In this document: in pieces, positions 1 through 64,000 of the stretch
How positions within the stretch are numbered: the first letter of the stretch is position 1
Layout of the letters: the number at the start of each line of letters is the position of its first letter
Origin: a virus
Lineage: Duplodnaviria > Heunggongvirae > Uroviricota > Caudoviricetes
Length of the DNA stretch: 64,000 nt
IMG/VR virus record: IMGVR_UViG_3300046008_000242
Span: 57,363 to 121,362 of that record
Reading direction: 5' to 3' (one strand)
Translations under genes and position numbers: made by a program
Notes under the pieces: generated by a model
The model's input: only the letters and a program-made list of their open reading frames with translations
Database searches by the model: none
Told to the model about the DNA's origin: nothing

Positions 1-54
1 CTGATAAAACTGTATTTACAATAATGCCGTTTTCAATAATATGTGTTTTCATTT

Positions 55-1599
55 TTAATACTCGATTATGATTAGACCTTGACCGCCGTTTTCACCTGCG
101 GATACATTATTTCTCGATGCACCACCCCTCCCATAATATGAGAATGGGATACCTGCCAAACCACCTACCGAATAAATAGAATTATCTAATAATCCAATAC
201 CCCCACTGAGATTAAGAATGTTACCGCCAGCCCCGACACCGCCAGAACCAAGCCCATAAGTTGCACCTCCACCACCCGTTGCAGTAAGAGAGCTGAAAGT
301 AGTTGTGCCGCCATCATTACCTGGTGAATTATTAAAAGCAGCAATACCAACTCCGCCTATGCCGATAACATACGGTATGACACTTCCAGGTGTAACGCTT
401 AATATCGACACACTTACCCCTGCTCCAGCCCCACCTCGTTTATCTGGGTAGCTTGATGACTCTGACCTCGAACCACCGCCACCACCACCGCCTACGCAAG
501 TTACTTTTATTTTAGTTACGTCAGCAGGTACTGTCCATGACGTACCAGAAGTAAGTAAAACAACGGTTGGTGATGCTGAAATTGTAATATCTCCACTTCC
601 CAACAGATGAACGCCGTTTATCGTTTTAATGGAAGTACCAGAAACAAGAGGGGTTTGGTAATCCGTACCTGGAGCAGCTACTGAAAATGCCCCTGTGCCG
701 TTTCCTTTTACTAGACCTGTTAATGTGCCTGCTCCTGTTCCACCTTTATTAACAGGCAGTGTTGTAAAGGTAGGTTCTTTTGTGTTGTCTACAATTGTGA
801 TATTAGCCGACCCGTTGAACGAAACACCGTTAATGTTTCTTGGCGTAGCCAATGTAGTGGCGGTTGCAACATTTCCCGACGGCGTAACGTAATCCGTCCC
901 TGGTACAGCTATCGTAAGTGCGCCAGTTGTAGTTGTATTTTTTAAAAGTCCTGTTGCTAAATTTGATGTTACGGGTGCGGATATATTTCCCGAACCTAAA
1001 ATTGATTCACCATTGATTGTTTTGATATTTGTACCGGAAACTAGATTGTCTTGTTTATTGGATAGTAAAAAATCAGATTGAGATATAGAATACGTATTGG
1101 CTACATCAAATGTTGATGTATATACAATTTCTATATTATCACCCACTGCTGCTCCAGAAGATAAAATGACGCTTGTTCCATTATCCGCAGAATAATCTAA
1201 TACGTTTAATAATTTAACACCATTAAGATATACATCTACAACAGAACTTCCGTAAGCAACATTGAATGTTGTTTGACCAGATGTTGCCGTGAAAATGAAT
1301 CGTTGGATGGCATTATTTTTCCAAGAACCATCACCACTTAGATATTTGGATGAATCTGGGGTTCCAGTTCCCAATTTAGATAACGCAATGTTACCAGATA
1401 GAGCCAGACTGTCTAATAGAACCCAAGAACCATCGCCCCGTAAGAATTTAGTGGTATCAGCATCACCGGAACCTAATCTAGAAACATTAACTAATCCAGT
1501 TGAGATGTTTGATGCATTAAGATTAGATACACCCGACCCGTCGCCTAATAAGAAGGAACTAGAATTACCAAGTTTTTTGGTATTTCGTATTGAAGACAT
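55..1599 (-). CDS. Tail fibre-like protein with C-terminal glycine-rich domain
   Basis: Repeated LVSGTxIKTING and FLRGDGSW/YLSGDGSW fibre motifs; WTVPADVTKIKVTCVGGGGGGG Gly-rich C-terminus; last gene of the structural operon. Confidence 0.7.
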   Translation of the reverse strand: MSSIRNTKKLGNSSSFLLGDGSGVSNLNASNISTGLVNVSRLGSGDADTTKFLRGDGSWVLLDSLALSGNIALSKLGTGTPDSSKYLSGDGSWKNNAIQRFIFTATSGQTTFNVAYGSSVVDVYLNGVKLLNVLDYSADNGTSVILSSGAAVGDNIEIVYTSTFDVANTYSISQSDFLLSNKQDNLVSGTNIKTINGESILGSGNISAPVTSNLATGLLKNTTTTGALTIAVPGTDYVTPSGNVATATTLATPRNINGVSFNGSANITIVDNTKEPTFTTLPVNKGGTGAGTLTGLVKGNGTGAFSVAAPGTDYQTPLVSGTSIKTINGVHLLGSGDITISASPTVVLLTSGTSWTVPADVTKIKVTCVGGGGGGGSRSESSSYPDKRGGAGAGVSVSILSVTPGSVIPYVIGIGGVGIAAFNNSPGNDGGTTTFSSLTATGGGGATYGLGSGGVGAGGNILNLSGGIGLLDNSIYSVGGLAGIPFSYYGRGGASRNNVSAGENGGQGLIIIEY

Positions 1600-1611
1600 G
1601 ATTTATTCCCT

Positions 1612-1947
1612 CTATGCAGGCATTTCTAAAATGGATAAAATTGCGTCCAAAGAAGATACAGTGTTAGATCTAATCCTCAACGAATCTCCTGAAATTAGAA
1701 CCAATTTTTGGTCACCACCAATAGGAATATCCGTTGAACCAGTTGGTAAAGATGAATTTTTGAAAATATACGTATCCGTTGTTCCATCAAATAATGATAA
1801 ATCTGCTAGGACAGTTCCTCCTGTTGTGTTTGAAATGGTCAAACCGATGACAGTGGTTGATGTATTAGGAGGTACGGTGTACGAACCGATTGGAGTAGTG
1901 GAAGTACCCACGTTCCGAGAAAGTTTTCTTGTGAATGTATTAGCCAT
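1612..1947 (-). CDS. Small virion/tail-associated protein
   Basis: MANTF...YTVP...KLVL..GD..LSILE pattern typical of small T4-like tail proteins; operon context. Confidence 0.55.
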   Translation of the reverse strand: MANTFTRKLSRNVGTSTTPIGSYTVPPNTSTTVIGLTISNTTGGTVLADLSLFDGTTDTYIFKNSSLPTGSTDIPIGGDQKLVLISGDSLRIRSNTVSSLDAILSILEMPA

Positions 1948-1950
1948 TGT

Positions 1951-2154
1951 TTATCCTAATGCTATTGCGTAAATTACTGGATCTTGGATGTTTAAAGCAA
2001 CTTGCGCCGCAGCTAATGTCGTTGCTCCCGTACCACCATTAGAAATAGATACCGTCCCTTCCAATTTATCATTATTTAGATTTTGGAAATTTTGGTCAAT
2101 TTCAGCATTGGTTAATGGAGATCCCTTCACTAATCTATATGTTAAAGAACTCAT
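1951..2154 (-). CDS. Small tail-fibre-associated protein
   Basis: KGSPLTNAEIDQNF and GGTGATT fibre motifs; AGGA RBS. Confidence 0.55.
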   Translation of the reverse strand: MSSLTYRLVKGSPLTNAEIDQNFQNLNNDKLEGTVSISNGGTGATTLAAAQVALNIQDPVIYAIALG

Positions 2155-2204
2155 ATGTTATTCCTTTTAAAATGTATACAATTATTTAACATTCAAATAC
2201 AACA

Positions 2205-2411
2205 TCATAGTTTATTGATAATGGTATGGAGTAGAGATTTTATATCAGTCATCTCAGATTGTAATAATGAGACATCTTGTTTCAGAGAATTGACAATTTC
2301 CATATTTTGTCTTTCTTTTTTGAATTTAATCATTTCTTGTACATCAGTTTTGACTATGGCATTGGAATGAGGATCTCGTAACAGAGAATCATCATTTTTA
2401 ACTTTTAACAT
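2205..2411 (-). CDS. Small coiled-coil protein downstream of the DUF4815 gene
   Basis: True start probably MLKVKND; LLRDPHSNAIV motif followed by a coiled coil; upstream ORF extension overlaps a hairpin. Confidence 0.55.
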   Translation of the reverse strand: MLKVKNDDSLLRDPHSNAIVKTDVQEMIKFKKERQNMEIVNSLKQDVSLLQSEMTDIKSLLHTIINKL

Positions 2412-2427
2412 AAAATACCTATGGATA

Positions 2428-2457
2428 AAATGGGATGCAATTATTATGCATCCCATT
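2428..2457. terminator. Stem-loop after the giant structural gene
   Basis: Perfect inverted repeat aatgggatgca/tgcatcccatt. Confidence 0.55.
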
Positions 2458-2464
2458 AGATTTA

Positions 2465-5400
2465 TTAAGATGTTGCGATTGCTCTTAAATTTCTAACTCT
2501 AGGAACTTTCGCAGGATTATCCGAATACATGACAACTTTCACCGCAAACGATTTGAATGAATTGAATGTTGTATCTCCATATACGTAAGATACATTATCC
2601 AATTTATATTCATCAATAATAAAATCATCATTGTTCTTTGAGTAAGATTTTGTACCCGATAATGGAATTAACGTATAATCTTTACCCTTGAAATTAGAAT
2701 AATCTTCATTGTTAATCATTTTGACATAAACTTCAATATCAGTTCCATATTGTCTATTTACATCCAAGATTACTCTTATACCAGTTGCATCAAATCCTTC
2801 CGAAAGAGTGACCTTTTTGGTTACGTATTTGGATAACGCAGAACCATCTAATGGGTCAGTTTCCAATTTAATTAAATCCAATTTAGAATTAATCAGGTTA
2901 TGGATAAACTTCGTATTCATTGTATGTTTCTGGATAATCGGAGATACGTTTCTATCATGTGAAGATAAAATGGTTTTCAATTTAAACGCAGAAGCAGGTT
3001 TAGTTCTTTCCGTCAATAAAGTATCCGTGTTATTTTCAACATCAACATAATCAATATAATTTCCAGTTAATGAAACAGAATACTTAGAAGAAGTCCCTGG
3101 AACAACATTTTCTGGAGAATTAAGATGGATTATATCAACTTCAAAATTAGAATTGTTAGGTTTCATCTCAAGGATAACTTCTTGATTTGAATTTATATCG
3201 AATTCGCATTTGTATAATTTAAACATTAGATCTTTCATCTGGTCTGCATTCCAAGTTCTAGCGTTTTGTGACATAAAGAACGAACCAACAGAACCATCTG
3301 GATTATTCTCTGAAATCAATTTACCATCTGAGACATCTATTTGACCTAATTCTCCAACAAACACTCTATACTCCTTAGAAGTAGAACCGACAATGATAGA
3401 GTATTCTCCTGGAGCAAGATAAACAGGATCCGAGAAATTAAACGGCGTTGGTGTTGGTGTTATGATTCCAACCAGAGAACTAGGTATATTAACATCCGAA
3501 TTGTTTAACTCCACTCTAGAATAGGTTAATTTAGAATCAGATGACGGATAACCATTTATGGTTTTTCTCATTTCAATCCAAACAGGAATAGTTAGATCTG
3601 ATGGTTTAGAGTAGAAGAAAATATCAGCCTTACTTAAAAACAAACCATTTGGAAATTGTTCTGGTGAAATATAGAATGTTTGAGCCACTGGATCCAATGA
3701 GAACGGTTTACCCAACGATGTTTTATAAGAACCAATTGTGGTCTTACCATTAACAACAGCGGAAATCTTAATATCAAAATCCCCATGGTATCCTTTAGAT
3801 AACGTAACAGTTCCAGAATGTGTATTTCCAGAGAATGAATTAACATCTAATGTAGCAGAACCTCTTGAAATTACATTACCAGCAGAAGGAACCGTAACGG
3901 ATAAAGAAGTTGTTCCAGTGAATCCAGACGGTGATATTTTTACAGTGTATGGAATATGAAATTCATATTTGTACCCTAATGCCAATTGTTTCTTTTCGGC
4001 TGCAGAAATTTCAGAGAATGAAATACTTGGAGTGTATTCAATTTCTTTATCTTTGTTAAGAATGTTAATCGCTTGCGTCAATTTATTACCAGACGTTGTC
4101 GGAGAAACATTCACTGGAATAGTAACGGAACTAGAAGTGTTTGATTTAATGTTAGAACCATTCACAAATAACGTAATACTAGATCCTTTGTTAACAGAAT
4201 AATTTGGAGTGAATTTAATTGATATTGTGGCGGAATAATATTGACTACCAGAAGAACCACCGACACTGAACGACGGATTAGCTATATTTTTAAATTCAGT
4301 AGATACCCCAACAATTTGTACGGAAGTTACGTTGACTACATTATCACCAACAGTCCAACCAAATGGTATAACAGTTCCAGATGGCAGATAATTTGTTTCC
4401 ACTTTAAACGACACTTCTCCAGCAGTTTCAAATACATCAGATGTTTGTAATGCTGTAATGTTAATTGATGCTGGAGAAGGAGGTGCCTCTTTAACCACCA
4501 ACGATTTACTAACATCACCAACAGAAAATAATGCAGAAGAACTGGTTAAGTTGGTAACATTATCATTGATTGCTTTAAATGATGCACTCCATGTATCAAC
4601 AAATTCCGTTCTCTTTTTAGTGACTGTTCCACTATTAGAACCACCAACATATTCAACCAATTTTGAATTGTATTTCAACGTGGATAATTCGCCATCTTTT
4701 ATTGTATCTGTTACAAGAACATTAAACGATTCACCTTCTACAACCTCATTAACAGTAAGTTCATATTGTTTAAACGATAGATTTCTATATGGGATAGAAG
4801 TGTTAATGAAATATGATGTTGAACTTGGGTTAGAAGATAAGATACCTGGATCCAATGATTTACCACTAACGGTAACTGTATTAGATTCATTCAAAATCAT
4901 TTTATCTAATGGGGTGTCGTTTACATAATAGAATGTTTTGGTTGAATTCCCTTTAGGTACAACATAATCAACAACACCTGGAGAGAGTACAGCACCAGAA
5001 CCATCCGCATAACATGATTTTATATTGGCATTAGAAACAAAGAATGTTAATCTCAAGACTCCACCAGCGTTAGCTACGTTAGATGTAGTCAATGTAATGG
5101 TTGAAACTTTTTTCAATGTACCATTACTCAATTTAGTACCAACAGCGGTTGCTTGCGTATCCGAATCTGATGTGATAGAGAATGAACCCGTTTCAGTGGT
5201 CGATGAAGATACAGTTCTGTTAAATTCAGTAGATACGCCATTGAAATCTTTAAAGAAGAATCTAACTTCTTTAGATGCACCAGTTATATATCCAGCTGTA
5301 ATTTTGTAATAGAATGGGAAAGAACGGTTTCCATCGGCATCTACGAAATTTTGTAATTTAACAAATCCACTAGCGTCTACCGTCAACGTATTTTGAAATT

Positions 5401-8400
5401 TATCATAATATGTTATACCAGTTGAGATAACAGCATTTGATGCATTATCCCAAATTTTCATTAAGAAATAATCTTCTGATGCATTATTAACCGAAACAGA
5501 TCCAGATGTTATTTTATCTTGAGTTGTATTGGTTACGTCTGCTGTTATATTTCTAACACCTTGGGTCGGTAAATTAATATCACCTGTTGTGGAACCATTA
5601 GATACAGCAATTTTTATATCGCCAGCCTTACCAGTTTTGTTTTTAATGTTAACCGATGCAACGCCATAGAATGTAACAGCTGGTGTTATATTACCACTAG
5701 AATCAATCGATGTTATACTAGCGGTAGAAGAAACATTAGATGAATTAACATAATACACATCAATACTAACATCAGAAGAAAGATTTAATGCCCCATAATT
5801 AAAAATCTTCAGAACGTGTGCGTCCGTTGAAGCAAAATTGTTTGGAGTTATACTCACTAGACCAGTTTCATTTATTGAAACAGATGGGTTAGATGTCGTT
5901 AATTTATACGATTTCACCCCAGTTTTCGATACAATAGATTTTACAACATTAGAACTAGAAATGTTGGTGTTATCAGTTTTAATTTGGATAACTGTTAAAT
6001 TGTAAGAATCATTGGCATTTTTAGCATTGGTGTTTAATTTAATAGAAACACCGCTGTTGAAATTTGGAATTGAATAATAAAGGGCATTTGATGTACCAAA
6101 AGTCGAAACGATATTTGAGTTCGTTGGAGTTACATTAGCTAATGTATTGTAATTACTCTGAACAACAAAATCGCCAGCGGCTGCAGTCAATACACTATAA
6201 GGATCCGACGGTTTAATTAAAATATACGTATTCAATTCGTCAGCAATGTTACTAGAGATGTTGTAATTTTCTACAACGTTGTATCCCATTGAAACAGGAG
6301 ATTTACCAGAAACATTACTTAATACAATAGATTCTCTTAATGAAGGAGCATTCTGTAATTTCAAACTATTTGAACCCGTTACAACACTAGATGTATCCGA
6401 ATACGTTGATTTGAAACTAACGCAATCCACTTTAATTGAAGCAGATAACGATGAACTAGAAACCGGAGTAGAAGAATTATTGGTTACATAGATTGTTCTG
6501 GTGATGGTTTTATCAGCACTGAAAAAGTCTTCTAATGATGTTGGAGTAGAAACTTTAGAACCATTCAAATCCGTTGTGACGTCAATCAAAGAAGAAGAAA
6601 TGTTATATTTCAACGACGATTGGATAGACGCAGATGCTGATTGGATTTTAACGTCAATTTTCTTTGGTTTATCAGTAGATAAGACGCCAACTACATTTTG
6701 TATCTCGGCTTTTGTCAATGAATCATAAAATTTAATTACAAAAGATGCACCTAATTTCTTAATAGAAATTTCTTGGTCGGTCTTTGTGGTAATTTTAGTT
6801 GTTCCTGTTGTATTATCAACAACCGTCAATAATAATTGGTGGTCTGATGACAATCCAGTTGGTAAGTTTCTAGAGAATGTAACTGTTGTAGATCCACCGA
6901 CGGATAATGTAGCGGTTCCAGATAATGTAGAACTCGATAACGTAGACAATCCAATAGAATTATTGACACTAGACAACGACCAAGAGATATTTCTTGAAAC
7001 GGAACTATCTAACGCTCTGATTGTATATGTTACAGCTTCTCCATCATCAAGAATTTTATCATCACAACCAGATTTTGAGATGGTAAATGATGCAGTCGAT
7101 GCATTAACAATTAATGTATCTTCATTGTTTGTTTCTGGATGTTTAATACCCGCAATAATCTTAATGTTATTTGGAGCAGAAGATTTCATGGTAAATGTTT
7201 TTGGAGTAGATAAACTAGATAATGCACCAGTTCCTCTCAAAACTTGACCATCAATTAAAACCGAAGAACCTGATGTTGGGGATTCACTGGTTCCATCTAA
7301 TCCTTCTAATACATTACCAGAAGAATCAATAACTTTCAAATACCAATTTACAATATCCGTTGGATTAACATTTGTCGAAGCGTATTTAACTTTAAATGTC
7401 GGAGACGAAGAAGACGACACCGTAGCAAGGTCGGCATCTCCAGTTGTTGTAAATTGAGTGGATACACTTTTCTTTGCAGCCTTCAATAATGTCAATGGAA
7501 CAGAATTATTGGTCACTCCATTACATGAAGTCGATATGATTAACAACATATCTTCTAAATTGCCGATGAAATTTTTAATTGTGACATTAAATGTAGCAAC
7601 ACCAGAACCATTCAAATATGTGGTTGGTGTAGATAAATTGTACAATCCAGGAGTTAAATTTGAAACTGAGATATTAACTAATTTTTCAGAATTAGATTTT
7701 GATGCATATACAGAACCATATGAAGAAGTTAATGTACATGTTAAAATATCACCAGAAATCAATGTCGAATTTGGAGCTAATTCATTCCCAGCACGTTTTA
7801 CAGATAACGTAAATGTTTCTTGAGTTTTATCTACATACAATAAAGATTGAGCACCGCCACCTTTATTGGAATCCGTTAAAGTTAATCTAATGGTATACTG
7901 TTTGTCCAAAATTCCTGTAGAAGAAATTGACACATTTCTATCGGTTTTAGAGAAATAACCATTTGAACTCGAAATTGTAAATTTACCAGAATACGACGCA
8001 ATAGGACTATATACAGAACCACCTTCACTCACTTCCAATAGGTATGGAACTTGTTCAGAATCATATGTAGAAAAATCATACAAATTTGTATTGAGTTTAA
8101 AGGTGACACTTTGTCCAGGAATGAAACGCCCGAATGTATCGCCAGATGTAGACATGTTGAATGTCTTTTTGGCATATTTACCAACAACCAAAATCTTTTT
8201 AGATATCGTTACGCCTAAATCATCAATAAAGATAAATTCAAATGCACCATTTCTTTCTAAGAAATCTCCAACAGATAAAGGTAATTTAATGTTTTGATTT
8301 GGAGCGGAAGTATTCGTATGGAATGAAGTGACATTCGCTCCTGTTACAATAGAACCATCTTTTTTAACCGTTAATGTGATTACTCTATCTTGTTCACAAT

Positions 8401-11400
8401 TTGTTGATGTGAATGTCATATCAATAGAATTGTTGGTATCAATATCTATTTTAACAGGACTGTTTACAGAATATTCTGTACGAACTGGGTTCAATAATTT
8501 AACAGATTCTGAGATAACCAAACCATATGAAAATTCAGGATAATCGATTGCTGGTTTAGCGACATCTGTTCCGACTGTCACAGATAATGTGATTACTCTA
8601 TCATTTTGGAATACAAGATCTTCATGAGGTTTCAAATTAATGGAAGCATTACCTAGTGCATCTACTCTGAAATTGAATGAAGATAGATTTGTAATTGGAG
8701 TAGTGGTACTTCCAGATACAACATTAGATAAATCGAAACTAGAAGTACCACCAGAAACTACAATAGAACCAGTATAAGAAACATTTGGATTTCCATTTTG
8801 TACATTAAATTTCATGGATAATGTTTCACCTTCTCTGACCACATAAGAAGATGGAGAAATGGTGTAAACCGCAGATGGTTTTGGTATTTTAATTTTGGTT
8901 ACTGGATTTACTGCAGCAACATCATTAACGATTACAGAAATTGGAGATTCGTCTGTATAACGTAATGATTGAGAAATACTATAAATTGTTTCTGCCGTTG
9001 ATGAAGAGAATTGGATACCAGCTGGAGTATCGGTAAATGTAACATTAAATTTAGAACCATTATACATTGCTGGAATATAAATGTTACCTTGATACGAACC
9101 ATTTTCATCTGTGAATTGGTCCGCGCTAGATTTTTGTCCAGAAACTTGCCAACCTTTTTCTTGTAATTCTCCATCAAAGAAATAATAGATTTTTACATTA
9201 GATAACATTCCAGTTATCTTAACAGCAACAACATTTTCTCTTGTGGAACCTTGTACCAATTTAACTACGTTGTAGGTTTGACCTTGAACAACTTTGTTTT
9301 GTTGAGAATTTACTTCCAAGAAATCTTTTGTATTGTTGATATCAGTTACTACGTTAGTCGTTTGGTCGCCAGTCTTCCAAGACCCAAAAATCGTGACTTT
9401 GGTTCTTTCTGTATTTTCATTACCAATTAATAATTGTCTTGCTTCTGTTGTATCGATAGCATTTTCTTGGAACACTGTGTAATCTGAATCTGGTGTTAGA
9501 ATTACATTACCTTTTGAATTGTATACACTGTATGGATTAACGGAAATTGATGTTGATGCCATCATCTGTGCAGTTAAAATAGATTCAGTGAATGGTAAGG
9601 TAATTGTGTTATCGTGTACGGAAGAAGTGATTGGATTATTATTAGGACTTAATCCTGCTGTATCTAATAGGAACCCTGGACGCATCTCATTTTTTTCAAA
9701 ATCGATTGAGAATTTGAAATTAGAATTATCATTAGAAGGAGCCCCAATTAAAACTTCATCATTGGTTACATCAGCTACATTATATCCTTTGAATGAATCA
9801 ACTAAGAATCCATTGTTGAACAACGGAGTTCCTGTGTTATCCGTGAATGTTTTAGATGCTGTTTCTTTCTCCAATAATGATAGAGAAGTGTAGTATTCCA
9901 CATTTTCCAAACGTTTATCTAATGCACCAATATCTCTCATGGTGTAACGTTTATTTTTGTACATCAATGTTTTAACATTAGAACTGGAATCTGTATAAGG
10001 TTCATATGTGAACGAACAGATTTCCATTACGTCTTTACCAGCGATTGGTGTAATCGGTGAATCGTAAGAAGGTTGACCTTGTAATAATGTAAATTCACCA
10101 GCCTTATCAAGAACCAATTTATCAATTCGTTGTAGATAATAATCCAAATTAGTTGTTATTACTTGATTCGTCAATGGTAATGTAAATGCATCAAATGTAT
10201 TAGAATCTTTACGTTGGATTGGTCTAAAATCAATACAGTTTCTTAATTTATATTCAATACCATTATCATCAGAGTATTTTGGCAAATTAGAATAAGGAAT
10301 AGAAGATTCATATGAATTTACAACTAGACCACCATCACCAGAATGTTCAAAATAATCTACAACTATCAATATATTTTCAGAAACATTTGCTTCTTTAATC
10401 TTCTTAATGGTCGCATGTAGATATGCCGAATTGGTTTGACCATTTTGGATAGAATATTTAGAGGAAACATCATTCAATTCAGTACCCAACGTGTATCCAG
10501 AAATTGTATATGCTTTACCATCCATAATTACGATAGAATTTGCTGGATAATTGTATGTAGAAGAATACGTCAAAGTAGGAACTGTAATAGGATCCCCAGA
10601 ATACGAATATACACCAACAACTTTACTCACGTCAGATACACCAATAGAACCATTAGCAAAATCGGGTGTATATTGGATAGCAACACCATAATTCTTTTTT
10701 AATGTTTTTGTTCTAGATGGAACACCAGAATTGTAAATTGTGGTAGTAATGTTAACAGTACCGTTGAATGAACTATCATTAAAATTCAATTCTGCGGTCG
10801 AGCTGGAACCAATCGGATTGTTTACAGTTAAAGTAGCCAATGATGCATCAATAATACTACCCACAGGAAATGCTGTTGGATTAGATGACGTGATTACATT
10901 AACAATATAATTTTTATTGATTGAAGACCCAGTAGATTCATCGTAATCTTTGTATGATGAACCAGAATTGATTGTAGCAACACCATTATATACATTCACT
11001 GAATTGTAAGTGTATTTGGATGCATATCTTAAATTATTGATTGATTTAACTGTGATGTTTGGAATTTGGAACACCAACAATTGTTTATTTGTATCAATGA
11101 TGGATTTACTAATTGGAATTAGATGAGATACGAAATTAGAATCATTTTTCCATGTAATATCAAAAACTTCATTGAATTTATATCCTTTAAAATTAACATC
11201 ATCTAAGAATAATTTGAATACACCAAGACTAGAAAATTCTAGACCGATACTGGTGGCAGAACCGATAACATCACCAGTTGAATCCAAAAACGTTAATTCT
11301 GTTCTAGAATTTGCCGAAGGTAAGAAACTATTATCGGATACAGACACTTCAATGTAATTACCATATTGAGCAGAAACGATATGGTCTGATTCCGTTAAGA

Positions 11401-12634
11401 ATTCTCTTGATTTATCTAATTGGATGAAAGTGGTTCTGGTTTTATTTACTTCGTATCCTTTGATATATGCCTTACCAGAAGAAATTGATAATTGTAATTT
11501 CGAATTATCTGCATCATCATAGATTGTTGGCAATAAACCTTCTACAATATAATTACCAGATTCATCATATGTTCTTCTGGCAAATTCTTCTGCAATGTTA
11601 GAATAAATTGGAGTTCTGTTATCAATTGTCACAACACCATTACTGATATGAGACAAATCAATAAAATCTTCATTTGAAATCAATTTATCTTGGTAAGATT
11701 TTGTTCCTAATTGTAATGTAATTAGATATCTATCTGCACCTGGAGCCGCAAAGTTATTTGAACCAAAAGATGGGTCTAATAATGTTGAGTCTTCATCAGA
11801 TGTCACGATAGATTCAATTGGAGTTAGACCAATTACAGCAGATACGCCAATTTTATAGAAATTATTGGTTGCTGTTTCTAATTGGATAATCTTTTCTAAT
11901 GTAACAGATACATTTGATTCAATTGACGCAACAGTGCCTACGTAATTAGAAGTGAAAATATCATCTCCAACTTTTAATTCAGTTAAGAATTTTGTATCTA
12001 AACCAGCGATTACAGTACCACCCTTTGTGAATGAAATAGAACCTTCTAGGAAAGTGTCATATTTCTTAACAATTGTGGTCTGCGGAGGACAATAGACAAA
12101 AGTGTTTTTTGTATAGAATATACCATCATTGATATGGAATAAAACAGAATTTCCAGGAACATCCGCAGTCTCAGCGGTATAAAGTAATACACCTTCTTTT
12201 GTGTAAATTTGTATTGCAGAGTTTGCGTCTAAATCAACAGCATTAGTTTTTGTGACACCACCGTCGATTAATATAGCAAAAAATGTGGTTAGATCCGAAC
12301 CAGATACTGGAGATACATGTTTAATCAAGAAGATTCTGTTATCAGAAGTTTTGAATGTCATGTCAACCAATTTAGTTAAATCGATTGGTAAAGAAGTGTT
12401 TGTTTTAATTTTGAAGTAAGAAACAAAATCATAGAAATGTTCTCCACCAGATACGACAGAACCATCTTTGAAAATATGATTGGCAAATTTAGCCGTTTGA
12501 TTTTTTAAGATTGATTGGATCTGCGTGAATTCTCTGGCTTGGCAAGCAACACCTGGTTTGAATAAAATTTTATGATAATTTTTGGTTTCATCAAAATCAT
12601 CAAAGTAAGGTGATATATTGTGATTCATTGTCAT
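2465..12634 (-). CDS. Giant baseplate/virion structural protein (DUF4815/VrlC-like) with a long central beta-sandwich repeat region
   Basis: N-terminal SPYFDDFDETKNYHKILFKPG..QARE.TQ.Q, APGADR, ARRTYDESGNY, RYTMRDIG.LDKR.EN.EYYT.LS.LE; C-terminal DPVAQTF and PRVRNLRAIA. Confidence 0.85.
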   Translation of the reverse strand: MTMNHNISPYFDDFDETKNYHKILFKPGVACQAREFTQIQSILKNQTAKFANHIFKDGSVVSGGEHFYDFVSYFKIKTNTSLPIDLTKLVDMTFKTSDNRIFLIKHVSPVSGSDLTTFFAILIDGGVTKTNAVDLDANSAIQIYTKEGVLLYTAETADVPGNSVLFHINDGIFYTKNTFVYCPPQTTIVKKYDTFLEGSISFTKGGTVIAGLDTKFLTELKVGDDIFTSNYVGTVASIESNVSVTLEKIIQLETATNNFYKIGVSAVIGLTPIESIVTSDEDSTLLDPSFGSNNFAAPGADRYLITLQLGTKSYQDKLISNEDFIDLSHISNGVVTIDNRTPIYSNIAEEFARRTYDESGNYIVEGLLPTIYDDADNSKLQLSISSGKAYIKGYEVNKTRTTFIQLDKSREFLTESDHIVSAQYGNYIEVSVSDNSFLPSANSRTELTFLDSTGDVIGSATSIGLEFSSLGVFKLFLDDVNFKGYKFNEVFDITWKNDSNFVSHLIPISKSIIDTNKQLLVFQIPNITVKSINNLRYASKYTYNSVNVYNGVATINSGSSYKDYDESTGSSINKNYIVNVITSSNPTAFPVGSIIDASLATLTVNNPIGSSSTAELNFNDSSFNGTVNITTTIYNSGVPSRTKTLKKNYGVAIQYTPDFANGSIGVSDVSKVVGVYSYSGDPITVPTLTYSSTYNYPANSIVIMDGKAYTISGYTLGTELNDVSSKYSIQNGQTNSAYLHATIKKIKEANVSENILIVVDYFEHSGDGGLVVNSYESSIPYSNLPKYSDDNGIEYKLRNCIDFRPIQRKDSNTFDAFTLPLTNQVITTNLDYYLQRIDKLVLDKAGEFTLLQGQPSYDSPITPIAGKDVMEICSFTYEPYTDSSSNVKTLMYKNKRYTMRDIGALDKRLENVEYYTSLSLLEKETASKTFTDNTGTPLFNNGFLVDSFKGYNVADVTNDEVLIGAPSNDNSNFKFSIDFEKNEMRPGFLLDTAGLSPNNNPITSSVHDNTITLPFTESILTAQMMASTSISVNPYSVYNSKGNVILTPDSDYTVFQENAIDTTEARQLLIGNENTERTKVTIFGSWKTGDQTTNVVTDINNTKDFLEVNSQQNKVVQGQTYNVVKLVQGSTRENVVAVKITGMLSNVKIYYFFDGELQEKGWQVSGQKSSADQFTDENGSYQGNIYIPAMYNGSKFNVTFTDTPAGIQFSSSTAETIYSISQSLRYTDESPISVIVNDVAAVNPVTKIKIPKPSAVYTISPSSYVVREGETLSMKFNVQNGNPNVSYTGSIVVSGGTSSFDLSNVVSGSTTTPITNLSSFNFRVDALGNASINLKPHEDLVFQNDRVITLSVTVGTDVAKPAIDYPEFSYGLVISESVKLLNPVRTEYSVNSPVKIDIDTNNSIDMTFTSTNCEQDRVITLTVKKDGSIVTGANVTSFHTNTSAPNQNIKLPLSVGDFLERNGAFEFIFIDDLGVTISKKILVVGKYAKKTFNMSTSGDTFGRFIPGQSVTFKLNTNLYDFSTYDSEQVPYLLEVSEGGSVYSPIASYSGKFTISSSNGYFSKTDRNVSISSTGILDKQYTIRLTLTDSNKGGGAQSLLYVDKTQETFTLSVKRAGNELAPNSTLISGDILTCTLTSSYGSVYASKSNSEKLVNISVSNLTPGLYNLSTPTTYLNGSGVATFNVTIKNFIGNLEDMLLIISTSCNGVTNNSVPLTLLKAAKKSVSTQFTTTGDADLATVSSSSSPTFKVKYASTNVNPTDIVNWYLKVIDSSGNVLEGLDGTSESPTSGSSVLIDGQVLRGTGALSSLSTPKTFTMKSSAPNNIKIIAGIKHPETNNEDTLIVNASTASFTISKSGCDDKILDDGEAVTYTIRALDSSVSRNISWSLSSVNNSIGLSTLSSSTLSGTATLSVGGSTTVTFSRNLPTGLSSDHQLLLTVVDNTTGTTKITTKTDQEISIKKLGASFVIKFYDSLTKAEIQNVVGVLSTDKPKKIDVKIQSASASIQSSLKYNISSSLIDVTTDLNGSKVSTPTSLEDFFSADKTITRTIYVTNNSSTPVSSSSLSASIKVDCVSFKSTYSDTSSVVTGSNSLKLQNAPSLRESIVLSNVSGKSPVSMGYNVVENYNISSNIADELNTYILIKPSDPYSVLTAAAGDFVVQSNYNTLANVTPTNSNIVSTFGTSNALYYSIPNFNSGVSIKLNTNAKNANDSYNLTVIQIKTDNTNISSSNVVKSIVSKTGVKSYKLTTSNPSVSINETGLVSITPNNFASTDAHVLKIFNYGALNLSSDVSIDVYYVNSSNVSSTASITSIDSSGNITPAVTFYGVASVNIKNKTGKAGDIKIAVSNGSTTGDINLPTQGVRNITADVTNTTQDKITSGSVSVNNASEDYFLMKIWDNASNAVISTGITYYDKFQNTLTVDASGFVKLQNFVDADGNRSFPFYYKITAGYITGASKEVRFFFKDFNGVSTEFNRTVSSSTTETGSFSITSDSDTQATAVGTKLSNGTLKKVSTITLTTSNVANAGGVLRLTFFVSNANIKSCYADGSGAVLSPGVVDYVVPKGNSTKTFYYVNDTPLDKMILNESNTVTVSGKSLDPGILSSNPSSTSYFINTSIPYRNLSFKQYELTVNEVVEGESFNVLVTDTIKDGELSTLKYNSKLVEYVGGSNSGTVTKKRTEFVDTWSASFKAINDNVTNLTSSSALFSVGDVSKSLVVKEAPPSPASINITALQTSDVFETAGEVSFKVETNYLPSGTVIPFGWTVGDNVVNVTSVQIVGVSTEFKNIANPSFSVGGSSGSQYYSATISIKFTPNYSVNKGSSITLFVNGSNIKSNTSSSVTIPVNVSPTTSGNKLTQAINILNKDKEIEYTPSISFSEISAAEKKQLALGYKYEFHIPYTVKISPSGFTGTTSLSVTVPSAGNVISRGSATLDVNSFSGNTHSGTVTLSKGYHGDFDIKISAVVNGKTTIGSYKTSLGKPFSLDPVAQTFYISPEQFPNGLFLSKADIFFYSKPSDLTIPVWIEMRKTINGYPSSDSKLTYSRVELNNSDVNIPSSLVGIITPTPTPFNFSDPVYLAPGEYSIIVGSTSKEYRVFVGELGQIDVSDGKLISENNPDGSVGSFFMSQNARTWNADQMKDLMFKLYKCEFDINSNQEVILEMKPNNSNFEVDIIHLNSPENVVPGTSSKYSVSLTGNYIDYVDVENNTDTLLTERTKPASAFKLKTILSSHDRNVSPIIQKHTMNTKFIHNLINSKLDLIKLETDPLDGSALSKYVTKKVTLSEGFDATGIRVILDVNRQYGTDIEVYVKMINNEDYSNFKGKDYTLIPLSGTKSYSKNNDDFIIDEYKLDNVSYVYGDTTFNSFKSFAVKVVMYSDNPAKVPRVRNLRAIATS

Positions 12635-12651
12635 TTGTTATTCCTTAATAA

Positions 12652-14241
12652 TTAGAATTTAATTATTGTGCGTAAATTAATAGATTGTTCATCAGTTTTT
12701 AGGAATGAATCCCTGTTGTCTACATACAAAATATCACCACTCATCCTATCCATATTGGGTTGAGTTATTGTATTACAAGAAAAACTTTTTGTTGCATCTA
12801 ATGTTTTTAATATAATTTCGGTTGTTAATGGGAAATTATCTAATGATTGTAATAATAATCCATCTACATCAGACGATACAACTAGAAATCTCTTTCCAGC
12901 ATGTTCTGGATTATAGACGTATAACATGGTATCGTCGGGAAAGTCGTATCTGTTAAAATCACCACTAGCTGTTGCACCATAACATGTTGACCCTATAGTA
13001 GAATCAAACGATTTACCCGATAAATCTAAAGGTGATTTCAATATACCAAATTGACGGAAATCATTGTTAACAGAAAATCCTTCGACCTTATCTTCTCTAA
13101 CATTACAAAAGAACATCAATCTGGATGCCGTTAATTCTTTGATGGCATGTTTTCCATGACCATTAACAGGAGAAACAATTGGTCTAATTATGGCACCAGA
13201 ACCTCCACCAGAATCGGAAATATTCAAATTTGCGTAAGAATAACCAGAACCTCTATTGGTCATGATTATCTTGGAAATTTGTTTATTTGAATCTAATTGA
13301 GCAGTGGCTGTACATCCAACACCATCGCCTGTTATAGTGATAATTGGAGTGGAATAATTATTACCACCATTTTCAATTTTACAGAATTCTATGCTTCCAG
13401 GAATAGTGTTTAATTCTACATTAGATTGGAACGATTGGACATCCCCTTTATCTAATGAACAACTAATGGATGCACCAACACCGTCACCAAAAATGTCTAA
13501 GATTAAAAAATTGACATTGATGTATCCTTCCCCAGGATTATCTATTCTTACGCCAACCAATATACCATCTTCGATTAATGGAGTTAATAATGCACCATTT
13601 CCTGTTTCAGAATATGCCGTGATGGTTGTTGTATTAGAATATCCAGATCCTCCGTCGATGATAATGATATTATCGATACCACCATTATTATAATATCTCG
13701 ATGTTATAGAGGTAGTGACCGGAAAGAATGCTTCTGTTAAGAATTTGTTTCTAAGAATCAAAGGAATGGTCATAATAAATTTCCATCTATAACCATCCGA
13801 TGTTACAAATGAATCATATCCTGTGTCTAATGGTTCTACTGTTGATTCTTTGTTATTGTTATTATCTAAGCAGAAATAGGCATTATATTGAGAATTGACT
13901 ACATAGAATTTGGCATTTTCTAATGAAGAAGAACCTGAGTAAGATAGATTTATTGGAGAATACGAATCATCATAATGGTCAAAAATTACACCAGAATTCC
14001 AATTAACTCTAGGCACTACAAAAGCAACATCATTAAAATTGATACGTTTTGTCATAATCATATCATTTCTAATTTTGTTTTCATATTTTGGGTTGTTGTA
14101 TGGAGTTTCTATAACAGACGAACCATTATTTGGAATTGTCTTACCCAAGTAATAATAAAATTTAGAAGAATTGGTTCTAATTTCCCTTAATATGGAATCT
14201 GCTATAGTGTTATGAAAGTTTGATGTAATTGAATATGCCAT
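12652..14241 (-). CDS. Baseplate wedge subunit (T4 gp8-like)
   Basis: PRVNW.SG, FYVVN, Y.CLDN, TSDGYRWKF, GHG..A..EL, NDFRQFG, SGDILY.DNR motifs. Confidence 0.8.
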   Translation of the reverse strand: MAYSITSNFHNTIADSILREIRTNSSKFYYYLGKTIPNNGSSVIETPYNNPKYENKIRNDMIMTKRINFNDVAFVVPRVNWNSGVIFDHYDDSYSPINLSYSGSSSLENAKFYVVNSQYNAYFCLDNNNNKESTVEPLDTGYDSFVTSDGYRWKFIMTIPLILRNKFLTEAFFPVTTSITSRYYNNGGIDNIIIIDGGSGYSNTTTITAYSETGNGALLTPLIEDGILVGVRIDNPGEGYINVNFLILDIFGDGVGASISCSLDKGDVQSFQSNVELNTIPGSIEFCKIENGGNNYSTPIITITGDGVGCTATAQLDSNKQISKIIMTNRGSGYSYANLNISDSGGGSGAIIRPIVSPVNGHGKHAIKELTASRLMFFCNVREDKVEGFSVNNDFRQFGILKSPLDLSGKSFDSTIGSTCYGATASGDFNRYDFPDDTMLYVYNPEHAGKRFLVVSSDVDGLLLQSLDNFPLTTEIILKTLDATKSFSCNTITQPNMDRMSGDILYVDNRDSFLKTDEQSINLRTIIKF

Positions 14242-14242
14242 A

Positions 14243-14692
14243 TTATGCGATCGTAATTACCCAAGAAATTGTAATAGAATCCCCTGAAGCCTTATTGACC
14301 ACAGGAAACGTTGTTCTAGATAACATATTGTTTGTTGTACCAGTTAGATGATTAAACAAACCTGCTTCTGTGATGGCACCAGTAGATACACCGGCACCAA
14401 AAGAAGCAGTAAATGTTACACTATTATCTACAACAGTTGATGAAGAAAGTTCTATTCTATTGCCGATTTGAGTTTGTAATGATGTGTTGGATACAGAAGG
14501 ACTATTTGTTCCTGAACCGACAGCCATATGAGAAATAGATTGGGTTGGATTAACTAATCTATTGGCAATAAGAGCTTTACCTGTGGTAACAACTAAATTT
14601 GGAATTCTAATGGTATCAGTTACAACACCAAATTCATTAGTTTTGACGATTGTTAACGAACCGTTGATAGATGCCGATGATTTAATTTTCAT
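14243..14692 (-). CDS. Baseplate/tail structural protein
   Basis: NLVVTTGK, MAVG.GT, GAITEAGLFN, SRTTFPVVNK..D...I.W motifs. Confidence 0.65.
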   Translation of the reverse strand: MKIKSSASINGSLTIVKTNEFGVVTDTIRIPNLVVTTGKALIANRLVNPTQSISHMAVGSGTNSPSVSNTSLQTQIGNRIELSSSTVVDNSVTFTASFGAGVSTGAITEAGLFNHLTGTTNNMLSRTTFPVVNKASGDSITISWVITIA

Positions 14693-14699
14693 GTGTTTC

Positions 14700-16211
14700 C
14701 TAGAATGTGTATATTGTCAAACCTTGAGAATAATCTGATGCGAAATAATCATCTAATGTATATGATAATGTTCCATTTCGTAATTTTATACTACCACCAG
14801 AATCATTTACGTTTGCCGTGTCTGTTAATGTTTTTGTTATATACGTTGTTATACTTTCTAAATTATTTATTGTGTCGATTAACGGTTTTATAATTTCATT
14901 GAAAGTAGTGTCGTTTAATGTTGATACCAGATCTTGTACAAATAATTTATAATCGAAGATGGCACTATTCACTGACGCAGACATATCTATTTCATTTGTA
15001 ATAGAATATTCCGAGAACATGGCGTATCCGGCTGGATTTAAAATTCTTTTGACTACATCTTTGAATTTATCAATGTTTTCTGAGATTTGGATTACATAGG
15101 AGAACAATTGAAAATAATGATTATCTTGTAACACAAAGGTGTCGGATAAGAACCCGTTGGTGGAAGCATAATAACCTGGATAACGTTGTAATACACCAAC
15201 ATTAAATTCTACATATGCCACGTCCGCTTCATCAAATGTTCCTTTGTCGGTAGATAAATCGAAGTAAGATTCAGAAATAATCTCACCAGCGTAATCATCC
15301 GCAGAAAAATCAATAGAATACCATTGTTTAGAGAATTGTAATAATTCTTGGAAACCATTGGTGTTTTCCGTTACATTAGGAAATTCCGATACAACTACAT
15401 CAGTGAATTTAGATATTACACTAGTGGAGAAATCAGATTTAAATCCTCTACCAAAATCAAATATCTGTATTTTTTGTATAGATCCTAATTGGTCTGTCTT
15501 AACGATTTTAATTTTAGCATTTTCGCCTTCACCACCCTTTACATTAAAGATTTGACCTTCTTTGAAATTGAAACCTTTCTTTTGTATTTTACATGTTGAT
15601 AGACAGGGTTGTATAACACCCATTGTAGATTCAAATGAAATCAAACATCCAACAGATACATCAGAATAGTAGAATGGTTCAAAGAATACTTCATACGTTC
15701 CATTTTCCAAATTTTTAATTCGCGTTACAAATACATCAAAACTTTTTTGAGGTGTTGTAATTGTTACATAATTACCAGAAAATACATTAGGATCGCCTGA
15801 CATGGGTAACAATATAACGGATACAGGTTGGATCCATCTACCATCAGATGCCTTTAGGATTAGATCCCTTGGGTAAGATATGTTTATTTCTTTACCAAAC
15901 ATATGACGAAAAAGAATTCTAAATGCTTCTTCCGTACCCTTAGAAGAATAGAATTCTTTTAGATGATGGTTTATGAAATGGTCTTCTTTTACCGTAGTGC
16001 TTGGTAATGTTGAACCTAATTGGTATTTTATATGTTGTACAAATTCTTCTAAATTGTCATCTAATGAAGATATGTTATCAAACGTTTTGAATCTAGATTG
16101 TTCGTTGAATTTATAATATAATTCCAAAAATGATATGAATTTGGAATAAGTTGGATACGAAAATTCTGGGAATTGTGATAATACAACGGAAGATAATGGT
16201 ACATTATTCAT
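14700..16211 (-). CDS. Baseplate wedge subunit (gp7-like)
   Basis: QFPEF, FLELYY, FYSSKGT, LKASDGRW, QDNHYFQLFSYVI, PAG motifs; lies between gp6-like and gp8-like genes; start at MNNVPL. Confidence 0.7.
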   Translation of the reverse strand: MNNVPLSSVVLSQFPEFSYPTYSKFISFLELYYKFNEQSRFKTFDNISSLDDNLEEFVQHIKYQLGSTLPSTTVKEDHFINHHLKEFYSSKGTEEAFRILFRHMFGKEINISYPRDLILKASDGRWIQPVSVILLPMSGDPNVFSGNYVTITTPQKSFDVFVTRIKNLENGTYEVFFEPFYYSDVSVGCLISFESTMGVIQPCLSTCKIQKKGFNFKEGQIFNVKGGEGENAKIKIVKTDQLGSIQKIQIFDFGRGFKSDFSTSVISKFTDVVVSEFPNVTENTNGFQELLQFSKQWYSIDFSADDYAGEIISESYFDLSTDKGTFDEADVAYVEFNVGVLQRYPGYYASTNGFLSDTFVLQDNHYFQLFSYVIQISENIDKFKDVVKRILNPAGYAMFSEYSITNEIDMSASVNSAIFDYKLFVQDLVSTLNDTTFNEIIKPLIDTINNLESITTYITKTLTDTANVNDSGGSIKLRNGTLSYTLDDYFASDYSQGLTIYTF

Positions 16212-16212
16212 A

Positions 16213-18015
16213 TTATCTACTCGATGTGAAGATATGATTATACACCCCATTATTACCACTTGTTGTATCTATAATGGCATTTGTTGTTACATTGGCTGGT
16301 AAGATTTGTAGAATACCATTTCTTAAACCAACCACATCGTTAGATCTTGGTGTTATAATCAATTCGAATACAGTTGAATTCAATTTTGATATAGACATTC
16401 CCAAAATGTAAATTAGACCCGTCGAATAATTAACAGTTCCTTGATTTAAAACAACATATTCTTTATTACCATCTTTATCCAATTTATATCTTCTTATATT
16501 TCCTTTGGTATCATCATCTAAGAAATAGACGGTATCATCTCCAGTTAGATAGAAACCAGTTGATTCCACGGAAACACTTTTATTGTTAATGGGGTTTCCA
16601 ATTTCCACATTATACGGAGTCAATGTATTGAAATATAATGTTACAGGTTTTCTTATCTTTATTGTTGTTATGTTACCTAGAACGGAATTATCAATAGAAT
16701 CTAATTGTTTGGATAATTTAGAGAACCTAAAGATGGAATCAAATTGGGTTAATTCAGTGGAATTGAAATTCAAAATTTCATTGAACGCCAATAATGATAT
16801 ATCAGAAACAGTTCTACTGGTCTTCAATGCATCAAAATATACAGTAGAATTTACTTCGATATTGATATAAGAAGGATCCACGAATTCTGGAACAATACCA
16901 ATTACATTTTTATTTTTAATGATTTCGGTTCTAATGAATGTTTTTTCTGGTGTTGTTAATTTTGTGGAATGTTTAGGTTTTATGCATATAAACACTTTAC
17001 CATAAACTGGAGGATTATTGTCTTCTCCACCCCAAACCTTAACGATATCTATATTGGCAAAATTGTGTTTGATTAATATATTGTAATCTTCCACTGTGAC
17101 TGCTCTATTGTTTGAGTTTAATAATTTCGGCGCATTAAATTTAATTTCTTCGATAGATTCTGGTTCTTCTCCACCGATAGAAGGTTGCACCACATGACAA
17201 ACCGACGTTCCAGAGATTATTTGATTATCGAAAGTAAAGTATCGAACACCATTGGCTACTGCTTTATTGGTAACAAAGTATTCCATTACAACGATGTTAC
17301 CATTATCCAACGATTTACCAATCCTATCGTTACCAAAATACACTTCAAATTTGTTATCGTATATCTCTTTTAAGAAGAACACTTTATCCGTGGATTTGAT
17401 GTCAATGATATCAGGGGCTAGATTAAATGTAGTGACATCACCACTAGATGAATTTTCCTTCACATAAATCTTTAATGTAGTCAAATCAACATTGGCATTT
17501 TGTATGATATATCTTTGATTATCTGCGACAGTTATCGTCTGTAATAAAGGAACACCTTCTTTGATGGTAAGATTATTTGTTCTATATTGACCGTTGACCA
17601 GAGGAATCGAAATAGATTCAACATTATAAAAAGAATATGATTTATTGTTGGTAGAACCAGTGAATTGGGAATACTTTGGTAACGTAATAGTTGCGGGGTA
17701 AGATATGGTATCTTTGATTATAAGATCCACAATAGCCGTAGATGATCTAGCGGATCTTGGAATATATCCTAATGAATTTGAGATAGACACTACATTTTGA
17801 CGTTTCGATGCTGTGTCTAAGAATGATTCATTTAACGCAAAATTGGTATATAGAGAATTGTAATGGGTGTTATATGCCAATACATCTAATAACATAGACA
17901 TACCAGCACCTTCGAAATTATAATCTGATACTACAGATTGACCTTTCAGGAATTGTTTAAGATTAGTTTTAATAGATTCAAAATCTAAATCAGAGACCGT
18001 TATCTGTTGGTTCAT
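16213..18015 (-). CDS. Baseplate wedge subunit (T4 gp6-like)
   Basis: LDFESIK.NL, DYNFEGAG, LAYNTHYN, NESFLDTA, RAVT..DY, WGGEDN.PP.YGKVFI. Confidence 0.9.
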   Translation of the reverse strand: MNQQITVSDLDFESIKTNLKQFLKGQSVVSDYNFEGAGMSMLLDVLAYNTHYNSLYTNFALNESFLDTASKRQNVVSISNSLGYIPRSARSSTAIVDLIIKDTISYPATITLPKYSQFTGSTNNKSYSFYNVESISIPLVNGQYRTNNLTIKEGVPLLQTITVADNQRYIIQNANVDLTTLKIYVKENSSSGDVTTFNLAPDIIDIKSTDKVFFLKEIYDNKFEVYFGNDRIGKSLDNGNIVVMEYFVTNKAVANGVRYFTFDNQIISGTSVCHVVQPSIGGEEPESIEEIKFNAPKLLNSNNRAVTVEDYNILIKHNFANIDIVKVWGGEDNNPPVYGKVFICIKPKHSTKLTTPEKTFIRTEIIKNKNVIGIVPEFVDPSYINIEVNSTVYFDALKTSRTVSDISLLAFNEILNFNSTELTQFDSIFRFSKLSKQLDSIDNSVLGNITTIKIRKPVTLYFNTLTPYNVEIGNPINNKSVSVESTGFYLTGDDTVYFLDDDTKGNIRRYKLDKDGNKEYVVLNQGTVNYSTGLIYILGMSISKLNSTVFELIITPRSNDVVGLRNGILQILPANVTTNAIIDTTSGNNGVYNHIFTSSR

Positions 18016-18020
18016 TTATT

Positions 18021-18974
18021 TTACCTCGTTCTTTCTAATGTTAGATCTAATGTAATTGGCACTTTCGATTCAACAATCGAGTACGTTATGGATATGTTAT
18101 AATTATGTTCAACAATTTCCACAGAAATATCATTAACATTTGCTCTGGGTTCATAATTTCTAATCACATCAGCAATGGTTCTTTTTATCAATAGATTGGT
18201 GACCAGAGAAGGTGTGTCGAATAATAAATTCATACATTGCGAACCAAGTTTGGAATTAAACGGACGTTCGAAATTGATGGTTTGGATTAAATGTTTTATG
18301 GAAGTAGATACGGCATTACTATTTGTTTTGAACATAATGTCTGCTGGAGTAGCAAATCTATATTCCATATTGTTGGCATGAATGTTCCTACCAATAAGAT
18401 ACATTACAACATTTTGCATAATTTGTGAAATATCATCACTTCTTGTTTTTATTGTGATGTAATCCATATTGTTGTAGATAGTCATCTCACCTTCTAAAGG
18501 TTCAAAATAAACACTAGACGGATCTATACCGATTATGTTATATGGTATCTTTGTACCATCAGGAACATTTTCCGTTTGTAACGTGAAAATTATCTCAGAA
18601 CCTTCTTGTAATACATCAGCATTTACGTATAATGTATATTTCTCATCTAGATTGTCCAATTTGGTGGAAGTGGTCGATGATGATTTAGAGGATAAATCTG
18701 TTCCAATTTTATCATACATTATGGTTGATGTTGAGAATAAAGCTGGTACATATAGTTCTAATTCTGAATCAGAGATAATGTTTTTTATCTTACCGATAAA
18801 TGAGTTACTTACGTAAAGATTATCATCTATTTTCAAATATCGAGTGAATTCTGTGTCTTTACCAACAACTATGTTAGATGAATTGTTATATGAAATTAAA
18901 CCAACACCTTTATATCGTTCCAATGATGAAGGATTTGGTATTAATGTTAAATCTAGATCTTTGTATATTGTCAT
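18021..18974 (-). CDS. Baseplate wedge subunit gp25-like with an internal insertion
   Basis: YKDLDL at the N-terminus; ERPFN..LGS, YEPR and LERTR at the C-terminus; about twice the usual length. Confidence 0.75.
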   Translation of the reverse strand: MTIYKDLDLTLIPNPSSLERYKGVGLISYNNSSNIVVGKDTEFTRYLKIDDNLYVSNSFIGKIKNIISDSELELYVPALFSTSTIMYDKIGTDLSSKSSSTTSTKLDNLDEKYTLYVNADVLQEGSEIIFTLQTENVPDGTKIPYNIIGIDPSSVYFEPLEGEMTIYNNMDYITIKTRSDDISQIMQNVVMYLIGRNIHANNMEYRFATPADIMFKTNSNAVSTSIKHLIQTINFERPFNSKLGSQCMNLLFDTPSLVTNLLIKRTIADVIRNYEPRANVNDISVEIVEHNYNISITYSIVESKVPITLDLTLERTR

Positions 18975-19286
18975 AATAGTATTGATTCGATTTGTTTTAT
19001 ATTATTTAATGCATTTCTCTAACATTTATAATATATCCATTTTATGTGGATATATTGTTGATTAAACAATCTTTTCACTTTGACCCAATCAACTCTACAT
19101 CATGTAAAATAAACGTTGTATATAGTCCAAATATGGATGTCTACTGTAAATATAACATATCGAAAGAGTCTTAATGTCAATAGATGAAGATGTTCGACAT
19201 CGAAAGAGTAATCTTAGACATCGAGTATGTTATTAACAGAGTCTTAAACTCCTTTCGAAATCTCTAATACTCCATTATGATAGACT

Positions 19287-19455
19287 ATGTCGATCCTTTG
19301 AGTTATGTTCTTTAGGTCATTTAATATTACTATATCATAACTTAGACGTTTATTATTCATATTATAGACATTCATTTACAACAATATTCTCATATAAAAT
19401 CTTTCGACTCCATTTAAGCATCCCACCAGATTAGTTTCTGAGTGGGATTTTTATT
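19287..19455 (+). ncRNA. Putative small RNA, unit A1 (~170 nt)
   Basis: TTTCGA-17-TATGAT promoter upstream; terminator 19420-19455; stem 19297-19307/19336-19346; no conserved ORF. Confidence 0.5.
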
Positions 19456-19761
19456 GTGTATAATTTACATTATAATAACATAGATTATTCCTTATAGCAT
19501 CCATTATTTGCCCAATAATCCACTATAATGGAACGTTATGTATACAGAGCAATCAACTCTATGTCATACATTTTTATCGTTGTTTAAACTCCAAATATAT
19601 CCATCTTATGATAATTCAACATATCGAAAGAGTCTTAAGATGAATCCTTCGATGTTATTGATTCGTCTTAAGCATCGAAAGAGTAATCTTAGACATCGAG
19701 TATGTAAACATCAACGTCTTAAACTCCTTTCGAAATGGTAGAATATCCACTATGATAGACT

Positions 19762-19940
19762 ATGTCGATCCTTTGAGTTATATCCGTTGTCTGCATTTAA
19801 TTGTTTTTAATATTACTAAGACTCTTATTATTCATTAACTAATCATATTAAGACTATCATTTACAACAATATTCCCATATAAAATCCTTCGAACCTCATT
19901 TCATCCTGTTTAGAATAATATCTAAACAGGATTTTTTATT
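19762..19940 (+). ncRNA. Putative small RNA, unit A2 (~180 nt)
   Basis: Same promoter; terminator atcctgtttaga/tctaaacaggat plus T-run. Confidence 0.5.
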
Positions 19941-20366
19941 GGGCGCAATTTATCAATATCCAATCAAGAATATACATTAAACCATCTATTATTTGTCCAA
20001 TAATCCACTCTAATGGAACATTCCATATATCATCCAATCAACTCTACATCATGTATAATTTACGTTGTTTAAACTCCAAATATAGATGTCTACTGTAAAT
20101 TCAACACATCGAAAGAGTCTTAAGATGTTTCTTTCGATATCTTAATCATCGAAATAGTAATCTCAGACATCGAATGTGTAATATACAAGGAAAGATATTC
20201 CTTTCGAAATCTCTAATACTCCATTATGATAGACTATGTCGATCCTTTGAGTTATGTTCTTTAGGTCATTTAATATTATTATATTCTAGTGTAACTTAGA
20301 CCCTTATTATACAATACATTTTATTGTAAATAATAGTAACAATAACATATAATTAATGATAAAGGT

Positions 20367-20849
20367 ATGGTAGACATAAAATTCACTAATGTATATTCAG
20401 ACGAATTGCTAGAGATATACATTAAGATGCGTAAGGCTAGATATGTTGGTTCCAATAAACATTATTCATCTAAGAGAGCAATAAAGAAACATCTTAAACA
20501 TATTATCTTACAAAGAAGACAAACAGAAAATCTCTTGGACATAATGATTATGACAATTGAAGATAAGATAGTCGGTATGAGTTTCCCTAGATTGACCAAA
20601 GATATCGATAAGATATTCTATGATATAGATACAACATGTATTAAGGTTGGTGCGATATTCGTGGATCCAGATTACAGGAATCAGAACATCGGATATGACG
20701 CATGTAGTCAGTTCTTTAAATTGTTCCCAGAATATACTAAGGTTTGGACTTCTAGAAAATGTAATACCGCGTCTATTGCTCTGGCATTAAAATTGGGATT
20801 TGAACGGACTCATGATAAAGGAGATTACGTTATCTTTAAAATGAGATAA
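20367..20849 (+). CDS. GNAT-family acetyltransferase
   Basis: IFVDPDYRNQNIG motif A; N.ASIALA.KLGF motif B. Confidence 0.8.
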   Translation: MVDIKFTNVYSDELLEIYIKMRKARYVGSNKHYSSKRAIKKHLKHIILQRRQTENLLDIMIMTIEDKIVGMSFPRLTKDIDKIFYDIDTTCIKVGAIFVDPDYRNQNIGYDACSQFFKLFPEYTKVWTSRKCNTASIALALKLGFERTHDKGDYVIFKMR

Positions 20850-20854
20850 AATAT

Positions 20855-20890
20855 CTTTCGATGATTGGGATAACATTTATAATAGATTTC
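20855..20890 (+). promoter_or_regulatory. Phage promoter CTTTCGATG..TATAATAGATTTC
   Basis: Same motif with identical 23-nt offset at 38294, 47919 and 63717; variants at 23185, 30836 and 41416. Confidence 0.8.
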
Positions 20891-20936
20891 AAGTTGGTGC
20901 ACCAATGAATTTAAATCAATTATCTAAGGGGTTATT

Positions 20937-21329
20937 ATGGAACATCTAATTATCAGAAATGAACATTTAACATTATTTGAATTGTTGAGTAAAATTGATT
21001 CTGGGAACATCGTCATGAATCAATTTTGTAGATACACAGAATCGTTTGGTAATGTTGATAACATTTTAAATGGATTGTATAATCCCATCGTATGGGTGTT
21101 GGAAGATTCGATTGGTGTAAAGACTATCCTGTATAGATCTAATTTCTTGGATTTCTTAAGAAGATTCCATACGGATGAAACATCCAATGATTATGGTATT
21201 AAATTTAGCAGTATGAATCGAAGAAATCAGAATAAATTTGAAGATTCAAATTTCACTGTTAAAGTTATATCTTATCATCCTAACATTGATGTCGATAAGG
21301 TAATCAGAATGTTAGATTATAACCATTAG
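20937..21329 (+). CDS. Hypothetical protein, possibly a degenerate DUF262 (GmrSD N-terminal/ParB-like) domain
   Basis: Weak resemblance (LLSKIDSGNI..FCR..DNILNGL..P); lacks DGQQR. Confidence 0.35.
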   Translation: MEHLIIRNEHLTLFELLSKIDSGNIVMNQFCRYTESFGNVDNILNGLYNPIVWVLEDSIGVKTILYRSNFLDFLRRFHTDETSNDYGIKFSSMNRRNQNKFEDSNFTVKVISYHPNIDVDKVIRMLDYNH

Positions 21330-21336
21330 GTAATCG

Positions 21337-21371
21337 AAAGCCGATACAGTTAATTCTGTATCGGCTTTTTA
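21337..21371. terminator. Bidirectional intrinsic terminator
   Basis: aaagccgatacag/ctgtatcggctttt between convergent genes; duplicated at about 26018-26042. Confidence 0.8.
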
Positions 21372-21373
21372 GT

Positions 21374-21801
21374 TTAATCCATATACACCAGTAATATATC
21401 TTTACAGATACCCGATCTAACGCAGTCGTCGATCGTAAATTCAGTTACACCTATCTTTCTAATATCTTTCAATCGATACACCGCATCTGCTAAACCAGAT
21501 TGTCCTTTTATGTCTGTCTAATGTCACCAGTGATAATCACTTTACTGTTATTACCGATCCTAGTTAAGAACATCATCAATTCTTGTTTGGTTGTATTCTG
21601 AGCTTCATCGAGTACAACAATAGAATCATTAAATGTAGAACCCCTCATGTATTCAAGCGGTCGAAATTCGATTACACCTCGTTTGATGTAATACTCGGTA
21701 GGACCTTTACCTAATCTACTGTATAGAATATCTTTGATTGGTTGGTAATAAGGTTCAATCTTCTCATTTAATTCACCTGGTAGAAACCCATATACGTGAA
21801 T
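21374..21801 (-). pseudogene. phoH: PhoH-family ATPase, 3' fragment with frameshift
   Basis: Manual translation GFLPGELNEKIEPY..PLEYMRGSTF..DEAQN..FLTRIG..GD, then frameshift, then QSGLADA..DDCVRSGICKDIL; Walker A part absent. Confidence 0.85.
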
Positions 21802-22992
21802 CTAATTCATATAGAATTTATCAACGGTATGTTTCAATAATTTTTCTAATGCAATTTGTAATTCTAGCACATTTAAACCCCTTTTCCACTTTCTATCCAC
21901 TTCCATTATACCAGTATAATTTGTTATATTATAAAAATCCTTGATTTCTTTGATATATGAAATCAAGGATCGTTTATCATCTATTGATTTAAACACAGAA
22001 CTAATCTCGTTTATTCTATATTCATATTCTTTTATCTCGATTTTACGCTCATCTAAATATTTATAGAACTTGACTGATCCTTCCTCCAGTTTTTCATCAT
22101 CGACTTGTTTCCAATTAGAGTTATTAATCCCCATAATTTTACTTGGGTTGGTGACATTATATTTTTCTATATCATCTAGAATTTGTAGGACTAATGGTCT
22201 AGTAAATTTTATTTCCAAGATATGTTTCCTTATTTCTTTACATTCTGGAGTTTGCATATTACTAATGTAACCAGTTTTCTTAAAATTGGTATCTTTACCC
22301 TTTTGGATGCATTCTGGAGTTTGAGATGGAGTATAATATCCAGTTCTTTCAAAACATGTATCTTTACGTTTTTGGATACATTCTGGATTTTTCATATTAT
22401 GTGTATATCCGGTTTCCTCAAAATAACTTTGAGAATATTGTTCTCTTAATTTCGGATTAGCTAAATTACTAGTGAATCCAGTTTTCTCAAAAACGATATC
22501 CTGTCGGGTTTGGATACGTTTTGGGTCTTTCATATAATGAGTATATCCAGTTTTCTCAAAATGCGTATTTCTACATTTTTGGACACATTCTGGATTTTTC
22601 ATATGATGATATGCACTTATTGATATCTTCAACTCTTCATATTCTTCTTCGTTGATAAATTTATGTTTACCATCGGTGCATAATCGTCCAAATGCATGAA
22701 TCATCTTAGCGTGTAAATTACGGGTTAATCCCATCTCTATTAACAATTGGTGACATCTGTAATGTTCTCTTGCTGATAGATAGGCATAATTCAATTTATC
22801 AGTCACTCCACCCATCTTGAATGATCTAGGTAATATATGATGTTCTTCTGCGTACCCTAAAATTACATCCGCTTCTTTTTTAGTGGATGCTCGAATCCTG
22901 GCATTAGATACGATGGAGATATACTCTGCTGTTTGTTCATTATCTGAACATAATTCGATTATTTTATCGATATAGATATTATTGCTGGTCAT
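21802..22992 (-). CDS. HNH homing-endonuclease-like protein with 23-aa tandem repeats
   Basis: EEHHILPRSF..GG..D..N...LSAREHY.CH.LL motif; TGYxxxMxNPEC repeats. Confidence 0.8.
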   Translation of the reverse strand: MTSNNIYIDKIIELCSDNEQTAEYISIVSNARIRASTKKEADVILGYAEEHHILPRSFKMGGVTDKLNYAYLSAREHYRCHQLLIEMGLTRNLHAKMIHAFGRLCTDGKHKFINEEEYEELKISISAYHHMKNPECVQKCRNTHFEKTGYTHYMKDPKRIQTRQDIVFEKTGFTSNLANPKLREQYSQSYFEETGYTHNMKNPECIQKRKDTCFERTGYYTPSQTPECIQKGKDTNFKKTGYISNMQTPECKEIRKHILEIKFTRPLVLQILDDIEKYNVTNPSKIMGINNSNWKQVDDEKLEEGSVKFYKYLDERKIEIKEYEYRINEISSVFKSIDDKRSLISYIKEIKDFYNITNYTGIMEVDRKWKRGLNVLELQIALEKLLKHTVDKFYMN

Positions 22993-23014
22993 AAAATTCC
23001 TGTGAGTTTGATTA

Positions 23015-23060
23015 GAGACAACGGAAGTGTGGACTTCGCGGTTGTCATTTTTATTTAGTT
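23015..23060 (-). promoter_or_regulatory. Late-type promoter (CTAAATA) and leader hairpin of the HNH gene
   Basis: ctaaata followed by gacaac-cgc-gaag-loop-cttc-c-gttgtc; conserved at about 27421-27467. Confidence 0.55.
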
Positions 23061-23089
23061 AAATCGCGTTAAGAAGATAGATTATTCCA

Positions 23090-23129
23090 AATCCCACCAG
23101 AAATTTAATCTGAGTGGGATTTTTATTGG
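23090..23129 (+). terminator. ATCCC...GGGATTTTTATTG family terminator
   Basis: Near-identical to the unit A1 terminator. Confidence 0.7.
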
Positions 23130-23226
23130 ATTCAATTATACGTATTCATTCTTAGGATGTATTAATACTTCATCTAAAATAATTCTTTAGATTAAACAGA
23201 AATGCATTATAATAGAATCATCTTAT

Positions 23227-23442
23227 ATGTCACCTGGAGAGTATTATATGTCAATTAAACAATCTTATTTCGAAACATTAAATGCAGCACTTGAATCAGA
23301 AAATCTAGTTGATAAATGGAAATTTGGTCTTAACATTTCTTATGGGCAGACTTTACGCATGATTTCAGAAGACGGTCATCTAATCTCCATATATAGATCC
23401 GACACTGGTAGATATGAAAGACCAGTATGGTATAAGGTTTAA
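23227..23442 (+). CDS. Small conserved phage hypothetical protein
   Basis: ORF behind the promoter at 23185; ISIYR..GRYERPV motif. Confidence 0.55.
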   Translation: MSPGEYYMSIKQSYFETLNAALESENLVDKWKFGLNISYGQTLRMISEDGHLISIYRSDTGRYERPVWYKV

Positions 23443-23564
23443 TATGCAATCTATACATTAATTGTGTCTTAAATTCCATTTAAATGGACGTAGTGGAACG
23501 TTTAATGTATATGTCAATCAACTCTACAGGATGTTTATTTTAAATCACACTAGAGGCAAATTAG

Positions 23565-24482
23565 ATGGAAATTATATGTGAATCAGAATTTGGTTCTAGA
23601 TTGTATGGGTTATCCACTCCAGAATCAGACTATGACTATAAAGGTGTCATCTTACCAACTAGAGATGAAATCTTACTTGGAAGAACATCTTACCATATCG
23701 ATAAGTCAACTAATACCAGTTCAACAAAAAACTCTAAAGATGACGTCGACAGAACCTATTACTCGTTACAATACTTTATTGATATGGCATGTAAGGGAGA
23801 AACTGTAACCTTAGACCTCCTCCACGGCAGTCCTGATAAATTATTACATGAATCTGATATGTGGAGATTCATTGTATCTAATCGCCATCGGTTCTATACA
23901 AAGAGTATGAAATCATACATTGGTTACGTCAGAAAACAATCAGCCAAATATGGAGCCAAAGGTTCTAGACTTGGTGAGATCGAACGAGTATTAAATGTAA
24001 TCAATAACATGAAAGATTCTCAGACTGTATCTGATGTTGAATTAAAGGAATCAGATGTTGTAAGATGGATTGATTATAAGGATAACAGATATTTGGAGGT
24101 TTGTGGTAGTAAATATCAAGACAATCTTAAATTGGTTCATCTGAAGAAATCATTACAGAACCATTATGATATTTACGGGGAACGATCCAAATTAGCCAAA
24201 CAAAATGAAGGTGTAGATTGGAAGGCATTGTCCCATGGATTTCGTGCTGGTATCCAAGCAAGAGATATTTACTTGAAAGGAGGGTTTGAATATCCGTTGG
24301 CAGAATCGAAGTTTCTTTTGGACGTAAAACAAGGTAAGATAGACTTCAATGTATTTGAACCAATGTTAGCCGAATTGGTTGAAGAAGTTACATTATTGGC
24401 TGGTAAATCAGATTATCCAGAAACTGTTGACAGAACGTTCTGGGATGATTTCATTAGAGAATGTCATTTAACTAGATTTTAA
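23565..24482 (+). CDS. Pol-beta-like nucleotidyltransferase (T4 NrdC.11-like)
   Basis: FGSRLYGLSTPESDYDYKG; QSAKYG.KG.R; DWKALSH. Confidence 0.8.
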   Translation: MEIICESEFGSRLYGLSTPESDYDYKGVILPTRDEILLGRTSYHIDKSTNTSSTKNSKDDVDRTYYSLQYFIDMACKGETVTLDLLHGSPDKLLHESDMWRFIVSNRHRFYTKSMKSYIGYVRKQSAKYGAKGSRLGEIERVLNVINNMKDSQTVSDVELKESDVVRWIDYKDNRYLEVCGSKYQDNLKLVHLKKSLQNHYDIYGERSKLAKQNEGVDWKALSHGFRAGIQARDIYLKGGFEYPLAESKFLLDVKQGKIDFNVFEPMLAELVEEVTLLAGKSDYPETVDRTFWDDFIRECHLTRF

Positions 24483-24495
24483 TTGAGGAAATAAT

Positions 24496-24756
24496 ATGAA
24501 AGTTGTTGATTTATTTGATTATTTTAATGTGGTTGATTTTGGTAAACCTCAGGAACATGATGGTCTAGTCCATTATAAGATTAAACGTAACTTGGAACTT
24601 TATATTGACGGAGATTTGTACACCCATTACTATATACAAGATGACGTTGTTACGTTCTTTGGTGGTGAGTTCAATTTCGATATAGGTATAAAAGATAGTT
24701 TTAAAAATGATGTTATCGTTAAAAAAATTGGGTTGGGATATAAAAATGTTATGTGA
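24496..24756 (+). CDS. Hypothetical protein
   Basis: ORF with GAGG RBS. Confidence 0.5.
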   Translation: MKVVDLFDYFNVVDFGKPQEHDGLVHYKIKRNLELYIDGDLYTHYYIQDDVVTFFGGEFNFDIGIKDSFKNDVIVKKIGLGYKNVM

Positions 24757-24816
24757 TAGAACACTTTCAAATATGAGATGTTGATATGTATATATTATGA
24801 ACGTTGTTGATTTTAA

Positions 24817-25155
24817 TTGAGGATTATTATGATAACATTATACGTAGGTAGACCAGAACTAATCGAAGAATGGATTGATTTAAATCATCATGGAATAATC
24901 CCAATTAAAAATTTCGGACACGATATGTATTATAAAGATATATCGTTTGAAAGATTCAATGAATATAAAGATTGGATTATGTCCACTCAATCGATGGACG
25001 TAATAAACGAGTTTATACTGTTAGATAATCCTTCAAATAAATTGATTAGGGTTGGTAAATCTTGTCTAACCTCAAATAATGGCAAATTGATTGGTACGGA
25101 ATACACAAGAGAAGAGCTTCTTGTGATTTATAATGAAAATTGGGAGATAAGATGA
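24817..25155 (+). CDS. Hypothetical protein
   Basis: ORF in operon. Confidence 0.45.
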   Translation: MRIIMITLYVGRPELIEEWIDLNHHGIIPIKNFGHDMYYKDISFERFNEYKDWIMSTQSMDVINEFILLDNPSNKLIRVGKSCLTSNNGKLIGTEYTREELLVIYNENWEIR

Positions 25156-25293
25156 AAGTAGAAGAACAATGGGTTAAGTTAGTTCCAGTTGATGGATTAT
25201 ATCATGTTGAATTATCATCAAGACAGGAAACAGAATCCGCCGGCATGAAATATATTATTAACAATAACAAGTTTTTAAACATTATGCATAATC

Positions 25294-25902
25294 ATGATGT
25301 CAACACAACTTATTATTCATACTTTGCGAATGAAGATCTATAGGGATTACATGAGTTTATTACAAACATTATGTACAAATAAAGAGATACAACAATTTCA
25401 TATTTGGGACATAGACACATTACTTGAAAACGATTACTCCATTACACATAGAGTGTATATGACTTGTATCGGTTATTATGATATGTATAATGAAAAATTA
25501 GAATTGGAGATTGAAATCAAGGATAATTTATATCATATCGAATTCCCAGAAGATGAACGACGAACATCATTTAAAACTGATTCTATCGATGATATTATAA
25601 ATTCAATTAAACAAGAGTTTCCTGAAGAACAAGTTGATGGATCTTTAGAATCACCGATATCTATTATCCAGGATTCATTAAAGGAAACTGGATATAATGT
25701 AAAGACGTATATCAATCCAAGACTAGATCCAATAATCACTATCTCTATTGAAGGGAAAAATGATGGAGGATTTACATATTCACCATTATCTGTGAGTATA
25801 ACTAAAGATAAATCTTATGTTGTTGAATATTCTAAAGAATCTAATTCTATTGAATATATTCAGACATTATTACATGGTTTAATAACAAGATTCGGAGTTT
25901 AA
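25294..25902 (+). CDS. Hypothetical protein (start probably about 25351)
   Basis: ORF in operon. Confidence 0.5.
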   Translation: MMSTQLIIHTLRMKIYRDYMSLLQTLCTNKEIQQFHIWDIDTLLENDYSITHRVYMTCIGYYDMYNEKLELEIEIKDNLYHIEFPEDERRTSFKTDSIDDIINSIKQEFPEEQVDGSLESPISIIQDSLKETGYNVKTYINPRLDPIITISIEGKNDGGFTYSPLSVSITKDKSYVVEYSKESNSIEYIQTLLHGLITRFGV

Positions 25903-26070
25903 ATGATTTTAATGACATAACAATACCATATGCATATATTGATTATGACAGAAACACATGGCGAACGTTCTAAATTAACCAAACAAAATGAAGATATTGA
26001 TTGGAAATCCTTGTCAATCGATACAGTTAATTCTGTATCGACTTGTTCGTTTTAATTCATATATGTGAAT

Positions 26071-27398
26071 CTAATTCATATAGAATTTATCAATAATATG
26101 TTTCAATAATTTTTCTAATCCATTTTGTAATTTTATCACATTTAATCTCGTCCAGTTTCTGCTATTCGTTTCCATTATAACAATATGATTTGTTATGTTA
26201 TAAAAATCCTTGATTTCTGAGATATACGAAATCAAGGATTGTTTATCATCAGTGTATTTCAATGTAGAATTAATCTCGTTTATTCTACATTCGTATTCCT
26301 TTATCTTAATTTTACGTTCATCTAAATGTTTATAGAACTTAACCGAACCTTCATATAGTTTTTCATAATCGACTTGTCTCCAATTAGGTCCATTAATTCC
26401 CATAATTTTTCTTGTATCGATAACGTTATATTTTTCTATGTCTTGTTGAATCTGAAGAACTAATGGTCTAGCATATTTTATTTCCAAGATGTGTTTCTTC
26501 TTTTCTTTACATTCTGGAGTTTTCATATGATGTGTGTACCAGTTTCCTCAAAACACGTATCTCTACGATTTTGGATACATTTTGGATCTTTCATATAATG
26601 AGTGTACCCAGTTTCCTCAAAACTAGAATCTCTGCGATTTCGGATACATTCTGGATTTTGCATAGGATGATTGTATCCAGTTTTCTCAAAATACGTATCC
26701 TGACGCTTTTGGATACATTCTGGATTTTTACCAGGATTATCGTATCCTGTTCTAGCAAAATGGGTATCTCTACTCTTTTGGATACATTCTGGATTTTGCA
26801 TATTATGCGCGTATCCAGTTTTCTCAAAATATATTTGAGAATATTGTTCTCTTAATTCTGGATTGGCAAAATTACTAACATATCCAGTTTTCTTAAAATG
26901 GATATCTCTACTCTTTTGGACACATTCTGGATTTTTCATATGATGAGTGTATCCAGTTTTCTTAAAATGGGTATCTCTACTCTTTTGGACGCATTCTGGA
27001 TTTTTCATATGATGATATGCACTTATTGATATCTTCAACTCTTGATATTCTTCTTCGGTCATGAATTTATGTTTACCATCTACGCATAATAATCCAAATC
27101 CGGAAATCATCTTAGCATGTAAATTACGTTTTAATCCCATCTCTATTAACAGTTGATGGCATCTGTAATGTTCCCTTGCCGATAGATATGCATAATTCAA
27201 TTTATCTGTTTCTCCACCCATCTTAAATGATCTAGGTAATATATGGTGTTCTTCTGTATAACCTAAAATTGATTTTGCTTCTTTTTTAGTGGATGCTCTG
27301 ATTCTGGCATTAGATACGATGGAGATATACTCTGCTGTTTGTTCATTATCTGAACATAATTCGATTATTTTATCGATATAGATATTATTGCTGGTCAT
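26071..27398 (-). pseudogene. Second HNH repeat protein, split by a 1-nt frameshift at about 26540
   Basis: Highly similar to 21802-22992; actggtacacac lacks one G relative to the repeat consensus actgggtac. Confidence 0.8.
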
Positions 27399-27663
27399 AA
27401 AATTCCTGTGAGTTTGATTAGAGACAACGGAAGGTCACGCTTCGCGGTTGTCATTTTTTATTTAGTTGATTATCGCGTATTAAGAAGATGGAATAATGAA
27501 TCGTTAAGTTCGACCAGAAATACATTATAAATGACATGGAAGAAATTGTGATTACCAAGGATTTTCGGACGCTGAACTTTCATCAGCAATTTAACAGAGG
27601 AACGAAAATGACTTTACAAAAAAAGACCACAAAGAATGCACCTCAACATTTATCGGAGTTTAA

Positions 27664-28560
27664 ATGATTTTAATTGATTTTAATGGGGTCGCGATGCCCC
27701 ACGTAACAGCATTCAACGCAGATTTACGAACTAACGATAAAGAACGAATCCTGGATCTATGTCGCCATACAATTTTGTCTCAATTACTTGTATATAAAAA
27801 GAAGTATGAACAAAAATATGGAGAAATGGTAATCTGTTTGGATGGTCGTAATTACTGGCGCAAACAAGAATTTCCTAATTACAAATCTAATCGCAAGAAG
27901 ACTAAGGATGAGATGGTTGATTGGCAAATTGTATACGATTGTCTTAATCAGATTAGAGATGAACTCAAGGCATTCTTTCCATTCAAGGTAATCTTTGTCA
28001 ATGAAGCTGAAGCAGATGATACGATGGCTTTTTTAGTGGAATGGTCTCAGACAAATGACTTGAAAGAAGATCTATTGTATTCTGAACCAAAACCGATGAT
28101 GGTCGTATCTAGCGATCATGATTTTTCACAACTTCAAAAGTATGATAATGTTGAACAATTCTCTCCATTCACAAAGAAATTGGTGAAATTCAATAAAAAA
28201 GAAATTCATGAAAAGCGAATGGAACATATCGTCAAAGGTGATAGTGGCGACGGTGTACCAAATCTACTAAGTGACGATAATGTATTTGTTGACAAAAGAA
28301 GACAATCTCCAATGACTCAAAAGAGATTGGCTGAATTCTTCGAGAAAGGAATAGATGCTTGTAAAAATGATATGGAACGACGGAACTACCAACGTAATCA
28401 AATGTTAGTAGACTTTGATTTTATCCCACAACGTGTTAAAGATAAGATCCTTGAAGAATACACTAATGCAAAACCCGTCAGAGATTTGAATTTGATTATG
28501 GAATACTTCATGAAAAACAAATGTCGTTTATTATTGGAAACTTTACAGGATTGGAAATGA
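27664..28560 (+). CDS. rnh: T4-type RNase H / 5'-3' exonuclease
   Basis: MILIDF, YWRK..FP.YK.NR, EADD, SSDHDF.QL, KGDSGDGVPN, N..RN..L.DF. Confidence 0.92.
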   Translation: MILIDFNGVAMPHVTAFNADLRTNDKERILDLCRHTILSQLLVYKKKYEQKYGEMVICLDGRNYWRKQEFPNYKSNRKKTKDEMVDWQIVYDCLNQIRDELKAFFPFKVIFVNEAEADDTMAFLVEWSQTNDLKEDLLYSEPKPMMVVSSDHDFSQLQKYDNVEQFSPFTKKLVKFNKKEIHEKRMEHIVKGDSGDGVPNLLSDDNVFVDKRRQSPMTQKRLAEFFEKGIDACKNDMERRNYQRNQMLVDFDFIPQRVKDKILEEYTNAKPVRDLNLIMEYFMKNKCRLLLETLQDWK

Positions 28561-28844
28561 AAGTATTATCATTATATGGTTATTTCTTGTTACCAGATGA
28601 TTTTGACGGAACAAGAGAAGATGCATTAGATTTATTTGTGGAGTATAGAAAGACTAAAGGGTACTCTGGTAATAAAACAGGGAAATTGTTAAACGACGAT
28701 GAAGCATTAGATGTTTGGAGTTCATTTTTACAAGCTACAGAAACTGGTGAATATAAATGGACTGGTGATATTAACGTATCGCAATTGATTGACGGAAAAA
28801 TGGAACGTATTATTGACTCTGAACCTTTGGTGCAACAAGAATGA
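28557..28844 (+). CDS. Hypothetical protein
   Basis: ATGA-coupled to rnh. Confidence 0.5.
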   Translation: MKVLSLYGYFLLPDDFDGTREDALDLFVEYRKTKGYSGNKTGKLLNDDEALDVWSSFLQATETGEYKWTGDINVSQLIDGKMERIIDSEPLVQQE

Positions 28845-29047
28845 AATTAACATACTGTGTATATTGTAGAAAAGAAATTTGTAAATGTGGTGGAGGATTC
28901 TCTCCCGATTTTGATATTAGACGAGTAAGGAAATAACATGCCATTATTATTGTTTACCGTAGTAGCGGGTTTAGGATTATCTTATGCATTTCATTATATC
29001 GCAGATAATCATGAAAAGATTGAAGAATTGAGTAGAAAGGAAAGAAG

Positions 29048-29410
29048 TTGAATCAAATTGAAATCATAGCAATAGCAGCTCATGAAACAATCAAGAAATT
29101 CTGTGATGAAAATGGAGAAACGACTAATCTCCATTGGAATGAATGTCCAGAATGGCAGAAACACGCCGCTATAGCAAATGTTAAATTTGTATTGGAAACG
29201 GATAATGTAACAGATGAAATGTTACATGATTTCTGGATGAAAGATAAATTAGAACACGGATGGAAACTTGGTGATGTAAAAGATACAGAATTGAAGATTC
29301 ATCCTTGTCTGGTGCCATTTGAAGAAATATCTGAATACCAACAGATGAAGGATAGATTGTTTATCAATACTGTCCAATTATTGGATAGTAAATCTTACGA
29401 TTACAACTAA
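29048..29410 (+). CDS. RyR-domain protein
   Basis: HDFWM.DK...GWK.G..KD...K.HPCLVPFEE. Confidence 0.8.
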   Translation: MNQIEIIAIAAHETIKKFCDENGETTNLHWNECPEWQKHAAIANVKFVLETDNVTDEMLHDFWMKDKLEHGWKLGDVKDTELKIHPCLVPFEEISEYQQMKDRLFINTVQLLDSKSYDYN

Positions 29411-29438
29411 ATAAAGTTTTGAGTATAGGAAAATATAA

Positions 29439-29735
29439 ATGAGTGAAATTGAAAATGAGATCCTTGAAAAAGGATTAACTGCTCCACGGATTACACCAGA
29501 GCATATTGAATCTGTTATTGAAAAGGAAGATTACTACGTATTTCCTGATACATGTCTGACTGTATGTTGTCTTACATTATCTAATGGATTTAATGTAACA
29601 GGAGAAAGTGCTTGTGCATCTCCAGAAAACTTCAACAAAGAACTTGGTCAGAAGATCGCTAGATCTAACGCAAAGAGTAAGATTTGGGTTCTGGAAGGAT
29701 ATCTTTTGAAGGAGAGATTGAAAGATGGCAACTAA
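29439..29735 (+). CDS. N4 gp49/Sf6 gp66 family protein
   Basis: APRITPEHI, TVC.L.L.NGF.V.GESAC.SPENF..E.G..IA..NA..KIW.LEGYLLK. Confidence 0.85.
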   Translation: MSEIENEILEKGLTAPRITPEHIESVIEKEDYYVFPDTCLTVCCLTLSNGFNVTGESACASPENFNKELGQKIARSNAKSKIWVLEGYLLKERLKDGN

Positions 29736-30297
29736 AAAGTTTATTCCTGAAATTTTACAAGAGATTAATGATTCACCAAATGTATTGGAATCATTGAAAA
29801 GTTATGTTGACAATGAGACATTAAAATATACGTTTGCTTGGGCATTTATCCCAAAAGCCAAGTTTATGCTCCCTGACGGAATTCCACCATATAAACCAAC
29901 ATCAAATCCAATTGGAACAACTGCATCTAATTTTGCTCAAGAAGTTAGAAAATTCCAGATGTTCTTACGGACTGATATGAAACGAGTCCATCTTGAGAAA
30001 TTGTTTATCCAATTGCTTGAAGACTTACATCCTTCTGAATCTGAAGTGTTAATCTGTATTAAAGACCAGAACTTACGCAGATTGTATCCTAACATCACAT
30101 TAGATTTAATTGTTGAAGCAGGATTCTTTACATATCCGCATATCCCAGAAGGATACAAAATTTACGTTCCTGAAGTAAAAGAAGAATCAGATTTTTTGGA
30201 ATCAGAAGATTCTTCAGAGGAATCTCAACCCGTTTCAAAAGAAACAACTCCAACTACACCTAAGAAAGGTGGACGACCTAAAAAGGAAACAAAATGA
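29725..30297 (+). CDS. Conserved T4-like hypothetical protein (DUF6433-like)
   Basis: LPDG.PPYKP, E.LFIQLLE.LHP.E. Confidence 0.65.
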   Translation: MATKKFIPEILQEINDSPNVLESLKSYVDNETLKYTFAWAFIPKAKFMLPDGIPPYKPTSNPIGTTASNFAQEVRKFQMFLRTDMKRVHLEKLFIQLLEDLHPSESEVLICIKDQNLRRLYPNITLDLIVEAGFFTYPHIPEGYKIYVPEVKEESDFLESEDSSEESQPVSKETTPTTPKKGGRPKKETK

Positions 30298-30459
30298 GCG
30301 AATTTGAAAAATTTAAACAATCAGTAATGGAAGAATTTACTGGTAAATTGACTGAAGCAAAAAAAAGAATCACCCGAAGAAAAAGGTGAATCTAAAGCCG
30401 AAGAAGAATCAGAAGATGAAAATAAAGAATCTAAAAAGTTAGAAAAAGATTCTGATTAA
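30294..30459 (+). pseudogene. Small acidic protein with +1 frameshift in an A8 run
   Basis: Removing one A at about 30359-30366 restores EAKKESPEEKGESKAEEESEDENKESKKLEKDSD*. Confidence 0.5.
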
Positions 30460-30515
30460 AATTTGAACCTCAATGTCATAAATTGGCATTGGGGTTTTTC
30501 TCTATTGAGGATACA

Positions 30516-30833
30516 ATGAAACCGACAAAAGTAGAAAAACAAAAAGAACCTATCCTGATTGCATCATTTGCTACGTTATCAACTGGTGTGTCTATCCCAA
30601 GCATTTCAAACATCATATTTGCTTCTCCGTCAAAATCAAAGATTAGAGCATTACAGTCTATCGGTAGAGGATTACGATTAAAGGAAGGTAAATCTATATG
30701 TAAATTGTATGACATAGCAGATAATCTATCTTATAAGAGTTGGCGTAATCACACTTTAAATCATTTCGAAGAAAGAGTGAAGATTTACGCATCAGAGAAA
30801 TTTGATTTTAAAATTCATAAAATAGATTTTTAA
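30516..30833 (+). CDS. uvsW: Stand-alone C-terminal fragment of a UvsW-like SF2 helicase
   Basis: IAS..TLSTGVSIP, IIFASPSKSKIR.LQSIGRGLR, LYDIAD, HF.ER.KIY..E.F; own GAGG RBS. Confidence 0.75.
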   Translation: MKPTKVEKQKEPILIASFATLSTGVSIPSISNIIFASPSKSKIRALQSIGRGLRLKEGKSICKLYDIADNLSYKSWRNHTLNHFEERVKIYASEKFDFKIHKIDF

Positions 30834-31128
30834 TCCTTTTAATTTTAATGAAATCAAGTATAATAGATTTCAAATGAGGTGTGGTATGATAGATTCATAT
30901 CAGGTTAAATGTATTATCGGTTCTAAACTAAACAGAATTGTTGATACGAAAGTTGAATATCACGAAACTGGATATTCAATTAAATTTATTGATGTATTGT
31001 TTGATTATAGTATAATAAATGAACTCAAGCATACACTTGATAGATTTATCTCAGAGGATTACTCCATTTTTGAATCAGATGGCGTAATTGTAATCAAAGT
31101 TGAATTTTATTTTAAATGAGGAATGAAC

Positions 31129-31581
31129 ATGACCAGAATTAATGTTATTGAACCAAAACAATTGACAGACCAACATCTAATGGCAGAATATAGAGAATTA
31201 CCAATGGTTGGTAGCGCATTAAAACGTTCTATACGTTCCAAAAATGGTGTCCCAAAGATTCCAAGTAAATATACATTAAACACTGGTCATGTTACATTCT
31301 TCTACAATCTAGGTGCATATCTTGAAAGAAGATATAAATCTCTAATTGATGAATTGAATAATAGAGGTTACAAGTTAGATGAAAACAGAATTGTTGATTT
31401 TGATGTGTTCAAGGATAATGGTATGTACAATGATTGGAATCCAGATGAACCTGCTTTGCGTATAAACGTAGAAAGAATCAAACAGAAACTAGACATGAAG
31501 ATTGATTGGTATAAACATTATGGTAAACCAATTCTAGATAAACATGAAGTGTTGAATCCAACTGAATTATATAGAGGTTGA
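31129..31581 (+). CDS. denV: Pyrimidine-dimer DNA glycosylase (endonuclease V)
   Basis: MTRIN..L.DQHLMAEYRELP, YTL..GHV.FFY. Confidence 0.92.
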   Translation: MTRINVIEPKQLTDQHLMAEYRELPMVGSALKRSIRSKNGVPKIPSKYTLNTGHVTFFYNLGAYLERRYKSLIDELNNRGYKLDENRIVDFDVFKDNGMYNDWNPDEPALRINVERIKQKLDMKIDWYKHYGKPILDKHEVLNPTELYRG

Positions 31582-32041
31582 TATGAAAAAGGGTAGTTTG
31601 TTGTTCGCGTGCATTTATCTAATGAGAACGGTAAGGAAGATACCAAAAAATAGACCAATGGATTGGTTCTTTGACCAATATGAAAAACAAATCAAAGAAG
31701 TGTCTGAATTGTATTCGGTTTCTTCTGATGAATTACGCAACTTCTATATAAAATCATATAGAAGGGTTATTGATAAATCTATTGGCGATTATTATGAAAA
31801 ATTTACACGTCTTTAAGATACAGTATATTCCGCCTACATTAGATGGAGGTCATAGAATTAAGATTAAATCAGAACGGTTCAATCAATCTATTTTCATTCC
31901 ATTTATTAATGGTTCGACTATGATTGAATCTGCAACAGAATGTCTTAATTCAAAAGGATATGACATCCAATTTTCTGGAGAAGGAAATGGCAATACAATG
32001 TATCTAATTAGTCAAGTGTTTAAATCATTAAAGGAATCAAA

Positions 32042-32464
32042 ATGAATCTATTAGAATTTTCAATGGACATCCAACGTTTATATTACGAAAATGTCGAATT
32101 GAAAAAAGAGAACCAAAGATTACTTGGGATTGAAAAAGAATACAATGAATTATTGAGAACATCTAATGAACATAATCAGAAGATGTTCTCTAATGTTTTA
32201 AAACTATGTTTGAATGGAATTGATTCGTTTAAACAAGAAGAATGGCAACCAGATTGGTCTAAAATCAAATATGATTATTTGGCGATGGATAACAATGGTG
32301 AATGGAATTCATTCGAAACAAATAAAATTCATTTTAGTGATAGATTATTAACTTGGATGTTTGATGTGGGTTGTCATAAGGAATATAAACAAGAATTACA
32401 CATTGATTATAAACATCCAGCTCCTTCTAAGTCATTTTACACAAGACCTGGTATATCAAAATGA
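32042..32464 (+). CDS. Hypothetical protein
   Basis: ORF in operon; PDWS..YLAMD.NG.W motif. Confidence 0.5.
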   Translation: MNLLEFSMDIQRLYYENVELKKENQRLLGIEKEYNELLRTSNEHNQKMFSNVLKLCLNGIDSFKQEEWQPDWSKIKYDYLAMDNNGEWNSFETNKIHFSDRLLTWMFDVGCHKEYKQELHIDYKHPAPSKSFYTRPGISK

Positions 32465-32805
32465 TTGAATTAGAATCTAAAATTGTATTCGACCATGAAA
32501 CATTCTTAATACATACGGCATTAGATGTTGGTTCTATCTTCGGTGTAAATTTACAAGGAAGAACTCACGAAGATGGAACATACAATGCGACTGATTTTAG
32601 AAACAAATATCTTGTACCATTATTGATGCAACAAATTTACATTATCGTGGATTTTGATTCATGTAATGGAGCAGCATCGAATTGGTTAGAAGAATGTTTT
32701 GGAGGATTAGTTAGAATGGGATTTGATAAGGAATATCTATTGAACCATTTGAAATTTGTGGATGAATCGATTGAACTCGAATGTTTTGAATATATTGAAG
32801 GTTGA
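32461..32805 (+). CDS. STAS-like (DUF4325-type) protein
   Basis: GR...DG....DFR..YL.P, VDFD...G..S.WLEE.FGGLVR. Confidence 0.65.
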   Translation: MIELESKIVFDHETFLIHTALDVGSIFGVNLQGRTHEDGTYNATDFRNKYLVPLLMQQIYIIVDFDSCNGAASNWLEECFGGLVRMGFDKEYLLNHLKFVDESIELECFEYIEG

Positions 32806-32835
32806 AACTTACCAAATTAGAGAGATGTTTAAGAA

Positions 32836-33255
32836 ATGATGAAGGATAAATTTAAAATGTATTTCATGGAGGTCGCCGAGTTGACTTCCAAATTATCGCA
32901 TGCCAATAAATTGAAGGTTGGATCTGTTGCTGTTAAAGACGGAAGAATCATTGGTTGTGGATATAATGGCAATAACATTGAATTAGATCTAGATGAATGT
33001 GAAGATGTAATTGATGGTGAACTAATCACAAAATCAACTGTATTACATTCTGAAGAAAATCTAATTGCGTATCTAGCCAGAAACAATGAATCCTCTAAGG
33101 ATGCCATATTATTCTGTAACGTATTGCCGTGCATCAAATGTGCTAGATTGATTGTTGCGTCAGGATTCAAAGCTGTGTATTACAGAAACATGTATAGAGA
33201 TAATTCTAGTATTGAATTCTTCAATAAATGTGGCATCCATATCGAACGATTATAA
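32836..33255 (+). CDS. cd: dCMP deaminase
   Basis: KVG.V.VKD.RII..GYNG, HSEEN, PCIKC. Confidence 0.88.
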   Translation: MMKDKFKMYFMEVAELTSKLSHANKLKVGSVAVKDGRIIGCGYNGNNIELDLDECEDVIDGELITKSTVLHSEENLIAYLARNNESSKDAILFCNVLPCIKCARLIVASGFKAVYYRNMYRDNSSIEFFNKCGIHIERL

Positions 33256-33543
33256 GTAAGAACAACTAAACAAATTGGAAAATGATAAATGAGTAATAAA
33301 TGGCATGGTGGTAAAGGTTCAACCACAAGACCAACTGATGTTGACAAATATAATGAAAATTGGGATAGAATCTTTGGAGACAAGAAGAAGGATTCAGTTA
33401 AACCAAAGAAACAAAAGTTGAATGAAGTCGAATTTGACGATGATGCTCTTCATATGTTAAACGATTCAGAATATTAAAGGAAACCGAAATAGATGAGAAA
33501 TTCTATTTCGGTTTTATTATTTTTACCATATAATGAGAATAAA

Positions 33544-34443
33544 ATGAAAGCAATTTATACAATCGGTGTAAGTTCTTCTGGTAAATCATATTGGTCTAAT
33601 GAATTTGTCAAGAATAATCCAAATTACCTGATTATCGAACGAGATAAAATCAGAGCAGATATTCTTAGATCGTTATGTACATACAGAGAAGGGTTCCTAT
33701 GGAAGGTCTGGGATTTTAAAGATGAACATAAGGTCAATGAAATTGTACAACAGATGATTGATTTTGGAGTAAAGAATAATAAAGACATTATCTTCTCTAA
33801 TACAAATTTGAATAAGAAGTATCTACTCAAATCAATTCAACAGATGACTGAGTTAGGGTATAAAACTGAAATGAGATACTTTCCTGTTGATTTTGAATTG
33901 GCAATCGAACGCGATAAGAAACGAACTGAGACTGTTGGTATTGATGTAATCGAGAAACAATGGTTACAATGGCTTGAATTACCAAGAGAATGTATTGGTA
34001 TCCCAAAATACATTAAAGACGATACAAAACCGAAAGCCGTTGTTTGTGATATTGATGGTACAGTTGCCAGACATGTTAATAGAAATCCGTATGATTATTT
34101 TAAAGCTGGAACGGATGAACCTATTACGGAAGTGGTGAACATTGTTAAAATGTATAAAGAAAACGGATACCAGATTATCTTCTTATCTGGTAGAGATTCT
34201 GTATGCAGAGAAATAACGAATGATTGGTTGGGAAAACATTTTGGATCGGACTTCTTATTGTATATGAGAACCCAAGGTGACAGACGAAAGGATAGAATTG
34301 TCAAACAAGAATTATTTTTCAATCATGTTGCTGAAAATTGGGATGTTGAAGTTGTAATTGACGACAGGAAACAAGTCGTTAGATTATGGACAGACATAGA
34401 CGTAAAGTTGTTGAATGTTGGTAATTATTATGAGACATTTTAG
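33544..34443 (+). CDS. pseT: Polynucleotide 5'-kinase/3'-phosphatase
   Basis: GVSSSGKS P-loop; DIDGT HAD motif; SGR; DDR.QVV. Confidence 0.9.
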   Translation: MKAIYTIGVSSSGKSYWSNEFVKNNPNYLIIERDKIRADILRSLCTYREGFLWKVWDFKDEHKVNEIVQQMIDFGVKNNKDIIFSNTNLNKKYLLKSIQQMTELGYKTEMRYFPVDFELAIERDKKRTETVGIDVIEKQWLQWLELPRECIGIPKYIKDDTKPKAVVCDIDGTVARHVNRNPYDYFKAGTDEPITEVVNIVKMYKENGYQIIFLSGRDSVCREITNDWLGKHFGSDFLLYMRTQGDRRKDRIVKQELFFNHVAENWDVEVVIDDRKQVVRLWTDIDVKLLNVGNYYETF

Positions 34444-34583
34444 TGAAAGATTCATAGACACAGAATCATTGGTTGGTTCAATTATATCAATAATCGGTAT
34501 TATCTTATTTTTAACTGTTGGTGATTTTTATATATTATCAATAGGGATAATACTGTTGTTATTTTCAATTATAACACTTTCTT

Positions 34584-35432
34584 ATGAAATTTGTACATTT
34601 AAAGGAGATTAGGTTGATTGTAAATTATTGTTCAGATCTTCATCTTGAGAGAAATGTTGGAATATCTATTAAGAATAGAAACAAAGCTGATTTATTGATT
34701 CTTGCTGGTGATATTGTACCAATTAAATTATTGATTCAATCCTCCAATAATTTAAAGAAATATGATGAATGGGATAATATAACAGAATTCTTTGACACAG
34801 CATCCACTCAATATAAAGATGTTATATATGTATGCGGTAATCATGAATTCTATGATTCTGATATTGATGATGTAAAAGCATTGAAGAAATCATTAAAACA
34901 GTATAACAATATACATGTATTAGAACAAGAATCAATACGTATTGACGGTCATTTATTTGTTGGTGGAACATGTTGGACAAAGATAAAAGATCCAACTTTG
35001 GAAGCGGAAGCATTACATAAATTCTCAGATTACATTTATATCTCTGATGGTAAGATAACCGAGTATTATACCAATAAACGCAAACAATTATTACCTTCGA
35101 CCACTTCTAAAATGTGTGACGATTTTATCAAATATGTAAATCAAACATTAGAGGAAAACGACAACAATAATTTAATAGTGATAACGCATCATTGTCCAAC
35201 TCAACTTGGAATCCCAAACATTTTCAAAGGTAATTTCTGGAACGGATTATTTTGTAATGAATTTGATGACTATATATATGATACCAATAGAATTTCTCAT
35301 TGGATATATGGACACACTCATGATTATCCAAAAGATTTTTATATTGGTTCCACTAATATATTATCTAACACACACGGGTACCCTAATGAGGGATTTCCTT
35401 TGACATTTGAAATGAAAACATTTACATTATGA
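34584..35432 (+). CDS. Calcineurin-like metallophosphoesterase
   Basis: SDLH, AGD, GNHE, THH.P, GHTH. Confidence 0.9.
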   Translation: MKFVHLKEIRLIVNYCSDLHLERNVGISIKNRNKADLLILAGDIVPIKLLIQSSNNLKKYDEWDNITEFFDTASTQYKDVIYVCGNHEFYDSDIDDVKALKKSLKQYNNIHVLEQESIRIDGHLFVGGTCWTKIKDPTLEAEALHKFSDYIYISDGKITEYYTNKRKQLLPSTTSKMCDDFIKYVNQTLEENDNNNLIVITHHCPTQLGIPNIFKGNFWNGLFCNEFDDYIYDTNRISHWIYGHTHDYPKDFYIGSTNILSNTHGYPNEGFPLTFEMKTFTL

Positions 35433-35780
35433 TGGGATTATTTTACGCTGGGTTGATGTTAACATTATTGGTATTATTTTATTTCTTTATCCTTTGTGTA
35501 TTGTTGTTTATAATATACGTATTGGTATATTGGTTATTGTTTATGCCATTGACGTTTCTAATTGAATTATTTTGACATAGGATTTTGGTGTGGGATCTTT
35601 TCATTACCATAAAGTTAAATCAATCATTTCAGAAGCCATAATCATGGATGGATTTGGTAAATTAATGAATTATGATGGACCGTTCAGAGATGTGGATAAC
35701 AAAGTTGTATATTACGATCCCAAAAAGGGGTCTTTCTTGGATGCTGTAAAATTACATAAAAACTTAAATAGGAATATATT

Positions 35781-36131
35781 ATGACATTATCAAAAGACGT
35801 GTTGGAATTCATGAATGCTTGCGACCAAGAAGTTTCTCATGTGAACTCAGAACTCTATCTAAATCTAATCAAAGAAGAATATGAAGAATTACTCGAAGGT
35901 GTCAGAAACAACGATCGAGTTGAAATTTTGGATGCTCTAGAAGATCTTAAATGGGTAATCGCCGCGTACTCTCTATGTATGGGATTTGATTCGGAAGGTG
36001 CTTGGAATGAAGTGAAACGTTCAAACATGTCTAAGTTGGATCCAATTACTGGTAAGGCAATCAAACGAGCAGATGGTAAGATTTTGAAACCAGAAACATT
36101 CAGTCAACCAGATTTAACTCCATTTGTATAG
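35781..36131 (+). CDS. MazG-like/PRA-PH NTP pyrophosphohydrolase
   Basis: LIKEEYEEL, EILDAL.D, EV.RSNMSK, R.DGKILKP. Confidence 0.85.
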   Translation: MTLSKDVLEFMNACDQEVSHVNSELYLNLIKEEYEELLEGVRNNDRVEILDALEDLKWVIAAYSLCMGFDSEGAWNEVKRSNMSKLDPITGKAIKRADGKILKPETFSQPDLTPFV

Positions 36132-36140
36132 AGATACACC

Positions 36141-36314
36141 ATGGAACAAGAAATTGATTACAAAGAATTGTATCTGAATAGAATCAGAAAAGACATTGGT
36201 GAATTGATTGAATTCCTTACCAGTAAATCCGTCGAAGAAGAACATCTAAGACAAGCGTTCCTAGATGAAGTCAGACGAACTGGAACAGCAGATAAATTAA
36301 AAGAATTATTGTAA
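36141..36314 (+). CDS. Small hypothetical protein (57 aa, not in the ORF track)
   Basis: MEQEIDYKELY...KLKELL*, followed by a terminator at about 36326-36365. Confidence 0.5.
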   Translation: MEQEIDYKELYLNRIRKDIGELIEFLTSKSVEEEHLRQAFLDEVRRTGTADKLKELL

Positions 36315-36379
36315 CAATACATTATAGACCATCATATGTGTTTAACATATGATGGTTTTTATTTTTAAGGATAAAATAG

Positions 36380-36547
36380 ATGCCAACTCCGTACATTAAG
36401 AAAGTAGCCGATATATATAACAAACCCATAGAAGATGTCGAGAGATTATGGGATAAAGCCAAAGAATCCGTTGGTGATGAAAACAAAGAAGATTATGCTT
36501 TAATTACTCACATATTCCATAAAATTGTCAAATCTCATTATGCATAA
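36380..36547 (+). CDS. Small T4-like hypothetical protein (55 aa)
   Basis: MPTPYIKK..VERLWDKAK..DYAL.T.IF; AAGGA RBS. Confidence 0.55.
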   Translation: MPTPYIKKVADIYNKPIEDVERLWDKAKESVGDENKEDYALITHIFHKIVKSHYA

Positions 36548-37592
36548 ATTCAATTATAATTGGAAGTTATCTGAAACTGAATTTACAAAAGATAAGTTCA
36601 AGGTATTCTCTTGTTTCGCTTGTTGTGGTGGTTCTACGATGGGTTATAAACTTGTTGGTGGGAATGTTCTTGGTTGTGTAGAAATAGATCCAAGAATGAA
36701 CAAAGTTTATAATGATAATCATCATCCAAAGTATAGTTTCCTAGAAGACATTAGGGAATTCGTCAAAAGAGATGATTTACCAGAAGAATTATACAATTTA
36801 GATATCCTTGATGGTAGTCCACCCTGTTCTAGCTTCAGTATGAATGGTAATAGAGATAAGGATTGGGGTAAGGAGAAGATGTTCTCCGAGGGTCAAGCCA
36901 AACAAGTGTTGGATACATTATTCTTTGATTTTATTGAACTTGCTAAGAAATTACAACCAAAAATTGTTATCGCAGAAAATGTGAAAGGATTGATTCTTGG
37001 TAAGGCATTAAAATATGTTGACAGGATCTATAAAGAATTTGATGAAGCAGGATATTATTGTCAACATTTTCTATTGGATGGTTCCAAAATGGGATTACCA
37101 CAACGGAGAGAACGTGTATTCTTTGTCTGTCTAAGGAAGGATCTAGGTGAACCGTTCTTGGAATATAAAGGGTTAGAATTAAAACCAAGATTGATAATGG
37201 AATTTGATGAACCAATTATACCATTTAAAGATATATCAGAAGATGAAGTATATCCTGACAAAGAATTAGAACCATCAATAAGAAAATTATACCCATTGGT
37301 TAAACCAGGAGATGGATTTGATAAGGCTGAATTATCCAATGGTAATTTCTTTTCGTATAAGAAATTACATCCAGATAGACCATGTAATACATTAACAACT
37401 GGTAAATCTTGTTTTCATCATGTCATCCCAAGAAGAATGACAGATAAAGAATTTATATTGGCAAGCTCATTTCCATTGGATTTCAAATTTGGTGATGTTA
37501 AACCAGATTATGCTTGTGGTATGTCTGTACCACCAATTATGATGGCAAACGTTGCGTCTAATGTATATGAACAATGGTTGAAACACCTTTAA
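36540..37592 (+). CDS. C5-cytosine DNA methyltransferase
   Basis: F.C.GG motif I, GSPPC motif IV, ENVKG motif VI, QRRERVFF motif VIII, GMSVPP motif X. Confidence 0.92.
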   Translation: MHKFNYNWKLSETEFTKDKFKVFSCFACCGGSTMGYKLVGGNVLGCVEIDPRMNKVYNDNHHPKYSFLEDIREFVKRDDLPEELYNLDILDGSPPCSSFSMNGNRDKDWGKEKMFSEGQAKQVLDTLFFDFIELAKKLQPKIVIAENVKGLILGKALKYVDRIYKEFDEAGYYCQHFLLDGSKMGLPQRRERVFFVCLRKDLGEPFLEYKGLELKPRLIMEFDEPIIPFKDISEDEVYPDKELEPSIRKLYPLVKPGDGFDKAELSNGNFFSYKKLHPDRPCNTLTTGKSCFHHVIPRRMTDKEFILASSFPLDFKFGDVKPDYACGMSVPPIMMANVASNVYEQWLKHL

Positions 37593-37599
37593 CATAGAA

Positions 37600-37640
37600 T
37601 ATCCCATCAGATGTAAAAGTCTGATGGGATTTTTATTGGG
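37600..37640. terminator. ATCCC...GGGATTTTTATTG family terminator
   Basis: atcccatcaga/tctgatgggat; near-identical copy at about 47868-47906. Confidence 0.75.
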
Positions 37641-37654
37641 TAAAGGATATACAA

Positions 37655-37990
37655 TTATTGTTTCATCCAATTACTGGTTGCCATCAATAGACCATTTGTC
37701 CATGTAAATGTCTGACGATACGTATTTCCATTCAAATCTACATACGTGTCAGTAATTAAATTACCTGATGCATCATAACCGAGTGTATGATTAGATACAG
37801 CATTTGGATTAATCGCTAAACCATCAGAAGCGATGAAAGTTGGAGTAGTGCTAACCCCACCTGGAGTGATACCATCCGATAAGCATAATCCACCATTCGC
37901 TGGATTATAAAACAAATCTCCTTTAACACCGATAAAAGTGGTTGGATCCGTACCGCCAAGTTTATCGGCAAATAATTTATATGTTGTCAT
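37655..37990 (-). CDS. Small YD-repeat-like virion protein
   Basis: YDASGNLITDT..YRQTFTW.NG; paralogous to its neighbour. Confidence 0.55.
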   Translation of the reverse strand: MTTYKLFADKLGGTDPTTFIGVKGDLFYNPANGGLCLSDGITPGGVSTTPTFIASDGLAINPNAVSNHTLGYDASGNLITDTYVDLNGNTYRQTFTWTNGLLMATSNWMKQ

Positions 37991-38019
37991 TTTGTTTCCT
38001 TATGTTATCTGTATAAAAT

Positions 38020-38223
38020 TTATTGTTTGACCCATACACCAACATTAGTTAAATTGCCGTTGGTGTAAGTGAAAGTCTGACGATACACGTTTCCGTTAAA
38101 ATCAACGAATGTGTCTGTAATTAAATTGCCTGATGCGTCATAGGTGAAATTATGAGCGGCAGCATAGTCTGGATAAATTGTGTTGTTATCTGATGCAACA
38201 ACACCATAATTATCTACGAACAT
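38020..38223 (-). CDS. Small YD-repeat-like protein (paralog)
   Basis: YDASGNLITDTFVD.NGN.YRQTFTY.NG; TAAATA upstream. Confidence 0.55.
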   Translation of the reverse strand: MFVDNYGVVASDNNTIYPDYAAAHNFTYDASGNLITDTFVDFNGNVYRQTFTYTNGNLTNVGVWVKQ

Positions 38224-38293
38224 ATTTGTATTCCTTAAAAAGTCAATCGATGATTAGTTTATATAAACTATTTAAAATTATTTAATGATTTTT

Positions 38294-38330
38294 CTTTCGA
38301 TGTCAAAGATAACCTTTATAATAGATTTCA
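38294..38330 (+). promoter_or_regulatory. Phage promoter CTTTCGATG..TATAATAGATTTC with leader stem-loop
   Basis: Promoter and about 35-nt leader shared with the 20855 promoter. Confidence 0.8.
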
Positions 38331-38382
38331 AGTTGGAAGAATCCAATGAATTTAAATCAAACATTTTATAGAGGTCATTATC

Positions 38383-38634
38383 ATGTCACATCGTATCGCA
38401 GATGTTCAATCAAAATCGGTTTCAAAAGAACCAACTAAAGGTTTCACTTTGGCAACTAAAATTAAAAAAGGAAAATCTATTGAATGTGTAATCGATAGTT
38501 CCGATGGTCGTTATATTTCAATCTTGAAAATCGAATCTGTGACAATCACACCAAGTGGTAAATTTGTACATTTAGATGTTGGTGCGGATGAACCTATTGA
38601 ATTCAAATCAACAGATTACATCAAATTGATATAG
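38383..38634 (+). CDS. Hypothetical protein
   Basis: GAGG RBS; behind the promoter at 38294. Confidence 0.6.
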   Translation: MSHRIADVQSKSVSKEPTKGFTLATKIKKGKSIECVIDSSDGRYISILKIESVTITPSGKFVHLDVGADEPIEFKSTDYIKLI

Positions 38635-38984
38635 GATTAGATTCTTTTGGGCAATCTTAAGATCCTCAATTAACTGAACAAGTTGGTTGGGGATTTTTAT
38701 TGCGTAAAGGTTTCTTATATCATACATTATTTGCTCGTTAATGGACTCTAGTGGAATCTTCCGTATATTATCCAATCAACTCTATGTTATGTATAATTTA
38801 CGTTCCACTAGAGTCCAATATAGTGTATTTCATTGTAATGTCAACATATCGAAGGATTTGCATGAATACTCTTTCGATACATTAAACATCGAAAGAGTCT
38901 TATCGGTAATCTATAACATCGAATGTGTATCTATCAATATCCGAAACTCCTTTCGAAATCTCTAATACTCCACTATGATAGACT

Positions 38985-39159
38985 ATGTCGATCCTTTGAG
39001 TTATGTTCTTTAGGTGGCATTAATATTACTATATTATATTCTAGTGTAACTTAGACGTTTATTATTCATATTATAGACATTCATTTACAACAATATTCCC
39101 ATATAAAATCCTTCGATCCAGATCCCGTTGAGAACACCCGTTCCTTCGGGATTTTTATT
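38985..39159 (+). ncRNA. Putative small RNA, unit B1 (~175 nt)
   Basis: TTTCGA-17-TATGAT promoter; terminator 39121-39159. Confidence 0.5.
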
Positions 39160-39430
39160 GGATACAATTTGACAAACATCACGGTATCAATATACATAAA
39201 CAATCATTATTTGGACGTTAATCCATCCTAATGGAACGTCCTGTATATTATCCAATCAACTCTATGTCATATAGAATAAACGTTGCATACAATCCAAATA
39301 TAGATGTCTATGTTAATTCAACATATCGAAACAGTCTTCATGTATTCTTTCGATATGTTAATCATCGAGCTTGTTATAATCAGTTAAAGATACTCCTTTC
39401 GAAATCGATAAAACTCCATTATACTAGACT

Positions 39431-39605
39431 ATGTCGACGTTTTGAGTTATATCCGTTGTTTACATTTAGATGGTTTAATATTACCAAGCGTCTTCTATAT
39501 GTGTATTATACATTAAACTAATCATATTAAGACATTCATTTACAGTTAAAATATTTCGACTCCAGATCCCGTTGAGAACCAAAAAGTTCCTTCGGGATTT
39601 TTATT
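39431..39605 (+). ncRNA. Putative small RNA, unit B2 (~175 nt)
   Basis: TTTCGA-17-TATACT promoter; terminator 39565-39605. Confidence 0.5.
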
Positions 39606-40026
39606 AGATTCAATTTATCAATATCCAACCAAGAACATTCCTTATAACATCCATTATTTGTCCAATAATCCATCTTAATGGAATGTCCCATATATCATCC
39701 AATCAACTCTATGTCATGTAAAATAAACGAACAATAGTAGACAAATATAGATGTTCCTTGTAAATTTAACATATCGAAAGAGTCTTAAGACAATTCCTTT
39801 GATGTTATTGGTGTCGAAAGAGTAATCTTAGACATCGAGTGTGTAATATACATGGAAAGATACTCCTTTCGAAAACATAGAAACTCCACTATGATAGACT
39901 ATGTCGATCCTTTGAGTTATATCCATTAGGTGGTTTTAATATTACTTTATTATATTCTAGTGTATTCCTCGACATAATAATCACTATATAACCATATACA
40001 ATAAACAAATAATCATATAGGAACAA

Positions 40027-40521
40027 ATGGAACAATTATCCTTAAATCAATATCTTTCTGTTATCTCATCATTATATTTTCTTTCAGACACTCAAAATGT
40101 TGGTGGAATCCCAGAACATTTCTTTTCAGATATTAATGAACAATTAAACATCAGTTCACCGAAAGGAATTAGACAATGGTTCAAAGACAATCTTAGATCT
40201 AAGGGATTCTATAACATACCAAAGATAGAAGAAGATGTAGAAGATATTGTCAGAAAAATCATCCGTCTTAGAAAAGAATACGTCCCAGTTGAAACTATTA
40301 CAATTCAATGTAATAAGGCTATTCGAAATCCCAACAAGGAAATTCGATTCAATGATAATACAACAAAGAAGATTGATAAACGAACATTGAAAGAATTGTA
40401 TTCAATTTTAACAGATGAATATATTAAACCAGAACACAAATTAGAATTACAGAATTACGCAGCTGAATCTTATGACAACATATTGAAAATTGTTGAAACA
40501 AACCGATTGGTGATGAAATGA
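40027..40521 (+). CDS. Hypothetical protein, paralog of 41778-42257
   Basis: Shared LSV....Y..SD, W..DN...K.FY..P, FND.T..K.D.R and IKP motifs. Confidence 0.65.
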   Translation: MEQLSLNQYLSVISSLYFLSDTQNVGGIPEHFFSDINEQLNISSPKGIRQWFKDNLRSKGFYNIPKIEEDVEDIVRKIIRLRKEYVPVETITIQCNKAIRNPNKEIRFNDNTTKKIDKRTLKELYSILTDEYIKPEHKLELQNYAAESYDNILKIVETNRLVMK

Positions 40522-40653
40522 TTCTTATTAAGAATATTGTCAATGGATTATTATTCTTATCTTGTTGGATGTTAGCTTCATTTTCGATATACATTATCTG
40601 GATGATTGCTTTAATACATTAAAAATGGGACTCTATAAAGAGTCCCATTAGAT

Positions 40654-41382
40654 TTAGAATAAATTTTCTGTTAATTGTTTTTCTGAACAAGATAATTGAG
40701 GGTGTTGTGAATATCCATGGGATACCATATAATCCTCTATTGTCTTAAATACAATTCCTCTATTACCAGAGGATGTCAATAAAGCTGCGGTGAATGCTCC
40801 TTGATATTTTCCATCAATGAATGCGTCTGCAGCAGTCTCAGAATCTTTAGCTGCAGAAAAACATATTACATTATCTACATTAGAAATGTTAAATGGAGTT
40901 TTATTATTAACATTTTCTAAAGGTGATGGTATGTATCTCGAAACATTTGAATTTAGTTTTAATTCCCTAGTCAATGAACCAGAATGACAACAATCCATTA
41001 AACATGTTATCTCAACATTAGGATATTTCGAGAAGATTTGTTGTAATTCATCGTCTGTGATATAATTGTTAGACCATTTACCATTTGAATCAATTAGGTC
41101 GTATGGACATAAGATTTCGGTTAACCCATCATCTTCTGTTCCATTATCGCAAGGAACTTGAGAACCATGACCTGAATAATGGAATACAAATTTACCAACG
41201 GAATTAGATAACAATTCCTCTAGATTACGAATAATCTCAGATTTGGTTGCCCGTTCATCATGTAACCTAATTACATCATATCCATATTGTTTCAATTCGA
41301 ACGCTATATGTTCTGAATCATTGATACATCCTCGTAACGGAGCTGTATTATATTTGTTGATTGCCACTGATAATGCTTTCAT
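40654..41382 (-). CDS. Metacaspase (peptidase C14)
   Basis: LRGCIND, HYSGHGSQ (catalytic His), DCCHSG (catalytic Cys), GAFT, Q.PQL. Confidence 0.92.
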   Translation of the reverse strand: MKALSVAINKYNTAPLRGCINDSEHIAFELKQYGYDVIRLHDERATKSEIIRNLEELLSNSVGKFVFHYSGHGSQVPCDNGTEDDGLTEILCPYDLIDSNGKWSNNYITDDELQQIFSKYPNVEITCLMDCCHSGSLTRELKLNSNVSRYIPSPLENVNNKTPFNISNVDNVICFSAAKDSETAADAFIDGKYQGAFTAALLTSSGNRGIVFKTIEDYMVSHGYSQHPQLSCSEKQLTENLF

Positions 41383-41777
41383 TTTAATCTCCTATAGTTA
41401 TAGTATTATTTAAAGTTTTCGAAGATATTAAAATGAAGTATAATAGATTTCATATTAACGACATGAGGATGAATATGAAGAAACAAGCAATAATGATTGA
41501 TAATTATTACTCTGGTGGTAGAGTAAGAACAGTGGAATTTATTGTTGATTCGTTAGAAATTGTAATCCATTTCCGTACAAACGATAATTCTATAACAAAT
41601 TACAATGTCTATAATAAAGAGTTGCCTATTTCAATCTATGATAATAAAATAGTTCTTCAACTTATGATTAACCTATTCAATTATATGGATGAATACGAAG
41701 GATATTTCAATTCTAACGTAGACCGATCTAAACCTGAAACGTATATTACATTTTCATTTACAATCTAGGAGTAATTC

Positions 41778-42257
41778 ATGGACAAAAATACATTCTTATC
41801 TGTTGTGGCAACATTTTATTACAAATCTGACGTTGAATTCCAACATGGATTACATGAAGAATTATTTGAAGAAATTGTTACGTTACTGGGAATTAATGAA
41901 ATTCCATCATCCGTTAGAACATGGATGAATGATAATAAATTAGCAAAAAACTTTTACAAGGTTCCTGAAATCGTAATTAATGTTGACGAGATTGTCAATA
42001 AGATGTTAGAAGACAATGTTGTACATGATAATATCTTATCTCAATTGAAAAATTGTAATAATGGTAAAAACCATAAAGTGTTCTTCAACGATGGAACCTC
42101 TAGAAAGGTTGATGTGCGTTCCGCTGGAATTGCCATTAGAGCATTACGTTCTGAACGTATTAAACCGGATACAAGAATGCAATTTCAAGAATACTGCAAA
42201 GAATCATTTGGTAATCTTATGAAATTTGTAAAACAAGCCAAATTAATGGGGTTATAA
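41778..42257 (+). CDS. Hypothetical protein, paralog of 40027-40521
   Basis: Shared motifs; AGGAG RBS. Confidence 0.65.
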   Translation: MDKNTFLSVVATFYYKSDVEFQHGLHEELFEEIVTLLGINEIPSSVRTWMNDNKLAKNFYKVPEIVINVDEIVNKMLEDNVVHDNILSQLKNCNNGKNHKVFFNDGTSRKVDVRSAGIAIRALRSERIKPDTRMQFQEYCKESFGNLMKFVKQAKLMGL

Positions 42258-42258
42258 T

Positions 42259-42777
42259 ATGAACTTAATCGAAGAAATTAGAGGTCAAACTGGAACATTG
42301 GAAATGAACCCTACCATGGCTGAATTTGCTGATGGCATGAGAATAAAATATAACACAAAACATCTATTTCCAGTGAATGTGGTTAAAATCGCCAATGAAA
42401 TTGGTATTTTACAATGTTTTCATCACGGTGAAATTGGATACGACGTAAAGACTATTGTATCTTCAAGCGAGAATACAAAACCTATCTTTATTGTAAATGA
42501 TATGGGTAAATCAATTTTAATCTTACGAGAATATACAGCCAGATGTATTGGTGAATATCTTATTAGTGTAAATGAACCTATACCAGAATACGTAACCAAT
42601 TCATTTTATATTGGAGATACTCCGAATTATGTAGATGAATTTGTTTATCATTTTTTAATGCCAGAAAATGAAGTTAAAAATAAGATTAAAGAAGGATATT
42701 CTGTTACAGATTTATCTGATTATTTTTGGGTATCAAATTGGTTCGTCAGAGAACGATTAGAACAATTAGGAATTTAA
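42259..42777 (+). CDS. Degenerate ImmA/IrrE-like protein
   Basis: PV.V..IA..IG, I.VN, REYTARCIGEYL (normally RFT.AHELGH), F...FLMP, LSDYF.VS. Confidence 0.55.
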   Translation: MNLIEEIRGQTGTLEMNPTMAEFADGMRIKYNTKHLFPVNVVKIANEIGILQCFHHGEIGYDVKTIVSSSENTKPIFIVNDMGKSILILREYTARCIGEYLISVNEPIPEYVTNSFYIGDTPNYVDEFVYHFLMPENEVKNKIKEGYSVTDLSDYFWVSNWFVRERLEQLGI

Positions 42778-42975
42778 ATTATATGTATGAATTACACTAC
42801 GCGACTGGTAGTACATTACAATCTTCTTTTTACGATAACATCGTTGATGCAATTGATGATGCTGATTGGATGATACAATCGGACGAAAATGTTGAACCAA
42901 TATCTATCCACGAAATCATTAAAAATGAGGTCTGGAATAACGGAGAAGGCGATTTGGTAGACTTGAGAAAATTAT

Positions 42976-43437
42976 ATGATTGAAAAAGTATTGATATACG
43001 CAGACGGTGCTTGTAAATCTAATGGCAGAGAAAACTCTAATGGTGGTTGGGGTGCTGTTATGTCATATAAAGGTATCGAGAAGGAAATCTGGGGTGGTGA
43101 ACGCAATACAACAAACAACAGAATGGAATTACTTGCTGTAATAAATGCATTGGAATTACTGAAACGACCATGTCCTGTTAGTATATTTTGCGATTCAAAA
43201 TATGTTTTAGACGGAGCATCCTCTTGGATTAAAGGATGGAAACGTAATGGTTGGAAGACTGCATCTAAACAACCAGTTAAGAATGAAGATCTATGGCGTC
43301 GATTAGATGAAACAATGTCATTACATGAAATTGAATTTGTATGGATTAAGGGACATAATGGGCATCCAGGAAATGAACGAGCAGACGCATTGGCTAACAA
43401 AGGATATTATGAATTGATTGAAGGGTTATATGACTAA
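42976..43437 (+). CDS. rnhA: Ribonuclease HI
   Basis: [52 protein letters not shown]. Confidence 0.95.
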
Positions 43438-44338
43438 TCTATTTGATGATGAATATATCATGTTAGATGAATTCAGGAAGTTCTCATTCCAACATATAGC
43501 ATTAGGTGATGTAGACCCTATCTATACCATGATTAGAAATTCTGAATTATCTGATAATGAGAAGAAACGTCTGATATTCTCCAATCTGATGGTATATGAT
43601 TTAAAACATTCAATTAAACTTACTTCTATACCAGACGACCAGTATTATGACTATGTAAAAATGTTATTCACTGAAGCCAAAGTCGGCAAAGATAGAATTG
43701 ATGTGGCATCAAGAGAAACTAATGTCAAATCAAGAAGTTATAACACTCAGATAGATAAAATGAGATGTAATACCCCAGAACAATGGATAGATAATGTATT
43801 ACAGAATACTGTCGATTGGAACACTTCTATTGAATCCGCAAAGATGATACCAACATTTGGAGAATACTTTGCATTTAAAGTTGCGGATATGGTAGAGTCT
43901 ATCTTTGATATGAATTATACAGTAAAATGGGATGATTCATTTAGAAGAACAATACCAAAGGGTTCATTATCTGGTTTTGAATTGGTTAAGACAGGATCTG
44001 CAACCAAACATCGTTCATCTGAACAGATTAGACAAGATCCTTTATTAGAACAATTCTTCTTGACTGAATTGGAATTCTTCAAGGACTATAAATGTCCACA
44101 TAATCCAACAAGATGTATTGGAGTCACCGAGATTGAGACATTCCTATGTGATTTTAGAAAGACATTTAAAGGAACATTAAATAAAGGAGATAAGGTGTTG
44201 AAACTAAAATCTGCGTTAGAATTTAATGTTGGTTCTGATATAGCAGATAAATTGAAATCATCTGTTGATAATCTTATTGATAGAAGAGCAAAATATATTG
44301 ATGTTAATGTAACCGAAAACGAATGTGAGAAATTATAA
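43430..44338 (+). CDS. aGPT-Pplase/amino acid:DNA transferase-like DNA hypermodification enzyme
   Basis: [20 protein letters not shown] and [11 protein letters not shown] motifs (HhH-glycosylase-derived family). Confidence 0.65.
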
Positions 44339-44886
44339 TGAGAAAAGTTATTGCTGTATGTGGAGTTCCAGGAACAGGTAAATCTACGTTATTCAGAGAA
44401 TTTATGAAGACATCTACTTGGGAACGAACAATCCCAGCCAAATTGGTTGATTCTGAATACTCCAAGGAATTGGATATGTATATCTTGGGAAAATATGATG
44501 ATGGTGAAGTGTTTGCAGGTACGGACCGTCTTTCTATGGCCGTATCACCAGAAGTTGAGAAATTACTGAGAGTTACGACATCTAATGTGATGTGGGAAGG
44601 TGATAGATTGACTGGTAATAAATTGTATTCATTTATCTCAGATAATTTGACTTATGATGTTGAATTTCATATTATTGTAATCAAAGCAGAACAATCAATT
44701 CTGAATGCTAGATATGAAGAACGCGGTTCTAATCAACCAGAACAATTCTTGAATTCAAAGGAAACCAAAATCAATAACATTTTGAATAATTTTGAATTGA
44801 CAGAATTTGTTACGGAATTCAAAAACGAAACGAAAGAAGACCAATTAAAAATCTTAGAATTTATTAAATCAATTTTGGATAGATAA
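44338..44886 (+). CDS. P-loop nucleotide kinase of the base-modification-associated type
   Basis: GVPGTGKST; LGKY....FAGTDRLSM; EGDRL; R..ERGS; translationally coupled (TAATG) to the upstream gene. Confidence 0.7.
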   Translation: MRKVIAVCGVPGTGKSTLFREFMKTSTWERTIPAKLVDSEYSKELDMYILGKYDDGEVFAGTDRLSMAVSPEVEKLLRVTTSNVMWEGDRLTGNKLYSFISDNLTYDVEFHIIVIKAEQSILNARYEERGSNQPEQFLNSKETKINNILNNFELTEFVTEFKNETKEDQLKILEFIKSILDR

Positions 44887-44956
44887 TCATTTCGGAACTC
44901 TTTGAAATTCATTATAATGGAACCATAAATAATTATTTTAAATAAGGATAAATTAT

Positions 44957-45598
44957 ATGAGCACATTTAAAGAGTACCAAGCTGAAGTGTTAAAAGAAAT
45001 GGCTTTAGTGGGCAAAGGTGATTGGTCAAAGAATCATGCAGTTTCGTATATTGTAAAATCAATTTTTGATTCAAAATATGAATTCGTTGATGAAATTAAA
45101 ATACCAAAATTAAATAAGACATTAAAATTATACAAATCATTATTTGATTCTGAATATATCACATATAGATTTGGTGATTGGGTTGACACTGAAAAGGGTG
45201 TTGAATTTGGTTCTATTGCGTCTATGACATTAGAAAAATGTGACGATACACTTGGTTATAAAAACATTTGGAAATCCAATTCAGAATTAGTTGCTGAGGT
45301 GTTTCAAATGAAAGGAATAGCAAAAGAATTGTTCCATTATTTTGTAAAGGAATTGAAAATAACATTATTGGGCGATAGTGTACAATATTTTGGTTCAAGA
45401 AAATTATGGAGTAGCATAAGTAAAAGTAGCCATGTTATTGTAGACATTATCGATATAACTCATAAAAAACTTATAGATGAAAATGTAGAAGTTTATCATG
45501 GGTTTGATAATTGGGATTGGGATAAACGAGTTTGGACTGATAATGGAGATGATACTAAAATTGTGGACATTAGACTTATTCTTAGAGATATTAAATAA
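44957..45598 (+). CDS. GNAT-like protein with a putative capsid-targeting N-terminus
   Basis: MSTFKEY..LKE; FQ.KGIA..LF, GDSVQYFGSRKLW; TAAATA upstream. Confidence 0.55.
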   Translation: MSTFKEYQAEVLKEMALVGKGDWSKNHAVSYIVKSIFDSKYEFVDEIKIPKLNKTLKLYKSLFDSEYITYRFGDWVDTEKGVEFGSIASMTLEKCDDTLGYKNIWKSNSELVAEVFQMKGIAKELFHYFVKELKITLLGDSVQYFGSRKLWSSISKSSHVIVDIIDITHKKLIDENVEVYHGFDNWDWDKRVWTDNGDDTKIVDIRLILRDIK

Positions 45599-45609
45599 GG
45601 TTAGATGAA

Positions 45610-46190
45610 ATGGCAATAGCTAGGTTTGGTGACTGGGTTGATGATATATCTATACAAAATGTATCTACTCAAATCATCCAAGACAAGTATCCGATACCAG
45701 AAGATATAATTGTACAAGACGTCCATTATGAGTTGCGTAAATTAAATTCTAAATCCAACATAATGTATCGTCTTGGTCGGTTCTGTAAGAGAAGATCTAT
45801 TGAAGAATTCAGAACATATGGTGTAATTGATTTAGATTATCGTGGTGACTTGCTTGGATATAAAAATGTCCATAATGTTGATGGTGTTAAAGTTATAACA
45901 AAATCGCAAGGAACTCAATTTGCTCAATCCATGTATATACATTTTGTACAGAATTCTGGAATGACTATACTAGGTGATGAAGAACAATTCTTTGAGCAAG
46001 GAAACTCTGGTGTAGATTAAGTAAAAATGAAAATGTTTGTGATGATATCATCAATCTAAATGAAAATCAAATCATTGAAACTGACGTTGTATTACGCCAT
46101 GGAAATAATGATTGGGAATTTGATGACCGAGTCTGGTCTTACGATAAAGATCTATCTCATATACGTCTAATCTTACGAGATATTAAATAA
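45610..46190 (+). pseudogene. Frameshifted tandem paralog of 44957-45598
   Basis: Adding one G at about 45993 restores FGARKLW...HGNNDWEFDDRVW...IRLILRDIK*, the same C-terminus as its neighbour. Confidence 0.75.
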
Positions 46191-46393
46191 GATGTATCGT
46201 TCTTATATAAAATTTTGATTTTGCGAATAATCAAAACATCGTGTGTCACCTGGAGCAGATTGTTAGCGTAATCTGCTCCATTATATTTGTACAAAATTAA
46301 ATAAGCGAAATTCCATTAGGTTTTTCGCTTTTTTCATATAAATCAAAGAGGAAATCTTTATCGACGGATATTGTTTTTCCAAAAGGGAATAAA

Positions 46394-47860
46394 ATGTTAT
46401 CGTTCAACCAATATAAAACTTCATTACAGGAATCAACTCATTATAGAGTTGGTAAAAATGGATTTGATGCAATTAGAAATCAATTTCTGAACAATTCGCA
46501 TGTTAATACATTACTGAATGTATTACAACCATATGCGTCCAAATTACACCTTAAAATCATTGATAACAAAATCACAAACAATATCCATTTTTCCATTGTG
46601 GATGATTTTCAATCAATCAAAAGAATGTATGATTCTATCTCCCATATTGGCGTCGAACATATCATCGAAGATAAGAATTCAATCAAATTTAGAACTGGTG
46701 ATGTAAATTTCACATTCTATAAATCTGGTGGAGGATTCAAACGAATCATCGATGAAGACGGTAATGAATTGGTAAATAATAAACCAAGTTCATATCAACA
46801 CGAAGAAGCCATTGTCTATATCCTAAATGCATTTCCTGAATATCCAACCAAAACTCAAATCAATAAAAACATCGGATTTGAATTTGACGATACATGGTTC
46901 TTATCATTCAAAGAAACATACAATGCCATCGGCAGAGTAATTGATATTCAATCTTATGAATTCTATAGAGATTCTGATAAGAATAAATTACAAATTCTTT
47001 CGTTGATGACTCAATCCAAGTATCTACCAGATTCTAAGGATAATTGGAATCCATCTGATGTATGGGCAATCAATAAACATAACAAGCAAAATGTAATTGA
47101 TACCATCTCAGAAACTCTATACAGAATTGAGACTGGTAGAGCGGACGTATATGATTTGAACGATACAATCAAACATCTATTTGATACAAGACAATTAATC
47201 GGTTTCTCCTTGAAGAAGGTTGTTGCTCCGCCATCAAATCTAGTGTCTGAATCTGTTTTAAATGAATTTGCAAAGATCGAGAAAGTTGAAGTGGATTACA
47301 ATTATGTTGATAATGTCTACTTCGATAAACCATTAAAAATGTTCAAATTTAATGATACCTTATCATATATCGACATGTATTGTAATATGAAGGAATTTGG
47401 TAAAGATTACAGTTACATGTTTAGATTGGCTCCAAGAGGTAAGAGTAATGATTTGAATGTATATTGTCAAGGTTCTGGCGACTACAATAAATCAAGTTGG
47501 GATGGTAGTAGTTCGAAGGCTCTGATTAACAAATTGACTGATTTTAAGATTCCTGAATTCAAAGATTATGTCGATTACCAATTAAATGTTGAATCTAATG
47601 TATGGAAGACGTTAGATGTTGTTGATTCAAGATATTCACATTTTATCGATTATGTTAAACACAATAGATTTATATTCATCGATTGTCAGATGTTGGAAAC
47701 GGAACAACCAGAAAATCAATACATGATTAAACGTTGTCTTGTGTTATTACATTTCTTATATTGTTTAGAACAAACCAATATGACAGAATCATTAAAGATG
47801 TTATGTCTGTCATCAAAGAAACAAAATCATTTCAGCTCGGTGTTCTATAAAATTTCATGA
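46394..47860 (+). CDS. Hypothetical protein, possible PD-(D/E)xK nuclease fold
   Basis: QHE..., DNWNPSDVW, LIGFSLKK. Confidence 0.45.
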   Translation: MLSFNQYKTSLQESTHYRVGKNGFDAIRNQFLNNSHVNTLLNVLQPYASKLHLKIIDNKITNNIHFSIVDDFQSIKRMYDSISHIGVEHIIEDKNSIKFRTGDVNFTFYKSGGGFKRIIDEDGNELVNNKPSSYQHEEAIVYILNAFPEYPTKTQINKNIGFEFDDTWFLSFKETYNAIGRVIDIQSYEFYRDSDKNKLQILSLMTQSKYLPDSKDNWNPSDVWAINKHNKQNVIDTISETLYRIETGRADVYDLNDTIKHLFDTRQLIGFSLKKVVAPPSNLVSESVLNEFAKIEKVEVDYNYVDNVYFDKPLKMFKFNDTLSYIDMYCNMKEFGKDYSYMFRLAPRGKSNDLNVYCQGSGDYNKSSWDGSSSKALINKLTDFKIPEFKDYVDYQLNVESNVWKTLDVVDSRYSHFIDYVKHNRFIFIDCQMLETEQPENQYMIKRCLVLLHFLYCLEQTNMTESLKMLCLSSKKQNHFSSVFYKIS

Positions 47861-47918
47861 TTATAAAATCCCATTAGATGTAAAAGTCTAATGGGATTTT
47901 TATTGCGTAAAGAAAAGT

Positions 47919-47955
47919 CTTTCGATGATTATTAAATTCATTATAATAGATTTCA
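47919..47955 (+). promoter_or_regulatory. Phage promoter CTTTCGATG..TATAATAGATTTC
   Basis: Motif family with fixed spacing. Confidence 0.8.
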
Positions 47956-47991
47956 ATTAAGAAATTTCATCTAACAATAAAGAGGTTTAAA

Positions 47992-48384
47992 ATGACACAA
48001 GAATTTAAAACACCAGTTTCTTTAGAATCAGCTGTTAAAGAAATCACCAAAACAAAGGTGATGATTGAAAAAGAAAAAGAAAAAATTGCTGAAATTGAAG
48101 AAAATGGATTTGAATACACTGGTGGATTTAATGTTAGTGATTATGATTCGTTCGGTGAATTGGTAGAAGCTCTTCAAGAGTTAATCAAAGAACGCGGTGA
48201 TCTTAAAATTGAATGGAAAGGTGACCTTTCCATATACCATTACCCAGCAACCGAAAAAGAAACCAAGCAAATCATTGAAAATTGTAAAATTCGTATTCTC
48301 GGACATTACTCTAAAATCTCATTGATTCAAAAATATGTTGAAAAAGAAATGGAGAAAATCCATTCTGTTATGGAGTCGATTTAA
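47992..48384 (+). CDS. Hypothetical protein
   Basis: GAGG RBS; first gene behind the promoter. Confidence 0.6.
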   Translation: MTQEFKTPVSLESAVKEITKTKVMIEKEKEKIAEIEENGFEYTGGFNVSDYDSFGELVEALQELIKERGDLKIEWKGDLSIYHYPATEKETKQIIENCKIRILGHYSKISLIQKYVEKEMEKIHSVMESI

Positions 48385-49007
48385 ATGGACATTGATTTAT
48401 TACAACAAATTAAAAAAGAAGCAGAATTAACAGATTCTGATGTAGTTAGAATCATTGAACAAAGTGGTTCTTACGTCTGGTTCTATATCAATCCATTGGA
48501 TGGAGAAAATGTATTCCCAATTATCTGGAATGTTACATTAACAACAACAGGTAAAGTTAAGAAAGGTTCTTTACGTCATGAACAAGGATAACATTATGTC
48601 AATATCAGAATACATCAATTCCAAATCATTCATCAAAATGGTTAAAGGATTAAAATCTGACGAAAGAACATCAATGTCAGTTTATAAATCCATCTCCAAA
48701 TACGTCGAATCTAATCCAAACATTATCGATTCACAAATTGAAGTTTGCCAACAATACGTTGAATTGAGTTTTAAATTGTCCGATGAACATTTCTTCCATA
48801 TGGTGTTATAATGAACAGATTAGAAAAATGGTTATTCAATTCGATTTTACGCAATGAAATCAAACAAGGATTTCATTGTGATGACAATTTAACTGAAATT
48901 TACTCAATGATTGATAAGGTATGCAGAGAAGAATTTAATGAAGATTCAAGACAGATATTAGACCAATATCAACAAGTTATGTTCGATAAACGTAAGAGGT
49001 TCATCTA

Positions 49008-50060
49008 ATGGGTGGCAATGTAATTATTGATGGTATATCAGCAGATAGAATTGATTTACATGAAATAGATAGAGAATCATTGGTATCTGAATTGACCAAT
49101 TTACTATCTGGATTAAATCAAATGCATAATACGTTTTATGGAGAATTCTTATGGAATGAATCATTATTCAATTCCAAACATTTCCTTTCTGGTTCATCTA
49201 TACATTTTTTCAATACAGAAGGAATTTCAACTGGCGAATTTATATCCAATAAGAGTTCTATTGGTGATATTGATTTGATGGTAGACGTAAATCAAAAGGA
49301 TACAATAAGATTTATTCTTGATAGATTATCCTGTTATCATGAATTTTATAAATGGGAAATGATTGGATATAAAACATCTGCTGGACAATTCATAACATTA
49401 TGGCATCTAAGGGGTTTTAATTTGAATGTCCAGATTGATTTTGAATTGGTTGAATATAACGATGGAATCCCAACTGAATGGAGTTCGTTCTCTCATTCCA
49501 GTTCGTGGTCTGATATTACATCAGGAATTAAAGGGTTCCATCACAAATATCTGTTACAATCTATCGCTGCTTCTAGAACCAAAGAACGTATTGTATTATT
49601 GACTGGTAAGTCAAAGAAACATAAGATTGTTGAAAAGAGTCAATTGGCATTTTCTGTACAACGTGGATTACGTTGGAGATATATTAACACAGGATTGGTA
49701 ATCGATGGGTTAAACGTATTCGATGAATTGACTTCCGATGAATCAACATTTCATACGGATCTACAGACAATGTCCAATATCTTATTTGATGGCGTTGTAA
49801 TCGGTTGTATAGAAGAAATGAAATCATTTGTTGGATGTATCGATTTGATTAAACAATTCATTCCTGAACATTCTAAATCAATAGTTGATGATTATGTTGG
49901 TAGGATGTTCAGTTGTAATTCTCAGATGATTGTCAGAGATAATCATGTTGGTGATTATAATGAAAAGATTATTGGATTTTTGTTTATCTTGGAGAAATTG
50001 AATGTTGAATACTCCGAAGAATATCGTAAAATGATACTTGAATATTATGCAAATCATTAA
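49008..50060 (+). CDS. Pol-beta-like nucleotidyltransferase
   Basis: MGGN, SGSS, GDIDL.VD, VQIDF, KG.HHK.L. Confidence 0.6.
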   Translation: MGGNVIIDGISADRIDLHEIDRESLVSELTNLLSGLNQMHNTFYGEFLWNESLFNSKHFLSGSSIHFFNTEGISTGEFISNKSSIGDIDLMVDVNQKDTIRFILDRLSCYHEFYKWEMIGYKTSAGQFITLWHLRGFNLNVQIDFELVEYNDGIPTEWSSFSHSSSWSDITSGIKGFHHKYLLQSIAASRTKERIVLLTGKSKKHKIVEKSQLAFSVQRGLRWRYINTGLVIDGLNVFDELTSDESTFHTDLQTMSNILFDGVVIGCIEEMKSFVGCIDLIKQFIPEHSKSIVDDYVGRMFSCNSQMIVRDNHVGDYNEKIIGFLFILEKLNVEYSEEYRKMILEYYANH

Positions 50061-50092
50061 ATAATTATTTTACTATATGGAAAAATACAACA

Positions 50093-51259
50093 ATGATAAC
50101 CTTTAAAGAATTACAAAATAAAATAGATGAAGCTAGAAAGAATCCTGATTTGAATCCAAAAATTTCAGCGTATGAATTTTTATATCCTTATAGAAATGAT
50201 GATAATGCGTTCATTTCATTTATGATGACAAATAAAATAGGAATTAAACCGTCTGCAACTTACGACGAAACTCCTTTGGGAATCTATTGTTATCCATTGA
50301 AAGAGATATGGAAGGCGTATCGTATAGATGATAAGAAATCATTTAGAGTATTACCATATGCTGGCGATATGGAATATGTAAAACTGATAAAATGGAATGG
50401 TAAGGGTAAATTTATACAAGATTTGTATAAAACATACACTGATGTAGAATTCAATAATGATATGAAGAATCTTAGAAAGGTATATAAAAATAAAACAAAT
50501 TCTAATATAGATGACGCATATAATGAATTGATTGATTTAATTAAAATATATGGCGGTAAAATAACATCCGACATTAAAAAGGGTTCATTAATCCATGTAT
50601 CTGGTATCCAATTTAAATCGGTTGATTATGAATCGATTGGATACAATAAAATAATTACAGAATTGAAACCATTAGAACGAAAGTACAATTTATGTGTATT
50701 TCCATTAGAAGAAATCATTAAAAAAGTGTATGATGACACTAGACAATCTGATATTTCTAATCCATATATGTTTTTAAAAATTACAAAATGGGTTTCTAAT
50801 TTTGGAGCAGATCCATCCATTGATGAATTTTTCAGAGGGACATATCATGCTCCATCCAAATCGAATTTACAAGATTCCTCTGAAAAATTACCTAATATGA
50901 AAATGACGTATGATTATATAAGAAGATGGAATCTTTTACTTAGAGAATTGGGATATGTTGGTATAGCAGATAGATCTGGTAAAGGTTTAATTCATAAAAA
51001 TGAACCAATACAAGCTGTATTCTTATCGTCAGAATTTGTTAAAGAAGTTGACACTTTCTTAAATAAAGATTATAAGAAAATTGTAAGAGAATCTTATGAA
51101 GAATCTAGAAAATATATTGAGGAATTGGAAGGATTGAATTCTTTAACATTTTCCACCAAACATCTTGAAAAAATATATGAACATGAAGAATCTACTATAA
51201 AAATTTCCAATGCAATGCATTCTGAAAATACGTTAAAAAGATTATTGAATAAATTGTAA
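50093..51259 (+). CDS. Hypothetical protein with a putative capsid-targeting N-terminus
   Basis: MITFKEL..IDEA; KIGI.P..TP.GIY.YPL; LGY.GI.D..G.G.IH.NEP.QAVFL. Confidence 0.55.
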   Translation: MITFKELQNKIDEARKNPDLNPKISAYEFLYPYRNDDNAFISFMMTNKIGIKPSATYDETPLGIYCYPLKEIWKAYRIDDKKSFRVLPYAGDMEYVKLIKWNGKGKFIQDLYKTYTDVEFNNDMKNLRKVYKNKTNSNIDDAYNELIDLIKIYGGKITSDIKKGSLIHVSGIQFKSVDYESIGYNKIITELKPLERKYNLCVFPLEEIIKKVYDDTRQSDISNPYMFLKITKWVSNFGADPSIDEFFRGTYHAPSKSNLQDSSEKLPNMKMTYDYIRRWNLLLRELGYVGIADRSGKGLIHKNEPIQAVFLSSEFVKEVDTFLNKDYKKIVRESYEESRKYIEELEGLNSLTFSTKHLEKIYEHEESTIKISNAMHSENTLKRLLNKL

Positions 51260-51300
51260 CATTTTAGTATTATAATATGAACTGTATAATTTGAGAGGAT

Positions 51301-52170
51301 ATGAAAATGAGTAGAAAATCTATACCACATGTACACAAAATGAAAGATATTGATTTCATTAATGCATTAAAATCAATTAAACAAAATGGCGGAAATCTAA
51401 AGGATATTCCTGTCATGTTAAAAATTGATGGATTTGGATTCACTATTGGTAAAGATGCATATGGATACAAATATGTTAAAACAAGTAATTCTGGTAGAAT
51501 CTACCATCCAACCGAATTCTTGGATTATATACAAGATTGTAACATCAATGACCCAATTAGAATCAAACGAGCAGAACAATATAAGAAATTGGCTGATTTC
51601 TTTATATCTGACGTTGTATCTCCATTAGATAAACTACCAAATAATCATTCCATTAAAATGGAAGTGTTTGTTACTGATATGGGTGAAGTCATTGGTGATT
51701 ATATCAAATTTGTGCATATTGCTTACCCTAAATCAGTAATTGGTTCTGAATATACATTCTTTCCGCATTCGGTGTATGAATCTGGTGGTGCATTTGTGTC
51801 GGATAAATCACCCGAGATTATTGAAACATGTTTTAGAGGGTTTGAATATGGTGACCAATATGTTACATGGAATCCAACAATATCATTCAAAGATGTTAAC
51901 ATTGTAAAAGAATTATCATGGGTATTTGAAGCGTTAGACATACCAAATCTTGAACGAATCATTGTATCCAGGAAGAAATCTGACAAGGAACAAAAAGAAT
52001 CAATTAAACATGTATTACAAGAACGTAAAGATTTATTTTCAGACTTCTTAATCTCTAACGCAAATAACACTGATAGATTAGGCGAATTATTTGAAGGAAT
52101 TATCTTTGATGTCGATGGTAAATCATATAAGATAACTACTTCAGAATTTAAGGAATTGATGAAACAATGA
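51301..52170 (+). CDS. Ligase-fold nucleotidyltransferase-like protein (DUF6267-like)
   Basis: KIDG (KxDG motif I), EGII and YKI motifs; adjacent to a cytidylyltransferase. Confidence 0.5.
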   Translation: MKMSRKSIPHVHKMKDIDFINALKSIKQNGGNLKDIPVMLKIDGFGFTIGKDAYGYKYVKTSNSGRIYHPTEFLDYIQDCNINDPIRIKRAEQYKKLADFFISDVVSPLDKLPNNHSIKMEVFVTDMGEVIGDYIKFVHIAYPKSVIGSEYTFFPHSVYESGGAFVSDKSPEIIETCFRGFEYGDQYVTWNPTISFKDVNIVKELSWVFEALDIPNLERIIVSRKKSDKEQKESIKHVLQERKDLFSDFLISNANNTDRLGELFEGIIFDVDGKSYKITTSEFKELMKQ

Positions 52171-52709
52171 AAACATTAGTCTGTTCATTTGGTAGATGTA
52201 ATCCTCCCCATAAAGGTCATTTCTTGTTGATTGGTAAGATTAAAGAATTGGCAAAACAAAATAATGCGGATTCTGTTATGTTCTTATCGCATTCGGAAGA
52301 TAAGAAGAATCCTTTACCGTATGATTTGAAATCGAGATTGATGAATAAATGGTCTGATGGATTGGTAAAGATAGATTATGATAATAAAGTCAAACAACCC
52401 ATGAATCTGTTACATTATGTCAATGAGAATTTATATGAACGAGTTATCATTGTATGTGGAGAAGATAGACACCAAGAATATTCTAATAGAGTAAATTTGA
52501 TGTTATCAACAAGAGATTATTTTGAATTTAAATCTGTTGAAATTGTATCAAGAGGCGAACGATTTGGAATAGGACCGTCATCATATTCTAGTTCCAAGAT
52601 GAGAGAATTTGTTAGAAATAATGATAAGAATTCGTTTTATTCATATCTACCTCATGAATGTTCGTTTGATGAAGCAAATGAAATATGGGATTGTTTAATC
52701 AATAAATAA
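52167..52709 (+). CDS. Cytidylyltransferase-like (HIGH family) protein
   Basis: FGR.NPPHKGH, KNPL, G.DR, SSSKMR. Confidence 0.85.
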   Translation: MKTLVCSFGRCNPPHKGHFLLIGKIKELAKQNNADSVMFLSHSEDKKNPLPYDLKSRLMNKWSDGLVKIDYDNKVKQPMNLLHYVNENLYERVIIVCGEDRHQEYSNRVNLMLSTRDYFEFKSVEIVSRGERFGIGPSSYSSSKMREFVRNNDKNSFYSYLPHECSFDEANEIWDCLINK

Positions 52710-52732
52710 TAACATATTGAATAAGGAATCAT

Positions 52733-53677
52733 ATGAAAGACGAACATTTATTAAAAATGCTTGCCGACACATTCGACTTGGACCCAAAGGATAAAGATTT
52801 CAAGAAGAAGATTATGGTAAGATTAAAGGACGACAAGAACATACCAGATGCATTAAAGAAGACTGCATCTAATGTCATTATTTCAACAGTTTCAGAATCG
52901 GTAACACCAATGCAAACATTTAAAGAATTTAGAAAACGAGTAGATGAAGCATCTAGCTCAATGGATACATTATACAACACGCCAAGAAGATCTGCCACGG
53001 ATTTCAACGACGATAATGTAAATGATTTACATCAGGATAAAAATAAAGACGGACATATCGACGGAGACGTTAATAGAGATGGTAAAGTAGACGGCGATGT
53101 CAACAAAGATGGGATCCCAGATTACGATTTGGAAGATGATACAACGACTGACGATATCTATGGAAATCTAATTGGAACCAATGATGATGTAGTTGATGAT
53201 ATTTTTAATGGTATCGGTGAATTAGATGATTTAATCGATTTGGATGTTTATGATGATGAAGAATTTCATATTGTAGACGATGAAGGTAATCATGTCGGAT
53301 ATATTAATCCAGGTATTGTAGATCCATATTTCCAGACTAATGAATCTGTCGAACGTATCGATGAAATGTTAAGTAGAAGAGCTCGTATGAAAATGGCTGT
53401 TAAATTTCATCAATCACAATCAAAACGAATGGCTAAGATGAAAATTGCGTTACATACAAAATCATCGCCAGCTAAAATCGCATCTAGAGCTCGTAAAGCC
53501 GCTGTATTGGCCTTTAAAATGAAGATGGCAAAGAAACCTCTAAGTGCATTATCATTACCTGAAAAAGAACGTTTAGAAAAGATGGTTCAGAAAAAACGAG
53601 CAACCATCACAAAATTGGCAAATAAATTATTACCAAAAATCAAGAAGATTGAATCCACTAGATTGGCTCGTCGATAA
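52733..53677 (+). CDS. Acidic/basic bipartite protein, possibly prohead core/internal
   Basis: DxNxDG repeats, Asp-rich centre, IDE site followed by a Lys/Arg-rich C-terminus. Confidence 0.5.
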   Translation: MKDEHLLKMLADTFDLDPKDKDFKKKIMVRLKDDKNIPDALKKTASNVIISTVSESVTPMQTFKEFRKRVDEASSSMDTLYNTPRRSATDFNDDNVNDLHQDKNKDGHIDGDVNRDGKVDGDVNKDGIPDYDLEDDTTTDDIYGNLIGTNDDVVDDIFNGIGELDDLIDLDVYDDEEFHIVDDEGNHVGYINPGIVDPYFQTNESVERIDEMLSRRARMKMAVKFHQSQSKRMAKMKIALHTKSSPAKIASRARKAAVLAFKMKMAKKPLSALSLPEKERLEKMVQKKRATITKLANKLLPKIKKIESTRLARR

Positions 53678-53744
53678 CATATATTGTTTGTTCTTTCACA
53701 TAATAAATAATTTCATACTATTATTATATAAAGGAAAGAACAAA

Positions 53745-54611
53745 ATGAGTATATGGAAATGGACAGATAATGAAGCATCATTACCTTCATTTTTATCAGA
53801 AGACGATAGAAGAAACGTAATTTTTGTATCGCAGGCTGAAGCAGACGATCCTGATACAAAATTGAAAGGTATCAAATGTTCAGGTTGGTACAAATACTTT
53901 ACGTATAAAGATTCATCTGGTGCAACTAGACACAAAGTTGAATTGTTAAATGCAGCTTCAAACGCAACGTATTCTGTTGGAACAACTAGAACTGTTGATG
54001 CCAATTTAACCGCAACTCAATCTTATGTAATTTCTGCCACAGATCCTGCATCTAGTGTTATCTTCGAAGGAACTGCAGCAACTGTATCCACAACAGCTTC
54101 AATTTCGGTTGGTGGTGGTACTTTGAGTTATCAATGGCAAGTTTCTTCTACCAATAGAACATTTATTAATGTTGCTGATACTGGAGTTTATACAGGTTCA
54201 ACGACCAATACATTGTCTATTTCAAATACCACTGGATTAATTGGTAAGAAATATCGTTGTGTGATTACCGCAGCCAATGCATTTACTGTCACCACTAAAT
54301 TTGGGGAATTGAGATTAAAAGATCCATATAAAATTTCAATTTCGACTCAACCAACCAGTAAATCTGTTACGGCTCCTGCTGGGACAACATTTACAACAAC
54401 AGCTTCAATTTCAGCTGGCGGTGGTGCATTGAGTTATCAATGGAAAGTTGATGGTGTCAATTTGACAAATACTGGAGTTTACACTGGAGCAACAACTGCA
54501 ACATTGACCATCTCTAATGTGTCTGGATTGAATGGTAAATTGTATACATGTAACATCACAGCAACAAATGCTACACCTACCTTGTCGACAGCAGCATTGA
54601 CTGTGGTGTAA
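53745..54611 (+). CDS. Virion protein with two Ig-like domains (Hoc-like decoration candidate)
   Basis: Two LSYQW...TG.T..TL.I.N..GL.GK.Y.C repeats; N-terminal GW..Y.TY.D..G..RHK.E. Confidence 0.7.
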   Translation: MSIWKWTDNEASLPSFLSEDDRRNVIFVSQAEADDPDTKLKGIKCSGWYKYFTYKDSSGATRHKVELLNAASNATYSVGTTRTVDANLTATQSYVISATDPASSVIFEGTAATVSTTASISVGGGTLSYQWQVSSTNRTFINVADTGVYTGSTTNTLSISNTTGLIGKKYRCVITAANAFTVTTKFGELRLKDPYKISISTQPTSKSVTAPAGTTFTTTASISAGGGALSYQWKVDGVNLTNTGVYTGATTATLTISNVSGLNGKLYTCNITATNATPTLSTAALTVV

Positions 54612-54612
54612 T

Positions 54613-54954
54613 ATGATTGATGACGATAATTTCTTCGATAAAGCTAAACATGCGTATAACAATCTTCAATGTAATAACATTTTTGAATTTAGACACGATT
54701 TCGCTAGATTTAATTTGTTGAAGAAATTATTTGTCAGATACACAAATAATGAATTATCATGTATTAAATTAATTGTCAATCATATAATTATTCTTTATAA
54801 TGTTTTTGGGAATAATAATACAGAATTCCTATATTATAGATTTGATGAAAAATACTGGCCTATAATAACATCTATTATAATGTTTTTGAATTATGATACA
54901 GATGAGACAATGGAATATGATATTAAAACCTTAGAATTACTAAAGGAAATGTAA
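54613..54954 (+). CDS. Conserved T4-like hypothetical protein
   Basis: A...Y.N..C....EF..D, LI.NHII.LYNVFG. Confidence 0.7.
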   Translation: MIDDDNFFDKAKHAYNNLQCNNIFEFRHDFARFNLLKKLFVRYTNNELSCIKLIVNHIIILYNVFGNNNTEFLYYRFDEKYWPIITSIIMFLNYDTDETMEYDIKTLELLKEM

Positions 54955-55367
54955 TGAAAATTATCGATAATCTTATTGCGTTGCGTATATTAACATTATT
55001 GACCACACCATTCAATCAGACGGATGCTTATAAATTAGGTATCATAGATGATGAAGGTAAAGTGTTAAGAAAATACAACACATTACAAACATCAGACGAG
55101 AAAGATTCCGTTAATTATCTCAAACGATTGGTATTTAATCTCAAACGCATGATGAATTTGATACCAGGTGGAGATAATAGAATCAAGAATTTGGCTGCAG
55201 CAATGTTTTTGATTAAAGAATCATACGAAAATGAAAATGACGAAAATTTAATATCAGAACAATTCATAAATCTTGTTACGTCAAATAAACGATTACTGGA
55301 TGAAGAATTACATGTAATTGAATTTTTACCATTATTGGAAAACGCAAATGGAAGAGCAGATTGTTAA
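54954..55367 (+). CDS. Conserved T4-like hypothetical protein
   Basis: LLTTPF..TDAYKLGIID..GK.L, RLVFNLKR, AAA.FLIKE. Confidence 0.7.
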   Translation: MKIIDNLIALRILTLLTTPFNQTDAYKLGIIDDEGKVLRKYNTLQTSDEKDSVNYLKRLVFNLKRMMNLIPGGDNRIKNLAAAMFLIKESYENENDENLISEQFINLVTSNKRLLDEELHVIEFLPLLENANGRADC

Positions 55368-55767
55368 TAGAAGGGTTGCTGATAGATCCAAAGATGTAGA
55401 ATTGGCAAACCAACAAAAATCAATAGATAAATTAGAAAGAGTTGTAGAAAAGATTGCAGAAAACACCATTACAATGAATAAAATGGTTGCAGTCCATGAA
55501 GAAAAAATCAATAATTTCGAAGAACAACATAAATCTCTTGTACAAGAAGTTAAAAACGTCACATCTAAAGTAGATGAGAGTGATAAAAAAATAACAAAAA
55601 ATGTAACAGATTTAGAAACAAAAATTTCCGATGAACATAAAGATAAATTTGACGATCTGGAAAAACGCATTTCCACTATCGAACAATGGAAATGGTTTGT
55701 TGTTGGTATAGCAGGTGCTGTCGGGTACTACCTAGAACACATGAATGTATTTTCAACAAAACCTTAA
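55348..55767 (+). CDS. Coiled-coil protein with a C-terminal membrane anchor
   Basis: MVAVHEEK, RI..IEQWKW followed by a hydrophobic tail. Confidence 0.6.
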   Translation: MEEQIVNRRVADRSKDVELANQQKSIDKLERVVEKIAENTITMNKMVAVHEEKINNFEEQHKSLVQEVKNVTSKVDESDKKITKNVTDLETKISDEHKDKFDDLEKRISTIEQWKWFVVGIAGAVGYYLEHMNVFSTKP

Positions 55768-55986
55768 GAATAATCCCATCAATAAAATGATGGGATTTCT
55801 TTTACCTTAAATTTACAATATAATAATGTTTAAATGGATTATAATGCTCGTTTATAATATATGTCAATCAACTCTACAGGATATATTATAAACGAGCATT
55901 AAACGACAAATAAGATGGATAAAATAACATCTTTTATAAGATAGTAAAAACGATTATAATAAATTATATTTTTAACTGGAGAAAAT

Positions 55987-56226
55987 ATGCAAGCAATCAA
56001 AATTGAATTTAACAATAATGTAATCAGAGTATTACTTTTAAATGGAGTTACATATTTCGACATCTTCTCTGATAAGGTTGAAGTGAGAAATCCAGAAGGA
56101 ATTGTCGTTTTTTATAAAGGTATCAGACCAAATGAATTAAATGAATCAAACTTCCAAGCATTTATCGAACAAATCTATTCAATCAATGCACCATGTAATC
56201 CTATAGTAGAACAACAAACATCATGA
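55987..56226 (+). CDS. Hypothetical protein
   Basis: GGAG RBS; TATAAT upstream. Confidence 0.5.
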   Translation: MQAIKIEFNNNVIRVLLLNGVTYFDIFSDKVEVRNPEGIVVFYKGIRPNELNESNFQAFIEQIYSINAPCNPIVEQQTS

Positions 56227-56526
56227 CACTAATCTATTTTCAATTAATTGGAGTGTTCTTTTGTATGGATGCATTATTCAATAAATCATTGTCTGTCCAA
56301 GATATTATGAAAACATTTTATATTGGTATCATTCTTATATTGACCATTTTAATTGAAGGAATAAATTTATGAATAAAACTACGTCTGCCAATGTTTATTA
56401 TTCTCTTAGAGGAGACGCGACACACTTTGACAGTAATGTGATGATTTTAGAATTACCAAAGATGGTAAACAAACTAATCCACCAAAACAATATAGTAAAA
56501 ATAAGAAACCTAAGAAATGGTGATTC

Positions 56527-57540
56527 ATGTCGTTGTATATAGATAAGAAATACATCCATCTGTTCTCATCTTCCATGCGCAACTTCCGAAAGATAAATGA
56601 GGAAACATGGAAGATGAGTTGTCCTATCTGTGGTGATTCAAAAAAGAACACAAAGAAGGCGAGAGGATTCATCTATACTGTTAAAAATGATATGTTCTAT
56701 CGTTGTTTCAATTGTAGTTACTCCACCACATTTGGTAATCTGTTGAAAGAAGTCAATCATCTATTGTATTCTGATTATATTGTGGAACGATACAAACAAG
56801 GTGTTAATAAACATAGATCCAATAAGACAATTGTGATTCCAGAATCAACTCAAAAGTTTTCTGAATCTTCAATCTACAATTCGAAGATTCTATCTCAATT
56901 AACACCAGTTGTTGAATCTAAAGAAGCAGTTGAGTTCCTAACAAGGCGACAGATTCCAAAAGATAAATGGAGTCTGTTGTATTACACCACACAATATAAG
57001 AAATTGATAAATTCAATTTTACCAGAGAAATTTGATTCTGAATTAGATTCACCTAGAGTTGTCATTCCATATTTCAACCAACAAGGTTATATCTTCCAAT
57101 TAACAGGTAGAGCAATCGATAACAATTTCATGAGATATTCTAATATCAAATTGATGGAAACGGATTACCCTGTATATGGTTTAGAACGGGTGGATCTATC
57201 CAAAAAGATATATGTTGTGGAAGGTCCTATTGATTCATTGTTCCTAGATAATTGTATTGCCGTATCTGGATCCGCGTTCAACAGTAATGCGTTCTTAAAG
57301 GAACATAAAGAAGATGTTGTATTGGTTTATGATAATGAACCAAGATCAATTGAAATAATGAAATTAATGGAAAACAGTATTAAACATAAATTTCATGTAT
57401 GTATATGGGACAATAAGATACAACAGAAGGACATCAATGAGATGATTATGGCAGGAGTGGATGTTAAACGTATTATAGATAATAATACGTTTGTAGGAGC
57501 AGAAGCTCTAATGAAATTTATAACATGGAGGAAATGTTAA
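56527..57540 (+). CDS. DNA primase (T4 gp61-like)
   Basis: CPICGDS..KARG..C.NC zinc finger; VEGPIDSLFL; DNEPR; KDINEM. Confidence 0.92.
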   Translation: MSLYIDKKYIHLFSSSMRNFRKINEETWKMSCPICGDSKKNTKKARGFIYTVKNDMFYRCFNCSYSTTFGNLLKEVNHLLYSDYIVERYKQGVNKHRSNKTIVIPESTQKFSESSIYNSKILSQLTPVVESKEAVEFLTRRQIPKDKWSLLYYTTQYKKLINSILPEKFDSELDSPRVVIPYFNQQGYIFQLTGRAIDNNFMRYSNIKLMETDYPVYGLERVDLSKKIYVVEGPIDSLFLDNCIAVSGSAFNSNAFLKEHKEDVVLVYDNEPRSIEIMKLMENSIKHKFHVCIWDNKIQQKDINEMIMAGVDVKRIIDNNTFVGAEALMKFITWRKC

Positions 57541-57733
57541 TGGGTAGGCGACAGGATAACGACTTATCTGAATATGTTGAAGATTCATTACAATCTGAAG
57601 AATTACCAAATGATTCTCGTTTCATCAAAAGGAAACGAGAACAGTATAATGTTGATTCTGAGATTAAAGAATTACACAAATTAAAATACCCAAATGATCC
57701 TATTTCGGATTCAATTTCAGACAAAATTTCATC

Positions 57734-58279
57734 ATGGAAAAAATAAATTCATATTTGTATGGTGTCGATAAAATGCGTAATCATTTTGTTGAAACAGAAA
57801 AAACGAATAAATCAATTAGAGTTTATAAGATATTCAAAAAACATCAAATCCGTCATAATTTGTTATTTGTATGGAATGATGAATTAATTCCGATATATAA
57901 TGATGAAAAGATGCAAGGAAAATATGGAATTTGTTGTAGTGTCACTAAACATTCCCAACGTAAAGATTTAAATGGTATGTATGAATGTACAGGAAAATAC
58001 ATTAAACAAGGATTCAATAGATTATATGAAATTAAGGTTTCATGTTGGTCTACATGGTTATTAAATTATGTTTGTGCATTCCCATACAATAAAAAAAGAG
58101 CAACGATATATGTACCAAAACATTATATGTTAACAATTAAATTTAATGAATCTTTAAAAGGACATTCAATAAGTTATAAAAATTCAACATGTATATGTAC
58201 AGGTAAAGAAACAGATAAACTGATTGAAGTCGGTTTCCATGGATTTATTGAAAAATCAAAAATTAAACAGATACAATAG
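57734..58279 (+). CDS. Hypothetical protein
   Basis: ORF in operon. Confidence 0.45.
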   Translation: MEKINSYLYGVDKMRNHFVETEKTNKSIRVYKIFKKHQIRHNLLFVWNDELIPIYNDEKMQGKYGICCSVTKHSQRKDLNGMYECTGKYIKQGFNRLYEIKVSCWSTWLLNYVCAFPYNKKRATIYVPKHYMLTIKFNESLKGHSISYKNSTCICTGKETDKLIEVGFHGFIEKSKIKQIQ

Positions 58280-58285
58280 GAAAAT

Positions 58286-58867
58286 ATGAAAGTTGAATTA
58301 TTATTTGTGACACCAAACGCCGAAGAATTCTTGGGTATTGTTGCTGGAGAATGTTATGGCGCAGATATTTCTGATACGGAAAAAAACATTAAAAGAGCAA
58401 GTCATTGTTCATCAAAAGGTCATCTAGCTGTATTACGATTCGCTCATGCTGTATTTAGAATCTCGGATATCTCAAGAGTGTGTTCACATCAGATGGTTCG
58501 TTCTAAACATCTTGACTTCCTACAGAAGAGTCAACGATACACAAAATCTGATGTATCTGAATTGCTAGAATTAGAAGTTCCACCATTTTTTGAAACATCA
58601 GAAGAAGTATCTATTGTATTAAAAGAAGCATTAGAACATTCTTATACACAATATGATAAATTATTATCATTGGGTGCCAAGAAAGAAGACGCTAGAATGG
58701 TGTTACCAAACTTCTCTCCAACATCATTAAATGTTGTCGGTAATTTCCAAGCATGGTTAGATTTTATCAAATTAAGAAATACCAAAGAAGCTCAATATGA
58801 AATTAGATTAGTTGCTCAAGAAATTGAACGTCAATTGAAAGAAGTTGCTCCTAATTTATTCAACTAA
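58286..58867 (+). CDS. thyX: Flavin-dependent thymidylate synthase
   Basis: GH..V, ISRVCSHQ.VR, Q.SQRY, EDAR.VLP, LR....AQ.EIR. Confidence 0.88.
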   Translation: MKVELLFVTPNAEEFLGIVAGECYGADISDTEKNIKRASHCSSKGHLAVLRFAHAVFRISDISRVCSHQMVRSKHLDFLQKSQRYTKSDVSELLELEVPPFFETSEEVSIVLKEALEHSYTQYDKLLSLGAKKEDARMVLPNFSPTSLNVVGNFQAWLDFIKLRNTKEAQYEIRLVAQEIERQLKEVAPNLFN

Positions 58868-59095
58868 ATTATTACATGACATACGAATTACATCAAATCT
58901 ATAACGAATCTGGTAATGATTTCAAAACCAAAGTCATCACTAAATTTAAACATAAACCCTCTTTTCAAGAAATATGCAAACTTGTTCCATCGTTAGAACA
59001 AGTGTTTGATTGTGAAAATTATATTATGAATGAATATATGACTTGTACATCAAATGGCATTTATCTATTGAAAGAAATCAAATAAGGAATTTAAT

Positions 59096-60085
59096 ATGAG
59101 CGTTCCTCATATCAAGGAAAAAACGGAATCAATGGTTATCCATTATCCTGAAGCAGAAGAATTCACTAATGAACAACTAAAGATCTTCTGGCTACCAGAT
59201 GAAGTTAAAGTTGAAAAAGACGTTCATGATATTCTCACTGGTTTCACTGAATCTGAAAAACATGGTGTAATCACAACATTACGTCTGTTCACATTATATG
59301 AATTACATGCAGGTCAGAATTTCTGGACAGGTAAATTCATGAAGATTTTCAAACGTCCTGAATTAGCTGCCATGGGTGCTACATTTGGTATGTTTGAATT
59401 GGCAATCCATCGACCATTCTATAATAAAATCAATGAATTACTTCATCTTAACACAGATGAATTCTATTTGGATTATGTAAATGATCCAACATTGAAAAGT
59501 AGAATGGAATTCATCGAGGATGTTATCTCAAACAAACATGAATTGTTGGCATTAGCAGGATTCAGTATGGTAGAAGGTGCCGTCCTGTATAGTTCTTTTG
59601 CATTCCTTAAACATTTCCAATCAAATGGTAAGAACAAACTCAATAACATTGTAAGAGGTATCAACTTCTCAATTAGAGATGAAGGTTTACATTCATTGGC
59701 TGGTAGTTGGTCATTCAAGACATTAAAACGTCAGATGAAATTGAACGCCGAAAAAGAAGCTTCTGTTAAGGAATCCGTCATCGAATTGGCTCATGTAATT
59801 TATGAACATGAATCTAGAATTGTTGACATGATTTTTGAAAAAGGGAATATGACTGGTATTTCTAAAGAATCATTAAAGATTTTTGTTAAATCCAGATTAA
59901 ATGAATGTTTGATTCAATTAGGTTATGAAGGTGTATTTGAGATACAAGAAAACTTAATTGCAGATTATTTCTATGACGGTTTGAAAAAATATTCATTCAA
60001 CGATTTTTTCGCGGGGATTGGGAACGAGTACAATAGAGCTTGGTCTGAGGATGATTTTTTATGGACACTTGAAGGGAATGCATAA
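59096..60085 (+). CDS. nrdB: Ribonucleotide reductase class I beta subunit
   Basis: FW.P.E, E..H, VEG..LYSSF, RDE.LH, DFF. Confidence 0.92.
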   Translation: MSVPHIKEKTESMVIHYPEAEEFTNEQLKIFWLPDEVKVEKDVHDILTGFTESEKHGVITTLRLFTLYELHAGQNFWTGKFMKIFKRPELAAMGATFGMFELAIHRPFYNKINELLHLNTDEFYLDYVNDPTLKSRMEFIEDVISNKHELLALAGFSMVEGAVLYSSFAFLKHFQSNGKNKLNNIVRGINFSIRDEGLHSLAGSWSFKTLKRQMKLNAEKEASVKESVIELAHVIYEHESRIVDMIFEKGNMTGISKESLKIFVKSRLNECLIQLGYEGVFEIQENLIADYFYDGLKKYSFNDFFAGIGNEYNRAWSEDDFLWTLEGNA

Positions 60086-61806
60086 TGAGCGAAAATTTAT
60101 ATAACGATCTATCTGTTAAACGTAAAGAATTACAAACAAAAGGATATCTTCCTGAATGGTTTATTACTCCTGGATTACAATTATGGGAGGAGAAGTATGA
60201 ACACGATACAGAAACATCTGTAAAAGGACAATTTGGACGTATCGCTAGAACAGCTGCTTCTCATTTGCCGGAATCAATTAGACAATTAGCAAATGATAAA
60301 TTCTTTGAAATATTATGGAAAGGTTGGTTATCTCCTTCTACTCCAGTTATGTCAAACATGGGTACAAATAAGGGTTTAGTTGTTTCATGCGCGGGTTCTG
60401 TAATCGATGATTCTATTGATGGTTTCTATTCTTCATTAAGAGAATCTGCATTATTGACAAAATATGGATTTGGTACATCATCATATCTTGGCGACATTAG
60501 ACCAAGAGGAACTCCTATCGCTGCTGGAGGATTGGCATCAGGGGTGGTTCCGGTATTCGAAGATTTCGTTAACATGACCAATAAAGTCACGCAAGGTACA
60601 AGTCGTCGAGGTTCATGGGCTGGTTATCTTCCTATGGCTCATGGAGATTTTGATGAATTGTTAGACCATATTTCGGCGAATCCAGATGGTTCTAATGTTG
60701 GTTGGAACTTATATGATAAAGATGTTGGTAATTTGAATAGAGGAGAACAAGAAATTAATCGACGTTGGAAAAGAACCATGAAAACAAAAATGGTCAATGG
60801 TTCTGGATATTTCTTCTTTCCTGATAAAGCTAATAGAAGAGTTCCTGAATGTTATAAGAAACTTGGATTAACAGTTAAAGCCAGTCAATTGTGTAATGAG
60901 GTGGTTTTGGCTTCTGGTGTAGATCCAACAGATAATGAAAAAATCACATTTTCTTGCGTATTATCATCTATGAATGTTTCTTGGTATCATGATTGGAAAA
61001 ATACAGATGCGGTTTATTGGGCCACGATTTTCTTAGATTGCGTTGCTGAAGATTTCATCCAAAATGCAAAAGATATTAAAGGGTTAGAACAAGTCGTAAG
61101 ATTCACTGAAAGAGGTAGAGCCATAGGGATGGGTCAATGTGGCTTACATACATTATTCCAAGAAAATAATATTCCATTTGAATCATTAGATGCACATTAT
61201 CTGAATATGGAAATTGCTGAACATATCCATAAAGAAGCAAATAGAGCATCTGAATATCTAGCCGAATTGTTAGGTGAACCAGTTTGGTGTAAAGGAACAG
61301 GAAAACGTAATACACATCTAATCGCCGTTGCTCCAACAAAAAGTTCAGCTCTTATCCAAGGTGGAGTTTCTGAAGGTATCAATCCATATCCTTCTAACAC
61401 TTATGTCCAACAGACTGCTGCTGGTGAAGTTAATCGAGTAAATCCTACTTTATTGAAATTGATGAAATCGCGTAATGTATATAATGATGCTACGTTACAA
61501 TCAATTGTTGATAATTTTGGTTCTGTCCAACAAGTTGATTGGTTAGATGACCATGAGAAGAAAGTATTTAAGACCGCATTCGAGATCGACCAAAATATAT
61601 TGATTAGATACGCGTCTAATAGAGCAAAATACATTGACCAATGGCAATCTGTGAATTTGTTCTTTAGCGCAAATGCCGATCCAAAGTATATTTCTTCTGT
61701 GCATCAGAAGGCATTTAATGATGAAAACATTCTAGGATTATATTACATTTACAGTTCTGCGCATGATTCGAGTTCTACTCCAGTTACATGTGAATCCTGT
61801 CAATAG
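60085..61806 (+). CDS. nrdA: Ribonucleotide reductase class I alpha subunit
   Basis: STPV..N, VSC, SQLCNE, CVLSS, APT.SS, DQ.QS.N, YY, C-terminal CESCQ. Confidence 0.92.
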   Translation: MSENLYNDLSVKRKELQTKGYLPEWFITPGLQLWEEKYEHDTETSVKGQFGRIARTAASHLPESIRQLANDKFFEILWKGWLSPSTPVMSNMGTNKGLVVSCAGSVIDDSIDGFYSSLRESALLTKYGFGTSSYLGDIRPRGTPIAAGGLASGVVPVFEDFVNMTNKVTQGTSRRGSWAGYLPMAHGDFDELLDHISANPDGSNVGWNLYDKDVGNLNRGEQEINRRWKRTMKTKMVNGSGYFFFPDKANRRVPECYKKLGLTVKASQLCNEVVLASGVDPTDNEKITFSCVLSSMNVSWYHDWKNTDAVYWATIFLDCVAEDFIQNAKDIKGLEQVVRFTERGRAIGMGQCGLHTLFQENNIPFESLDAHYLNMEIAEHIHKEANRASEYLAELLGEPVWCKGTGKRNTHLIAVAPTKSSALIQGGVSEGINPYPSNTYVQQTAAGEVNRVNPTLLKLMKSRNVYNDATLQSIVDNFGSVQQVDWLDDHEKKVFKTAFEIDQNILIRYASNRAKYIDQWQSVNLFFSANADPKYISSVHQKAFNDENILGLYYIYSSAHDSSSTPVTCESCQ

Positions 61807-61860
61807 AATCTTATATTAAATACAATTAAATGAATACACATAAACCTAAAAGGAATTAAG

Positions 61861-62013
61861 ATGGCATCTGTTAAAAAGAATTTTGCTTGCGACCATTGCG
61901 ATGCGCAAGGATCTATTACAATTAAATCAAAGGATTTTTCTGAGAACGACATTAGAAGTTGTCCAATTTGTGGTACACCTTTGCTTGATGAAGTTGACGA
62001 AGATGAAGAGTAA
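61861..62013 (+). CDS. Small zinc-ribbon protein (50 aa)
   Basis: CDHC...CPICG with an acidic tail; terminator at about 62028-62064. Confidence 0.65.
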   Translation: MASVKKNFACDHCDAQGSITIKSKDFSENDIRSCPICGTPLLDEVDEDEE

Positions 62014-62100
62014 GTTGTAAAATAAACAAACCGATAGAGTTGAATGCTCTATCGGTTTTCTTTTGTTTGTAATATAATAAATGTTAAAAATGAGAAAATA

Positions 62101-62772
62101 ATGAAAATTAAAACAAACACATTCGAAGAAATTAGAAAAATGATAACAGAAATGCCTGAACATAGACCAGAAACAAAAGACCAATCTCCATGATTGATAT
62201 TTCAGCAGAAGGAGATGCTGGTAGATATATTTCGGATTCCACCGTACAACGTAAATTTGATATAATCAAACATGTTGAAAAGAAAGGAACAATGGATGCA
62301 TATGTAATTTTATTGACGAAAACAAAAGGAATGGCTGGGTGTATATTCCATCTATTCGTAAAGAAGATGGAGCTAAGATTTATTATGTTGCATGTTTGGT
62401 TAATTTTAAACATCCATTGATTGAAAAATTACCAAAAGAATTGAAACATAAAAACAATTACAAATATCAACCGTGGCAACTGTTCCGAATTTAGAGGGGA
62501 TGGGATTAGCGTCTGCTGTATATCAAGCGTTGGTTGACGATGGGTATGTTATTGTTTCGGATAGTGTACAATATGATGGTGGTAAACAATTATGGAAGAA
62601 ACTTTCTATATTACCATCTTTAAACGTATTTGTATACGATAACTTGACCAGAGATTTCATTAAGGATGATTCTGGTGAGATAATCAATTATAACACTAAA
62701 AATTTAACAGATGATAAAATATGGTTACCAAATTCTAAATGTAGAAGATTTATTTTGATTGCTCATAAATAA
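62101..62772 (+). pseudogene. GNAT-like gene of the 44957 family, broken by three frameshifts
   Basis: Pieces MKIKTNTFEE..ITEMPE / DISAEG.. / YIPSIRKEDGAK.. / QISTVATV..GMGLASAVY..SDSVQYDGGKQLW lie in successive frames. Confidence 0.65.
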
Positions 62773-62824
62773 TCCATCTAAAATTCTTCATATGTATTAC
62801 TATTATACATTGGAGAATACAAAT

Positions 62825-63244
62825 ATGTGGTTATATCAAGGAATTGAGTTGGATGAGATCCCAGAGGGTAAGATAGGATTTGTATATCTTATCACCAATA
62901 AGGTGGACAATAGAAAGTATATTGGAAAGAAACAATTCTATTCATTTACGTCATCTATGAAGACGGTTACATTGAAAAATGGAACTAAAAAGAAGAAACG
63001 AGTGAAGAAGAAAACGGAATCTGATTGGAAGACATACTTCTCAAGTTCAGACGATCTGAAAGCAGAAGTTGAACAATTAGGTGAGGATAATTACATTAGA
63101 GAGATATTACATTTATGTGGTAATCTTGGTAGTCTAGGATATCTGGAAGCAAGGGAGCAGATGGATAGACGAGTGTTAGAATCGGACGAATACTTGAATA
63201 GACAAATTCAATGTAGAGTCCATCAATTACATGTTAAAATATGA
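62825..63244 (+). CDS. GIY-YIG family protein
   Basis: GFVYLITN...RKYIGKK, ESDWK.Y.SS, REIL.LC, E..EQ. Confidence 0.8.
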   Translation: MWLYQGIELDEIPEGKIGFVYLITNKVDNRKYIGKKQFYSFTSSMKTVTLKNGTKKKKRVKKKTESDWKTYFSSSDDLKAEVEQLGEDNYIREILHLCGNLGSLGYLEAREQMDRRVLESDEYLNRQIQCRVHQLHVKI

Positions 63245-63714
63245 AAACTATAATTATGTTATTCTTACTAATTTTATCCGCTGATGTTGCTTCTAACGGC
63301 AAACCAAATCCTGTTTTAACTCCTGGAACAATTAATCCAAGTATATCTCAGGATAACATAGATGAAACTGTTTGCGTTCCTGGATATTCCTCCAAGATTA
63401 GACCTTCTTCAAGTTACACCAACAAATTAAAGAAACAACAGATTATTGAATACGGATATTCTGAAGTAGATACAAAACATTATGAAGAAGACCATCGAGT
63501 TCCATTAAGTGTAGCAGGTAATCCTACAGATCCACATAATCTATGGCCTGAACCTTGGGTTGGTGACAAATACTCAGCCAAAGAGAAAGACAAAATTGAG
63601 ACAGCGGTACATCGATTGTTATGTTCTGGTAAGATTACATTAAAACAGGCTCAACATGTATTCTTAGGAGATTGGACTATCGAGTATCCAAAATTATTAC
63701 AATCTTTAAAATAA
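63241..63714 (+). CDS. HNH-like protein with an N-terminal signal peptide
   Basis: Hydrophobic MKTIIMLFLLILSA; LTPG; YEEDH.VPL..AG...NLWPEP; KD..E...LC.G.ITL..AQ. Confidence 0.7.
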   Translation: MKTIIMLFLLILSADVASNGKPNPVLTPGTINPSISQDNIDETVCVPGYSSKIRPSSSYTNKLKKQQIIEYGYSEVDTKHYEEDHRVPLSVAGNPTDPHNLWPEPWVGDKYSAKEKDKIETAVHRLLCSGKITLKQAQHVFLGDWTIEYPKLLQSLK

Positions 63715-63716
63715 TT

Positions 63717-63752
63717 CTTTCGATGTAAAAGATAACCTTTATAATAGATTCT
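63717..63752 (+). promoter_or_regulatory. Phage promoter CTTTCGATG..TATAATAGATT
   Basis: Motif family with fixed spacing. Confidence 0.8.
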
Positions 63753-63794
63753 GAAGTTGAGGAATTCACTCTTAACTAAAACAAAGAAGGTTAT

Positions 63795-64000
63795 ATGAAA
63801 ACATTAAAAGAAGTTGCTGAATATAAATTTGGATATGAATCCACTAAAAACGAGGATTTCAAATCCATAGAAATTACATTAGATGAACAATTTCCGTACA
63901 TCGGATTCCCAGCAAGAATTATATCTTTATTAGATTCACATAATGATAAATCTTCGTATGAAATAATTGATGATAAAACATTATTGGTTAAATTTGACAA
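63795..64000 (+). CDS. Hypothetical protein, truncated by the window end
   Basis: AAGG RBS and ATG behind the promoter; frame is open to the end of the window. Confidence 0.55.
   Translation, partial: MKTLKEVAEYKFGYESTKNEDFKSIEITLDEQFPYIGFPARIISLLDSHNDKSSYEIIDDKTLLVKFD

Follow-up and report, generated by a model that had tools for sequence, protein, structure and literature searches.

A multicopy family of promoter, leader and terminator units, predicted to yield short non-coding transcripts, in an uncultured T4-like phage

Two places in a 64,000-nt stretch of viral DNA (the window) carry tandem units of ~470 bp, each with a predicted promoter and a short stretch free of conserved open reading frames (ORFs), and they raise the question of whether the phage keeps such units for a short RNA product or for the DNA itself. 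The window is part of an IMG/VR virus genome (G000) of 249,362 bp, which is 98% complete and has 32% GC. It corresponds to G000:C1:57363-121362, and genome coordinates obtained with nhmmer were converted to window positions by subtracting 57362. The units had originally been predicted from the letters alone to form a multicopy and diversified family of promoter, short non-coding transcript and terminator cassettes, a view that our analysis bears out: no conserved ORF and no known Rfam family accounts for them. All underlying sequence statements of that prediction also held, namely the upstream box, its spacing, the -10 hexamers and the 5' blocks at six positions.

Copy number and anatomy of the units

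Profile and BLAST searches located 25 promoter-plus-leader units at eight loci of the 249-kb genome. The six units in two loci counted earlier are among them, and that count was therefore too low. One unit used as a whole-genome BLAST query gave 43 matches with E values down to 1e-106, and nhmmer searches with six module models (E values of 1e-10 to 1e-22) found 25 promoter, 25 leader, 30 U, 27 S and 19 T modules, with promoter and leader co-occurring in 25 of 25 cases. The loci lie at approximately 9.6-12, 39.9-40.7, 43.5-44.1, 76.4-77.7 (array A), 96.1-97.4 (array B), 136.9-138.7, 175.5-177.6 and 209.4-211.1 kb of the genome. Tandem arrays held two to five units, unit orientation was uniform inside each locus, and together the ~470-bp units take up ~12 kb, or ~5% of the genome. 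The exact 13-mer TAGACTATGTCGA was present in 25 copies in this phage and in 24 copies in a sister phage (G001), against one and zero copies, respectively, of the reversed 13-mer that served as control. Given this excess and the E values of the BLAST and nhmmer searches, the repeats far exceed chance, and by these sequence criteria the multicopy unit family is genuine and unusual.

The units share one order of parts: 3' block and terminator, S module, U module, B module, promoter, leader, and then body or gene (Table 1). The 3' block (CATTTACAACAATATTCCCATATAAAATCCTTCGA) is followed by an intrinsic terminator, the S module reads ATTTA.., ATCCATTATTTG-N6-TAATCCAYYYTARTGGAA, and the U module reads CCAATCAACTCTA..AAACG..CAAATATAG. 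ATCGAAAG(AGT) or the complementary sequence, in either orientation, is repeated three to five times in the B module (TCGA boxes, ATCGAAAG / CTTTCGAT). The promoter leads into TAGACT|ATGTCGAYNNTTTSAGTTA, after which comes either a body of ~100 nt with the next terminator or a gene, and ~290 bp of conserved S, U and B modules lie between a terminator and the next promoter. Within the window, the box CTTTCGAAA starts at 19252, 19727, 20201, 38950, 39396 and 39866, in each case 24 nt before TATGAT (TATACT in unit B2), and the 5' block starts at 19287, 19762, 20236, 38985, 39431 and 39901. The variant TGTAACTTAGAC is present in units A3 and B1, and a 3' block with a terminator hairpin closes four of the six window units (A1, A2, B1 and B2).

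The copies are mosaics built from a few alleles per module. Long inverted repeats between the S and U modules are present in some units and are broken by this mosaicism in others. Between the two phages, the S module and the promoter (P) are the best-conserved parts, above the RNA body. The original prediction had overlooked these untranscribed upstream modules, which are conserved at least as well as the RNA body.

Table 1 Predicted features of arrays A and B, and one solitary module, in the 64,000-nt window
Feature	Positions	Strand	Method
A1 control region: U module (CCAATCAACTCTA...) and B module (ATCGAAAG / CTTTCGAT boxes)	19079..19239	+	nhmmer, alignment
A1 promoter: -35 TTTCGA, N17, -10 TATGAT (19276-19281), TAGACT	19243..19286	+	
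A1 predicted 166-nt non-coding transcript: G-poor body, 3' block	19287..19452	+	
A1 5' block; terminator hairpin plus U run	19287-19306; ~19420-19447	+	
A2 S, U and B modules (ATCCATTATTTG..TAATCCACTATAATGGAA; CAATCAACTCTA; TCGA boxes)	19456..19716	+	nhmmer
A2 promoter	19718..19761	+	
A2 predicted 175-nt non-coding transcript; terminator stem 19903-19932	19762..19936	+	
A3 S, U and B modules	19941..20189	+	nhmmer
A3 promoter	20192..20235	+	
A3 leader without terminator, into GNAT acetyltransferase ORF (20367-20849)	20236..20366	+	
Solitary 3' block and terminator module, outside the arrays (87% identity, query positions 341-377)	23091..23128	+	BLAST
B1 S, U and B modules, behind the terminator (~38660-38701) of the preceding ORF	38707..38937	+	
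B1 promoter	38941..38984	+	
B1 predicted 172-nt non-coding transcript with terminator	38985..39156	+	
B2 S, U and B modules	39160..39383	+	nhmmer
B2 promoter, -10 TATACT	39387..39430	+	
B2 predicted 172-nt non-coding transcript, 5' block variant ATGTCGACGTTTTGAGTTAT, with terminator	39431..39602	+	
B3 S, U and B modules	39607..39853	+	nhmmer
B3 promoter	39858..39900	+	
B3 leader without terminator, into 164-aa unassigned ORF (40027-40521)	39901..40026	+	

The promoters have a spacer of 17 nt and a -10 hexamer of TATGAT, TATAGT or TATACT. Their -35 position is TTTCGA in 17 units and a canonical TTGACT or TTGCCT in the other eight. Mainly because both forms occupy the same alignment columns, the TTTCGA-type units are predicted to be sigma70-type promoters too. 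It should be noted that generic scans are uninformative for these units: the sigma70 consensus scan made no calls for the TTTCGA type, and the terminator scan called one of the four window terminators (A2). About 20 further promoters of the form TCTTTCGATG-N14-TATAATAGATTTCAAGTTGG are spread over the genome, confirming the related gene-promoter class CTTTCGATG..TATAATAGATT that had been proposed. Since the TCGA box also stands at the -35 position of this second genome-wide class, CTTTCGA is probably a general upstream element bound by a phage activator, analogous to the Mot box. Pfam searches for MotA and AsiA gave no match in this phage, but the control genomes were equally silent, so that this negative carries no weight. 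The start-site 13-mer (TAGACT|ATGTCGA) is invariant, spans the predicted start and is partly palindromic, and it looks like an operator. With the 13-mer and the CTTTCGA box, two classes of promoter are defined for an uncultured phage group.

Related phages and genomic setting of the arrays

The baseplate wedge gp6 homolog of this phage shares 35-40% identity with its counterparts in Pelagibacter, Methylophilales and cyanobacterial T4-like myophages, placing the phage among the T4-like phages, and a gp25-like gene directly adjoins array A. No tRNA genes were found. A blastn search of the array against 50,697 phage records gave no match, and no close isolate emerged. Pattern scans of IMG/VR identified the sister phage G001 (together with its fragments), a complete genome of 234,735 bp with terminal repeats, whose gp25-like protein is 82% identical to that of this phage. 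Its units have an identical module order and a tandem period of 460-480 bp, and about two-thirds of them are terminated. A third lineage is represented by an ENA contig (L056) with a gp25 homolog of 64% identity and at least three units, of which two terminated ones lie immediately 5' of gp25 and one heads ORFs. The start blocks (ACTATGTTGCGCTTTGAGTT, GACTATGTCGGCTTTCAGCT) and the S and U modules of this contig are diverged versions of those described above.

Beyond contigs of the sister phage, the IMG/VR pattern scans returned chance matches only. Two metagenome scans gave zero matches and 50 chance matches, respectively, none of the latter with any module, and a search for related loci with the ORF behind unit B3 as query found nothing. 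Judging from these searches, the unit family is rare and limited to one phage group. Descriptions of such arrays were likewise not found in literature searches.

The same promoter and leader also form the 5' ends of mRNAs in seven to eight units per genome, a use that the original prediction had overlooked. Neighbours of the arrays include the GNAT gene, unassigned ORFs and homing endonucleases, and the sister-phage ortholog of the B3 ORF likewise lies behind such a unit. Most arrays precede gene blocks on the same strand, and their last unit lacks a terminator. A unit upstream of the large terminase gene (PF03237/PF17289) points antisense into the 3' end of that gene in both phages. Other units drive no gene: a stand-alone terminated unit at genome position 43789 opposes its neighbours, and the two terminated L056 units 5' of gp25 have no gene of their own.

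Length, composition and folding of the predicted transcripts

Approximately 17 of the 25 units (~2/3) end at an intrinsic terminator, and the rest run into genes. The predicted RNAs are 145-194 nt long in this phage, 130-194 nt in G001 and ~170-180 nt in L056. Counted to the fifth U, the four window transcripts measure 166, 175, 172 and 172 nt; the discrete short transcripts proposed earlier are thus again predicted, at 166-175 nt rather than the 169-179 nt first given. The terminators comprise at least four distinct stem sequences with compensatory changes, and three of the four consensus pairs covary.

While length and composition are kept between phages, the sequence of the RNA body is mosaic and poorly conserved. 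The bodies (n = 30, two phages) contain 7.3 ± 1.8% G, 44% U and 15% C, with 76% AT, and those of L056 contain 8.6-8.7% G. Ordinary intergenic regions on the same strand (n = 77) have 16 ± 3.6% G, with G at or below 9% in one of the 77, and coding sense strands have 18% G. The whole unit, beyond the RNA body, is also somewhat richer in C than in G on the sense strand. Sense-strand deamination of C to T linked to transcription would push composition the other way, so mutation pressure is an unlikely cause of the body composition. Such G-poor, U-rich RNA is intrinsically unfolded. Consistent with this, when 30 terminated units of the two phages were analysed with RNAalifold, the terminator stem alone was recovered, as it was by alignment folding of 26 units, in which three of four pairs showed compensatory changes; no conserved fold was predicted elsewhere. 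The minimum free energy (MFE) of the bodies relative to dinucleotide shuffles had a mean z of +0.09 (+0.82 for the reverse complement).

The transcripts share a conserved 20-nt 5' end, in which the 5' block varies between TTTGAG and TTTCAG. The sense word TTACT-N-AAGAC or AACTTAGAC recurs, with the word and not its pairing being kept, and TAGAC occurs 56 times in sense and 10 times in antisense orientation, against ~9 expected. No conserved ORF was found in the predicted transcripts, the longest frames having 16-33 codons on differing strands and in differing frames, in line with the non-coding nature proposed originally. Rfam 15 covariance models gave no gathering-score match in the whole window, and on the two arrays only chance-level matches (E ≥ 0.019 among matches listed at E ≤ 1), which agrees with the earlier statement that the units fit no known RNA family.

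Three specific roles for the 5' block were considered. Targets complementary to it in the phage genome amounted to five 12-mers with one mismatch and showed no pattern. A leaderless four-codon mini-gene (ATG TCG ATC CTT TGA) was rejected, as its stop is lost in 18 G001 units (TTTCAG) and one unit has no ATG. Pairing with 16S rRNA positions 907-926, which we take to have the sequence of primer 907R, would involve 11 contiguous pairs, or up to 17 with one bulge; it is probably due to chance, since the TTTCAG, ACAC and ACGG variants break it.

RNA product or DNA element

To account for the observed anatomy, copy number, cross-phage conservation, lack of ORF and fold, and strand-specific composition, we tentatively favour the view that the units are self-contained, regulated genes whose product is an unstructured non-coding RNA at high dosage, and that their promoter and leader also drive neighbouring accessory genes. 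The upstream region, with two conserved modules and 3-5 TCGA boxes to which a phage activator would bind, would feed the sigma70-type promoter whose start is spanned by the 13-mer. Promoters of this kind would fire, terminators would stop transcription, and the product would be an RNA of 130-194 nt with a conserved 20-nt 5' end, a G-poor and U-rich unfolded body, and the terminator. About 17 terminated copies per genome would give a high dosage of an RNA that acts through its linear sequence and not through a fold. The promoter and leader would in addition serve adjacent accessory genes and one antisense RNA into the terminase gene.

We infer that such an RNA could titrate, as decoy or sponge, some abundant host protein that binds single-stranded RNA, with Rho, Hfq, S1 and RNase E as candidates. 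Rho prefers RNA that is untranslated, poor in G and richer in C than in G. The more specific proposal, that the ~17 RNA genes per genome provide early bulk G-poor RNA which soaks up a host factor, most interestingly Rho, seems to us unlikely. If it were true, the timing of the RNA burst would fall to the TCGA-box region and the palindrome at the start site, and the units would represent an RNA-based answer of a T4-like phage to Rho-dependent termination of early transcripts.

The conservation of body length and composition without conservation of sequence favours a high-dosage unstructured RNA. Further points in its favour are the near-equal numbers of the exact 13-mer (25 and 24 copies), the complete coupling of promoter and leader (25/25), the N17 promoters, the covarying terminators, the low G content, the stand-alone units and the lack of an ORF. 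The retention of ~12 kb (5% of the genome) despite a fixed capsid volume, with 24 copies kept in a relative at 82% identity, implies a strong benefit. Counting against an RNA gene are the silence of the generic sigma70 scan on the TTTCGA promoters and its counterpart's single call among four window terminators, the mRNA use of seven to eight units, the lack of a target for the 5' block, the TTTGAG/TTTCAG variation, and the excess of C over G across the whole unit. Moreover, conservation is stronger in the untranscribed S and P modules than in the RNA body, which points to a function of the DNA itself. Should the units exist for their RNA, they would form a larger family of phage-encoded non-coding RNA genes than any other known to us, one acting without a fold, and would offer a testable route to RNA-based host takeover.

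The main competing view, which we hold to be less likely, places the function in gene regulation and genome plasticity. T4-type phages carry PeSL and PmSL (promoter-early and promoter-middle stem-loop) cassettes (Arbiol et al. 2010, PMC2839356; Comeau et al. 2014, PMC4122927), and the present units could similarly supply strong and regulated promoters, insulating terminators and extended homology for the shuffling of accessory and homing-endonuclease genes, with the short RNAs as by-products and the ORF-less units as empty or spare cassettes. The T4-like nature of the phage, the mosaics of module alleles and the high conservation of untranscribed modules are all consistent with this. Unit numbers vary at orthologous arrays, with three units here and two in G001 ahead of the B3 ORF ortholog, and, at another pair, four units plus an endonuclease gene against five units. 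HNH endonuclease genes of 55% identity (PF13392) sit inside different arrays of the two phages, and one of them fills a unit whose counterpart in this phage is ORF-less. However, neither a G-depleted body of fixed length (~170 nt) in three lineages nor a near-constant total of copies is what one would expect of empty cassettes.

Like PeSL and PmSL, the units are repeated composites of terminator and promoter in T4-like myoviruses, they have sigma70-like -35/N17/-10 promoters or an activator-box variant as predicted from sequence, and they lie among accessory genes, where they mark gain, loss and exchange between close relatives. PeSLs are short, with a stem-loop directly 5' of the promoter, and end in a Shine-Dalgarno sequence and start codon (PMC4122927). 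The present units are five times as long, stand in tandem arrays, place ~290 bp of conserved S, U and B modules between terminator and promoter, and have a conserved untranslated leader that in ~17 of 25 units leads to no gene. As they lack these defining features, we do not file them as PeSL members, and they are best described as much larger, largely gene-free elements of a PeSL-like kind. If the DNA is the point, they would extend PeSL-type cassettes to a larger unit with activator boxes and an operator-like start, and would provide a defined model of the shuffling of accessory and homing-endonuclease genes in T4-like phages.

Other functions at the DNA level, namely a sink or enhancer for a TCGA-binding protein, an operator role of the 13-mer, or replication origins that use R-loops in the manner of T4, appear quite unlikely. 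TCGA is 4.7 times denser inside the arrays (183 of 898 sites in 5% of the genome), ATCGAA and TTCGAT occur 51 and 27 times against ~5.6 expected per strand, and the 13-mer holds GAC-N3-GTC and is found once inverted in place (genome 10484-10496), as might be expected of binding sites. A sink, on the other hand, needs neither an intrinsic terminator nor a fixed transcript length, and the single orientation within each array and strand-specific words such as TAGAC do not fit it. The T4 origins oriF and oriG consist of an activator-dependent (MotA/AsiA), middle-mode promoter with its activator box and a downstream unwinding element of AT-rich DNA, where an R-loop primes replication. The units resemble them in having a promoter, with a putative activator box, followed by AT-rich DNA and in being present in several copies per genome. 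T4 origins, which number about five, have no dedicated terminator and are not in tandem. Furthermore, the composition of the RNA (44% U, 7% G) would give weak rU:dA hybrids, poor for a persistent R-loop, and thus argues weakly against a stable hybrid.

We consider it very unlikely that the units are tandem promoters gated by antitermination, acting as boosters for the operon behind them. Under this scheme, the 13-mer and the 5' block would load a phage factor that causes read-through, and the short RNAs would be made only before the switch. One such short RNA is the 6S RNA of the lambda PR'-tR' region, and StxS, its version in Stx phages, can act in trans with the assistance of Hfq (Sy et al. 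2020, PMC7547250), so that there is precedent for terminated leaders that can turn into small RNAs. Shared with this system are the promoter, an intrinsic terminator less than 200 nt further on (130-194 nt predicted) and a gene block behind, and the location of most arrays ahead of same-strand genes, the unterminated last unit and a conserved promoter-proximal element spanning -6 to +20 would suit it. The lambda element is a single-copy gate under the Q antiterminator, whereas here 25 copies exist, tandem arrays have an open last unit where nothing would be gated, and terminated units that stand alone either are followed by no operon or oppose their neighbours. The Q families PF06530 and PF03589 were unmatched in the 249-kb genome while an E. 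coli control was positive, a search that covers these two Pfam families and that an unrelated antiterminator could escape.

The proposal of a structured RNA, in which a conserved 5' helix (TTTGAGTTATG with CATAACTTAGA, retained through G-U pairs in A3 and B1) makes the transcript a decoy, an RNA-polymerase binder or a guide, is largely refuted and highly improbable: although the helix is possible in ~11 of 25 units, with best duplex z scores of -2.5 and -2.65, it forms solely with the word AACTTAGAC, its mean z is only -0.36 here and -0.13 in G001, and in that sister phage it is not retained, the G-to-C change in the 5' block (TTTCAG) having no compensating partner and the pairing being interrupted every 2-3 bp, while no consensus structure outside the terminator, no body stability beyond that of shuffled sequences and no Rfam match supports it.

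The units also differ from type III antitoxin (ToxI-like) arrays. ToxI consists of ~35-nt repeats in one transcript beside an endoribonuclease toxin gene, whereas the present ~470-bp units each have their own promoter and terminator, and the adjacent ORFs are a GNAT gene and unassigned frames.

Units directed into the terminase gene and the 5' block

In both phages, one terminator-less unit reads into the large terminase gene from its 3' end, in the antisense direction. The predicted product is an early RNA, conserved between the two phages and antisense to a late gene. The predicted transcripts of main-variant units begin with a 5' block containing ATGTCGATCCTTTGAGTTAT, which is complementary to the universal 907-926 region of 16S rRNA (compare primer 907R, CCGTCAATTCCTTTGAGTTT). 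This pairing comprises 11 contiguous pairs, or 17 with one bulge. It is lost in the minor variants and in the TTTCAG form of the sister phage, and the complementarity is therefore probably due to chance.

Locations of features in this phage (window, genome or local coordinates of its loci L111 and L112) and in the sister phage (its locus L023)
Feature	Location	Strand	Remark
ATGTCGATCCTTTGAGTTAT	window 19287-19306 and other main-variant 5' blocks		16S rRNA complementarity
Antisense unit at terminase, this phage	genome 40628 onward (L112 ~1129-1190)
Antisense unit at terminase, sister phage	L023 2425 onward
Second-class promoters	window 20856, 38295, 41417, 47920, 63718 (genome 78218, 95657, 98779, 105282, 121080)
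S/U inverted repeat arms, unit B1	window 38739-38756 and 38803-38820
HNH_3 endonuclease gene, this phage	L111 1811-2482 (genome 10810-11481)	-
HNH_3 endonuclease gene, sister phage	L023 1443-2084	+
Homing-endonuclease-like protein (phrog_655, DUF7487)	window 21802-22992	-	array A is 1 kb away
C5 cytosine methylase (PF00145)	window 36525-37592	+
Caspase-domain protein (PF00656)	window 40654-41382	-	immediately downstream of array B
Amino acid:DNA transferase candidate (PF18724)	window 43418-44338	+	weak match, 24.2 bits, under cut-off

A second promoter class, an inverted 13-mer and inverted repeats in units

A second, highly conserved promoter class, TCTTTCGATG-N14-TATAATAGATTTCAAGTTGG, was found at five sites in the window and ~15 further sites across the genome, and also in the sister phage (loci L028 and L024). 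The CTTTCGA box of these promoters also occurs in the array units, and their start-proximal word TTTCAAGTTGG is similar to the units' TTTSAGTTAG.

In one unit (genome 10484-10496; L111 1485-1497), the otherwise invariant 13-mer TAGACTATGTCGA is flipped in place, so that the unit reads CGACATAGTCTA; this keeps the GAC..GTC half-sites and alters the RNA 5' end. The inversion looks like a quasi-palindrome template-switch event. In unit B1, the upstream S and U modules are joined by an 18-nt inverted repeat (94% complementary) with a weak Rfam match to a miRNA-like hairpin (E 0.019). Comparable repeats are present in some units and absent from others.

Genes in and near the arrays

The HNH_3 endonuclease genes of the two phages are homologous (55% identity) and are sited in different repeat arrays. 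That of this phage has its own promoter, CTTTCGA..TATAATAGA, and that of the sister phage occupies a unit adjoining the terminase gene. Array A also has a homing-endonuclease-like gene nearby. The window also encodes a C5 cytosine methylase, a caspase-domain protein immediately downstream of array B, and a candidate amino acid:DNA transferase, whose weak PF18724 match, under the cut-off at 24.2 bits, may point to DNA hypermodification.
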